A stretch of DNA of 63,270 bases, counting the filler, from Sluysia triapertura (Eukaryota), in NCBI GenBank assembly GCA_046118255.1. It is 4 parts of 4 records of this genome, joined end to end, with 100 filler letters (N's around TTAATTAATTAA, not from the genome) between each part and the next. Parts side by side here need not be neighbours in the genome. Positions count along the whole stretch, not along the records: positions 1 to 20,699 come from JBJNIA010008878.1; 3 more parts are not named here. One strand, given 5' to 3'. How positions within the stretch are numbered: position 1 is the first letter of the stretch; each line of letters starts with the position of its first letter. Positions 1 to 63,270 of the stretch are shown piece after piece. The notes under the pieces are model-generated. The model did no database searches. It saw only the letters and a program-made list of their open reading frames with translations, and had not been told where the DNA came from. The position numbers and the translations under genes were made by a program.

Positions 1-841
1 GTTTGTATTGTCATTTTTATAAAGAAAAATTTGTATTGTTATAATTTATATACTCTGATTGTAGTTTTGATAATATAGCGAATATATTGAGGTTTAGAGT
101 TTATTTAGTTATTGAGTTTTAATTTAATAATTTGGGAAAATAAAAGTATTAAAAGATACAACAAAATAATGTCTTCAAGCTTTTAGATATTATCGCATTA
201 ATTTCATTTTATTCAACTCGATTATTTTTAATCAGGTAACTGATTGACTGAGCTAGATTCAAATATTTTAAAAGATTATTTGCGAGACTGGAATGTTACT
301 TAAGTTTTTCACTACTTTTTTTAGTTGAGAATAATGGAAATTCCATTATTATTTTACTTTATTAAGAAAGTGTTACTTTAAAGTTTTAAAGGTTTTATGT
401 GTTAGTGTTTAGATGTTTTTAATGTTTGTGGAATTGGTTTTGTGATGAGTTATGTATTATTAATTTGTTTATATATATACTTTTAAATAAACCACCACAC
501 ATATCTGTTAATACTGGAAATGATCACCGATTATTATAATCGATATTATAAAAAGAATTTATTTCTAATAAACCAATTTTACGAAATGCATACCAGATTT
601 ATTGCATGTCTAAATCATTTTTAGTTGGTAAACCTCACCACATCAATAATATTCCTCACTGCGTATAGAAAAATGTTAGTATGACTTACATTAGATAATG
701 CAGCAAACATACTAAGGAACATTTCTTATGCGTGAAATCTACTTATAAGCTATTTATGTACTTTTTATATGTATATTGAATGGAATTTTATTTAATAAAT
801 TTTGAGAATACCAAGAGAAATTTAATGCCTTTGGTAATATT

Positions 842-1204
842 GTGATGAACATATTTACAGATTCGAACATTTTCAGTTTCACAACTTGGATACTGAAGAA
901 AAGAAACATAGAAAAATTCGAGTTAGGTTTATTCGCCTTAATTCCACTAGATTTAATTTTTGTGTATGGGCACTTCGTTAACAATTGGATAGCTCTAGGA
1001 AAAGAAAATAGACATTATTGCAAGAATCCATCTCTCAACTAAACGAATGTAACATTTGGACTTTGCTTTAAAGGTACACGGAAAAATTTAAATATTTTAG
1101 AAATACTAAGAAATTTTCATACCTTGATAATATTAATTGTTGCAATATTATTTGCTATTTTTCTCTCTATAGCGATACTTACAATTATTGTAATTCGTCT
1201 CTAA
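842..1204 (+). pseudogene. Possible decayed membrane-protein gene (Cys-Pro-containing segment followed by a C-terminal TM helix)
   Basis: ORF 842-1042 continues in frame past a TAA and over a 27-nt GT-AG intron (1074-1100) into EILRNFHTLIILIVAILFAIFLSIAILTIIVIRL*. The in-frame stop suggests decay; family unclear. Confidence 0.25.
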
Positions 1205-2254
1205 TATGTACAGATATTGTTTAACTTCCAATGATGAATTGGTACATTATATTATCTCACATACTGTCAATACTTTCCTTTACAAAGGACACACTTTAGA
1301 TATACTTTAATATCGTGTATCCTTTTGTAAATTTAAACTTCAACAAATTCATTTTGAAAGGTATTATACTCAGAATATTCAAACCCAAGTGAACCTGATC
1401 GATATTACAACACAATGTTGCATGGTGAATTGATGTACTGAATCACATACTAGGAAACATGTTTTTTACTTGATTGTATTTTGAATATCAATTATTCTTT
1501 CGTTTTCTATGAATTCACTGCAGATATTGAGTCCATAATATTAATATTACACTTCGTAAAATTTTACGAATATTCAATAATTAATATTTAAACAATTATA
1601 ATTTTTCATTAGTGAATTCAGTCTTCGGCAATGAAACTATGAAAATTTTTAATTTCATGCAAAACTAAATTGTTTCTTATGTATAATATTTTTCATAAAA
1701 GTTTATTTTTGTTTCACATTAAGCATAATATTAGAAATTTATTAAACTTAATTTTTAAAATATAGTTACTCTCGTTTTGCTACCAATGTTACTTTTTAGT
1801 TTCATATTTTAAGTTTTTAATGTAAGGCACAAATTTTTCTTGTTGCACTAATTTTTAGTTTTCAGTTAATTTGTTTAGTGTTTTTATGATGCGTAGTTGA
1901 ACGAATATTTGTTTAAAAAATGCTTTTGGATTTTCTGTTGTGCTACATTTGAAATAATAAACTAAATAATCATATGATTTAAATTAAAATAATTATTTAG
2001 TCATTTATATTATTTTTGAATAAAAGTATAACCCTTATATAATTTAAAATTAATGCTATTCTATAAAATTGAAGTGTTCTAGTTAATTCTTTAATTATAT
2101 TTATTCAATAAATTTTAAACACAGTATGCGATACATTAAATGCCATAAAGTCAAAATTTCGAATACGTATACAAATAATAATAATAATAATAGTAATTTC
2201 TTTTTAATGTAAAAATAATAACAATTTCTAAATATATATAAGTGAACTATATAT

Positions 2255-5200
2255 ATGTACATGAGTTCAGAAATTGGACCTACTAATGCTGAAGGTAAAT
2301 TAAATTTTAGCCTTATATATTTTAGAACCTGAATTTTTTTCTAGCATTAATTTAAAACATGATGAAAAAAATAAATATAAATCGTCGCACTTAATCATCA
2401 ATGACAAACAAAAGTCCTTTCAAAAGGCAGCTGACTATCAGTCTATATTAATCATACCTGATGATATTGATAATATGACCGATATCGATGCCGTCTCTGA
2501 TTACTTGTCATTTCAAACATCACTTGCCAAAAATGCAAAAATATGTGATATAAACAGTGAAATAGAAGCTGAGAAAAGTAATGAATCTTCTGTTTTCAAT
2601 TCATTCGAAAAATATTTTAATAAAGGTAAACGTTTAATTTTTCAATAGTTTTTTTAGAAAATAACGATTTTTCGGTGAAGGTTCCAGAATCAGAAACGTC
2701 TGGTTCCCGATATAAAGGTATGCTATCTAACTTAAGAGAAACACTAGAATCGATTCCACCTCCAAGTATTTCTGTCAATACAATAAAAGCAGAGCGGATT
2801 AAGCATCCTGAAAATGAAGATTTTAGTAGTGAAATAATATTAAAATTTATGGATCCAGAAACAACAATTAATGACAGTGTACTACCTAATTGTAAAAGTA
2901 GTTACGAATCAATGACTCCATATTTATCTGAATACAGAATAAAGAAGAAAAGAAATAGAAGAACAAAAGAAGAAATGCTTAGTAATGTTACAGGCCGTAA
3001 ATGTATGGTTTGCAGTGATGTAAGTAGTGGTGTTCATTATGGTGTTGAATCTTGTGAAGGTTGTAAAGGTTTTTTTCGTCGAGCTCTTAGTGATGATATT
3101 AAAGTTCGTATGAAATGCATTGGTGGTGCTAAGACGTGCAATATACAACCGGGTACGCGAAATCGGTGTCAATATTGTCGATTAATAAAGTGCTTAAGAG
3201 TAGGTATGTCTAGAAATGCTGTAAAAATGGGTAGAAGGAAAAGAAAAAACAACTCATCTGATGATGAAAATAGTGAAAAAGGTTGGTCTTAATTTTTATT
3301 TCACATTATTGAATAGAATTCTCAGAAGTCGAGTCAAATTCATTAAAAGAATTACAAGGAGTGCAAATAACAAATCAGTTAATAACAAGCTCGAGTTTAA
3401 GTATCAACGATGATTTGGCTTTAACTGATGAATTAGAAAAAGCTCGAGCTCGAAATGTAGTATTAATGAATAAGAAAAAAGGCAATCCACCAAGTTTTCT
3501 TAGTTCATCTAAACCTGCAAAACATACAATTCAAGAAAATTGTTACATTGAAGAATCAGATATTTTTTTACTAGCTGATGAAGATTGCTCAATATTATCT
3601 GAAACAAAATATGTACAAGATGAAGTTTCACAATCAGGCAAACATAATGACTCAATTCTCATAACATCTATGAATAATCAGTCTCGACAATCTTTAAAAT
3701 CTGCTGCTAATGATAAACAGGTGTGTTTGTTAATAAGTTATTTAATTGTTAACTAAAATCGCAATAGTAATTTTATATTTAAGGTATTGATTAATTGTTT
3801 CTCACAAAAAATATCTGCTTCAAAATGTAACTTTCCCAGCGTGACAAAACCGTTTTTGTATGTGAAATGCTAAAAAGTTTTAGAGTTTTAGATAAAATTA
3901 AACGTTTTTAAAAATAAAATGACATTACCATAATTTAAATAATTTTAATATTCAATTTTCTAAATTATGTGATTGAAATATTGCGCTGAAAAAATTGTGA
4001 AAGTTTCGTTTTATATGCAAGATGTGCAAAGCATGTAAGTTTATGTGGGGTTTTACAAAACGTTTTCTAATAATCAAACCTTTCACGAAATATAAGTGAA
4101 AAATTTATGCAAAAAACAAAATGTATTACAATTAGGCATTAAAAATTTCATTTAAATATCCACTATGGTTTCAATTCGAGAGTTATAATTGTCAAAGCCT
4201 TTCAGTAATTTTGATACAATCTTTCATAAATTTTCAATGTTATTTAAGCTCAGTATCTATGCTCTCTTAACATAAATTAAACTTTAAAAATTCAGAAAAA
4301 AGTTGCAAGATCACAGTGAACAATTCACATGACCATCTTGTAAAAATATGCATCGAAATTTTGACTAATAACTTTAAGTTTGATGGTGTTGTGCGGTTTC
4401 TAGCATAATTCTTTTGAAATAAAATACCAATTATGATTTTTAAAAATTTGAACTGACAAAATCTATAATAATAATAGTAATATATTGACGTATAGTGTGT
4501 TCATATCTACTGCAAAATAAGTACTCAAAAGCGCTTAAAGTAAATCATTCACTATAATATTTCTGAAACAGAACTTTGCCTTTTCCTTAAATATTTCAAA
4601 ATCTTCAAGTAATTTGACATTCTCTGGTAGCTGGTTGTATATTTTTGAAACAGGCGGTATAAAGCCTCTCACCTAGCTTATTATCATTGTGGATTATATA
4701 TAAGCTTATTATGTCTCAGTGAAATATTCATCTTGGTTTCTAAATTTTTTAATTATTTCTAAGATATTCAGAACTTCTCTAATATAAGCGTTTATAAATT
4801 ATTGTTATGATTTTGAATTCTATGTAATTACATGAGATCTTCCCACTTGAAAAATTAGTTTTATTGCTTGATTATTTATTGCAATTTTTTCACTTTTTAT
4901 ATGAAATTGAGTGCAGTATGCCATTGTTAAACTCCATGTTATTAGATATCAATGAATGAACAATTAGTTTAGCTGTAACTTTATTAATATTTGATACAAT
5001 TAATATTTTCTTCCATTTTCATTTTTGAATCCATACACACGAACATTATTAACAGAAATAGTGGCCAGTAATTCCTCTAAATCAGAAGTGGTCAACTAAG
5101 CTAATGATAGAGTCAATAATATCATATTAATATAAAATATTTAAGTAACAATAAAATAATTCAAATTTTGGAAATTAAATTTATATACTTTATAGAATAA

Positions 5201-8200
5201 TTGTTAATTTAGACATTCAAAAGTGTAAAAACTTAATATATCTGTTAAGCGAAACTTTAATATATTTAAACTTTATATATAAAACTGTATTTATACTATC
5301 ACGAAATGTAAGTGAAATTTTATGTTTCGAATCACTAATCAAGTTAAAGACTCATTCGAAACTATAAAAAGGATAAAAAAACGTTTTATTATAGCAATCA
5401 CTATTTTTTACATTTCTATGTTTATAATTTACAATCTTTTACATTTACCTAAGTAAAAACTGTTTTAGTAACTACAATACTAATAATTTAGAATAATTTA
5501 GAGCAAAATTTTTTAATTGAAATATTAAAAATTTAATATTTCAAAAAATCTTGTATATAAAATGAAACAATTCAAAATGTTTTTAATTAGAAAGCGAATA
5601 AAATTCCTTTTAAAGTATTTTTAAATTAAGATAATAAATATTCTTGAAATCATAGATGCTTCATAAAACTAAATTCAATTTTGTTGATTACGAACATTTA
5701 CTATCCACATTATTTGTATAGACCAAATGTTCTAGAAATTCATTATAATTTACGTTTAAAAGTATTCATTTAATTTTGGTAAGGAAATAGCTCAAAATCT
5801 TATTTTTTGGAATAAATTGGATGATAAAAAACTATTAAGTGCAAGAAGATGCCATTTTTGTTTTATCTTGACGATGGATTACATAAGTTATGCAATTGAA
5901 TGATTTTAAAGAATGAATATAAAGTATGCACAGAAGTGTCCTTAGATCAAGGTAAATAGTAATAAGATAGCACTTGTCTGAGAGTCATAACCAAAGTGAG
6001 ACTGGTGCACAAAGGTGATTAAACCGAGTAGATTTTTGGTAATACTCAACAGTATGAATCATATAAATAAGCTTACAGTACCATGCACACCACCGTAAAC
6101 AATCATTGCTTTAGACATCTTGATTCGGACGTTTCTTTATCCAATAGATAAAACAGTGAACTCGATTTTAAAATTTAATGACTTTTACAAACTAGATCGT
6201 ATAAAACCAAAGAATTGTATCTGAATGTCCAATAATTTCAAACGTCGATTGCATTCCAAACTAGGACACAATTAACGTTTTGAAAATTCTGTCTACTTGT
6301 AGTTTTCTAGTAATATAACGGGTTTTTCCGATTGTCCGAATATTGTAATGGGTTAGGTGAGCAATAAAATCGTTTTTCAAAATTTCTCAATAACCTGACA
6401 CTTTCTATTAAGAAGATGATTAGAATTCATTTTTGAAAACTTTTCATACTACTTGCGATGTGAGCGTCTTTAAACAAATTGAAATTGTACATTTATTTTA
6501 TGGTATATATCTGGTTGATAACATATTATTTCAATTTTTCGACCTTTTGAATTTACGGACTTTAGAGGTCTTTCAAGTTAAGAGATTTCAGATTGATTTA
6601 CGATAACATCGTTACTGTTTTGCCAAAATTCGGACAATAATAAGTCAAAATTTATTATGGGATGTTCTGGCATTAAAATATATAAACTGAATAAATTTTT
6701 TTAGGTAGTTGCGCTCAATTACAATTTTTGATATATACCAAACGTATAAAGTGAATCCAAAATAAAATAAAGCCAATCGTAGCTGTGTTGCCAATGAATT
6801 TTAAATCAGTAGTATTCATTGGCTTACATATAACGTGTATACTATCTGAATATGATAATGATGTCACCATTATTACTATTATTGCTATTGCTATTGCTAC
6901 TAACAGTACTATTATTATTACTATTATACCTCCTACTACTAATAATATTTAATTTTACAAATATTATATCTATTGCTATTATTTATTATTAAAATTATAC
7001 TAAATTAACCTTTGGTGTCCGAATGTTAGATATATCTAACATTTAAATTAATGGTCAAAATAGACGAATGTTATATATACCTAACATTTATAAAATTTAA
7101 TTTAATAAAAAAATCGTCTCAAGACAGTAGGATTGTTCATAAAAAATGGTTAAGTTTAAAAAATTGGTTTCAACCACACTGTAGTTTTTATAAATTCGTA
7201 TATTAAATTGTAATTAATGTCAATAATAATTATTATATTTGTTATCAGTATTTCATGTCACTTTTATAAATATGTACGAAATACTGTGTTTCGACAAAAA
7301 TTTTTGAATTAGCACTTTTGAATATTTATGCAAGAGTCGTTACTGCGTAAATTAACATTTTTTAAATGAATTTTTCTGAAATCATATTTAATGATCCATT
7401 TCCTCTTCACATTTAATTTCTTGATTTTGTTTGAGGTTAGTAGAACTAACATTTAAAAACAATTATCACTCATTACGTCGTTGAGAATTTCGATAATTAT
7501 CTTTAAATTTGAGTTTGGGATCATGAGTATTATCATTTATGGACCTAATAAATGACTATTGTATTTTCGCCGTATTTTCTTTTAATTTATACATATTTTA
7601 ATTTTTTTATAAATATTTTAATACATATTTCGCTTTGTTTATGTATGTTTTAAATAATTCCCACTATAAATTGAAAGCTAATGGATAAATATGTTATAAG
7701 TAATTGATTTGGTATGATAATAGTCTAAGTTGAAGAAGAATGTATTTATATTGTAATTGATTTTAATAGCATTTTAAAGTGTTGAATTAGTGATTATAAG
7801 AACTAGAGTGTGCTAAATTTGAAGGTGTCCGCGTTAGTTTTTTTTGTGTGAGTAGCAGTAATAATTTTATTAGTTTTAAACATGTTTTGAAATTTGAAAG
7901 ATCTATAAGATTTAAAAAATAGAAAATCATCAGAATTATGAAAATATATTATATAATTCTGGAAGTTTTATTCCGAAATATTTTTACTTTCGGAAGTAGA
8001 AATAGAAACATTAATAACTTTTTATTCAGATCGAGAAAATACCTATCTCAACTTCTACTTTTGAAAACAGAAAATCTTTCCCTTTGAATTCAACAGTTTA
8101 TATAGAAAATTCTACAAAGAATGAAAAAGGTTCTTCATTATTATAATATGACTGACATGAAAATTCAATATAGATAGTATGAAGATTTCACCATTTAGAA

Positions 8201-10853
8201 AAAGGCTAATTAAAAATGTAACTTCATCTCTTAATTCGAAGCGACAACAATTGCAGCATATCAGTTTGATGGATGATAATAAAATATTGCCTTACAATTC
8301 CAAACAAACCCTATATAAATTTAATGACAAATCTCAAGGAAAAATGAAACTTTTACCTAGTAAGTGATACTTAAAATTAATAACTTCATTTATGTAATGA
8401 GCAATAAATATAGAATTTAAAATAAATAAGTTAAATTTAAAACAAATCCAAATAATGATAAAAGAAAGTTAATTATAATTTTGAATAAATAATTTAAAAT
8501 TTTTTAACTATTGAAAATCTATTTTATTTATAGTTAAAGTTAAATATACTCAAATTAATTTAATAGTTACAATTTTAATATGATGAATGTAACTTAAAGT
8601 TAATTTAATTGTATTTAAACTTTCCGTATGTTACTGAAAAGATTAGAAGTTAGTTCATAATAATTGAAACAAATATTTATAGAAAATTACGCAATTTCTA
8701 TATTATTTAATTTGTCATCGAATTTGAAATTTCAAAAAAAATATTTTTTATATTTCAAGAATATGTATGAAATTAAAGTAACACTTTTTTAACAATTGAT
8801 GTCATACAAAAACATTAACTACTAAAACTTTGTTAAAGAAATTGATGCGTATAATTTTTAAAATTTCTTTATTTATATAATATCAATAGTTTGTTTAAAT
8901 AATTCGACGTTAATAAGAAAAATGAAAGAGTGTTATTACTGTATGTCGTCCGACCATCACTTTAAATGTCATATATGTGGTAAATTGTTATGTGAATATT
9001 GTAGCAATATTCATGACGAAAAATCAATATGTATTATATGTGTTGCGAGTTTAACGAAAGATGAGCAAAAGGTTTGTTAAATAATTACATGCTGCTTAAT
9101 TAATATTTTAGACAAATTTCAAGATTATTAAAGGGTTTAAGAAATTTATTGATTTAAATGATAATATAATAAATTTTAAATCGAGAAAAATAGATATAGA
9201 AAAAATAGATCATGTTCCATTTAGCTCAATTCGTGATAGATTATCAATGTTCATAGTTGATGCTAATCGAATATTAAGAAAAATGGAAGAAACTACAACA
9301 GAAACCGAAATATTCCAAAAAGAAACATTAGTTCCGTATATGGATTTTTTAATTAAACATTGCTTAGCAACATTATGCGGTGTGGATGAAGACGAATCTG
9401 GCATGGATGATACTAGTAGTGCTATTGAAAAAACAGTTTCAAGTGACGAAAAATCAGAAAGTAATATACACAAAAATAATTGCAATAAAGCAGATCATAA
9501 TACAACACAAATCATTGAGTTACAAACAACTGAATTAGATAATACAGACTATGAAAAGAATAAGCATTTAGTTAAGCCACATGTTGATTCAAAATATAAT
9601 CCTAAAAAGTTTTGTGTAGTTTATACTGATGCAATGTCACAATCAAGTAGATTATCGATTAAACCTCGATCATGGGAGACAGGCAAAGCAATAATTAAAG
9701 AAAATATGAAGTATAGAAAAAGGTCCAGTGACCCAAAAAATACACCAGGAACAAGCAATAAAATGCAAAAAATAGGAAATTCTAGTAGCTGTGAATATAT
9801 TGAGAGAAATGACCATAATTGTAATATAAACTTGACAAATTTGTTAAGTTTACGCAAGCCTGTAGTAAGTGATCTTATTAAAGACTTAAATAACAACCAA
9901 TCACCGTGTAAGTCTACGAATAAATCACTTGAAAATAAAGATGATTCACGGAAATCAGATGATATTAATCATACAAGTATAATAAAACAGGTATACGATA
10001 GTGAGACTTCAAAAGAATTCAGAGTATGTGATAGAAAACGTCGTAATTACAATGAACCCGATCATAGCAATCATTCAAATTATGATTGCAGTGATATCAC
10101 ATCCAATTATAGAAAAGATTGATTAACTTGCATCATGGGTTAAAAAGCATATCATTAATTTGAATATAATTTAATTTTTTTTCCTTTAATTTTGTGAATT
10201 TTTTTAAAATATTTTAATTAACAAGTTTATAATGTAATTGTTGTATTTATTAAATTATTGATTGTAATGTTTAGTAATAATTATTCACAAATTCACTGGT
10301 CATAGTTTATAATTTATTTATTCGATAGAGTCAGTTTAATTCACGTACCCGAATTAATTAACCCGAAAAAAATTAATATGTTGATTTAATGTTTATTTTT
10401 AGTGAAACCACTAAAACCTCTTACTCATATATCGAATTTGTGTTTTGTCTCCGAACAAGTTTATAATTTAACAGTTAACATTCAACCAGCATTCAAGGAT
10501 GTCTTTCGGAAACACATTGATATGTTTCAAAAATATACTAAATTACAATTAAATACATATAATGAAAATACATTGAATATTTTATTTGCTGGACAAAATT
10601 GGAAAGTATATTTAAATTTTAATTTTATTAACAGTGATTTAATGTTATAACTTGAAATTTACTTATACTTTGATTTTAGGAAGAAGACTGTGTTAATGTT
10701 GATTTGAAATCACAAACAAGATCTTGGTGGGCATTTCAAACTCGGTTTAACGATATAATTCAAGACATAGTAAAGTTTGCTAAGCGCATTCCCGGCTTTG
10801 CAAATCTTAATTCAGATGATCGTGTAAATTTAGTCAGAAATGGTTGTTTTGAG
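2255..10853 (+). CDS. Nuclear hormone receptor, NR1 family (E75/E78/Rev-erb/HR3-ROR-like); 3' end incomplete
   Basis: Phase-consistent exons: 2255-2294, 2326-2625, 2658-3281, 3317-3720, 8030-8129, 8174-8359, 10403-10605, 10680-10853. C4 DBD with P-box CEGCKG and the NR1-like extension [14 protein letters not shown] helix 3-5 signature [43 protein letters not shown]. Linkage of the middle exons is inferred from splice phase. Confidence 0.88.
3002..3208 (+). other. zf-C4 nuclear receptor DNA-binding domain
   Basis: [27 protein letters not shown]...CIGGAKTC...[17 protein letters not shown], uninterrupted within exon 3. Confidence 0.97.
4465..4903 (-). mobile_element. L2/CR1-clade LINE 3' fragment (copy 1), in a nuclear receptor intron
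   Basis: Aligns by eye with 48185-48643 and 33853-33978. Minus strand encodes [25 protein letters not shown] (ORF2 C-terminus-like), then AAGCGCTTTTGAGTAC..TAGATATGA and a (TAT)n tail. Confidence 0.7.
7005..7088. mobile_element. piggyBac-like terminus with a twice-repeated subterminal palindrome
   Basis: TTAA|CCTTTGGTGTCC followed by the perfect 22-bp palindrome AATGTTAGATATATCTAACATT (7022-7043) and an imperfect second copy (7067-7088). Partner end not found. Confidence 0.45.
8922..10122 (+). CDS. C8 (4x CxxC) zinc-finger protein, ~386 aa; nested gene or alternative exons of the nuclear receptor
   Basis: Exon 8922-9071 ([50 protein letters not shown]), then a 40-nt GT-AG intron (9072-9111), then exon 9112-10122 in frame with ORF 9247-10122 and ending in TGA. 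The frame is also open back to an AG acceptor at 8888-8889. Confidence 0.75.
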
Positions 10854-11509
10854 GTTATTTCACTATTTATATTTTTATATATAACATGAATATATCGACA
10901 AAAAAGTGATTTATTATTTAAGTTCTTTCATTTATTGTTTGTATTTTTATTACGTGCGCATTTTTGAATATTACGCAGCCTTAATTATAAACTGAAAAAA
11001 ACTTAGGTAGTTTATTAAAACTTATACAATATTAACTAATTTTATATTAGCAGAATTTAGCATTTAAATTGTTAGATTTAATATTATCCTGTTAGTCGCG
11101 TTCTCGATCGACCATTAGAATTAAATATGATAGTGTAAAGTAAACTTTTATGTACTGTAAAACTTCTAATTTGTTCAAATTAATAATTATTAGACCCATC
11201 TTGTCTGACTAAGTCATTAAAGAATTAACAGTATCTCACAACTCAATAGAATTAGATCCGGACTTTACTTGAAATAAAAGCTTTATACTTTAACAAAAAC
11301 TGTATTGCGATAGTCATTCCGCCATTCCTTAATTTGTCACAATCAAAAACTAATGGATACTCAAATTCCATTATTCATTACCTCAGATTTTGCATCTGTT
11401 TGCAAGAAGCAGAGGATACACAACATAGAAAATCCCTAAAAAAATTTCATGACATGAAGTACCGCTAGCATAAAAATTTGATCATTGTTTCTGTTTGAAT
11501 TTTTAATGA

Positions 11510-11510
<1 letters not shown>

Positions 11511-11576
<66 letters not shown>
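11511..11576. repeat. (ATT)n microsatellite
   Basis: About 22 perfect ATT units. Confidence 0.97.
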
Positions 11577-14500
11577 GAATTTGGAATCATATTTTGAGTA
11601 AATAATTCCATATTACGCTAAGATGATTAATAAGTAGTTTGTAACTTCACATTTTTTGTTTAATAACTTTGAATTTTGATTGTTACGTTTATAAAATCGA
11701 AGATGTTCCTTCAGTATTAATCATTGGATATCTTTGATGTTGCTACATTTGGAATTAATGATAGTTTGGCGCTTAATTTCATATCTAAACTTAAAATTTC
11801 TTCCTTTTTTGTTTATCTTTTGAAACAATGATTGAAAGAAATACAGAGAATCAACCGTTTATTAATTACTTAATAATTGGTGCGTTAAAACTAATTTTTG
11901 CAAATTCTATTTATTAAAAATTTTGAATATTTTTATTTTTAAAAGTTGACATTTTAAAATTAGATAACCACATTTATCATTACTTGTATTAGTCTTTTCA
12001 CTTCTATTTTATTAAAATCATGCTTAATTCGTTGCCTTAGTTATTAGCTAACAAAATTCCATTCTGTATTCTATTGTTAGTTCTTATTACATTGTGGACT
12101 ATAATGTTGTATAATATATTATATAATGTAACGGAAATTATAGAATAATGTATGTACTCAAATATTATGACTGTTTAAAATTTTTTTAGGTAATATTTAG
12201 TAATAAAACTATTTTTCTAAATTTTATTAACGATCACGAAATCAGATAAGGAAATCAGACATTCGATTGAATTTTAATTGCATAGATCTTGAAAATTTAA
12301 AATTTATTTATGAGAGCTTGAATAGAGTTAATTGTAAGTATCATCCAGGCGAAACTTTAATTGAAGATTATGTAGCTGCTATTTCAGAAAGTTAAAGATT
12401 TCCAACCTGAACGGCTAACGATTAAGATTCGAAATATATGATTTGCATTGTTGACGTTGACATAATGCAGGTCTTAAGTTTAAACGTTTGTTATTTAACA
12501 GTGGAATATACATTTGTCAATGTCAAATTCAAATTGTGTGGCCATTCAAATCCAAGAAATGGCTAGGGTGTATCTTCAGTAAATTAAAATAGTCTTGTTA
12601 CCTTTATTTGAAATTGAGTGAACTTGAAAAAATAAATTTAGAAATAATTCCAAATAATTTAATGTTATAACAGTTCAATTCGGAGATGCCTCTTGTTCGA
12701 TCGAAATGAATATTTCAGAAGATATTTCACATATTTTGTTAATAGAACCAGTTATGTTTGAAGAGCCATTTAAATGTCGATAGAATGTTATCGAAATACA
12801 ATATTAACATTTCTGAAGCCAATGCTGATAATACAAGTTCTTCAGTGAAAAGAGTTAAAGTACACTTTTATGTTATGCCATTTCAAAAGCACTGGATAAT
12901 TCTTACAAATTTCAAATCGTTTTATATACAGTTGTCCATTTATAATGTATTTATAATTAAGATATGTGAAAACCTTTATTTTGGTCCTGTAGTCAGGTTT
13001 TGCAAAGTAATGCAGTCTTCCAACTGTAATGTCCTAATACATAATTAATAGTAATAATAATAATCATATTATTATTATAAAAAATCAACACGAAAAACTA
13101 AATGAAAAACGAAATACTAACAACCACGGAATGAAAATAAATAAATGAAAAAATAAATTCTAATATAATATTATCGAAGGAAATTAATAAAAATAAATTG
13201 AATGATTTTAAATGTTGAAAAATTATAGAATGGAATTGAAGAATTTATCGACCATATTATAATAAAAGTGGAATACACTGTTTAAAGTAGAGTTTTCTGC
13301 TTTAATATTTGAATACGCAATTAATTTGGGATTTGCAACTGGTTTTGGGACAAGTTTTTTTGTATTAATATTGATTAACCATTTTTGGTTATATAATTTA
13401 GTAAGTACAATATCCAAATTTAAAATTAAATAATAGTTGCACAAATTAAAAATATATCAAGTTACATACAGTCGCATAATTATACTTTAATATTTGTTTT
13501 GTTAGGAAATATGCCTTAATGTTAAGCGTTTAATTCGAGACTAACTTATTCTAACATCCAAAATTTGCATTTTCATATCTTCTATTAGATATGCGTTCAG
13601 AACTAACTTCAGCAATATAAAGATTAATTATAAACCGATTTAATTAATAGAAACGTGCTATACAGGTGAATTCGAATAAATGTAATATACCGATAAATTA
13701 TTTCAAACTTATCGAATTTATACTATAAATAAAAATTCACAGACTTCCTAATATTTTCAATCAAAAGTAACGTTACAATGTTGTGTTGAACATGACTGAA
13801 GCTATTTATGATGTGACAATCGTGACAAAAATATTGTGTAGTAAAGAAGTGCACGATTAGCAAAAAAATGTTATGAGGATAGTTCAAAACATATACATGC
13901 TCCATTTTGCTTGTTTGGCAATACCGTTTTCTAAGCAGTATCATACTTTAGTTATTTAAATTTTAGTAAGAATCATTCCTTGGTTTATTACTGGTTTACT
14001 AATAGAAACAAAATACATTTTGAAAAATATTCTAAATTACAAATTCACAGCTCTTACATTGAATAATTATACAAATAAGCTTATGATTAAACAAATCATT
14101 AATTATAATGTACAGATTGCACAAACTTTGTTTCCAACTACAACTATAGGTAAAATAAGTCAAAAACGATCTGTATAGATCTGGCTTGAAAATCAGTTGT
14201 TTAATAATCGCCTTTCGTGGATTAAGACCTAAAAAATCTAAGTATATTTTAAATACTTATTGCATCATCAAACAAATTTTGATAAAACTAAATGAACAAA
14301 AACTTTCTCTTCCGAGGGTTTTCTTTCGTATGATCCATTTTTATCCTCTAATAGGGGTTGCACCTTACATTTTCTGTAGCTCTTTGACATTGAATGGAAT
14401 TTTTATACAATAAATTTAAACTTTTTTTGATAATCCATATATCTCGTTAATATTTATATTATGCAGTACAATCGATTGTATAAAAAACTTTTTGCGCAAA

Positions 14501-14654
14501 ACAACTTGTAGAATTTTTGATTCTATAATAAAATAAAGTACAATGAACAAAATTCTGATAAAATAAAAACTTATATTTTATTAAAATTTTGGTATCAGAT
14601 AAAATAAAAATGACACAATTTTTAATAATAATTTTAAGTTATGAATATTATTAA

Positions 14655-15157
14655 CCCTTTAACCGCCGGTGAGCGTACTTTTGCGAACATAAATTTATTT
14701 GAGAGATTAAATGAAATATATGTAAGAAAAGCCATTAAAAAGCTGGCGCCATTTGCGTTAGTGTTAATTTCAAAATTAATAAACAATGTATAATTTTTCA
14801 TGAATTTTCAATAAAATAGCATAACATGTGAAAATAGGTAAATTTAGTATTCTCTATCAAAGTGTAATATAGCGTGGAATGTTGTAAAGCAATCTGCCAT
14901 CTTCTTACAAAAGTAATAATAACTTCATACTTTATAATATTTTCACTTATTTTATTTGATTCAAATATTTTTCTCACAAAATGGTGGTATATTATTGAAA
15001 TAACTTTGTGCACATACACTTTAAAAGCAGAAACGATTCTGCAAAACACTGTCCTTATTTAATCCTCTAAGACAATATGTAACATGATCTGCTTAAGCCT
15101 GAGAAACTTGCAGAGAAATACGAGTGGGACCAATTGTTCCCAGCGGTGGCGAAAGGG
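14655..15157. mobile_element. Non-autonomous piggyBac-like element (MITE), 503 bp
   Basis: TTAA on both flanks (14651-14654, 15158-15161). Ends CCCTTTAACCGCCGGTG / CAGCGGTGGCGAAAGGG form a 13/17 inverted match. Confidence 0.75.
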
Positions 15158-15164
15158 TTAAAAG

Positions 15165-15520
15165 ATAACTTTCAATAAAACTATAAACTTAAATTTATAA
15201 ACTTAACTATTAATTAATTAATTATTTATTTATTTAAATATTTAAATTTTTAAGCAAAATTATAAAATTATAAATTTATAAAATTATAAATTATACTTCT
15301 TCTTATCAACTCATCTTAATTATTATTTACCATTTTAGAAAATATTTAATTTATTTAAAAAACAATTATAATCATTTTATATACATCTTAGAATAGGTTT
15401 GAAAATAAAAACAAGGTATATATTAGAAAAATTCGTAATCCATCTATGCAATAGTGTGAGAAACTTAAGATACTTTTTTATGAATAGTTAGCTGCGCGGC
15501 TGAACCTATGACGTATAAGT
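15165..15520 (-). mobile_element. Probable LTR-end / leader remnant of the same Gypsy-like family as 29760-30664
   Basis: Minus strand TTCTCACACTATTGCA (15447-15462) resembles the LTR ends at 40943 and 30214. Adjacent AAATTATAA/AAACTT repeats resemble the leader at 29800-30130. Confidence 0.3.
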
Positions 15521-18057
15521 TTATTATTCAGAAGTCAAATAAATACCAAATATTTTGCAAAATGCATAATAAAATCTCTAACTAGTAAGTCATCACAATG
15601 TCATTCATCATGTTCACTTCATAATTATGCGTTCGTAAATCATCAAATAGAGTAAACTTTCAACATTTATTTTCTGTTTCAAACTCTATACAACCCTTTA
15701 ATTTAGGAAATTATCATTAAACTATTCTGTTACAAATTTTGTATGAAACAGTCTGATTTTACAGATATTCCTAAGGCCTAAACTTTATATTTTTCATTGA
15801 ACTTCTTTTGTAATAAATAATTAAGCAACTGCAATTAAACGCCAATTCATATATCATTGGAACAAATATGTATTTCTAGATTTCATTGTGACTAAAAGAT
15901 AATTTTGACAGTTAGTAATTTTTAACAAATAAAGTTGATTCGAAGACTGTTGTATTTTCTTTTGTCACTCTATATATAAAAATTGTCTGACTATGACTGG
16001 TGTTTCTCTAAATGTTAATGTTAAAGATTAGAACAAAGTTGATAGTTATGATGAGATTTAAAGATTGTATTGACGTTAAACATGCAAACCAAGAAAAATT
16101 TCGACTTTAATGTGATCAGGTTATAAATAGAACTGTGAGAATGCGATATCTTAAAGATAATTTTCTGATAATGATTTAAAAGATGTAATTGAGCTTAGTC
16201 ATTGTAAATAATTGTGAATTATCAATATATATTATCCAGATTTCTTCTTAGTAACTTAAAATCTGTTATGGTTCATTATGTATTTAGAGACCCTGCATGT
16301 ATTGAAAGCTTAGTTGCGGAAAACACTGTGAAAAACATTTAACAATAGCTTTGATAAAATTCCGAAGAAGTTGAGCTTATTTGCAGATTCTTCACAAGAT
16401 CTCTAGATAAAAGATTATATGCACATGCTAAAAATTTCTTATATAGTTACATATAAGAAATAATGATAATATGAAAATAAGCGAAGGTTGTAACCTTATT
16501 ATTAGTATAATACAATAGAGTATTGTTTGATGATTTCTTAACCATTTGGGATGGCTTTTTATAGAAATTTTCTTCATATCTTTTGAAAGATATCAAAAAG
16601 TTTCAGAAATGCCATTTTTATTCATCTAAATGTTTCTTTTTGTAAGATACGTAATGAAACATATATCTTATCTTCTTTTTACTTCCTCTGCATACAATGC
16701 AAACTTTTTGAGGGTTTTTGATAAGGTCAGATACATAAATGAATGATGAAAAATATGTATCACCCAACCTAAAATGATTTTCAAAGGTGGTCTTCCTCTC
16801 TATATTTCTCTTAGGCTGCCAACTTTTCTAATTCGTTATTTCTTGAAGTCCATAAATTAACCTTTTTGTGGAATTTTTTATCTTGGTTAAGGAAGTTTGC
16901 ATTGAAGAGAAAAAGATCCAGGATGTAGAAAAAAAGTTTATTATATCATTTGATTTTTTTCTAATTTTTCAAGCTTTTCATTCGAGCAAAAAAACTTTAT
17001 TTTTCTAGGAAATAGTACATGTTTTTGTATCAAATGAAAGCTAGTGTGATATTCTTTAATTTGATATCAATTCTGAAAAATTCCTATCATCTTTATAAAC
17101 CTACCAGATAAATTGATGAAAGAAAAATATTTGGTTTGTGGAAACAATTCGTAATAACGTTCTATAAGTTTCTATTTTTTGCATACTTCTATTTTCACTT
17201 ACTTCATACTTTATACTTTAAAAACCTTTCATTGATGTGAAAATTTATTTAAAAATAATTATGAAGGACAGCAAACAAAATACGAATTATTTTTTAAGTA
17301 AAACTTGACAAAAAATAAATGTTTAGCGAAAAACTTTCTGCGTAATATATAAAAATAAAAATATACAAGAAATAATTATAATATAAATAATATTAAATAC
17401 TTAAAATCATTATACATTATAAATTCATAAAGTTATTGTTATTATTAATATTATTAATAATAAATGATTAAGCAAAGTGTAGTAAATAGGAAATAAGTTT
17501 TGTTTTAGTAAAGCTATACATAATTTAAACTAGTAATTAGTTTAAAAGAAAATTTGTAATTAAAAAATAAATTTGAAAAAGTAATATTTACTTATTATAT
17601 AATTAATATAATGATAATAATAGATATACATTGGTTGTATTTATTAATTTAAAAAAATTAATTAATTAATTAAATCAGTATAGTTTTATATCTTTTTATT
17701 ATTTTATGTTATCTTATTTAAAATATTTGTAAAAATAATTCTGAAGACTGAGTCAATTTCAGTCCGTATTAAAACAAACTAAAAATATTGTAATTATTAA
17801 GATTATTTATTTGCAAATGTTTATAATGTGTAATACATTAGTTTGGTTTACTGATGATTGATAAACATTTTACAATTTGGTATAGTATTGAATATTTATT
17901 AATATTTATTGTGCATTTTGTTAATTTCAGTTTAGTTTACGTGAATTATTTTGGATTCATAAAACAAATGTACTTTTAAAGTATAATTATTTTTAATTAT
18001 AAAAAATTTCAAATGTATTTCTAATTATTTCTGTTTCTATTGATAATTATAGGTTAA

Positions 18058-18433
18058 CACTAGAAGGATCAAGTGCGTCAATTGACGCAAATGACATATT
18101 TAAGTAATGCCATCATCGGAGTTTACATGGGAAAATTATGAAAAAAATACAATGATGTCACAACCTTAATTCCAACACACTTCTGAAAGTACCAGCCAAT
18201 TGACTACTTGCAGAATAATGTTAAACTTCCATATTCGAACGATTTATACTTCTTAGAGAGACAACTGTAGAATTTCTTAAGTGATATTTTATATCTGATA
18301 AATTTTCCCAATCTAAATATTTTTTGATGATATAATTTTATTTAAACAATAATAAACAAGAAATTGTTTATTCTTTAAACATTAATTCAATTAGTTCGTA
18401 TCTTTAACTTAATCGCATACTTTCCTTCTAGAG
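18058..18433. mobile_element. piggyBac-like MITE
   Basis: TTAA|CACTAGAAGG, then the palindrome TGCGTCAATTGACGCA (18074-18089). Right end CCTTCTAGAG (18424-18433) is a 9/10 inverted match; right TTAA degenerate. Confidence 0.6.
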
Positions 18434-20699
18434 CGTAAAAACTTGTATACTTAATAACTTTAGAATAACCGTTTTTATTATCTAGTATGTATTTATGACA
18501 CCTCAGAAATTAGGATTTCTTCATTAAAAATTTATTTCTCTTTATTAATTCAACGAGAACCGTCATTTTACATTTTACTGCAAACTAAAAATATCTTAAT
18601 ACAAAAGTCGTACCGCTCATTATATAATTAAAAACATTATGTACCTAATTTGACGTAAACTAATGCGACCAATAATGATTCAAATTAATTATTAATAATT
18701 ACATTCCCTGATATGAAAGGTAAACCAGCTTAATATTGATTAAGAATTTGAGTCTATTTTATTTATTCTTTAACGAAGAACAAACAATTATTTTCCAAAG
18801 TATTTATAAACAATTATTTCGATAGATTTTCTTGAAAATTGTCCTTAGCAGATTTATTTTAGGTGTTAAAATTAGTTGGTTATTCTTTTGTTATTATCAT
18901 CAAAAATTCGGTTCCAAATTTTCTCATTCATTTATTTTTTGGTTCGCTTTTAACAATGAATTTACAAAAAACAATATTTCATTAAATGAAAACATCCATT
19001 TCCAATAAATGTATAATAATTGTAGTATTCGATTATAAACTCTAAGTTTACAAGATTTATATTTCATTAAAATGATAGAATTATTTTTTTATTTTCTTTT
19101 ATTATAATTTTAATTTCATCATTTAATTTTTCATTTAATCCATATTAAAAATTCTACAAAATAAAATTACTTTAATTAGATCCTAAAATAAATAATGTTA
19201 ATTCCAAATGAGGTATGTAAAATAATGTATAATAATATCAAATATTTGTCATTCTAGTTTAAACATATTTATTTATTATTTATATTATATATTTATTATT
19301 CATTATTATTTATACCCTACATTTATTAATTTATATACATATTTATTCATCACTTATTCTACATTTATTCATTTTTTTATATTATATACTTATTAGTCTA
19401 TATACATGTTTGTTTATTACTCCAAATGCAATGATATTTCAGTTGATGACAATTATATGCAGCATTTTTGACACAGTTAACGACTATAGCGAATTTTTAT
19501 GTGTATAATGGATACGCATGTAATACTAAATACTAATTGATTTATTTATTGAAGTTGCTTATTTTTTGTTCAAAAATTTCATTTTATGATTAAGATTGTT
19601 AGTTTAATTATGTAAAAATATTATAAAATCGATATTATGTAAATCGATAACTTATGAATCATTTTCACTTAGTTTAGTGATGAATCTAGAATGAGCAATA
19701 ACTATTATTCAATATATAATAATCTAACCAGTGATTCCCTGATATAAGTTATATTAAATAATAACGATTTGTCGCACATAAAATTTGATTGTGATTTCAT
19801 AAAACATATTATTGATTCTTGTAATGAATTAGTGAATTAATGACAATATGTTCCATTCAAATTAATACAAAATTTGAAAAAAAATTTGATTGAATCAACA
19901 TCATTTCCTATTTTTATTTTATCACACTGACCTAAACTGTTAATAGATGACGGACTTATTATTTATCTTTTAGTTTTTTGAATCAAGTATTTTCGTAACT
20001 AAATATACAACGAAACTACAAAAGTCGTTTTACAAATAGAAATCAAAAATTTCTTGGCTAATTTTTTATTAATTATAATAGTGAAATAGCTATATATATC
20101 TTAGTAAAAAGAGTGACACATTTAATAAAGTGTTTCACAGTTTTATAAATGTTTTAAGACGATTAGAACCAATAGTATCTCGATATAAATTAATCGCATT
20201 AAATTTTGTTAAATTATACATCGATAACAATGAATCAGACGATGCAGTCAAACGCCAAACTATATATTGCACAAAAACAATATTGTTTCAGAATCTTGTT
20301 ATTTCTGTTATAGAATTCATATTAGCGTTTATTTTTGGGTAAATCACCCTGCTAAAATATGTATACATGTTTTTTCAAGGCCTTAATCAGCCTTAAATTT
20401 AATAAACATATTTTATTTTAATAAAAATTAACAATAAAAAGTCATTTATGTCATAGCTAGGCAATTACAGGAACAATCCTAATTTAAATAAAGTTCTTAA
20501 AATTTCAAAAACATTAAACAATCCCTCAAACTAGAATAATTTCAAAATTATTTATCATAGTTTCCGTTTATAATTGCTTATGAGTAATATCATATTGCTG
20601 GGTGTTTTCTTAACCTAAAAACTTAACCTACAGCAAAAATAACTAATTATTATGAGTCCGTTTACAGTATACGACTTACCAATGGCGTACCTGTAAAAA

Positions 20700-20799
20700 N
20701 NNNNNNNNNNNNNNNNNNNNNNNNNNNNNNNNNNNNNNNNNNNTTAATTAATTAANNNNNNNNNNNNNNNNNNNNNNNNNNNNNNNNNNNNNNNNNNNN
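20700..20799. other. Artificial contig linker (assembly gap)
   Basis: N44-TTAATTAATTAA-N44, exactly 100 bp, with stops in all six frames. Confidence 0.98.
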
Positions 20800-22157
20800 C
20801 TTGCATGAACTCGGTCAAACCATATCTTCATCGAAAGGTCTTTTCAAAACAAATACATACACAGTTTCAAATTTAATATAGCATTCCGCATTCAAAATTT
20901 ATTCACAAAAACGTATTTTTTCTTAATTAAGTTAATTAAGGTTTTTAATTAATTAATCTATTTTTAGACTTATTTCTTAGTAGTTTGTAAGACATTCAGG
21001 AGATTCTAGATGTTTTCATCTTCACATCTCTGATTTCTTTTTCTACTTCTTCATGTTAATTATTATCTTGAACAATGATTTTATTTTTCAAATATTTTAA
21101 AGATTTGATACACTTTATAATATTATTCGAAGATCTTAGATGCTTATCAAGGTTTCCAGAATACTCAAATTAACAAGCTCAAAGGTGTTCTAATACCTTC
21201 AAGGGTTTTTCAAGTCCTCTTCAAGTATCCACAAAGTCTCGACAACTTATATAGGTCTTTGGAACCTATGTTAAGGTTATAAATGTTTTTACTTTCATGA
21301 TTCTCATTTCAACAATGTTTGTAATGTTAAATCCATTACTTGTATCAAAATTTCCTACATTTTCTGATTTTATGTTTTCCTAATCCACAGTTGGACAATC
21401 CCAACATATCTCATTCCCGACGAAAATGTCTGATACAACAATTATGATACAACAATCAAGGAAGCAACATGACATTTAAATACACAAACAGCTTAAATAA
21501 ACAGATATTATAATTTCTATTTAAAAAAAATCAACCAAGACCATAACGTTTAACATAAGAAATAAAACACTTCAACATTGAACTTAATTTTAAATACTAA
21601 AAGCATAATCAATTTACAATTTTAGTAATAAAGAATTCTTAGTACAAGCAAAAATATTAATTGTATCATCAAAATATTAACCAAAGGAAACATCAAATAT
21701 TCGAACATTTATGAATAAAGTAACAGCTAAACAATTAGATATAAACATTAACAATTATAGTATTTACTGTTTTCCATGTGGAAAAAGGCAAAAATCAAAA
21801 TTAATTTCATCAAGTAAAAAAATTATTTATTCCAATAATAAATTAAAATTACAATAAGTGAGTATATCATAAATATAAAATTATAAATTACAATTAAAAA
21901 GAATTTTCTTTAAGTATTTATCTACTTAAATTAAATAATTTAATCATAAGTTTATATTATTATTATTAATATTAAACGATAAATTAATACAAAATCTTAT
22001 TTCATATTTATAATAGAAATTAAAATTATCAATTTAAATTATTAATTAAACTTTAAATTATATTGTTTAAACGAACTAAATTAATTCAAAGGTAGTACGA
22101 TGGATTTTCAAATTACAATTATGCGTGTATCTGCGAAAAGTTCACTAACATAAATAT

Positions 22158-22210
22158 TGCATGGATCAGTACTAAGGCACAGAAAATTTTTCTGTGCCTT
22201 AGTCCATGCA
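22158..22210. repeat. Near-perfect inverted repeat / hairpin
   Basis: ACTAAGGCACAGAAAA-T-TTTTCTGTGCCTTAGT (perfect 16-bp arms), extended by TGCATGG...CCATGCA around a 6-nt bulge. Confidence 0.85.
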
Positions 22211-23560
22211 TACATCATTATCAGAATAAAATTAATGCTTGCAATTTGAATTGAGAAAAAGAAGACATTATATGACCGCAAAAAAGTAGATTAAAATATA
22301 AAAGATCGTTAGTATTTTATTAAATAATTAAATTAACGTAGGCCACGACCCATCAAAAACGATGTAAACATGATATAGATATGTTAAGTTTGATGTTGTA
22401 AGTATACTTATAATTTATTTTATTATTTAAACCAAAATTTTCAAAATCAGAGTCAAATGACTTTGGTTAGGATGAAGATGAAAATGATAATTGTTTTTGT
22501 TTAGCAGCTGGAAAATTGTTTAATGAATTAGGAATTCATTTAGGTGATCCAATCAATTAATTAAAAGAATCGAAACATGCTAAAGCTGGTGAATGCACAA
22601 TCCTCCTTTGTAAGTTTATAAAATTAATGTTAAATTTTGTTTTTTGTAATAATGCTATAATATCGAATACATGTGCACTTTTTGGTCAAAATTTTATAAC
22701 TAATCTTAAAAATAATTACAATACAGCTCATTTATTTTGTTTAAACCGTAAATGCGTTAAAGAAAATATAACGCACATGTAAAGTAAATGTAAATAATCG
22801 ATTTATCAACAAATTTATTATTTTCTTAAGTTTTTATAATTTTAATTTAATTATTATTTGCAATTACATAGTTGTGGAACAATAATTTTTTATTACATAT
22901 TACTAAAGTTGTTTTAAATTTTTTGTGCTAAATTATTCATCCCTTTTTATAAATATCTCGAATTAATAATAATGTGCAGCAAAACATCAATTAAATTTAA
23001 AGATAAATTTTCAAAAAACTTTATCCTTTCTAGTTACTTAATATGTAATATGTATAAAATTTAATAAAAGATCAACTTTGAATTTACTTTTTAGTATAGA
23101 AATTTAATTTGAAATATGTATACGTATTATTAAAACCATTTGAATTAATTTTAATAAAAATGATTATATTTTAAATTAGATGTTTTATTAAGTAATAAAT
23201 TTTAATTATAATTATTATTATCCACAAATTATATCATGAAAAACTTAAATATTTTTAACTTTATATTTATTTAATAATTTTAAATGATACTTCATATCTA
23301 ATTATTCTAAGGTTATATGTATTATTTTTGCGGAGATTTTGTTTGCCTTTAATTATTATATTTGCGTTCGAATACTGGGTCGTTTATTGCATTCTTTCAG
23401 AAAATGAAAATTCTCCGCAACCTTTATAAATAAATGAATCATAAAATTTATACGAGACAGATTAAAAATTTCACTATAGCGTCCAATTCACAAAAATAGA
23501 CACAAAACTCATAAGACTGTCAAATTGTCCTGGAAACTAAAATAGAATGAGCAAAGTAAA

Positions 23561-23620
23561 TTAACCCATTCGCTGCCAAACCCAAATTGTATGAAGTTAT
23601 TCGCTGTGCCAATTCTATTT
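23561..23620. mobile_element. piggyBac-like terminus
   Basis: TTAA|CCCATTCGCTGCCAAACCC with an internal repeat ATTCGCTGTGCCAA; partner end not confidently found. Confidence 0.35.
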
Positions 23621-26600
23621 AATTTAAATAATCGAAATTCCCTCTAAATAAACAATTTATTTTCAAGTTTTTACACCTGTATATTTATGTTTGTGGCCAC
23701 AAATGGTTTGCAAGTTCCACAATTAATTTAACTATTCAAAGAAAGATAGGTTTAATCTAGTCAATAAGGCAACAAAAAGTTATTTTAAAGTGCAATCAAT
23801 AAAGTAACTCGATTTGTCATTTTAAGAACAGTAATTTTGAAACATCATGAGGTTAAACGACAACCAATTGTAGTTTTCAGCAGAATTACTTTAATTTAGA
23901 AACTGTTGAAGTTTACCAGTTTAGTTTTATTAATTATTTTGAAATAATAAAATCTATAAAATAGTGTTAAATATCATTAATAGTAATAGATGAAAAATGA
24001 ATGTAATTTATGTTTTTTGGTCCCTACAACTCGACTCAAAAACACAACTCAATCCGTCTCAAAGGTATATTCTATCACCCCTACAGAAAGATTTACAGCA
24101 AAAGATTTACAATAATAAATGAAAGGTAAATGTTTTATTTATTGTAATTTTATGTTCTTAGGTCTTCACGACCGGATCAAAAAGCATAATTCAATTTGTT
24201 TCAAAAGTATGTTTTATTTAATGTAATTTTATATTTTTATAATAATAATAATATAATAATATAATGATGATGACCATAATAATATAATAATAATTTAATG
24301 ATAATGATGTTAATATTGATAATTATAATAATATTTATAATATTAATAATGATCATATTAATAATAATAATAATATAATGATGATGCCAATAATATAATG
24401 ATAATATTGGTAATAATAAAAATGAAAATATTGATAATATAATGATAATGATAATTAATAATAATAAATGTAATAATAATAATAATAATATTAATAATAA
24501 TAATAAATTAAATTCAGTGGATGAGTTATATAAAAAGAAAAATGAACAAAAAGGTACATACTCGGATAAAGATTTACAACATATATATTACATTCAAAAT
24601 CATTGGAGTCAGCCACCCCACTATCACTAAAATGTTTTCGAAGTTACATTATTACTATTTCGATAACAATAAATGTACATTTTCCGAATTTACTACAGGC
24701 CGATCCCATATTTTTATCATATGCCACAAAATCCAAAGAACGGTATTGCATATAGCAATATAGTATCAGTTGACATGGAAAATTCTTTTCACAGATGGCA
24801 TGTAAAATAGTTTCATAATAAAAAAATTATATCCATTGACTATAAAAGAAAATTAGTTTTAAAAATAAAAAAAATCGAAAATATTGGCGCAATAAATAAA
24901 TAGAAAAAGTTGCATAAAAATTAATTGTTAACCAAACAAATATATGTTTTAATTAAATAATTAAACGATTTTAATTTTTATTTTGCATATTTTTTCATAA
25001 ATGCCATCAAACACGTTCATACTGACACTGAGTATTCTCAAATTGAGATTGTGAGAGCCCAGCGCACACTACGAATGTAAACAACCACTACCCAGCTATT
25101 ATAAAAGAATCTATTAATTAGTATACGACTAAATATCCAAATCCGAAAAATATTTTTGAAAAAAATGAATAAACTTTTTTCATAATTAAATCTAAATTAG
25201 GTTATTTTAACAAAACTATTGATATATGTATAAGTTATGAAAAAAAACTTAAATTGTAAGACTAAATAATTTAGATTTGATGCTACATTAAGATTAGACA
25301 TTGTTTATTGCTGTGCTCAGAAATATTACGTTTTCTACTAAGAACCGAACATTAGTTAAAACAAAGATAATAATACATGATCGTTGAATTTACTAATCTC
25401 GTGATTTGATCAAATAAGGGTGATGTGAATGACATTATAGTAATTCGTAAATTTTGAAAACATTCAAAGTAAATACGAATTGTTTGCAAAAAAAGGAATT
25501 GTAATTTCAACGAATAAACGAGATTTTAAATAAAGATGCACCATCTATTCAAGTAATCAAATTAAAACATTTATGCACAAATAAATAATTTGTTAACATC
25601 TAATTGATAAATAAATTGTTTGTTTCTTGAAGATATTATTCGTTTCATTGAATTTTTCACAAATATAGTGCTTACGTTATTTTGACTGATGCCCTTGCAA
25701 TTTCTAAAACAATAGCTATATATAAAGGAAATTCCTAGAAAAGTTAGAAAAATACAATATTTTTACTAAGTCATTAACTGATTTATCCTCCCAATGTTTT
25801 AAGAAGTATGACTTCATTAAGCAGTCTAATTAGCAATATTGAAAAACCGACTTTATTCAATATTATTATTAAAAATAAAGCAAAAATCCGACAGTTTTTG
25901 AAAGAAATTTTCCAAATAACTCGATTGTCAAGTGGTTAAAACGCCATAATCCAAATATTTAATATTATACTTCTTTTTGGAAAAATAATCTCGATATTAA
26001 ATACATACTCCATTTTTACACGATCAAACACACCAAGACATCAAGAATTGATCATTCAAATAAATATTACCTAGAGGTAGTTAAAATATCTTTGTCATAA
26101 GTAAAGATACACAAACAAAAAAGCAAATATACAAAAACCAAATCAGAGAATAGGCTATGAAAATTGTGGTAAACGAAAAAAAGCTTATAAACTATTGTTT
26201 TTATAACATTAGTTTTTGTCTTATATGAATGTAACAAAATATTCCTTTGTAAATTAATGCTGAAACAATACATATTGAATAACAATTATTTATTTAAAAT
26301 CGCAATTATTTGCTTCTTAAATTTATAACAAAAATGATAGCAATAAATTATATTATATTTATTCGAGCGATTTCTTAAAACAAAATCACAAAAAAATTTA
26401 GTTTTTCTTTAAACATGTAAACAAGCCATAACTAAAATAGATTTCAAAAATTTTTAGCACCAATTTATAAGATTCTTTTAAATTATACTCAAGATTATTT
26501 GCAGTTAGATTTATTATTAATACTAAAAAATAGAATCTTTATCTTAGAGAAATTGATAAATTAAGGTTTATTATTTATCACATTATTTGGAAGAGTGTAA

Positions 26601-26887
26601 TTTTTGGTTATTTAACAAAATTTATTGATTTGTGAGTTGATAACTCTTGAAATAATGTGTACATACAAAATTCATAAAATATAACCTAAGTATTACTGGT
26701 GCACTTAAAATATTATATTATGTATTATTTTTTTTAAATTTTCACATTAACTGCAAAAACATCATATTAGAATTAACAGGAATATGGTAATATTTCTAAA
26801 CTATCGATTTATATAAAAAATACTGAAGAATTTATTTCATGTTTCGTAAATGTTTAATATTTTGAACTTAACTTGTTCAAATGTTAC

Positions 26888-27400
26888 TGTAGTGGCCAAC
26901 ACTCACAACTTAAAATCTTTCAAAACATAATAATCAATATACATGACTTAAATTTCACTAAAACATAATTTCTAAAGCAATCACACTTCTTACTATCAAA
27001 CTACATCAACTCAATCTTCATAAACAACACCCGACATTTATAACATCTCAACAACTCATATATATATCAACAATTCGATTAATACCCTTAACCATCTACC
27101 TCGCAACATGCTATGATATTAAATCCCGAATAATCCACAAAATTTACTCAAAAACTATTTGATCAAATAAACCACAACCATAATACATAATATATAAATC
27201 ATAAATACACCAACACCACTTAACAACATTAACAAGTACCTTAGACATAGAAAACATCTACGCTTAAATCTCGAATCAACTAAACCAAACCAAACCCACT
27301 TCATTTATACATATTCATCATCAACACGTATTTTTAATAAGATCATAAATACGCTAAGATTTATTTTGTAATTGTCTTTTAAATCAAATAAAATACAACT
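26888..27400 (-). mobile_element. Strand-asymmetric LTR-like repeat ending ...CCACTACA (copy A)
   Basis: Plus strand starts TGTAGTGGCCAACACTCACAACTTAAAATC and is strongly A/C-rich. It matches the minus strand of 39900-40616 (TGTAGTGGTCAACATATATAACCTAAAATC). Confidence 0.55.
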
Positions 27401-27472
27401 TTTTAATATGTATTTCAAACCATTATATTCAACACATAAATCTTGTTTTCAAATTCAAACCTTAAACAAATC

Positions 27473-28178
27473 TTAAGAATTCATTAACATTTGTGGGTCT
27501 GTTTTTCTTTCCATTAGTGCAATCTTTTTAAATAACTTTCTTGCTTTATATTGCTGAGGATTGCTAGTTTCACTTAATATAACTAATCTTGGTTTAATAC
27601 TCTGCGCGTTAAACATATTTAAGTCTAAATTCAAAATTTTATACAAATTTCTATCGATATCATCATAATTTTCTAATTCGGTGAGGAACGCCTTCGTTTC
27701 TTCAATTAATGATGGTTCGGGAAAGTCTACTTTTCTTTGGCCATCCAAGTCAACTATTTGTTCTTCTTCTTCTTCTTCATTTCCTAATATATTCATTGAA
27801 TCTAGATCTTCAATTATATCATTAACTAAATCATCTTCGTTAATCGATTCCTCAATTTGGGTAGTTAATTCTTCTTCGTTTATTATATTATTATCTTTTC
27901 CCATCTTTTAATAATTGCTTCGACCTTTTTCTTTTCTTCTATTCCTGTGAGGTTGGTTTCTGTTGTTCCTTTACTACTTTCACTGTTTTTTTATCCTCAT
28001 TCTCCATTTTCCGAATAAAATACAAAAACTTTGCTTCTAATATCAGGGCTTCATATTTTTCATTATTAAATTTTGCTATTGCAAGAAAAATATTCCTATG
28101 ACTCTTCCTTACTTGTACCACATTATAGAATTTTCCTAATCTTCTAGGTAACAATCTATCTCTCCACTGATTCATCAT
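27473..28178 (-). CDS. Uncharacterised intronless ORF pair (basic 79 aa + very acidic 143 aa), probably one disrupted retroelement accessory ORF
   Basis: ORFs 27939-28178 and 27473-27904 are 34 bp apart in different frames. They are co-oriented with and directly downstream of gag. No recognisable domain. Confidence 0.5.
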
Positions 28179-28679
28179 ATCTAATTCTCTGTAATGTGTC
28201 TTTTATATCTAAAGATAATGGGATTTATTGTAAATAACCCCCTCACCTTTCCAATATCATTAAATTAAAATTTAATATCATTATTATAAACTGTTATATT
28301 GATAACTCAACAGGATCTTCTATAGGAATTTTTCATATAATAAATTGTGCGTCAACTGTACGTTGCACGTGAAGTTCAATAACATATTTGGATTAGTATC
28401 TTTATAAACATCAATTTAATATATACTTTCTTAAAACTTAAACATCGGAACATATTAACTTTAATTTTAAATTATAAAACTAATTAAAATAACTCATTTT
28501 TATACTACCTGCGTCTTAATACTTCGTATTACTTCATCATTAAAAATATTAATAATTTGTCCTTTTCATTTTTATTATTATAGGTAAACCTTACTTTCCT
28601 ATTAGGGCTTTGGTGTCTTTGTTGTTGAAGACTTCTTACCTTATAGAAATCCTCTCTAAACGTATTTTGTTTTAACTTT

Positions 28680-29708
28680 CCGGCATTTCTTATAGAGTGC
28701 CCGTATTTATTACAGTTATCACAACGTATCTCCCCTTCTGTATTATTTTGAGCCTTATCATTATATCTATTTGGACTTTTACTTCGGCCTCTGTAAACGT
28801 TAATTGTTTTTTATTTGCATTAGATGGCCATTTTGGTGCTTGTCTTTGTTCATAATTTGTTGTATTATAATTCCATTTCCTCGATTATTCTGAAATTTTA
28901 TTGGCTTAAAATTGTTTCCTCTAAAATTGTTAAAACTTCTTAGAATACCCCTATAATCGGAAATACCTCTGCGCGGGCTATTACATCTATAATTACTATT
29001 ATTTCTATTACTATTATATTCATTTTATTCTTTATAACTTAAAGAATTATTCTTATTCGAATAATTATTATAATTATTATCATATCGATTATTAAATTTA
29101 TCTTTATTAAAATTACTTCTTTTAGTTTTTGGGCTTTTACTTTCATTATCACTAACATAATTAATATTAACATAATTAATATTATTTTTCTATATTTCTT
29201 AATTTTTTAACTATTTCTTTAGAAGGCACATAAGTTCCCAATTCAGGACGTAAACTATTTTTTAGGTTATCTTTTAATATCATTTCTTTTTTATCTTCAG
29301 CAATTTTTGCTCTCTGTGCTAGATTTTTTTCATTGCAAATGCGAATTCATGAACAGTTTCATTAGCATTTTGCTTTCTTAAATTAAACATTTTATTATAA
29401 TATTTTCCCATGTCATCGAGGACAATCTCCTCGGTAAAGTTATTAATGAATGAATTCCAAGTTGCTTTATCATTTGCATTTATTTCATTATAAATCTCGA
29501 TCGCCACTCCAGTTAAATAATTATGTATTATTTTAACTTTTTCTATTTCGTTCATCCACTAGCTTCTGGATACTATCATATTCTTATAAGAAATCGCAGA
29601 GTACTTCCTCTGCTCCATTAAATTAGCGAAATTCTGGTAAGTCTACTATAGGACGCACTTCTCTTGCTAATTGTGTAATACACTCTTTAAAATCATTTGG
29701 CAGTGCAA
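28680..29708 (-). pseudogene. gag: Ty3/Gypsy-like gag pseudogene
   Basis: Capsid-like LPEFR*FNGAEEVLCDFL*EYD...KVKIIHNYLTGVAIEIYNEI...TWNSFINNF...RKQNANETVHEFAFAM, an Asn/Arg-rich linker, and zinc knuckle IRCDNCNKYGH (~28700-28730, frameshift before the last Cys). Several stops and frameshifts. Confidence 0.8.
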
Positions 29709-30192
29709 TGTGATTTCTTAATTTAGTTCTGTAATCGTTATATAATACAATGTGTTTATCATTTTTTATTCAATTATTACTTTCTTAAAATACAATTCTT
29801 ATAAATTTATAAATTTAGGGTTTAGTAATGTAATTTATTCTTTTTATCTTATAAAACTCGTAACTTGAAAATTCGTATCAACTTATTCAATATAAATTAT
29901 TTTGTAAAGCTTGTAAACTTATAACTTATACAATCAATTCGTGTGAAACTTATAAAACTTAATCGCTTATAAACTTATTTATGCCAAAACTTATAAAGTA
30001 ATCACTTATGGGCTTATATAACAAAAATTGTAATAACTTAGAAATTTATATTTTACTTGTTTACTTTGGGATACTCATTTAAAACTTATTCACTTATAAT
30101 AATCAAAACTTGGAAATACTGAGTAGGATTATATTTTATAAGATTCTCACTTTCTTATAATACTTTTATTTTATTTTAATCAATGCTGCTGG

Positions 30193-30210
30193 TCCTCACT
30201 CTGGACACCA
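30193..30210 (-). promoter_or_regulatory. Primer-binding site of the LTR retrotransposon
   Basis: TGGTGTCCAGAGTGAGGA begins with TGG (complement of tRNA CCA) and resembles tRNA-Leu-type PBSs. It lies between the putative LTR and gag. Confidence 0.65.
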
Positions 30211-30213
30211 GTT

Positions 30214-30664
30214 TATATTATGTGAGAATTTGATTTAGAAAATAAGTAAATAAAACTTTTAATTTATTTTTATTAATGCGTTTATAAATGCGTTTATATT
30301 CGTGAGTCTTCTATGTGAGTCTTACACACTTAGAGGCCAATGCATAGATGTCAGCATTTAAAGAAAATGCAAGTATTTGAGGTTGAAAGATAATTCTTGA
30401 TTCTATTTCCGCAAATTATTGTGAGTTTAAATAATTTTGTGATTTAATTCAGATATAAAAAGATATGTGAAATTGGATTTTATTAATTTTTTAATGTATG
30501 TATATTTTCGAACATTGTATAATTTGATTTCTTACGTGGAACTATATATATTCGCCTTCAATTTAAATACCGTATTCTTTAATTTTCCTTTAATTCAAAA
30601 TAAAACAGATTATTATACTAATAATAATTTATTCTTTCAAAAGAAAATTAATAGGGTCGTAACA
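30214..30664 (-). mobile_element. Putative 5' LTR of the gag element
   Basis: Begins TGTTACGACCC on the minus strand, has AATAAA near its end, and ends TTCTCACATAATATA 3 nt before the PBS. No matching 3' LTR in this contig. Confidence 0.5.
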
Positions 30665-33065
30665 GTTGTAATAAACTTATAAAATGTTAAAATCGACAAA
30701 AATTACGGTAATAATTCAAAAATTACGTTATAAAAGTAATATTCTAACAAATGCATATAAAAAAAATAATACGATTGTTACATTAAAAATGTAAATATTT
30801 ATAACAAAGTATGAAAATTTACAAATACTTGTAAACAAGTTTAAGTATTATTTTGCTGAGAAAATAATCGCGTAATTAAGTTTATAAGGATTTTATATAT
30901 GTACTTATTATTAAAAAAATATTTTTCGTCTACTTTATCAATGATTTAGAAAAACTATGTTATAAACTAACAATGTTATAAACTAACGGAATCAAATTAA
31001 TTTCAACTTATTTCTTTCTTGTAATCAAATAAAATGACTTATCCTCTCTGTTGATTCAAAATTACGTTGCTGAAATCGAATAAGTTGAATTTATTTCTTT
31101 CTTATGATCAAATAAAATGATTTATTCTTTTTGTTTGATTAAATTGACAAAGATTCAAAAATTATGTTTCTACTTGGTTTTTTCACAAAATGATGCTTTA
31201 TCAAACTTTTTAAATAATAAATATGTAATGATTTTTAAGATGGTCAATTTACATTCACAATGCACTTAAGGTGAAATAGATGAATCATAATACTGACAAT
31301 ATTATAATTATGATAATTACTAATAATGATAGCACATTTAAATAAATAATATTTTTAATACTTTAAAATAATACTTTAAAATAATAAATTTAATATTTAA
31401 TAAATAATAATTTTAATGTTTATATACTATATATATTTTTATTATTATTATTTAATTTTTATAATTTATTATTTAATTTTATTAATTATGTATTTTATCA
31501 ATTGTTAAATTATTATAATTATTTAATTTTATTTAAATGTTATTATTGTTTGAATTATCATAATTTCAAACAAAAAATAAAATTTCTAAAGAAAAAATTC
31601 AATTAAGTATAAATAGCTTGAACTTTGGAACGAAATATATAAATTAATTTAAAAATTTTCAGTTTGCAGTGCAATTTAAAAATTTTTCAGTGCGATTTAT
31701 TTGGTATCATATTATTGGAAGAAAAGAAAATCATTACTAAATTATTTTAGAACAATTTATTGAAAATCTTAAAGAACGGATTCATTCCTCATTCTATTTT
31801 TTAAGGAATCATTTAATTGGAATCAATAATTTTTTAAAATAAAAAAAGAAAATTCCATTAGTTTATTAAAAATTTAATTTTAATAATATAAATCTCAAGT
31901 AAAATAACATTCTTATTTAGTAATTTTCCTTACTAATATAAAATAAGTACAAACAAATTATTTAGTAATTATTTAAAATATTTAATAATAAATGATAAAC
32001 TCAATATTGATATTATAAACCATTGCTTTATGAATTTTTGAGAGTAATTCTTTGTTGATAGTATTACATTTTTACGACTGATTTGAAAGACTTGTTGATT
32101 TTATTATAATCAATTGTACTATTAATCTATTAACATTTACATTGTAGTTCTTTTAATATTACTTCATTTCATTATATTCATTTTTACCATCAATATTTAC
32201 CATTAATAAAGGTATTTAAAAAGTCATTTGTTGTACTTAAAATAATAATTATTATTATTGTGCCTAAATAAGTTACAAATTTTTATAAGTTAGAGTGAAT
32301 AAGAAAGACTTATAAAATCTCTTTATACTCATTTTCACGCTGCAAAAAATCTAAGTGCCAGCCTTTAGTGAGTTATTCCAGTATCATAGAGAAGTCATTT
32401 TAAAATATACAAAAAGATCGACAATAAAATAACAAATAAAAGAAAATATTATTAGCATAATATTTTAACTATATAATGTTATGCTAATATCATTAACATA
32501 ATATAGTTAGCAAAAAGTCTTCAAGTATAATAACTAGTAGATAAACATTAACTTATTATAACTAAAGAGAAAGATTGTACCACATATTATAACCTTAACC
32601 TATTTCTTTAGTAAAATAAAGAGTACCTTGTACTCAGTGAAATTAAAATACTCATAAATGGTGGAATATAAAATACAGAATACACAGGTACTCGTGCATT
32701 AAATTATTAAAAACAATTGTAAATGATGCTTTCTTTAGGAAACTACATCATTCCTAAGTAAAAATCATTAGATTCCTTTCAAAAGACTATTAAATCCACT
32801 CGATTTTGCACATTACTTTCTCAACATCAACATGAAAACCATTTACTGAATAATATGAAACATTAATTCAATTTATAATAATAGAAAAAGAATTATTGAT
32901 CATTTATAAGAAAAAAATTAATTTTAATGTTTCACTAACTTTAATAATAATAATAATAGTTATACATAAAGATTTTTATAATTTTTCAATATAAAATATT
33001 AATTAAAACTTTAATCATATCTTCGGTATTTTAATTGTTAATTAAATCTAATTAAATAAAATTAA

Positions 33066-33455
33066 AGTAAGAAATATCATTTTAATCAGAATATTATTAA
33101 TATAAACATCAGAGATAATGAAAGCTTCAGAAATTCAGAAAGAATATTTCTCATTTATGTACACAGTTACCATATAATTTCATTAGATGTAATATTAAAT
33201 GCATTAATTAAATATATCAAACTGAAAAAAAGAAAGTCAGTAGTACAAATGCAGCAGTCAAAACAGAAAACACCATATGATAATGATAAATTCATCATAA
33301 TGATTTTGTTGGTGTGTGTTATCTCATTAATTACCAGTTGTTATCTTACAAATAACACACGAAATATTTTAGCATTATTATCACCGTTATTTTCTAAATA
33401 TTATTGTATTTGTTTTATCTTATTTTTTGTGACAATAAATAAACCGCGTATATAA
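33066..33455 (+). pseudogene. Possible GPCR (rhodopsin-like TM5-TM7) fragment
   Basis: 130-codon open frame with three hydrophobic segments: IFLIYVHSYHIISLDVILNALI, DKFIIMILLVCVISLITSCYL and ILALLSPLFSKYYCICFILFFV. A basic loop (KLKKRK...QQSKQK) lies between the first two. No start codon or N-terminal half identified. Confidence 0.3.
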
Positions 33456-33752
33456 TTTTTAAAATCAATTTCTTCAATTATCTTATTCTAATACGACGAC
33501 GATGCATTCGTTAAATAAATTTAGTAATAGAATTACATTAAAATTTGTTATACAAACATACACAAACATTTCAATTTGTTCAATATCGTTTATGTAATGA
33601 TTTTGTAAAATTTATAATATGAAAATTAACTATGTTGCTTTTTTGAAGCATAAAAAATTCAATTAGTTACTTCTTTCTGTCTAACCTGACACATTTCTTT
33701 GAATTATTTAATTAGCTAATTATTTATTTAATGAAATTTTGGGTATATATAT

Positions 33753-33852
33753 NNNNNNNNNNNNNNNNNNNNNNNNNNNNNNNNNNNNNNNNNNNNTTAA
33801 TTAATTAANNNNNNNNNNNNNNNNNNNNNNNNNNNNNNNNNNNNNNNNNNNN
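33753..33852. other. Artificial contig linker (assembly gap)
   Basis: N44-TTAATTAATTAA-N44. Confidence 0.98.
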
Positions 33853-33978
33853 AAGAAAAAAGCAAAGTTCTTTCTGTTTCAGAAATACTATGGTGAATGA
33901 TATACCATAAGCGCTTTTGAGTACTTTCGTGGTAGATATGAGCGCCACATAAATTAATATATTATTATTATTATTATT
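33853..33978 (+). mobile_element. L2/CR1-clade LINE 3' end (copy 2), truncated by the contig edge
   Basis: GCAAAGTTCTTTCTGTTTCAGAAATACTATGG..AAGCGCTTTTGAGTAC..TAGATATGAGCGC..(ATT)n; reverse complement of copies 1 and 3. Confidence 0.75.
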
Positions 33979-34239
33979 AAATTCTTATGTTAATTACTTA
34001 ATCTTAATCCTTAAATAATATTATTCCAAAAATCTTAATTACTTAATCTTTATGTTAATTCTTCTTAAAAATCTCAAATTCTTCTTTAATTCGATAATAA
34101 TCCTTAAATTCCTCTTAAATACTTAATTGCAAAAATCCTAGTAATTACTTAATCTTTATATAATTGTTCACGAATTCTTCTTAAATTCAATTCTATGACA
34201 AAAAATCTTCTTAATTATTAATTTATATTATTGTCTCAA

Positions 34240-34370
34240 TACTGGTTCTCATTCTGGTTCTTATTCTATGTGAGAAAAGTAAAGCAAATAGAATAAAGTA
34301 AGTTAAAGATGTGAGTCCACCAACGTACTGGACTTACCTGCTAGGACCAGCCGTTGGATTTTTATAAGAT
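34240..34370 (-). mobile_element. LTR-end/PBS remnant related to 40776-40943 and 30190-30260
   Basis: Reverse complement CCAACGGCTGGTCCTAGCAGGTAAGTCCAGTACGTTGGTGGACTCACAT matches 40781-40832. CTGGTTCTCATTCTGG resembles the PBS region CTGGTCCTCACTCTGG. Confidence 0.55.
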
Positions 34371-36309
34371 AATTTGGAAGAAAATATGTCAAAGGAGTGC
34401 TTTTTATCTGGAGGTGAATTTTATATCCTTCCTATCTTAATAGTTCAAATTACAAATTTAAAAATTAAATAAAAATCAAATTTAGTTGCAGTTTTCGCGT
34501 AAAATTCCTTTATACGGAATCGTAAATAAGATTTTACTTACTGGAATTAAATACTAGTTTTTCGAAAGCTATCAAAACGTATAATTTTAATAGAATTTGA
34601 AACTATGTAAGTTAGTAATGAAAAAATTATAAAATAAAAATCTTTTATTTTGCAACAAGTTATACAATTAACAAATACCACTAATAGTCACAATAAAATT
34701 TATGTAAACAAACTATTTTCCAGTTAGTTACAATCAAATATAGAGATTTTATAAAAAGATTTTACCTGAGATCATTATATGATCTAAAATGTTATTAATA
34801 AAGTTTAAGTGGATTTTACTATTGATATATGGTATATCAATATAACAATATTAAACTAACGTCACTTTATGTTGATCAGGAAAGTGGTTATTCTTTTTTA
34901 ACCACCAAAATTTTGATAAAATATGTTGAATAAAATTTTCTCGTGTTATAACTTTAAATAACAAATCCTGTGTTATGATTTTAAAAAAGATCTTGCGTTT
35001 TTAGGTTGAAAATGTTATGCCTATATATTTGTTTTAGTCCGACCTTGATCAGACTAAAACAAATATTAAAATATTTAAATCTTAAAACAAATAAAATATT
35101 AACTACAAAAGTGACGCTAGTAAAAAATGTTTTTAAATAAAATTTAATAAATTTCCGATTTTAATAAAATTTAATAAATTATATATAAAAAATACCTTTA
35201 AATTATTTCCAATTAAGAATAAAATCAATTATTTCCAATTAAGAATAAAATTAATCAATAAATCAATACACGTAGTTGTTTATAAATTGTCACAATAATA
35301 AAGTTTGTATATCAAAGAGTAACATATAGTCATCATTTAGTTAGTAACATATAGTCATCATAATTTACATATTAATTCTTATATAAGAATTAATTTAAAT
35401 TGGAAATGAAGATTAAGCTAAATTTGAAATGAGTTTTTTATTTCTTTTTATTTAGATTTATTTTTTATATTATTTTATACATTTTATTTTATTTATATAT
35501 ATTTTATTGAAAATATTACCAAATTTATTTCTATTAACTTAGAATTATTATAATCAAAGTCAATTAAGAAGACTAAATTGTTTTTGAAAGAAAATAGTAA
35601 ATTAGATTTAAATTTAATTTCAGGAAACATAAAATCGGTATAATTTTCTTTTTTAAAAAATTAATAAAAGTATATATAAATAGATTACATTCGAAATTAA
35701 AATAATTATTTACATTATACATGCTACTTTTGTTTTTAAATCAAATATAATTAGTTTTTCATATATTTATCTTTAATTTAATCTTTTAATTTAATTTGGT
35801 TAAACAATTCAAATTTTTAAATTTTAATTTTAATTTAATATGAATATTTTAAAATATTTTTAATTTTATTGTTTACATTTTTACTTAGACCTGATAATAT
35901 ATTTTCAAATTATAAAACAATACTAAATTTCAATATTAATGAAATTATACTTGTGATGATACAATAGTAATAAAAATGCAAAGTTTCATCAATAATTTTA
36001 AATAAATTAAATACATTTATATTTTGTTACTATTTTTTATTTATTTGATTTTATTATTATGAAAAAAATGAAAATACTGTTTAAATAAAGAATTTCCTAT
36101 TTTCTACATTAAACTTATCAAATAGAAACATTAACGTGATCATAATACTGCTGATTTAAATGTTTTTTGAAATTTCTTTAATAACGTATTTCTATTTTCT
36201 TATAAATATTCGATCTTATTTTATATTTAATGTTTTCAAAAATTACTAAATAAAATACAACACAAAATAAATATCAATTTAGCTTTAATGTATTAAAATA
36301 AACACAAAA

Positions 36310-36535
36310 TCAATTATCGTTTAATTTATCTGCATTTTTGACAAATTTAGAAAATTCTAAAAAAACATAATATTAATCAATAAAAAATTAAATAAATTTA
36401 AACCTTCAAAATCAATAATTCCATCATTATTAAGATCGGCAAATGTCATAATTTCGTCTATTTCTAATTCTGTTAAAGATTCTCCAATATTTACCATAAC
36501 TATTTTCATTTCATTACGAGTAACTCGACCATCTC
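36310..36535 (-). CDS. Calmodulin-like EF-hand protein, last two exons only
   Basis: Exons 36535-36404 and 36356-36310 (47-nt GT-AG intron) give xDGRVTRNEMKIVMVNIGESLTELEIDEIMTFADLNNDGIIDFEEFSKFVKNADKLNDN*, a calmodulin C-lobe with canonical loop DLNNDGIIDFEE. 5' exons not located. Confidence 0.85.
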
Positions 36536-36684
36536 CTAAATTATGTAAAATATTTTGATAAAATATTTGTAATTATCTTCATTTTATTTTATTATATTTT
36601 ACTATTAGCATAAAAATATTTATTCCCTTTAATTTTTATTTCAATAAATAATTAAAACATTTGCTCAAATAAATATCAAAATAA

Positions 36685-37101
36685 ATGTGTACATCAATAT
36701 TAAATATATTTTGGAACCGAAATAAAATCTTTACGAAAGTTTAAAAATCTAACAGCTCACATTTAAATGTCAAAGATAAATGTTATTTTATTATTTTTAT
36801 TTTTAGATTAATTTTAATAAGATTAATATTCAACCTTGTAACCTTAATGCTGGTTCCATAGCCAAAGAAAATTTTCATAAAGTTTCAAAAATATATAACG
36901 ATTCTGTATGTATTAAAAAAATTAAACATTAAAATAAAGATTAAAGATAGACATAAATCTACATCACTTAAGCCAGAAATTGGATACTTAGGTATAATTT
37001 TGCTTAAAGATAACCCAAGACCAAAAGGAAAATTGTTCAAATTATTATTACCTGTTTTACTCGAACGTGAAACAGAGAGGTTGAAAAGGGGGAAGATTTG
37101 A
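36685..37101 (+). CDS. Hypothetical 104-aa basic protein, 3 exons
   Basis: Exons 36685-36738, 36807-36905 and 36940-37101 with phase-0 GT-AG introns of 68 and 34 nt: MCTSILNIFWNRNKIFTKINFNKINIQPC...KPEIGYLGIILLKDNPRPKGKLFKLLLPVLLERETERLKRGKI*. Confidence 0.55.
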
Positions 37102-37276
37102 AACTGAATTACTTACAAGATTACAGGATTAAAATGCTTATTTTTTTCATGAGCATGGTGTTTTATAATATAATTATAATTATTATTTATATTTACTTTA
37201 AAAATTTACAAAACATCAAATTCCAAAATATATTATGAATCTTGAGTTTTAAAAAATAATCATAATACAGATTTAA

Positions 37277-38913
37277 CCCTTAAAATGTATCAAGCCATGT
37301 AAATTGTTTTTCTAATATTAATGAAAAAAATGTTTACTAATAACACTCATTTTTCCTAGAATCATGTATGATGTCAGCAGGAATACCGTTATCATAAAAA
37401 GTTCACTTTTGTTATGTACTTCATTAGCTGGATTGATATTACTTCGTGAAAATTTAATTTGCTATTAAGTATTACCGTTATAATTTTGTTCCTAATAATA
37501 CAACAATTATTTTAGAAGTGTTTTTATTCATTTTAATATATTTATTTTATTGCCACAAAGATAATTTTATAATTTGGAGTTCCCAAAAAAATATGAAATG
37601 GAAAAAATTATTTTGTAAATGGATTATATCAAAAAATGTACACAAAATGCAATTTGACTATGGTTGGTTCTGGAAAAAATAGGCGCAATATTCCACAACA
37701 ATTACTGATAACTATTAATCCTGTGAATTCATCTGTGCACCATAAAATTCAGCTAATTCGTTTTGAATCGAAAAGAGGAAAAACTATCCTTCCTTTATCA
37801 AGCACATACGATCGTTCAAAATTTTCTGAGTGTGGTAAAAGTGTGAATGTTAACACTCCCAAAAAATACATATTACAAGTATGGTTGAAATAATTCAGGC
37901 CGATATAAAAATACAAGTATTTTGTAGAACGTCCCTTGATAACTTCTGAAACTAACTAGCACTGAATAAGGCTAGGCTGTGAAGAGAAAAGTAATCTTGT
38001 TAGAATTAATTCGATATTTATGAAAATATTGTTTTTTGAAAATTATAATCTTTTATAATTTATAGTGATGCATAATTGAAATGTAATAATTAACTTATCC
38101 TTAAATTATTATCACAATAATATTAAGTTTTTTATAATACCTTGTCTTAAGGAATTACAAAAAATTTTAGAGAATTGTTAAGTTCTTTCTAATGCGGAAA
38201 TCTTATGTGTGAATTTATATTAGGCGTTTTTTAGTTCTTAATAAAAGCTGTAAATTATGAAGTTGCACTGTTTAGTTGTATTTTATAATAAGTAATAAGT
38301 AATTATTACAAAACATTACAGGAAATAGAGTTAACATAAGTTTTATGTCGTTAAATTAATATCTCTAGAAGTTGTAGACTAAAAAGTTATGAGACCCATG
38401 ACATGTTTAGAGTTTTAAGTGATTTGTTTATGAGTGTTTTGGTGTCGGCTTTTATAATTAAATTCATAGGTTTAGATTTGAGCCATAACGCAGGCGCTTG
38501 TCCAGAAACTAATAAAACAGGATACATTTGATCAACTATGCAAAAAATGCTCTGTTGATCGAAAGATTCGAAGTATTTTATGGATTCCTGGATACATCGT
38601 TTATAAACTTGAATAGTATCGAAAACATTATCAAACATTGGCAGTTAGAATTAGGATTTTGTCTTATTGAACTGTTTCATACAGAACGTTTTAAAATACC
38701 GTATTTGCCACATAACTGAGGAGAATAATATTAGAAATATTCGATGAAAAATTAAGGAAATAACGCTAATACCACCATCCACATCTAAGCAAGGAAGATG
38801 CTGTGTATGTACAAGGAACGAAGATAAAATATACTGTGAAATGTACAATATGCACCAACTTCATTTTTAAAAGGGTACCACAATATATTACTTGCAATAA
38901 CTGTAAAAAATAA
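37277..38913 (+). mobile_element. Degenerate piggyBac transposon (transposase pseudogene fragments)
   Basis: TTAA|CCCT at 37273-37280. Fragments: LTMVGSGKNRRNIPQQLL...KTILPLSSTYD (37636-37893), DTFDQLCKKCSVDRKIR (third catalytic Asp region), VFYGFLDTSFIN, ERFKIPYLP, and a C-terminal Cys-rich domain GRCCVCTRNEDK..KCTIC..TCNNCKK*. Confidence 0.85.
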
Positions 38914-39732
38914 ATTTTATAATTTTCATGAAACATTCAATTCTTATAATATGTCAAATATTATTTGTATATCTTTATTAAATTTATAAAATAAAATTCA
39001 TATGCCGGAATGAAATTATACCTACGTTTACAGTTCTGCTTTAAATTAAGTTAACTATTTTTATTAAGACATTAGCGAGGTCCTTTTAAGTAAAATATTT
39101 TAAACTAGATGTTTAATCCAACAATAAATTTAATCTGCACTATTAAAACAATAAATAAAAACAGGAAAATACCAATATGTACGTGGTAAATTCATTAAGC
39201 AGAAAATAAATGCGTACACATATTTTAAAACCATTACTCCGCGTTACAAGATATTTCATATTTATAGTACAGAAATATTTTGCTTGTTCTTAATAATATT
39301 TCTTGACAATAAGCAATAATTCAGATGAAATTTAAAATTTCAATCTTATCAAAAACTTCTTTAAATACTTGTACAATCAAAATCACTATAAGATGAATGT
39401 TTGATTCTTCGATCAATTATTTCGTATACATTTTTATCTTTTATTACAAAAAACTTTATCACTGATTTCATTAATACTATAGCGAGTAAAATTTAATATT
39501 AAATAATATATATATTTTCTTAACCTGGATATAATTATATAACTTTAAACAAAATATAAAACCCTTTCTTACTTTTCTTTCATTAGTAAACTCATAATTT
39601 GAACTCAAAATTTTCAATAGACAAAACCTATACATTTATTTGTGAATATAAAAATAATTTATTTTTAGTATTTATTATTCATTTTAGTTTTAATAATACT
39701 TTGTCGCCATATATAATTGATCCTTTCAGTAC

Positions 39733-39789
<57 letters not shown>
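39733..39789. repeat. (TAA)n microsatellite
   Basis: About 19 perfect units. Confidence 0.97.
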
Positions 39790-39791
<2 letters not shown>

Positions 39792-39899
39792 GTAATAATA
39801 AGAAGAAGAATAATAATTATAAAACTAATAACAATAAAAATGCATAAAAGTCTTGGACCTAATTACACGATCTTTTCTTTATCTTATGCTTTTCTTACA

Positions 39900-40616
39900 T
39901 ATTGAGGTTGGGATAAAATAATATGAGAATAAACAAATAAAGGATAATGAAAAGGGTTAATGAATTCTCTGAAGTTATCATAGACTTATTTTTGAAAGAT
40001 GTAATGGTTATAGTTATAAATGAAATGGAAAGTGTTAAAAATAATTTATTAGAGTTTATTGAAATTTTGTAAATTGAAAACAAGATCTATGCATTAGATT
40101 TAAGTTTGAAATACTTGTTGAAAAGATTAAAGTTATTTTAATCTTGAATGATGATTGCAAAATAAGTTTTAATATTTATTATAATGTTGTTACAAGTATT
40201 TGTTTTGATTTATATATATGAAATGAGATTAAGTTGTTGTGGTTGATTGAGGATTTAGTTGTAGTTGACTTATGTTTCTGAGGTAATTGTTAGCATTGTT
40301 TTGATGTTATTATGTTTATGATTTATGAAGTTTATGCTGTGATTATGACTTGTTTGATGAAGTATTTAATGATTAAATGTTATGAATTGTTTGAACTGGG
40401 TGTAGAAGTTTATTGAGTTGGAAATGGTTGAGATATAAATTGATCTGTTGGTGAATATAAGTTAGTGAGGTATTGTGATTGTGGAATGTTGTTTGTAGCA
40501 TTTGTGATGATGTAGTTGTAAAGTAAAGATATAACTGTTGGGAAAATGATATTTTAATGAGATTAGGTTTAGAATTGTTGTATCTGGATTTTAGGTTATA
40601 TATGTTGACCACTACA
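39900..40616 (+). mobile_element. Strand-asymmetric LTR-like repeat ending ...CCACTACA (copy B)
   Basis: G/T-rich on the plus strand and ends GTTGACCACTACA. Terminus homologous to 26888-27400; left boundary approximate. Confidence 0.55.
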
Positions 40617-40775
40617 AACCTAATTAAAATCTTGTCAACTAAAATTCCTTTCTAAAATTTTTCGGTTCATTTTGAAGAACCACATTAAAATAACTATTAA
40701 ATTTTGTGATTTACGTGATTAGAACATCAGCCACATATTAAAGTAATCTCCATAAGCGTTGTCTTTTCAATCACA

Positions 40776-40943
40776 AAAAACCAACGACTAGCCCTAACCG
40801 GTAAGACTAGTAGTACGTTGGTGAACTCACATTTAATTTTATTCGTAAGACTAGGATAAGGAAAAAACACTATCAGATAAACTTTTACTTACTTTTATTC
40901 GTGAGTACTTCAGTTAAGCTTTAAAAATTCTCACACTATTGAC
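40776..40943 (+). mobile_element. 3' part of a solo-LTR-like repeat
   Basis: Homologous to the reverse complement of 34270-34365; ends TTCTCACACTATTGACA (CA terminus). Confidence 0.5.
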
Positions 40944-41965
40944 AGTAAAAACGTACTATAGAATTAAGGTGAATATAAATAACTATAACAAAGAGTGCAA
41001 ATTTATTGTAGAAAATATAGAACATGATCGACTATTATATTGAAAAAATTGCCAAACAAGAACAAAAATATGTAATGAGATTTATCATAAAGCACTATTA
41101 GCTAAATAATGTGATTAATTATAGAAATAAATTGATTAGGAAGAGATTACCATTGAAAAAATAAATGTTGGGTTAGAATAAAGCGCCACAGAAAGTTGCA
41201 ATAAAAGGAATTAGCAGAATTTTTTAAAAATTTCTAATATATATTTTGTTTGAAGATTTTAGAAACTATTTGAAAACTATTCTAAGGAAAAATTGAAAAG
41301 ATTTTAAAGATTCTAACATAAGTACAATATCCTAAAGTATAAAATCACACTGAATAAAATCTGTAAAATAACGATATTAAATAAAGTTGATAAAATAAAT
41401 TATCTCTCATTTAAAAAAGGAACATTACTTGTACTATAAAATTATAACATTATTAGTATAGCTTATAAATTTTGTTTTGTTTAATAAAATTTAGTTAAGT
41501 TCGTGTTTTTTGATTTTTGAGACTGAAAGAAAATTTAAAATTTTATTAGCATTTCTATCTCTTACAATAGAGAGGAGTGGAACTCAGATTTTCAAATAGA
41601 CTATTTATAAATAAATTAACATCATAAAGTTAACCTTGAATAATTGTTACAGAATTAAAGTAAAAATCCTATTGAGAATAATTTTAAGGTATACAAGAGC
41701 TATTAACCATAAGATTTACGAATTTAAATTGAGAAAAGATAAACAGTGTAGTTTATTATAATATAACTCAAAGATTTCTATAATATGTTATGTTGTTAAG
41801 CTACATGAATCGCCATGTATATATTTAATTCCAATTCTAATTAATAAATCAATTACTGATTAATAAAACAGCTTTTGAGGAAAGTATAATCTTTACAAAA
41901 TTGGATCAATAATTAAGAATTCAATTAACTGATAATTACCAAGCAATGAAATCCAAACTACTAAC

Positions 41966-44900
41966 CAAACTTTTTCTCATTTTCAGATTCAGCAGTTAAT
42001 TTATTAAAAATAGTTTCCCCTGCTATTATACCAGATCTAATTGCATTATGTATACCCTTTACTTTCGGAACATTCAGAAATCCAGCAGCACAACCAGTCA
42101 ATAACCCACCCGGAAATGAAAGCTTTGGCAAGCTTTGATATCCACCCTCATTAAGAGCGCGAGCTCCATAAGCTATACGTTTACCACCAGTTAATAATTC
42201 TAAAATACGAGGATGGTGTTTAAATTTTTGAAATTCGCGGAATGGATTTGTATAAGGATTTGTATAATCTAGACCCATCTAAAAGTATAAGACAAACATT
42301 TTTTTAATCCAAAGGTGATTAAATTGTGAATATTTCCATTATTATAATTGATTATTTTTAATACCTTGCATTGGTTTTTTCAGCGCAGCCGAGAGCACCT
42401 AACATAAAAAACATTGTATGCAAGAATACAAATAAAAAGTAATATAGTCTTAATGTCTAATGAAATATGGAGTAGCAGAGCTAGATAAATACGAAAACTA
42501 TTGAAGCCGGCTTGTAATGTTATCACAGAAATTGATTAAATGTGTACATTTGAATTACATTATAAACCACTCTCAAAATTTAAAAAACGTAAAAAATGGA
42601 ATTCCGACCTGACTGTAACAAACACTAACAAAAAATATGTCAGAATTGTGTCTGGTTCTGTATCTTTATTATTTATAACAGTATAAATTAAAAAAAACTA
42701 AAAATTACAACGAATCCAATTGATATTAACGGAACACCTTCATCGTAGTGGTATATAAAATAACCTCCATAATTATCTGTCCTCTAAAAGAAAAAAATAA
42801 CATCAAAGTTATGTATCACGATTATTTTAAAAATTATATTTTGTTCAACCCACCAGTTCCTACAGGTAACGCACTACTTAAGCAACCTACATATAACTTT
42901 TCTACATGCTTGAACTAACACCTTCATTATAAACAAATTTGTTATCTTGTGAAAGTATTTATAAGCCAGTTTGAACTAATTAATGTTACTTTTAAGTTTT
43001 GATTTGATATTGAACTTTCAGTGAAATACAGATCTTTGAATTATTTCGAGTTATGAATATAAAGATTCTAATTGTCATCACTAAACTATACGCAACAAGT
43101 TATCCAAGCTACAAAATAAATATATGCAATCACAATAAGTTTAGATATTATTAGCAAATTCAGTGGTGAAAGAAATTTGAAATTCTGGAAAAGACGATTT
43201 TAATGTTGAAATTATTGCAAAGAATCGAAGAACCAATAAATTTATGCCGTTTCTATTGTATTTATCAGCTTATATAGAAATGACAGCTGATAATCAAGTG
43301 GATTTAAAATATTACTTTAAAGCTTTTGATGTATTCTTTAGATTAAGACCCAAAAAGACGTAATTGCATTAATACTGGAAAAGTTGTTTACAAAACAGTT
43401 GGTACTGAAAATACTACGATTCGTGTTGAGGAATTATTCGTGCAAGGACTATTAGTTTTGTAGAATCAGATGAGGTGAACTGTCATGCCTAAAACCTCAT
43501 AATTATATATCAACATTAGTGAACAGATTGTAATAAACCGACATAATACTCAATATTAAAATCAAAAATTATTTTAATGTAATAAAATATTAAAAATAAA
43601 AAAATTCATTTTAAATTTTATGTTAATCATTTCAAAATTCATTATCATTGAGATCTTGCTTTTATAAAAATCACAATGTTTTAATTGAGATTATATAAAG
43701 ATAATATAAAATCAAAAAGATTTAACGAGTTCCAGTGAAAGAAAATTGAAATATAAGAAACAAAACAATTCAGTTAATAATATTTTAGTGAGTCGTGATA
43801 ATGTATTGTTACAAAACTGTTTGGTCAATTTTGATGTGTTTACGTTTTGTTAAATTTCGTTATTTTATTATTTATTTAAAATTGTTGCTCGTTTTAATTA
43901 TGTTGTCTGAACTTAATATAGTGAAGTTTTTTAAAGCCCTTAAGGCTAAAAATATTAATATAATTGAAGTTAAATTAAATGTTATTTATTCTGTAAGAAA
44001 AATTACAAAATTTCAATTTAAAAATAAATGTAAGTTATATGTCAAGCCCTCCACCAACAATTCTATTAAATATATTTCCCTAAAGTTAATAACTCAAGTT
44101 GATCACAAATGATATCCAATAAAGTTCGTGTTATTGATACATAATTTTATTATTACAACATATTCTTTTACATTTTTATTTACTCAGAATATAATTTAAT
44201 CAACATTTAAAAGTAAAACTATGTAATTATTAAAATTTTTCTTTAGAAATATCTTACAATAACGAGACTTTATTTAAATTTAAATACTTGTGGAGGACTG
44301 CTCCATAATTAATGCAATAAAAACGTGAAGATTTATCGAATACAACAAATAGAAGATATAATAGACAAAATTTATGAAATTTTACCAGTTGATGGTTGTC
44401 CATGTAGAACTCCGGTCACTCGGTAATAAAGTTGGTATGGTTATTTTGGAAAACAGTAGCATTGTGGAAACTTCGTAGCATTGCTTTGTATACAGAGCAT
44501 TATTCGTTTGGTAAACTTGATAAAGTCGTTCTTTATAACTTTTAGGATCATCAAGTACCTTGTAGCACCGCTCTTTTAATTCATCTATTACAACTAACAT
44601 CATCGTGTATCTGGTAATATCTAAGATGTTTCGCATAAATTTCCTTATATTTTCTCTGGCACAATCATATATCTTTCAGTCATTTTATGAATAGACCAAC
44701 TTTTAATTATTGAGTATTTGGCACTCTTGCATTATTACATTAGCTAAGTTTTAATTTTGGCTTTTTAACTTTTAAATTGAGTATTTTGCTAAACAATTTT
44801 AATTGTTCATTGAGTCTAACAACCTTTCTAATAGAAAATTCTAACTTTTCATTTGCGATATTTTTCTGAATTTTTATTTGCCACCTCGTAACACTTTTTA

Positions 44901-47331
44901 TTTAAATTACATGCACACACTTATACATGATTTCGATATAAATTTTAATGATGTCTCTATTGAATCTCACTTTAAAATGATTATTTATACCATTTCAATT
45001 TATATCATTACAAATGATCTCTGTAATTTTATAATAATAACTTAAAAATTTGAAAATACAAATAAATGATTTATTTTAAAATGAAAATTTATGAAAATTT
45101 GAAAATGAAAATATTGAAACAAAAATGAGCATTATTTTTAAAATGAAAAATGCACATTATTTTATAATAAGAACATTCATTTAAAATGAAAGCTTTCGTT
45201 TTACTTACATTCAATGCAGTTGTACTCTTGAAAATTGCAAAACGATGTACCATAAATGTACCATAATTACATTTTTATAGAATGTTAATCCTGAACATGA
45301 TTTATTGTATGTCCAGTTAAGTGAAGAGGAAGTTCCGATGTCCATGGCTATGTTTTGTTAGTACATGAGAGTCACGTTTTATTAAACCTTTGACTTACCA
45401 TTAAACCTCTCGAAACAGACCATGTTGCAACAATAATATTTTTATTTTTACATGTTTAAAGAAATTCATATTTTTTTAAACATTAAAATATACTGCGAGA
45501 GAGGTCCGTCAAATTCCGTCATTTCCACTCAAGGGATTTAAAATTATATTTATAATAGAATGTTTTTATTATTTGTACTTAAATACAAATGTAAGAACTA
45601 AATTCAAAATCGTGAGTAACATCTGCAATTGTTAATACAATAATTTATTATTTAGCTTATTGTTTAATCTAAATTTAACGAATTTTCAATTGCCCTAAGC
45701 ATTATTATAAACTATTTTCACTCCACAAAACTAAAGAATGTTTTCCTCACATCTAAATAAATAAATTTTATTAAATTATAAATTAGATCTACTAAAGTAG
45801 TTTTTTAGTTATACTATTTAAAAGCATTTAATACTATTCAGATTTATTTTTTAGTCTATTAGAAATTATCATTATCAAAAAATCTTCATTGTTGTAATGC
45901 TGCTTACTTAATATTTTAATGAGCTTTATCATTTTCTTTCACAAAAATCATTAATAATAACTACATTGAAAAAATTGTTTACAAATGCACCGAAATAAAA
46001 CAAATATTAAATTACATTTGCTATAACGTCTTGAAAAACTTACTTTTATAGAGGTTGTGCCATGGCTTTATAGTTTATTAATATATGTCATTATTGTAAA
46101 TAATCTATCGTATACTGATGTATTTCATTTTATAAAATTCATTCATTTTACTTCTAATTTGCAACATAGGAATAGTTGATTAAATAAATAAGTCTTTTAT
46201 TTTTACTCAGTTTTGTTTCATATCATACTATTTATGGATACTTAATTAAATCCGAAGAACTTGATTTAATATATTTTTACTCAAGTAAATAAAAATTTTA
46301 TTCTGAGCAGATTATCATTTGAACAATTAATCGAGACATACTAAAGGCCAACCAACTCCATGTTCTACTAAACCAGGACGCCATTTTTTTTCGCTTATTT
46401 CCCACATTTCTTTAATACCCAAACCATGTGTTTGAGGTTCAGATTTTGCACGTAAATCATATTTTTTTATAATCTAAAAAATATAAACTGAAAATCTACT
46501 TCAGTTAAAATGAACCTGTTTTGTTAAGTGACCGTGGCAACCTTCGCACATAACAATTTGTCTTCCATGAAATTCTATTCCTCTTTCAAATGATTTCTTT
46601 GGTGACCCGTCTTTAGCAATACCAACATCATTTGTTGCGATTCCAATAACACTTTTGTTGTTTGTATCATAAATTAACTTAATATTTTAATTTTTGATTA
46701 TGCCAATATTTTACTTCGGATGCCGCAAAACCTGGATAGATTTCAACTCCTAATTCCTCAGCCTTTGTACTCATCCAATTTACTAAATTACCTAAACGAA
46801 TTATATAATTTCCGTGATTTTTCATTGGCATTCCTGGTAACAATGGAATATGAATAGCTGACGACTTGGTAAGAAAATAAAACTTATCTTCTTTTACTTT
46901 AGTGAGAAGTGGAGCCTAAAGTTTTAGTTAAAATAAACTATTAATTTACTCCATCTTCTTTCCAATTAGGAAAAAGCTCCATAAAAGATGTTGGTTCTAA
47001 GCAAGCTCCTGAAAGAGTATGAGAACCGATGCCAGGACCTTTTTCTAATAAAATAACTCTTAATTCTTTCCCAAATTTATTGCAGAGCTGCTTTAGCTTA
47101 CAAGCTGTACTTATTCCAGCAGGCCCTCCTCCAACAATTATTACATCAGCAATGTCAATTTCCCTTTTCATATCTATATCTTTCCACCGCGAATCTTTTT
47201 CACGTGGATGTATTGTATAGTGTGTTGTTATTTTCGAAACATTTGCATTACAGGTTCGCAAAATACTTACATATCTAAAACTACCTGAATCAAACATGAA
47301 TAATAAAAGAAAAACAACTTTTAAATAGCAT
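41966..47331 (-). CDS. ETFDH: Electron transfer flavoprotein-ubiquinone oxidoreductase (mitochondrial); 3' end incomplete
   Basis: Exons 47331-47319, 47284-46950, 46915-46715, 46677-46516, 46473-46342, 42783-42709 and 42278-41966, all GT-AG and phase-consistent. Motifs [109 protein letters not shown]. Alternative start ATG at 47297. Confidence 0.96.
43150..43450 (+). pseudogene. Degenerate retrotransposon gag-like remnant in an ETFDH intron
   Basis: Frameshifted pieces [28 protein letters not shown] and [11 protein letters not shown] resemble a capsid N-terminus. Confidence 0.35.
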
Positions 47332-48184
47332 TTTGTTACGTATATAGATATTTATCAAAATAATTAAAATATATATTTTGTGTAAAAGCTAATAATCAAA
47401 ATTTAAGAAATCAAAACTTATTAACTCTAGATAAATTTGTTTCTTTCGGTACATATTGATGAGTTATTAATATTTATTATATAACAGTTAACACTTATCA
47501 TAAAATAGACCAAATTAAAAATAATTTAAATTAAAAAAAGGATATAATTTATATAAAAAGGATTTCACGAAGATAGAAACGTTAATAAATAAATATGAAA
47601 AATTTGGTTGTATGAATTAAGTGTAAATCTTACAATGTATTTAGTGAAATTAATTCTGGTCTTAAGGAAGTATTAAAATTAAATTTCACTTTGAAAATAA
47701 TTATAAGCAAATATAAACTTGTATATTGCAACAAATTAATCGTGCATTGAATATGTATTAAAATATAATTAAGCGTAGGATATTCATTTAGTCATATTTT
47801 TAAACCATATTCTATGACAGCTTTAAGGCTTGCAGATTAGAATTAACTTATTTGCACAGTGATCTGACAACGCTCATGTAAATAATTTTAAATTAATTCG
47901 TTTTATAAACATAAATTTTAGATATAAGATTAATAATTACGTTTTGATTTTAGAATAAATAAATTCAGGATAGTAAATTTTATGAATTTAAAGATCAAAT
48001 TCATGAGTGTGACTATTTGATGACTATTACTTTAATTAGAATGCAATTTAAAAAATTTAAAGAATCATTACATGAAATAGAAATTAAACTGATTTTCAAT
48101 TTTATGTGCATGAGAATTATACTTTGCAAACTGATATTGTTTATCAGATTTTGCATTGTTACAAAACACAAACCCACAAATAGA

Positions 48185-48643
48185 TAATAATATTATTATT
48201 AATATATTAATTTATATTGCGCTCATATCTACTGCAAATTAAGTACTCAAAAGGTAAATCATCCACCATAATATTTCTGAAACAGAAAGAACTTTGCCTT
48301 TTTCTTAAATATTTCATAGTCTTCCAGTAATTTGATATTCTCTGCTAGCTGGTTAATTATTTTTGAAACATAAACGATATATAACTTATCAATTAGCTTA
48401 TTATCACAGTGGATTCTATATAGATTATTATGCCTCAATGAAATATTCATCTTCGTTTCCAAATGTTTTATTATTTCTAAGAAATATTCAGGACTTCGGA
48501 ATTATAAGCATTTGAAGATTATTATCATGATTTTGAATTCTACTTTTCTTGTAGGGTGTTACAGGAGATCTTCTTCCCACTTGGAAAATTAATCTTGATG
48601 CTTGATTAGTTATTAATTATAATTTTTTCACTTTTCTATATGA
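48185..48643 (-). mobile_element. L2/CR1-clade LINE 3' fragment (copy 3)
   Basis: ORF 48259-48462 ends VSKIINQLAENIKLLEDYEIFKKKAKFFLFQKYY, matching the typical LINE ORF2 C-terminus (K.WN.LP..IK....FK..LK..LF). It is followed by GAGTAC..TAGATATGAGCGC and an AT-rich tail; colinear with 4465-4903. Confidence 0.75.
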
Positions 48644-51519
48644 TGTCCTGAGAGCAAAATAATATTAACTGCAAGAGGTTTGTGAAAAACTTAAACTTAG
48701 TTACAAAACATCTAAGGAGTCGGTTTGCATAATATGCACTGTTGGAAACGTGTTGTTAGGATTTTATAGTTAATTTAAAAAGCAATTTACACCTTATTGT
48801 ATTTTTGTTCAAACTCTTTATTTATTCAAAATTTTTGTTAATTTACTTAACCCTTTTTGTTAAACAAAAAATTATCAATTTATACTTATGTAACCCTTTT
48901 TAAAAACTACTTAACCCACCTAAAGTATATTACAAAAATTTCTTACAAATTTAATGAAAATAAAAATTATAATGATAAGATTTTAGATCATTAGTGATTT
49001 TAATGATCTATATCGCTACCCTTATTAAGATGTTGCTTAAAAAGAAAAATTTATTTTAAGTAAATTTTATTATTTCCTCGCGTGAATAACCTATACAATA
49101 AAAATTAGTTCCGCGTGGAAGTGGAATTAAATTGTTCAAATAAAACTCTTCTTTAAATTGTTTCAAAAAAATTCTTTAAAATTTTTAATATTGTCCTCTT
49201 CGATCTCTAAAAAATTTGTTCTTTTGTGTTGAAAAACTTACCTATTTATATGGAATTTGGAGAAGCCATATTGAAATGCTTTCATTTTTAAAAATTAATT
49301 AATTAGAACAAATTTAATATTTCCAAATAAAATTCCTCATTTAATTTTAAATATTTTATTTAAAATTTTACTTAAAAATTTAAAATTTTCCTTAAATTAA
49401 TTTATAAAATTTATACATTATTGTAATAACTTTAATAATTTCAAAAAATAAGTTTTAATTAAATTTGTATTAATTGTAAATAATTATTAAGTTTTAATTA
49501 TAATCAGCAATCAAAAAATTTTTATAACAATTTTTATAAATATTTATTTAAATTCATGAAAGTATTTGACCTAAACTTTGATATTTATATTTGAAAATAT
49601 CTAAACAAACTTTGATATTTATTTTATAAATATCTGAAAATAATTCATTATATTTCGAAAATTTATTCACGGAAATTATAAGCCTATAAAAACACACAAT
49701 ATATTTTTAGTAAATTGTTATCGTTAAAGGAGATATAAAGAATTGTATTACGTGGTGAAAGAATTAGAAAAGACAAGAAAACAAGAAATCTTTGGCTAAT
49801 TCGATTTTTCATCAAGTTATCAACAAGCGAGAAAACATTACTCAATAGAAGAATTCATTTAGAAAACGACTGTTCGATTTTAAATTTGGATATACAAAGC
49901 TATTAATTTTGTCATACTTTAAGTAAGCTTATTTTTATTAGGTTTACGACCCTGATAACAGTGGTCTTAATATTTGACTGAAAATCATTCAAATCTTTTA
50001 GAAACCCAAAGATTAATTCTGAGTTAAACTCAACTTAAATTAAAAGTTTATTAAATTTTATACTTTTATTATATATTGTCTTTTGTATAACTTATATATT
50101 ATTTATTAAAATTTGTTTTAATATATTTTTCTTGTTTTTACAAAGTGTTCTTTAATTTTTGAGTAACATAAAGTAAGGTCAAAAGCAACACCTAAGTATA
50201 AACCTAAAGTTAAAAAGATTAAAGTATTGAGTTTAAAAAACAATATTAAAGAATTAGAATATTACTTGCCAGAACTTAACACAGTGACCCTCAGCTGTAA
50301 TTTTTTCTTTAGTAAAATCCTACGTAAACGTCCTGCTTCAAGATAAATCGTTTAACGTAGGCGGACCCAATTTGTTTAATAATATTCATAATTGTTCAGC
50401 AAAGAAAAAAGCGAACAATTTACACATAGTTATAGGAAGGCCTGCTATACGATATATAAGTCGTTTGCTTAATTTTTATTTTGCTACAGGTTTAGCTTTA
50501 AGAAACCCACAGCAATAATCTTAACCTAAGGCAAAATAAAAATAGGCAGAGTACGGTTACAGCAAACACTTACACGTAAACTGGAGTTCCTGTAACTAAT
50601 ATTAACAAAATTCAATAAAAAGCTGATTATTTTCTAAACTTCTACAATGAACACTACAGGATCTCATTGATATATTTTAATCAACTTATTTAGCAAAGTT
50701 ACTGAATAAACTTTTACTACTAAAATTTAAGCTATAATTTAAAGTTATCTTATACAATTCAAGCAATGATAACACTAATAAATCAGAATTAAAAAATTGG
50801 CCGTAATAATTATAAACCAAGCTTTTAATTATAAACTAAAATTGATTTTAACAATGATTTTGCCCTTCATTAAAAATCGGGGTTAAAAATTTCTATTAAA
50901 AATATTTTTCCTCTATTTTAGTATTTCAACTGTTGAATAATAAAGAAAACTGCTGCTAATTAATTGATTTCAAGACTTAATAAATTGTAAACAAGGTCAT
51001 TTGGCCAATAGATTGATAAATTGTGTCCTTGCTACAAATTTTAATTACTAATTTGTGTTATTAAATTGTGATTTAATAAACTAAACTGAAACTAGTATAT
51101 ATATACTAGTCATCAACCAATCAAAATCAACAGAATTTCTTATATTATCAAAATATATTATTAGAATGTAGTGTACCTCACTGAAGTCTAAATTTTATAC
51201 TTCGCACTTCCATAAAATACTGATATAAACAATTTAAAAATCTGAAACGTACTTTATCATTTTCAAACAAATAAATTTTCCTGATTAATCAACAACTTCT
51301 CGTTTTAACTTAATCTCAGTTTAACTCATCTCTACAAAACATTCTCACTCTCTCAGTTTTTCCTTACCTATATGTTAAAAATTCCTTTTATTGCAAAACT
51401 TTTGCACATAAAGATTGTACGGTTTTTATTGTTTTATTCTTGTCATCATTGTATTTATTCGTTCCTTATTATATTTTTATATCATTAAATTTCATACTTC
51501 TTTTTCTTCTACCAAATCA

Positions 51520-52099
51520 GAAACAGATTCAAAACACCGAAATTTCCGTCAATTTTGAAAAGTCAGAGGATGCGCGAAATATATATACACGGAACACTGA
51601 ATGTTCTTGCAACGAGACCACCACTTACAGCCCATAGCTAGGTTTCTTTAAAGAGAACTGGGCCAAACACAATGTACGGACAACTTCATGGTTATCAGCA
51701 GACGAGCTCCACTATATTTTGGTTAGCTACAAACCGCAAACGACTAAGGAAGTCACGAACCACTCATTTAATGCAAAGAGAAGACTACTACTTACAAATG
51801 AGGCCAAAGTAGATCAACTTATTACGATGGATTGTTGACCAATTTATTTTTACATTGTGTATTTGTTGTACTGATCATCCATTTTTAAAAGTTATTATTT
51901 GTCTCATCAACACAGTAATTTCAAAGAGTATTGTCAATGATGCACAATAAAAACAGAATTAATTACATGTATAACATGTAAACAGAATCTATGTTCTAAT
52001 TGTTTATCTATAAATTCTTCATTTGATAAATATGATGGTATTCAAGATTATAAATTAATTTGCTTAGTTTGTGGTAGCACAGCTATTGCATTATTTTAA
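51520..52099 (+). pseudogene. Disrupted intronless ORF with a C-terminal C8 (4x CxxC) zinc finger
   Basis: One reading frame with 4 internal stops, ending KEYCQ*CTIKTELITCITCKQNLCSNCLSINSSFDKYDGIQDYKLICLVCGSTAIALF*. Confidence 0.55.
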
Positions 52100-52181
52100 A
52101 GCTATTTTAAAAGCTACATTAAATAAGAATGCCCAGATGAAATTATGTCATATTATTGATTTAATATACGTTGATTTAAAT

Positions 52182-52296
52182 CAGTGGTGTCAAAGTGGCG
52201 GCCCGCGGAGGCAAATCACGCGGCCCGTGTATTTACAAACAATACCAGGATAGGTACACGAATATTCATCCGTTATTTTGACGATGATCAAGCTGG
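52182..52296. mobile_element. hAT (Charlie/Buster-like) transposon terminus, cut by the gap
   Basis: CAGTGGTGTCAAAGTGGCGGCCCGCGG..GCGGCCCG subterminal motifs. The preceding 8-mer ATTTAAAT fits the NNNTANNN target consensus. Confidence 0.7.
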
Positions 52297-52396
52297 NNNN
52301 NNNNNNNNNNNNNNNNNNNNNNNNNNNNNNNNNNNNNNNNTTAATTAATTAANNNNNNNNNNNNNNNNNNNNNNNNNNNNNNNNNNNNNNNNNNNN
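52297..52396. other. Artificial contig linker (assembly gap)
   Basis: N44-TTAATTAATTAA-N44. Confidence 0.98.
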
Positions 52397-52551
52397 TTAA
52401 ATTTCGTATGTCTAACTATATTTAGAAACAGTTATGTTTACTTAGTTCATAGATGTGTGTAAATGGTGATTGTGTGATTTACAAATATCATTTATTTATA
52501 TTTAAATTAAAAATAATGGTAAACCATTGCACAATTATACTGATATGTTAA

Positions 52552-52767
52552 CACTTAAATGAAATGTTATGCGACTATCGTTAAGCCGCTGAGATTGCAT
52601 TAATGCAATCTGTAACATGTATCATTTCAATTGACAAGATAAAACACGTAAGACCATTAATACAGATGCGTTGTTAACAAACATGCTACAGATTGCATTA
52701 ATGCAACCACGGCGGTTTAGCGAAAGTCGCGTAACATTTCATTTATACAACGCCGGCGATTTGAGTG
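52552..52767. mobile_element. TTAA-flanked fold-back MITE (piggyBac-like), 216 bp
   Basis: TTAA on both sides; ends CACTTAAAT / ATTTGAGTG. Imperfect inverted arms of ~65 bp, each containing TTGCATTAATGCAA. Confidence 0.8.
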
Positions 52768-54262
52768 TTAATGGAGTACCGTGATGTTCTTATATTGACT
52801 AGTCAGATATCCTCGCTAAAATTCATATTTTACGACATGAAATGTGAAACATCGATTGATACTGGAGAGTTAATTTCAATAAATATTTAAAAAATATTAG
52901 TTTTTTCACAATGCAAATAAGAAGTCATTTATCAAAAAGAAAAATTAAATACCTAATGTCTCAAACAGTAAAATAATGCTTTTCATTCTAAATCAAACAG
53001 CAAACTTACTTTTTATCAACTTTTTCATAATCTAATAATTCAGCATGAAAAGATATACATTGGATATATGTTTTAACTTTTCGAATTCTATTTTTTGTGT
53101 TTTGTATAATTGAATGTTGCTTCCGGAAATGAGTCTATAAGTAGTTAACCTATCATTTTGTTTATATATTAGATGTTTCTTTAACATTTAATTCCGAAGT
53201 ATAAATATGCTATTTTATCTCTACCAAATGAGGTGTCCTCATATTTGCTTCTGTCACAATTATACATGTAATAAAATTTTTTACTTAAATTATAACTAAA
53301 TTATACTTAAGTTATCACTTACATTCATTTTATATTATATTACTATATTTATATTCAATAATTAACATATCTTTACTTTGTACAATTTTATAGTCAATTC
53401 CTTTCTATAGTTAGTTAATTTGATTTTATAATTTTCTGCTATTTTTGGCTTTTTTATTATTTACATGTACTTACTATCCAGCTATTTTAATGTTCGTACT
53501 TTGTGGTTATAAAAATGTTTTTTGATTTTATTTTATTATATTTTCATTTTAAAATTACTTAGATGCTTTTAGATTTGTTTAACAATTAAATTATTAATTT
53601 AATATTTTTTTGATCTCAATTGTTACATTTTCTAATGAAAACTTTAGAATAATTATAAAACAATCATTAACAATTGCTTGGTAATCGATTGTTGAATTAT
53701 TAAAATGTGTTTTTCAATAAGTAATTCAGAGAAGAGCTGCTTAAAAAATTACTGTACTTTAATATTAATTTAATTTTATTAATAGATTTTTAAAATTAAA
53801 AATTAATTTATATTGCTATTGAATCAATAAGCAACACTTTTTGAATTAAATTATATACAATCAAAGCAAGAATAAAATACAAAATCATGATGGCAATTTA
53901 TAAATAATTTCCTTATAGAAATCTGGAAAATTTTTTTGAGATAATAAAAAATATGGAAACCAAAATGAATATTTTCTTATTTTAGTTTTAGTGTTTTGTA
54001 TTTTATATTTAAAGTTATTATGTCTTCAGGGCTTTCAATTATATTATTTTTATCAGTAATGTGATTTTATTGCTACTTTCATTATTTGATTTCGTATATG
54101 GCTCGAGACACGTCAAGCTTAAAATTATTGATATTACAAATAACTAAATTACAACTAGATTTATACAAAATTTTTACTAGATCATAATTATTTTGGCCCT
54201 AATGTCATGTTTGGATCGATAAATGTAATTAAATTACATACAAGCAGTGTGTTTTTCAGCTC

Positions 54263-54832
54263 TTATCGTGTATTCCTTGATTTTCCTACAGGATGTTGAG
54301 CACCGATACCATTATTAATCACACTTGTTCTTTGTGGTTCGTACAAATTCTTAATAGGTATCATTTTCATATTTAAAATCACTTCAGGAAAAATATAATC
54401 TCTTATTAGAATACCTAGTCTTTTAACTTCAATAAAATATATAGATTTTATGAACTGTAAAACCTAAACACATTAGAATGTCTAGTGTTTTAACTTTAAT
54501 AAAATCATAACTAATTAATCTTCCATTATTATCATGTTATATTTTTATACAGGTCTTAGAAACATTTTGTGAAATATTTCGAGCATTTCAACACCAGATG
54601 AGCTAATTATAGGCGATAAACACATTGATCTACCGCTATCAGTCTCACGCATATCAGAATTAGATAACAACAACTCAGTAAATTTCAAAATATCTTTCAT
54701 CATATCAGAAAACAATAAGCAACATTTGCATCGTAAATGAACTTTTTCCAATATTCTCTTTACAATTTTATACGGCTTCTGAATATTTTCTCCTGATCTC
54801 ATAACGCATGAGTAGAAAGTATTTTTGAACAT
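54263..54832 (-). CDS. Hypothetical protein, ~160 aa, 2 exons (further 5' exons possible)
   Basis: Exon 54832-54551, an 87-nt GT-AG phase-0 intron, then exon 54463-54263 open for 67 codons (VLQFIKSIYF...GKSRNTR*). No recognised domain. Confidence 0.45.
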
Positions 54833-57800
54833 TTCGTAGATTTTCTATTACATTTTAAAATTTTTCAAAAAATTACAAGATCATTTGTTCTAATATTTAA
54901 AATTTTTTTACCATAATAATAAAATTAATACCGTAATAATTGTAATAAAATAATACAAAAATATTAAAATAAAATTGCGTAAGACATATTTAATTCCATT
55001 CCATTATAGACAAGTCACACAATTAAAATAATCAAAGCGCATAATTAATTTTAAAACTGTTAAGTTATATTTAATGAGTACAGCTTATCAATAAATAACT
55101 ATTTTATAAGCTACATAATCTAACTTTTGATTAGTGTTCATCATTTTGAATTTGGCATTTACATATAATTTACATAAATCGAAAAGAAACAATCACAATA
55201 TGAATGTAGATGGATAAAAAAGGAACAATAATATGATGACAACGCTCTTTTGTATATAATAACAATATTGCATTTTAGGTTGTAGTTGTATAGATGTTGT
55301 AAATGTTATCATTATTGTAATCGTTGTGAAAATTTGAGTTGTATTCTGTTATTAGTGTTTCCGGATTTTATTTTCTATTTGTAGACATTTGGCTAATTGT
55401 GTTATGTTAAGTTAAATTTTGTTTCTGGATATATCAATGAATATAATAATAATTTTAATGTGGTTTAGGTTTAAGTTTAATTCTTTGCAAAACTTAGATA
55501 CTTTGAACACCTAATGATAATGACAGATTTATATATGTTTGGAATTAATGTATTCTCTATTTACTTACACTCAATGTAACTTCCTTTATAATTCTTACTA
55601 AATCCTTTATCAATATATTCACTTTACTCTAATTCTAACTAAAGATTAAACTCTTTGGTGAAAACTTTATAAAATGCTAGAAAAAATTCCTAGCTTTATC
55701 AATATGTATTATCGATTTTTTAACAATAGTTTAAGTGCCTCAAATATAAATTATTACTCGTTAACATTAGTTTAAAGTCTTAATAATCCTTACATTCTAG
55801 ATTTATTTTTATATAAAAGTATGAATTCGGATACTCGTTGCAATAAGCTGGAATAGAAAGGGAAGTGAGTTTTTTTTACGTCACTTAGTAAACGATACTT
55901 AGGTTCACTTAAACATTATCGTCACATATATTTTCTTCCCCTTTTGCTTAATGATAAAATTTCAATTTATATTTAATCGTAATTAAATTATCCTTATTTT
56001 GGGGCACTATTTTCGATTTTGCCTTGAATTTAGTTACAAATAAAAAAGCTAAGATTAAGAAAATCTATTCAAATATTTTGCAATAATAGTTAATAATAGT
56101 TGCAATAACCAAACTAATAAATCAATATAAGTTCGATAGGAGTGTTAAGATTATCAATATTATTAAAAGATTGATTTATTTTACGATTACATTAATACAA
56201 CTTTTAACGAAAATTTCAATACTAAAATTATTAACATTATTAATGAATTTAAGTGAATTATTTTTTAAATGGAAGCTGTAATATTTACTACTTGTAATAA
56301 TTTTCTTTATCATTGTTTAATAATCAGTTTAATTTCTAGCTGGTTTCGTAAATCTGTATTAAGATTTCTTCTGTTCGAGTCGATGACAAATCGGTTCAAT
56401 CCTCTTCGAAACAAAACAATAATGACCAATTTTTCACAATTAATTGATCTAATCTACTCATTAAGTTTGATAATGGATCCGCGTATACTTACTATCAGGC
56501 AATATTCGTAATAACCTTTCAAAATCGATTTGTATTTTTCAGTACATAAATTAGTCGTGTGTGTTTTTGATAATTTTTTGTAACTATTTATATTATTTTT
56601 GTTTTATATGTATGTAATTTAATTTTATTTAAATGTGTAGTCAATTCTGTTAATAATATAACACTAATAATAATAATAATAATTCTAATGTAATAACACC
56701 AATTCAGTAATCAATAATAATAATAGAGTAATATAATTTCATCAATAATGTTATAGTTTTATTAGTAATTAATCATAGTGTTATTCCCTTGATATTTTTA
56801 CAATAATAAATAGTAATGTCATTAATAATAATAAATTCCATTAGTGTTTAATACAGTATTAAATAATAATTTGAATAGCAAATACTGTTATATTTAAATA
56901 CTAAATACTAACATTTAAATAATTTGTTAATAAATTTTGATTACATATACATTATATTTATTGTCTCTATTCTGCCTAATTTTTAATAACTTACGAATTT
57001 TGTTTAATCTCAATTTAACATGATTTTGACTTACGTATTAAAATGAATTCATGTTTTCAAACTGTTAAATTTTTTTGTATTTTTATATATTTATAAATAC
57101 TTGCAAATATTATGTAAATATTTTTGTTTTTAATATTTTATACATTTTTATTTTATTTAAAATATTTACTAAAACATAAAATTAAACAAAAAGTTAGTGA
57201 GTAAAATATAAGTTATTAAATCATTAATATTTTTAATAAATAATTTTAGAATTTTCAATTTTGTTTATTCAAAATAATTTTATTTACAAAATAAGATGGC
57301 GATTTACAATTTATAAAGATGGAATTTTTTATAATAATTCATAACAATCATTAACATGTAATTTTCCAACAAAATTCAACACCTATTTTAGCTAGCCAAA
57401 AAGAAAATCTATGAAACAGTAAGTTGGTTTCTATTAAGTTTTTTAGTCTTAATAAGGAGAGTCAAAATTTACTTAAAATCATTTTTTGATATACGCTAGA
57501 TATACGACTCGCTCAATTTTAAATTAAAATAACTAAATTTAATATCAAAAAATATTCTGAATATTAAGATTAAAATTATATTGTTATTATATGCTCTTAC
57601 TTACGTTATATATTATAATTCTTTGAATATATTGTTAATAAAAGTTAACTTGTTATATCACTTCTATTTGTAAATTATTGAATTATTTGATTATTTAAAG
57701 TTTAAAATCATAAAATATACTTTTGATTTTTCAGGCTAGACCATAATTCGACTAGTTGAATTTACAGTTTTAATATAACTCACGACACATTATTTCACGA

Positions 57801-58619
57801 TATAATTCGAGACATTGCAGACCTAATATCTTCTTAGAAGTCATTCTTAAACCTTTAGATAAAATCCTAAACGACTGCCTTCAATCAGATGTAAGTCGTA
57901 GCTATTAGGCGAACGGGCCTCTAAAAAAATATTTTGCAAGTATTGGTTTAAACTTAGCACAAAGACTCGCAAAAATTTAATTTTACATTCTCTTTATGGA
58001 TTCTCAATTTAAAATTGATTGCTATTTATTAAATTTTGAATTTATATTAACTCTAAATCTCATTTTAAATTGATATGAAGCATTACAATCTTAATGATAA
58101 TTATTTTAATTTTATTTTAGATATTTATTTTAAATAAGTTCTTAAATAAAGTAACTTATGACTTTGATTTTTAAAAAAATTATATAAAAAATTGAGATTT
58201 AAGATAAAACGAATAATAATAATGACAACTGTATTTATGATGCTTTGTAGAAGTTAAAATCTAATAATGTTATTAATTGAAAACGATAGTTAAAAAATTT
58301 AAAATTTTATAAAATTATTGTAAAAGTTATATTTTAGTAATGAAAACATGGAAATTAATCTAATGTTATATAATGGTGTTTGTGGAGCATATTTTGGTAT
58401 CCGTTCGAGATGAAATTTGGTGTGGGTGTGATGTTGTCGGAGTACTATAATCGCAGGCGAAGGACTCAACCACCACAATTTATTTAAGATGTAACAATTT
58501 CTACGACTACACATTGATAATATGATAAATGATATTATTCAGAAAAAACCAAGTCACTTGAAAATTTCACAATATTTAAAAGGATGATCTTTCTGTGTTT
58601 ATTTCATAGCAGATATTAA

Positions 58620-58621
<2 letters not shown>

Positions 58622-58676
<55 letters not shown>
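58622..58676. repeat. (TTA)n microsatellite
   Basis: About 18 perfect units. Confidence 0.97.
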
Positions 58677-59129
58677 GCACTAATTAAGAAATATCCTATT
58701 TATTAAGAGCACTATTTTCTGCAAGCTATTTAAGATATAAAAATAATGATTTCCTCATTTGTGTTAAATCATTTCGTGTAGTAATTACAAAATTCCATTT
58801 TATTGTCGAAAATGTTAAGCAGTGGGTGTCGTACATGAATTATGTATATTAATTTATTATGTATATTTAATTTGTCTATATTAAAATTACATTCATTTTC
58901 CATTATTCATCAGAACCATAATGTAATTCTGAAACTGAAACGTTTTATTTTTCATGCAGTAATTTTCTATCACAAAGGTATATAACCTAATAAATAATCA
59001 CTTGATACGTTAAAACAAAGTACAGAGAACCTTCTTTTTGAAACTTTTAAAATATAAATAGAGCAATAAATGTTTTATAAGGCATAAATAATATATTTTA
59101 CAAAATGTCTATTGGTGAAAGAAACATTA

Positions 59130-59235
59130 AAACATTCGTCACATTAATACATTTTATGTTCAGTAAGTTTGTGATCTAAAATCAGAAAACATATAACCAA
59201 TTCTGTACCACATGTGAACACTACATAGTCATATC
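59130..59235 (+). mobile_element. Highly degenerate piggyBac Cys-rich-domain remnant
   Basis: Frameshifted CSV..SKIRKH..FCTTCEHYI resembles the piggyBac C-terminal CxxC-SKIRRK-CxxC pattern. Confidence 0.3.
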
Positions 59236-60030
59236 TCGATTTATTGCCATCTTTCGTTTTTCTTATTTTACGACATTAAAAGAAAAATGGCAATCAATAA
59301 AGTTATTACAAAATTAACAAAATAAATTACTTTAAATGCTGTACTTAAGTTATTTTACTAAAAACAAAATTTAATATATTAATATAAAATAACTAAATAA
59401 CTAAAATTATGAAATAACTAAATAATAGCAATCATCATAGTTAATTTGTATTTTTATTTATATATTTATAGTTACATAAATTAATCAGCCTTTTTAAATA
59501 CAAATGCACATTTAGTTAAAAATAGATAGTCTAATCATTAATTTTTAATTGAATGGATATTGATTTGTAGCAATATATAATGTTGGTATTAAATCGAGGT
59601 ATGACTGTATTTCGATACGATCGCAAAAATAATAGAAACATTTTTCAAATGAATTACTAATTCAGAAAGAATTTTCAACGACTATTTATCATGACTAACT
59701 GTCAACCCACATATACACACATTTAAACTCAATGAAAAACAATCTGTCATTTTCATAAGTTTCTTGAAAATTATCAAATACTTTATACTATTTATTATTA
59801 AGAGATTCATTTTGTTTTGAAATAAAAATTAAAATCGAATTAGTACATATTTAACAAAGTTTTGTTTATTTGGCACAAGTTGCCCAAATGTTGATCGATT
59901 TATTGCTGGTCTAAAAATAAAAAGGTGTTTTTGTATGCAACGTAATTTTTAGAATCATCAATGACTGAATTCTTATCATTTTAAACGAATGACTTCATAA
60001 ATACAAATAATTGTGCGATATGATCCTAAG

Positions 60031-62382
60031 ACTATCCTACAGCTGATCGTCCTCTTAATTTTCATTCATATGTTGCATCAAAATGGCAGTATCTATCATT
60101 TTACAATAATCGTGCAGACAGATGTGGAAATCTTGTTTCACAAATTGAAAACAAATTGGAATGTGATCTACACAGAGTTAGTTTTAAGTTCTTTTCAAAC
60201 ACTTACATTCGCGCAGTATATAAGAACAGGTATTTCATTTGAAGGAATATTAAAAAAGTGATATTTTTCTGAACAATCAAAAGGAAATCAATTAAAAATA
60301 TTAATAGCTAAATTTTTTCAGGAAGTTAATAGAATTGGTAGTCCCAAATCTGAATATGTTGAAAAAGGAAAACATTAAAAAACGTTAGATGAACTTAAAC
60401 AAGATTCATTCAGAATTCATATGAAAATATGGAAATGTATGCCGAAGCAGATGGCAAAATTGGACATCAGATATGGACACCAATTCGAGAATCTTGTTTT
60501 TATAAATTTTTTATGTGTTGTCAACTTCGTAACATTTCAATTACTTTAAAATATTTAATCAATTATATTTATTTCGTTTGTAATGCATAACCTTTTCTAC
60601 TTGCTTATTAGAGTAAGTAGCAAGTTCTCTGCATTCCAGTTTCGTTTCTTTTTCATATTAAACACATCTTTGATATAGATTTTTCATAATTTCAGACTTC
60701 TAAGCTATTTATCTGAAGCTACCGAGAACATTTAAACTTTTATTTGTTTCTTTTGGATTTTATCATTTTTTATCATTGAAATATATTTTTATCGTACTTA
60801 AGGTTCAATAGTTTAATTTTCGAAGAAACCTGGAAGTCATTTCTTCAATTACCAAGGATAAGTATTTTGTTACGTTCAGGTAATAATCACTGTGTTCTAT
60901 TATATGAATTTCGTTTTGTTTAATGTTGTTAATATTGTTTGAGTGTTTGATTGTCTTTATAACTAAGTATAATTTTGTGTTATTTTAGGTATTTAAGTCA
61001 AATAGAAATTGCCCTTAACGTGAATTATCATAATGTCATTATTATTAATCCCTTCACATTCAGTTGTAATCACAAAATCGTTTAATTTTAAAATGTCTAA
61101 TTTTTAGTGTTTCAACAAACTAAGTTCAATTTATATGTGTATGTTAAAATAAAATATATAAAGTTGTATTTATTTTCTATTTGCATCAGAGTGCAAATCT
61201 TCATGAATTATTCTTCAGACTTCAATTACATTTTCAGTATTATAAAGGAAGATAAAATAAGACATTCGAGAATTATCAAAATCTATTTGACACACAATAT
61301 CTTATGATATTGGATGGACTTTGTTTCCATAAATTTTGTTTTGAAAACAATAAAAAAATTTAGCAAATATTGGTTCTAACCAAATGTCTATGTTTTCTTG
61401 CGGTTAATGATTTAATTATCATCATCTAAAATCTTCTGTGAATTCCTTTTACTTTATTATCTTTAATCTACAATTTTGGATATTAAGTCACGTTAGATTT
61501 TTATTATCTATGATTAAATTTTTTTGACGGTAAAAAAATAACACTATGTTTCGTTTATTTTATATTTTAATTTATTCAAATTATTTAAGACTTTATTATT
61601 TGAATATTTGAATATCCATAATTTTTATAGGGTTTTTGATCAAATAATAATTTTTCCAATCAATTATATAAATCTTATAACAAACATGCAATTACGAATT
61701 ATAGGCAATAAAGGCTGATCTAAAAGAAAATGAAAGTTTGAGATTAGAAAATAAGATTAATAGATATCATAACTCTAATTTGAGAATTCAGGTATTCAAT
61801 GGTAATAATGAGTTATCTGAAGATTATTTTATATCTTCAATAGCTTTAATGTATGAGAAAAAATTCTAGTAAAAAATCTTATTGTTATATTAGTGTGCCC
61901 CGACAAGAAAAATGTTGAAAATCACTGGTACATAGTATGGTATTATATTCACAAAATATAATGTCTTAATATTTCTCTAGATATTCTATGCAGAAATTTT
62001 GAATTTTACAATAAATTTCTATTTGATGATGAAAAAAAGTAAAATAATTTGGATTTTTTGTAAGAAAATTAGGTCATTGTTGAAAAGTTTTGGAGTTTTG
62101 TAGCAAATACAATAATAAATCTATGAAAACATTTTGTTAAAGAATATAGAAAGATGGAGAGCTCATGCGTCGTCTACACCAGTTAGCTTTTCAAAATGTC
62201 TTCGCTTCTTCAAACACAAAGAAGTTCATGCTCATTTATGCAATTTTTTGGTAAGTCAGTATTAAGAATGTTTAATTGACATTAACTTAAATATGATTTA
62301 ATTACTTCAGTTTTTAAGAAATCATCGTTTTCCTAACTGCAATGAAATAATTCAAGAATTGGATGTGAAAATATCCTTGTAA
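60031..62382 (+). CDS. Multi-exon hypothetical gene or pseudogene; model only partly resolved
   Basis: Coding-like exon 60031-60229 (YPTADRPLNFHSYVASKWQYLSFYNNR...). Clean terminal pair 62143-62250 and 62311-62382 (NIERWRAHASSTPVSFSKCLRFFKHKEVHAHLCNFL|FLRNHRFPNCNEIIQELDVKISL*) with a GTAAGT donor. Intermediate exons at 61705-62095 could not be joined without ambiguity. Confidence 0.4.
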
Positions 62383-63218
62383 ATACAATTTGCATGGATC
62401 TTGGAAAAATAAATGATCGAAACAATTATCAAAACAATGCAAAATTTTTGTTTTCAACAGAAACAAGAAATCATATTGATAAATAATAATTAAAGTTTTA
62501 TTGTAGGTGTTCTAATTTGTCTCCATTGGCTGTTAAAGAGCACTTCACCGATTTTAAATAATATGAAATGTTATAGCACATAAACTGTCAGATACGGTTA
62601 CAAAAGCCTCTTCAATTGCTGTTCTTATGCAAGCAGAGTTATAAACATTTGCCAAACATTGATATTTCATGGAGCACATTGAAAGTAGTTCATTCGTGTT
62701 TAATCTTGAAATCAGGCTAGCTCAATTAGTTCACACCTGCTAAACAAATTTATTTTTATTGCTTCATCTTATATTTTATCATGTTTAATGCTATGTATTT
62801 TTGTTTATGCAGCATGTGACTGACCTAGAATGTCTAGATGTAAATATTATAATTCCTTCATTCTTCCATGAATATAACTATCTCAATCAAATTCCTGCAA
62901 AAACTACTTCAACTCTGTCAGTAACATCAATAACTGCCACAATCATATCAACACAAATACTAACATTTATCCCACGAATGTATCCTAATCTATAAAAGCC
63001 TCCTTTATTCAATGTAAGATTATGTATAATAAAAATATAAGTTGTAAATTCGAAATTCAAATTTGACCCATTGTGACGCATGAACTAAAAATAATTTTCA
63101 AGCATGCCAAGATAGATATGTTGAATAATTTCAAAAACATTGATATTTAAATTTTTTCTAGTATGGTAATTTGATGTTTGTATCAGTTTGAGGCTTTGAC
63201 ACTATTTGAGTTAGATAA

Positions 63219-63270
63219 ATTATATTATATTATGTTATATTAGTTATATTATATTATGTTATATTATATA
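63219..63270. repeat. (TTATA)n-like low-complexity repeat
   Basis: Imperfect TTATA/TTATG pentamers at the window end. Confidence 0.8.

Follow-up and report, generated by a model that had tools for sequence, protein, structure and literature searches.

A C8 zinc-finger gene that is likely nested, on the same strand, in an intron of a Rev-erb/E75-like nuclear receptor gene of Sluysia triapertura

Results and Discussion

A Nuclear Receptor Gene with a Coding Unit in One Intron

The window analyzed here, a 63,270-nt stretch of the S. triapertura genome (assembly GCA_046118255.1), carries on its plus strand the exons of a nuclear receptor gene and, between two of these exons, a two-exon unit that encodes a protein with an eight-cysteine (C8) zinc finger (Table 1).

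Table 1. Features of the receptor gene and of the finger gene, in window coordinates.
Feature	Position	Strand	Remarks
Receptor DNA-binding domain (DBD) exon	2630..3281 (5' limit provisional)	+	Pfam zf-C4, 7e-25; donor G/GTTGGT, phase 1
Receptor hinge exon	3317..3720	+	Phase 1 in, phase 0 out; 147-codon open frame
Receptor hinge exon	8030..8129	+	Phase 0 in, phase 1 out; in processed copies
Receptor hinge exon	8174..8359	+	Phase 1 to phase 1; donor GTAAGT; in both processed copies
Receptor mini-introns	3282-3316 (35 nt), 8130-8173 (44 nt)	+	3282-3316 absent from processed copies
Host intron of receptor	8360..10402	+	2,043 nt; GTAAGT...TTTTTAG; holds the whole putative nested gene
Receptor exon after host intron	10403..10605	+	Phase 1 in, phase 0 out; first ~46 nt in processed copies
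Open frame with receptor ligand-binding domain (LBD) exon	10680..10886	+	Helices 3-5; FAKRIPGF motif; phase-0 acceptor at 10680
Probable 5' leader of finger gene	8890..8921	+	Carries TTTGTTTAAATAAT, common to the C206415 paralog
Finger gene exon 1, coding part	8922..9071	+	50 codons: Met and C8 cross-brace zinc finger; phase-0 end; from translation
Finger gene mini-intron	9072..9111	+	40 nt; GTTTGT...TTTTAG; phase 0
Finger gene exon 2	9112..10122	+	336 codons and stop (coding 9112-10119, stop 10120-10122)

The zf-C4 match that defines the DBD spans about 2999-3214, lies on the same strand as the finger unit, and carries an extension of 11 residues. Among solved structures the DBD matched those of NR1 receptors (ROR, PPAR, RAR, and Rev-erb), and a word search returned RAR, E75, E78, and NR1D proteins, with 50-57% identity across the DBD; the same search, in a database that lacks the window's own proteins, returned no close orthologue of the host receptor. 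The LBD exon matched the Pfam family Hormone_recep (1e-5) and, as its best solved match, Rev-erb beta (4.2e-10). This match stops near 10865, and the donor of the exon is not fixed. Exon 10403-10605 had no sequence match to solved LBDs and possibly encodes LBD helix 1. The hinge exon at 8030-8129 is an addition to the exons listed in the original prediction. The receptor exons are all bordered by AG/GT, and their phases agree when the finger unit is left out. Judged by a zf-C4 DBD and a Hormone_recep LBD on one strand, the host is a Rev-erb/E75-like NR1 nuclear receptor gene. It resembles Rev-erb and E75 (NR1D-type) in the DBD and in the LBD helix 3-5 exon, whereas its long hinge is divided among four exons by introns that include mini-introns of 35 and 44 nt.

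The Finger Unit Is Real Coding Sequence

When exons 1 and 2 of the finger unit are joined, they form a reading frame of 386 residues (50 + 336). The cysteines of exon 1 fall at residues 4, 7, 16, 19, 24, 27, 37, and 40, which corresponds to CxxC-x8-CxxC-x4-CxxC-x9-CxxC. The mini-intron has its donor at 9072 (AAG/GTTTGT) and ends at 9111 with the acceptor TTTTAG, whose TAG doubles as the in-frame stop preceding the exon 2 frame. No open frame on either strand of the window is longer than this one of 336 codons. Shuffling the window 200 times gave longest open frames of 94 codons on average and 132 at most, and the probability of 336 open codons, calculated from local base composition, is ~1e-14; chance is therefore ruled out as the source of the frame. 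The two-exon unit is real coding sequence, and its start codon, eight zinc ligands, and both mini-intron splice sites are all intact in the window copy. The translation and the 336-codon frame thus bear out the claims of the original prediction that two exons with their own ATG and stop encode a finger with this cysteine spacing.

The 14-mer in the leader stands at nearly equal distance from the ATG in the window copy and in C206415. It recurs elsewhere in this AT-rich genome and is not rare alone, and its presence in both copies weakly supports a 5' leader at 8890-8921.

The first ~90 residues encoded by exon 2 are conserved and are predicted to form a helical hairpin with the motif F-x4-L-x-P-x3-F-x2-K-H. 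The remainder is non-conserved and rich in Ser, Lys, Asn, and Asp, with basic clusters KYRKR and RKRR; this long tail is probably disordered and fast-evolving. The model of the tail start had a pLDDT of 51, too low for a fold search, and Pfam returned nothing for the tail start at E<=1. A match of the tail start to a PAP_assoc-type helical domain (ESM Atlas 0.93, only 114 shared features) was set aside as noise given the Pfam result.

A Small Family of Finger Genes in the Same Genome

Two further intact members of the family are present in the genome, on contigs C206415 and C14533, together with one degenerate fragment on C194221. Both intact paralogs share the layout of the window copy, namely a Met three residues before the first cysteine, a 50-codon exon 1, a phase-0 intron (37 and 36 nt, respectively) at the same codon as the intron of the window copy, and a tail exon. 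M1, C4, Y5, C7, C16, C19, C24, C27, C37, and C40 are identical in all three members, and the paralogs are 25-31% identical as protein. BLASTP linked the finger of the window copy to that of C14533 (2e-9) and the tail start to C14533 (6e-4) and C206415 (9e-3), and a profile search with the tail start recovered the same three loci and the degenerate fragment. An in-frame stop, read from the sequence, is located 5-8 codons upstream of the ATG in both paralogs, which argues that the ATG is the ancestral start and not an internal position of an exon. Neither zf-C4 nor Hormone_recep was matched on the paralog contigs; these contigs are short (10-14 kb), such that linkage to a distant receptor is possible.

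The DNA of 8890-10122 occurs once in the 619-Mb assembly. All searches were run exon by exon rather than with the joined 386-aa product. A repeat search around the unit returned AT-rich low-complexity pairs only and revealed neither terminal repeats nor target duplications such as a mobile element would leave. The notion that the unit is transposon cargo, for which high copy number and element termini had been proposed as the sign, is not supported, given the single-copy DNA, the low protein identity of the paralogs, and the lack of terminal repeats.

Exon 2 alone and an alignment of the three tails each gave zero matches in the word search. The database used for this search lacks the window's own proteins and returned no self-match even for the DBD of the window, and the absence of relatives in it is for that reason weak evidence. 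When the finger profile was searched exhaustively with HMMER against 1.84 billion representatives, 25 matches reached E<=1e-3. The whole finger stood at the N-terminus of the protein in none of the 25, most of which aligned as many short stretches. Five matches were inspected, of which one comprised tandem C2H2 fingers and the remaining four were Cys-rich proteins of other kinds; the nearest match, a 102-aa protein, aligned to profile positions 1-30 only. The family, so far known from this genome only, is probably lineage-restricted. Because these N-terminal C8-finger proteins match no curated family and no relative turned up in these searches, they may be regarded as candidate lineage-specific regulators.

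The Finger Resembles FYVE and B-Box Fingers More Than RING

The AF2 model of exon 1 (pLDDT 75) contains a helix at residues 38-48. Its best fold match was 2cjs_C (Z 6.2, rmsd 1.6, 45 aligned), other matches were 2yw8, 6w9n, 1wfk, and 1dvp (Z about 5), and Foldseek gave TMq values of 0.7-0.8 to 3t7l and 1vfy; matches at Z 5-6 show a common fold only. The finger profile aligned to the core of the FYVE domain of RUFY1, and the features of a FYVE core (eight cysteines, C-x2-C-x4-C-x2-C, a C-terminal helix, and a cross-brace fold) were all found. The order CxxC...CxxC-x4-CxxC...CxxC is common to the family and to FYVE-type fingers, including those of the Rab effectors RIM, rabphilin, melanophilin, and Slp4, and of CARP2. 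However, the finger of the window copy begins at residue 4 and has no WxxD, and the R(R/K)HHCR motif of FYVE is not kept in the family (DHHFKCH in the window copy, NVKFECE and DNLLNCD in the paralogs). The RVC motif is only partial (SICIIC, NLCFVC, and SRCIVC), the last loop is shorter (9-10 residues), and the finger did not reach the Pfam FYVE family. Since the lipid-binding motifs of FYVE are missing or partial, PI3P binding is not expected.

The first six ligands of the family also fit the B-box1 pattern C-x2-C-x7-12-C-x2-C-x4-C-x2-C, whereas a conserved CxxC stands where B-box1 has its terminal His ligands, and His31 is present in the window copy alone among the three members. ANCHR-like_BBOX (PF22586) matched C206415 at E 0.0045 and the window copy at E 0.26, and the best match to zf-B_box had an E of 0.044. 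All B-box scores (PF00643, PF22586) were far below the gathering thresholds, the best being 17.5 bits vs. 27. Among ESM Atlas shape matches were clusters in which zf-B_box was annotated in a minority (14-28%) of members.

RING (C3HC4) likewise has a cross-brace with eight ligands, and the original prediction had proposed a RING/FYVE/B-box-like finger that could serve as an interaction or ubiquitin-ligase-like module. In the family, the second ligand pair is C16-x2-C19 rather than C-x-H, no His is conserved in the three members, and ligands 4 and 5 are separated by 4 residues (C19-x4-C24) rather than by 2-3 as in RING. Matches to RING families in Pfam were below threshold (zf-C3HC4_3, E 0.027, 14.7 bits vs. 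27; zf-RING_2, E 0.026, 15.2 bits vs. 27.3). The second pair, the spacing of ligands 4 and 5, and these scores speak against a canonical RING, and we see no basis for E3 ligase activity. Together, the spacing, the weak Pfam matches, and the modeled fold point to a FYVE/B-box-like two-zinc cross-brace C8 finger rather than a canonical RING, albeit one that is below every Pfam threshold.

Processed Copies of the Receptor mRNA Lack the Finger Unit

A blastn map revealed two contigs, C206173 and C117240, in which window positions 3134-3720, 8027-8350, and 10414-10448 lie side by side. Introns 3282-3316, 3721-8029, 8130-8173, and 8360-10402 are all absent from both, leaving the joins 3720>8030, 8129>8174, and about 8359>10403; the first is clean in C206173 (...AAACAG/ATCGAG..., equal to 3720/8030), whereas the last falls 24 nt short of the predicted length. 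Both copies are degenerate, being broken by stops and frameshifts, and both are truncated at either end relative to the receptor mRNA. They are old (~70% identity) and not independent of each other. No finger sequence was found in C206173 or C117240. This structure indicates that they are processed copies of receptor mRNA that skipped the finger unit, although the finger gene may have entered the intron after the copies arose. Minor isoforms are compatible with the processed copies.

Because exons 8174-8359 and 10403 are adjacent in these copies, both are confirmed as receptor exons, and the location that had been predicted for the finger unit, between them and on the same strand, holds. The view of exon 8174-8359 as a chance open frame in a low-copy dispersed repeat was rejected, since the flanking receptor exons are present in the supposed repeat copies as well. 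Degenerate processed copies can in this way be used as fossil cDNA to confirm exon junctions without RNA data.

A Likely Nested Gene and Its Alternatives

Three products had been proposed from the splice phases, namely a receptor mRNA that skips the unit (8359>10403) and two that fuse the finger to the receptor. The underlying arithmetic is correct: 8359 ends in phase 1, 8890 and 10403 both accept phase 1, and the donors GTAAGT (9908) and GTAATT (10043) are both in phase 1. The first product is favored, because stand-alone paralogs share the layout of the unit and the processed copies skip it; the fused products were not upheld, as phase compatibility alone is at chance level. We therefore consider it likely, from sequence comparison, that 8922-10122 is an independent gene nested on the same strand in the intron of the receptor gene. 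The receptor would then most likely have no built-in finger module, and the arrangement would be that of a common host/nested gene pair. This corrects the idea of a receptor with such a module.

The coding unit lies wholly between exons 8174-8359 and 10403-10605, entirely within one host intron as in other host/nested gene pairs, but here the pair is on the same strand and tightly spaced: the ATG comes 562 nt after the host donor, and the next host exon starts 280 nt beyond the stop. Under the nested-gene interpretation, the receptor pre-mRNA would normally be spliced 8359>10403 and the whole unit removed with the intron, and the nested gene would have its own transcription start and poly(A) site. 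Its predicted product would comprise the N-terminal C8 finger, a short conserved helical region, and the long tail with basic clusters, and might act as a zinc-finger protein-interaction adaptor, possibly in the nucleus. Tight same-strand nesting in a 2-kb intron of a Rev-erb/E75-type gene is a plausible site of host transcriptional interference or premature polyadenylation. The 280 nt downstream of the nested stop are tight for a 3' UTR and poly(A) site, and same-strand nesting invites chimeric transcripts.

An alternative 3' end of the receptor, in which 8359 is spliced in frame to 8890 and translation stops at 10122 to give a DBD, hinge, and C8 finger with no LBD, is unlikely. It would fit the AG at 8888-8889, the phase-1 match, the open 10-codon bridge to the ATG, and the shared strand, as well as the host intron retention, exonization, and premature polyadenylation that are described for host/nested pairs (PMC3192792, PMC11694760). 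However, a phase fit with a 32-nt open bridge is expected by chance about 1 time in 6 (a rough estimate), the AG proposed as acceptor reads AA in the leader of C206415, the closest-matching paralog leader, and both paralogs begin at this Met, with stops upstream of it. Moreover, 8359 is joined to 10403 in the processed copies, and the finger sequence occurs in no retrocopy. That a nested gene is, in addition, captured by the receptor pre-mRNA through 8359>8890, as a regulated source of the same DBD, hinge, and C8-finger protein without an LBD, we regard as rather improbable. If true, this capture would supply the receptor in a truncated form that carries a new interaction module and might be dominant-negative.

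There is similarly little to commend a decaying or silent duplicate, that is, an intact-looking but untranscribed family copy that sits passively in the intron. The degenerate fragment on C194221 and the poorly conserved tail are consistent with such a copy, yet a 336-codon frame in DNA of 25% GC would decay fast without selection, and the start codon, zinc ligands, and splice sites are undamaged.

Still less probable is that insertion of the unit created intron 8360-10402, rather than the unit having entered an existing intron. TGAAAC is found at both 8345-8350 and 10403-10408; the longer motif TGAAAC..CT.TTAC flanks the intron on both sides in the window and is present once in each processed copy, where 24 nt of the expected 8359/10403 join are missing. 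This pattern is equally well accounted for, however, if the ancestor shared by both copies lost 24 nt by slippage between GAAAC and AAAAC. The copies lack every intron and are thus uninformative as to the prior existence of this one, and a search for terminal inverted repeats found none.

An in-frame cassette that enters at 8890 and exits at 9907 or 10042>10403, joining DBD, finger, and LBD, is very improbable despite its compatible phases and the consensus GTAAGT at 9908: about 0.4 GTAAGT per kb are expected from base composition (an estimate), the fit of both donors is unremarkable, as phase 1 is shared by 21 of the 45 GT dinucleotides of exon 2, the unit is missing from the processed copies, the paralogs have terminal stops and no receptor linkage on their contigs, and the 70 codons that stay open beyond the 9908 donor (P about 0.001 by chance) imply selection for read-through and argue for translation through to 10122.

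The Finger Unit and Its Host Receptor

The two-exon unit with eight Cys and its own ATG and stop, described in the original prediction between the DNA-binding (DBD) and ligand-binding (LBD) exons of a nuclear receptor, was borne out. The Cys residues of the exon 1 product fall at positions 4, 7, 16, 19, 24, 27, 37, and 40, and the acceptor TAG of the intron is the stop that opens the exon 2 frame. With both strands counted, no open frame in the window, which is strongly AT-rich (~25% GC), is longer than this one. In 200 shuffles of the window the longest open frame averaged 94 codons (maximum of 132), and at the local stop-codon probability of 0.091, the probability of 336 open codons is ~1e-14. 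These observations argue that the unit is coding sequence rather than a product of chance. Its DNA, on contig C8878, is single copy in the 619-Mb assembly (263,945 contigs), and the high copy number that had been proposed as a sign of transposon cargo was thus not found.

Coordinates of the finger gene, the receptor LBD exon, and the processed receptor copies
Feature	Sequence	Position	Strand	Description
Finger gene exon 1	window	8922-9071	+	50 residues, begins Met-Lys-Glu-Cys
Finger gene intron	window	9072-9111	+	40 nt, GTTTGT...TTTTAG
Finger gene exon 2	window	9112-10122	+	336 codons + stop
Receptor LBD exon	window	10680-10886	+	FAKRIPGF; Pfam Hormone_recep 1e-5; Rev-erb beta 4e-10
Processed copy	L030 (C206173)	~649-1425		receptor DBD-end/hinge region, intron-less, degenerate
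Processed copy	L029 (C117240:373-3633)	~1086-1789		receptor DBD-end/hinge region, intron-less, degenerate

The receptor DBD lies on the same strand as the finger unit (Pfam zf-C4, 7e-25), and the closest solved structures are those of ROR, PPAR, RAR, and Rev-erb. A protein word search with the DBD exon recovered RAR, E75, E78, and NR1D proteins (identity ≤57% over the DBD) and neither a self-hit nor a close orthologue. On the sequence matches of its DBD and LBD, we assign the host to the NR1 receptors as Rev-erb/E75-like.

Several minor features were observed in this region. A perfect (ATT)22 microsatellite (11511-11576) lies in the region of the receptor gene, on the downstream side of the exon for LBD helices 3-5. 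Stretches of receptor intron directly ahead of exon 8030 (7603-7843) and directly behind exon 8174-8359 (8390-8590) have counterparts in several other contigs (50-240 nt at 72-86% identity) and are probably dispersed repeats. Very short introns (35-44 nt) coexist with multi-kb introns in this genome (3282-3316, 8130-8173, and 9072-9111 in the window; L007 1648-1684 and L006 1447-1482 elsewhere). The leader immediately before the finger gene ATG (CAATAGTTTGTTTAAATAATT, 8884-8904) and the donor region of exon 1 (CAAAAGGTTTGTTAAATAATT, 9066-9086) are alike, and the paralog on contig C206415 has the same pair.

Processed Receptor Copies

A genome search with hinge exon 8174-8359 identified two further places, on contigs C117240 and C206173 (72-76% identity, with stops). 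A dispersed repeat was rejected as an explanation because both contigs also carry neighboring receptor exons side by side: window segments 3134-3720, 8027-8350, and 10414-10448 directly adjoin in a blastn map. In the C206173 alignment, the join of AAACAG to ATCGAG corresponds exactly to 3720 and 8030. The 35-nt stretch 3282-3316 and the 44-nt stretch 8130-8173 are missing from both copies, and exon 8174-8359 continues straight into the sequence of exon 10403. Both copies are truncated at each end relative to the receptor mRNA, and their frames are broken short by stops and frameshifts. We identify them, from these sequence features, as processed, cDNA-derived receptor pseudogene fragments. They are old (~70% identity to the window), and they count as one event since their similarity extends beyond the receptor part.

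The processed copies fix the receptor exon chain in this part of the window as ...-3281, 3317-3720, 8030-8129, 8174-8359, 10403-10605, and 10680-..., with all borders AG/GT and phases of 1, 0, 1, 1, and 0 in order. The predicted exon 8174-8359 and acceptor at 10403 were therefore correct, and the small exon 8030-8129 is an addition. The finger unit lies entirely within intron 8360-10402 and is missing from the processed copies. Their last join is 24 nt (8 codons) shorter than the predicted junction of 8359 with 10403. Similar motifs flank the intron in the window, TGAAAC..TTTTAC (8345-8359) and TGAAAC..CTCTTAC (10403-10426), and the copies have such a motif once only. A slippage deletion in the common ancestor of the copies explains both the shortfall and the single motif, and it is very unlikely that they instead reflect an origin of intron 8360-10402 by insertion.

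A Small Family of Finger Genes

Six-frame genome searches with each exon identified two further intact loci, on C206415 (L015) and C14533 (L014). Both share the architecture of the window copy, with Met three residues ahead of the first Cys, exactly 50 codons in exon 1, a mini-intron (37 or 36 nt) in phase 0, and 106 or 355 codons plus a terminal stop in exon 2. The three copies agree at all eight Cys, at Met1, and at Tyr5, and exon 2 is alignable over its first ~90 residues, with the common motif F-x4-L-x-P-x3-F-x2-K-H. Pairwise BLASTP supports relatedness of the window copy to C14533 over the finger (E 2e-9) and to both paralogs over the tail start (6e-4 for C14533; 9e-3 for C206415). Profile searches of the genome led back to these three loci and, on C194221 (L020), to a single degenerate fragment that contains a TGA.

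Read by eye, both paralogs have an in-frame stop that precedes the ATG by 5-8 codons, and no plausible acceptor lies between the two, which argues that this ATG is the start codon of the family. The acceptor AG predicted just ahead of 8890 reads AA in the C206415 paralog. A 14-nt leader word is common to the window and C206415 copies, 18 and 20 nt before the ATG; because the word recurs in the genome, its support is weak. The contigs of the two paralogs (10 and 14 kb) are free of zf-C4 and Hormone_recep matches.

Word searches with exon 2 and with an alignment of the three tails recovered no protein relatives, and an exhaustive profile search of 1.84 billion representatives recovered no whole-finger match at a protein N-terminus. 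All searches and folding were conducted exon by exon. Close relatives may be unsampled, since the genome's own proteins are absent from the databases searched, and the family is provisionally considered lineage-restricted.

Other open frames neighbor the family members. On L020, an ORF (2086-2319, minus strand) that encodes a transmembrane stretch and then KCGFFKR adjoins the degenerate fragment; by eye, it resembles an integrin alpha chain C-terminal exon. On L015, ~2 kb downstream of the short paralog, an ORF (5860-6105) carries a reverse-transcriptase-like motif, FTTLDLQNGYRQI, presumably as in Ty3/gypsy-type retroelements (by eye). On L014, an 80-aa ORF (7942-8184, minus strand) begins like a signal peptide and includes a hydrophobic stretch; it ends ~120 nt upstream of the paralog ATG on the same strand, and may represent a small gene of its own or a chance frame.

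Three Proposed Products

Three splice products had been proposed on the basis of phase. While all three fit in phase, the processed receptor copies and stand-alone paralogs support one, in which 8359 joins 10403 and the finger gene is nested. The finger unit is most likely an ordinary same-strand nested gene whose product belongs to a small unclassified C8 zinc-finger family. Splicing of 8359 to 8890, which would carry the receptor into the finger frame, is unlikely: the phase fits and the 10 bridging codons are open, but this combination, to which its support is limited, is expected by chance roughly 1 in 6 times (a rough estimate). A further exit at 9907 or 10042 to 10403 is extremely unlikely, as its two donors are 2 of the 21 phase-1 GTs in exon 2, and the frame remains open for 70 codons past 9908 (P ~0.001), which argues that translation normally runs to 10122. 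Minor chimeric isoforms are possible; published work on host/nested gene pairs describes host intron retention, exonization, and premature polyadenylation (PMC3192792, PMC11694760).

Fold and Nature of the Product

Pfam matches to the finger were all sub-threshold (zf-C3HC4_3, E 0.027; zf-B_box, E 0.044; zf-RING_2, E 0.026; ANCHR-like_BBOX, E 0.26 for the window copy and 0.0045 for the C206415 copy), and the exon 2 product had no Pfam match. The ligand spacing, C-x2-C-x8-C-x2-C-x4-C-x2-C-x9-C-x2-C, is of the same type as in FYVE and B-box1 but lacks the C-x-H type of RING. An AF2 model from a three-sequence alignment (pLDDT 75; one of five models confident) has short strands and a C-terminal helix. 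Foldseek placed FYVE domains first (3t7l, 1vfy; TMq 0.72-0.80; E>0.1). VIA-align matched the model to the RIM, RUFY1, ALFY, melanophilin, ZFYVE19, Slp4, and Hrs fingers at Z 5-6, values that show a common cross-brace fold and not family membership. Atlas shape matches included B-box-bearing clusters and FYVE-type protein clusters (CARP-type E3 ligases, RUFY4).

Collectively, the proposed RING/FYVE/B-box likeness holds for FYVE and B-box1 in spacing and cross-brace fold, and the spacing is not that of RING. A ubiquitin-ligase-like module has no basis given the non-RING spacing and sub-threshold zf-RING_2 and zf-C3HC4_3 matches, nor has PI3P binding; the family lacks or does not conserve the lipid-binding motifs of FYVE. 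The tail start is predicted with low confidence to form a helical hairpin (pLDDT 51), and the remaining 230 residues are Ser/Lys/Asn/Asp-rich, not conserved among paralogs, and include the basic clusters KYRKR and RKRR. We infer that the product is an adaptor, disordered and possibly nuclear, that carries a two-zinc interaction module.
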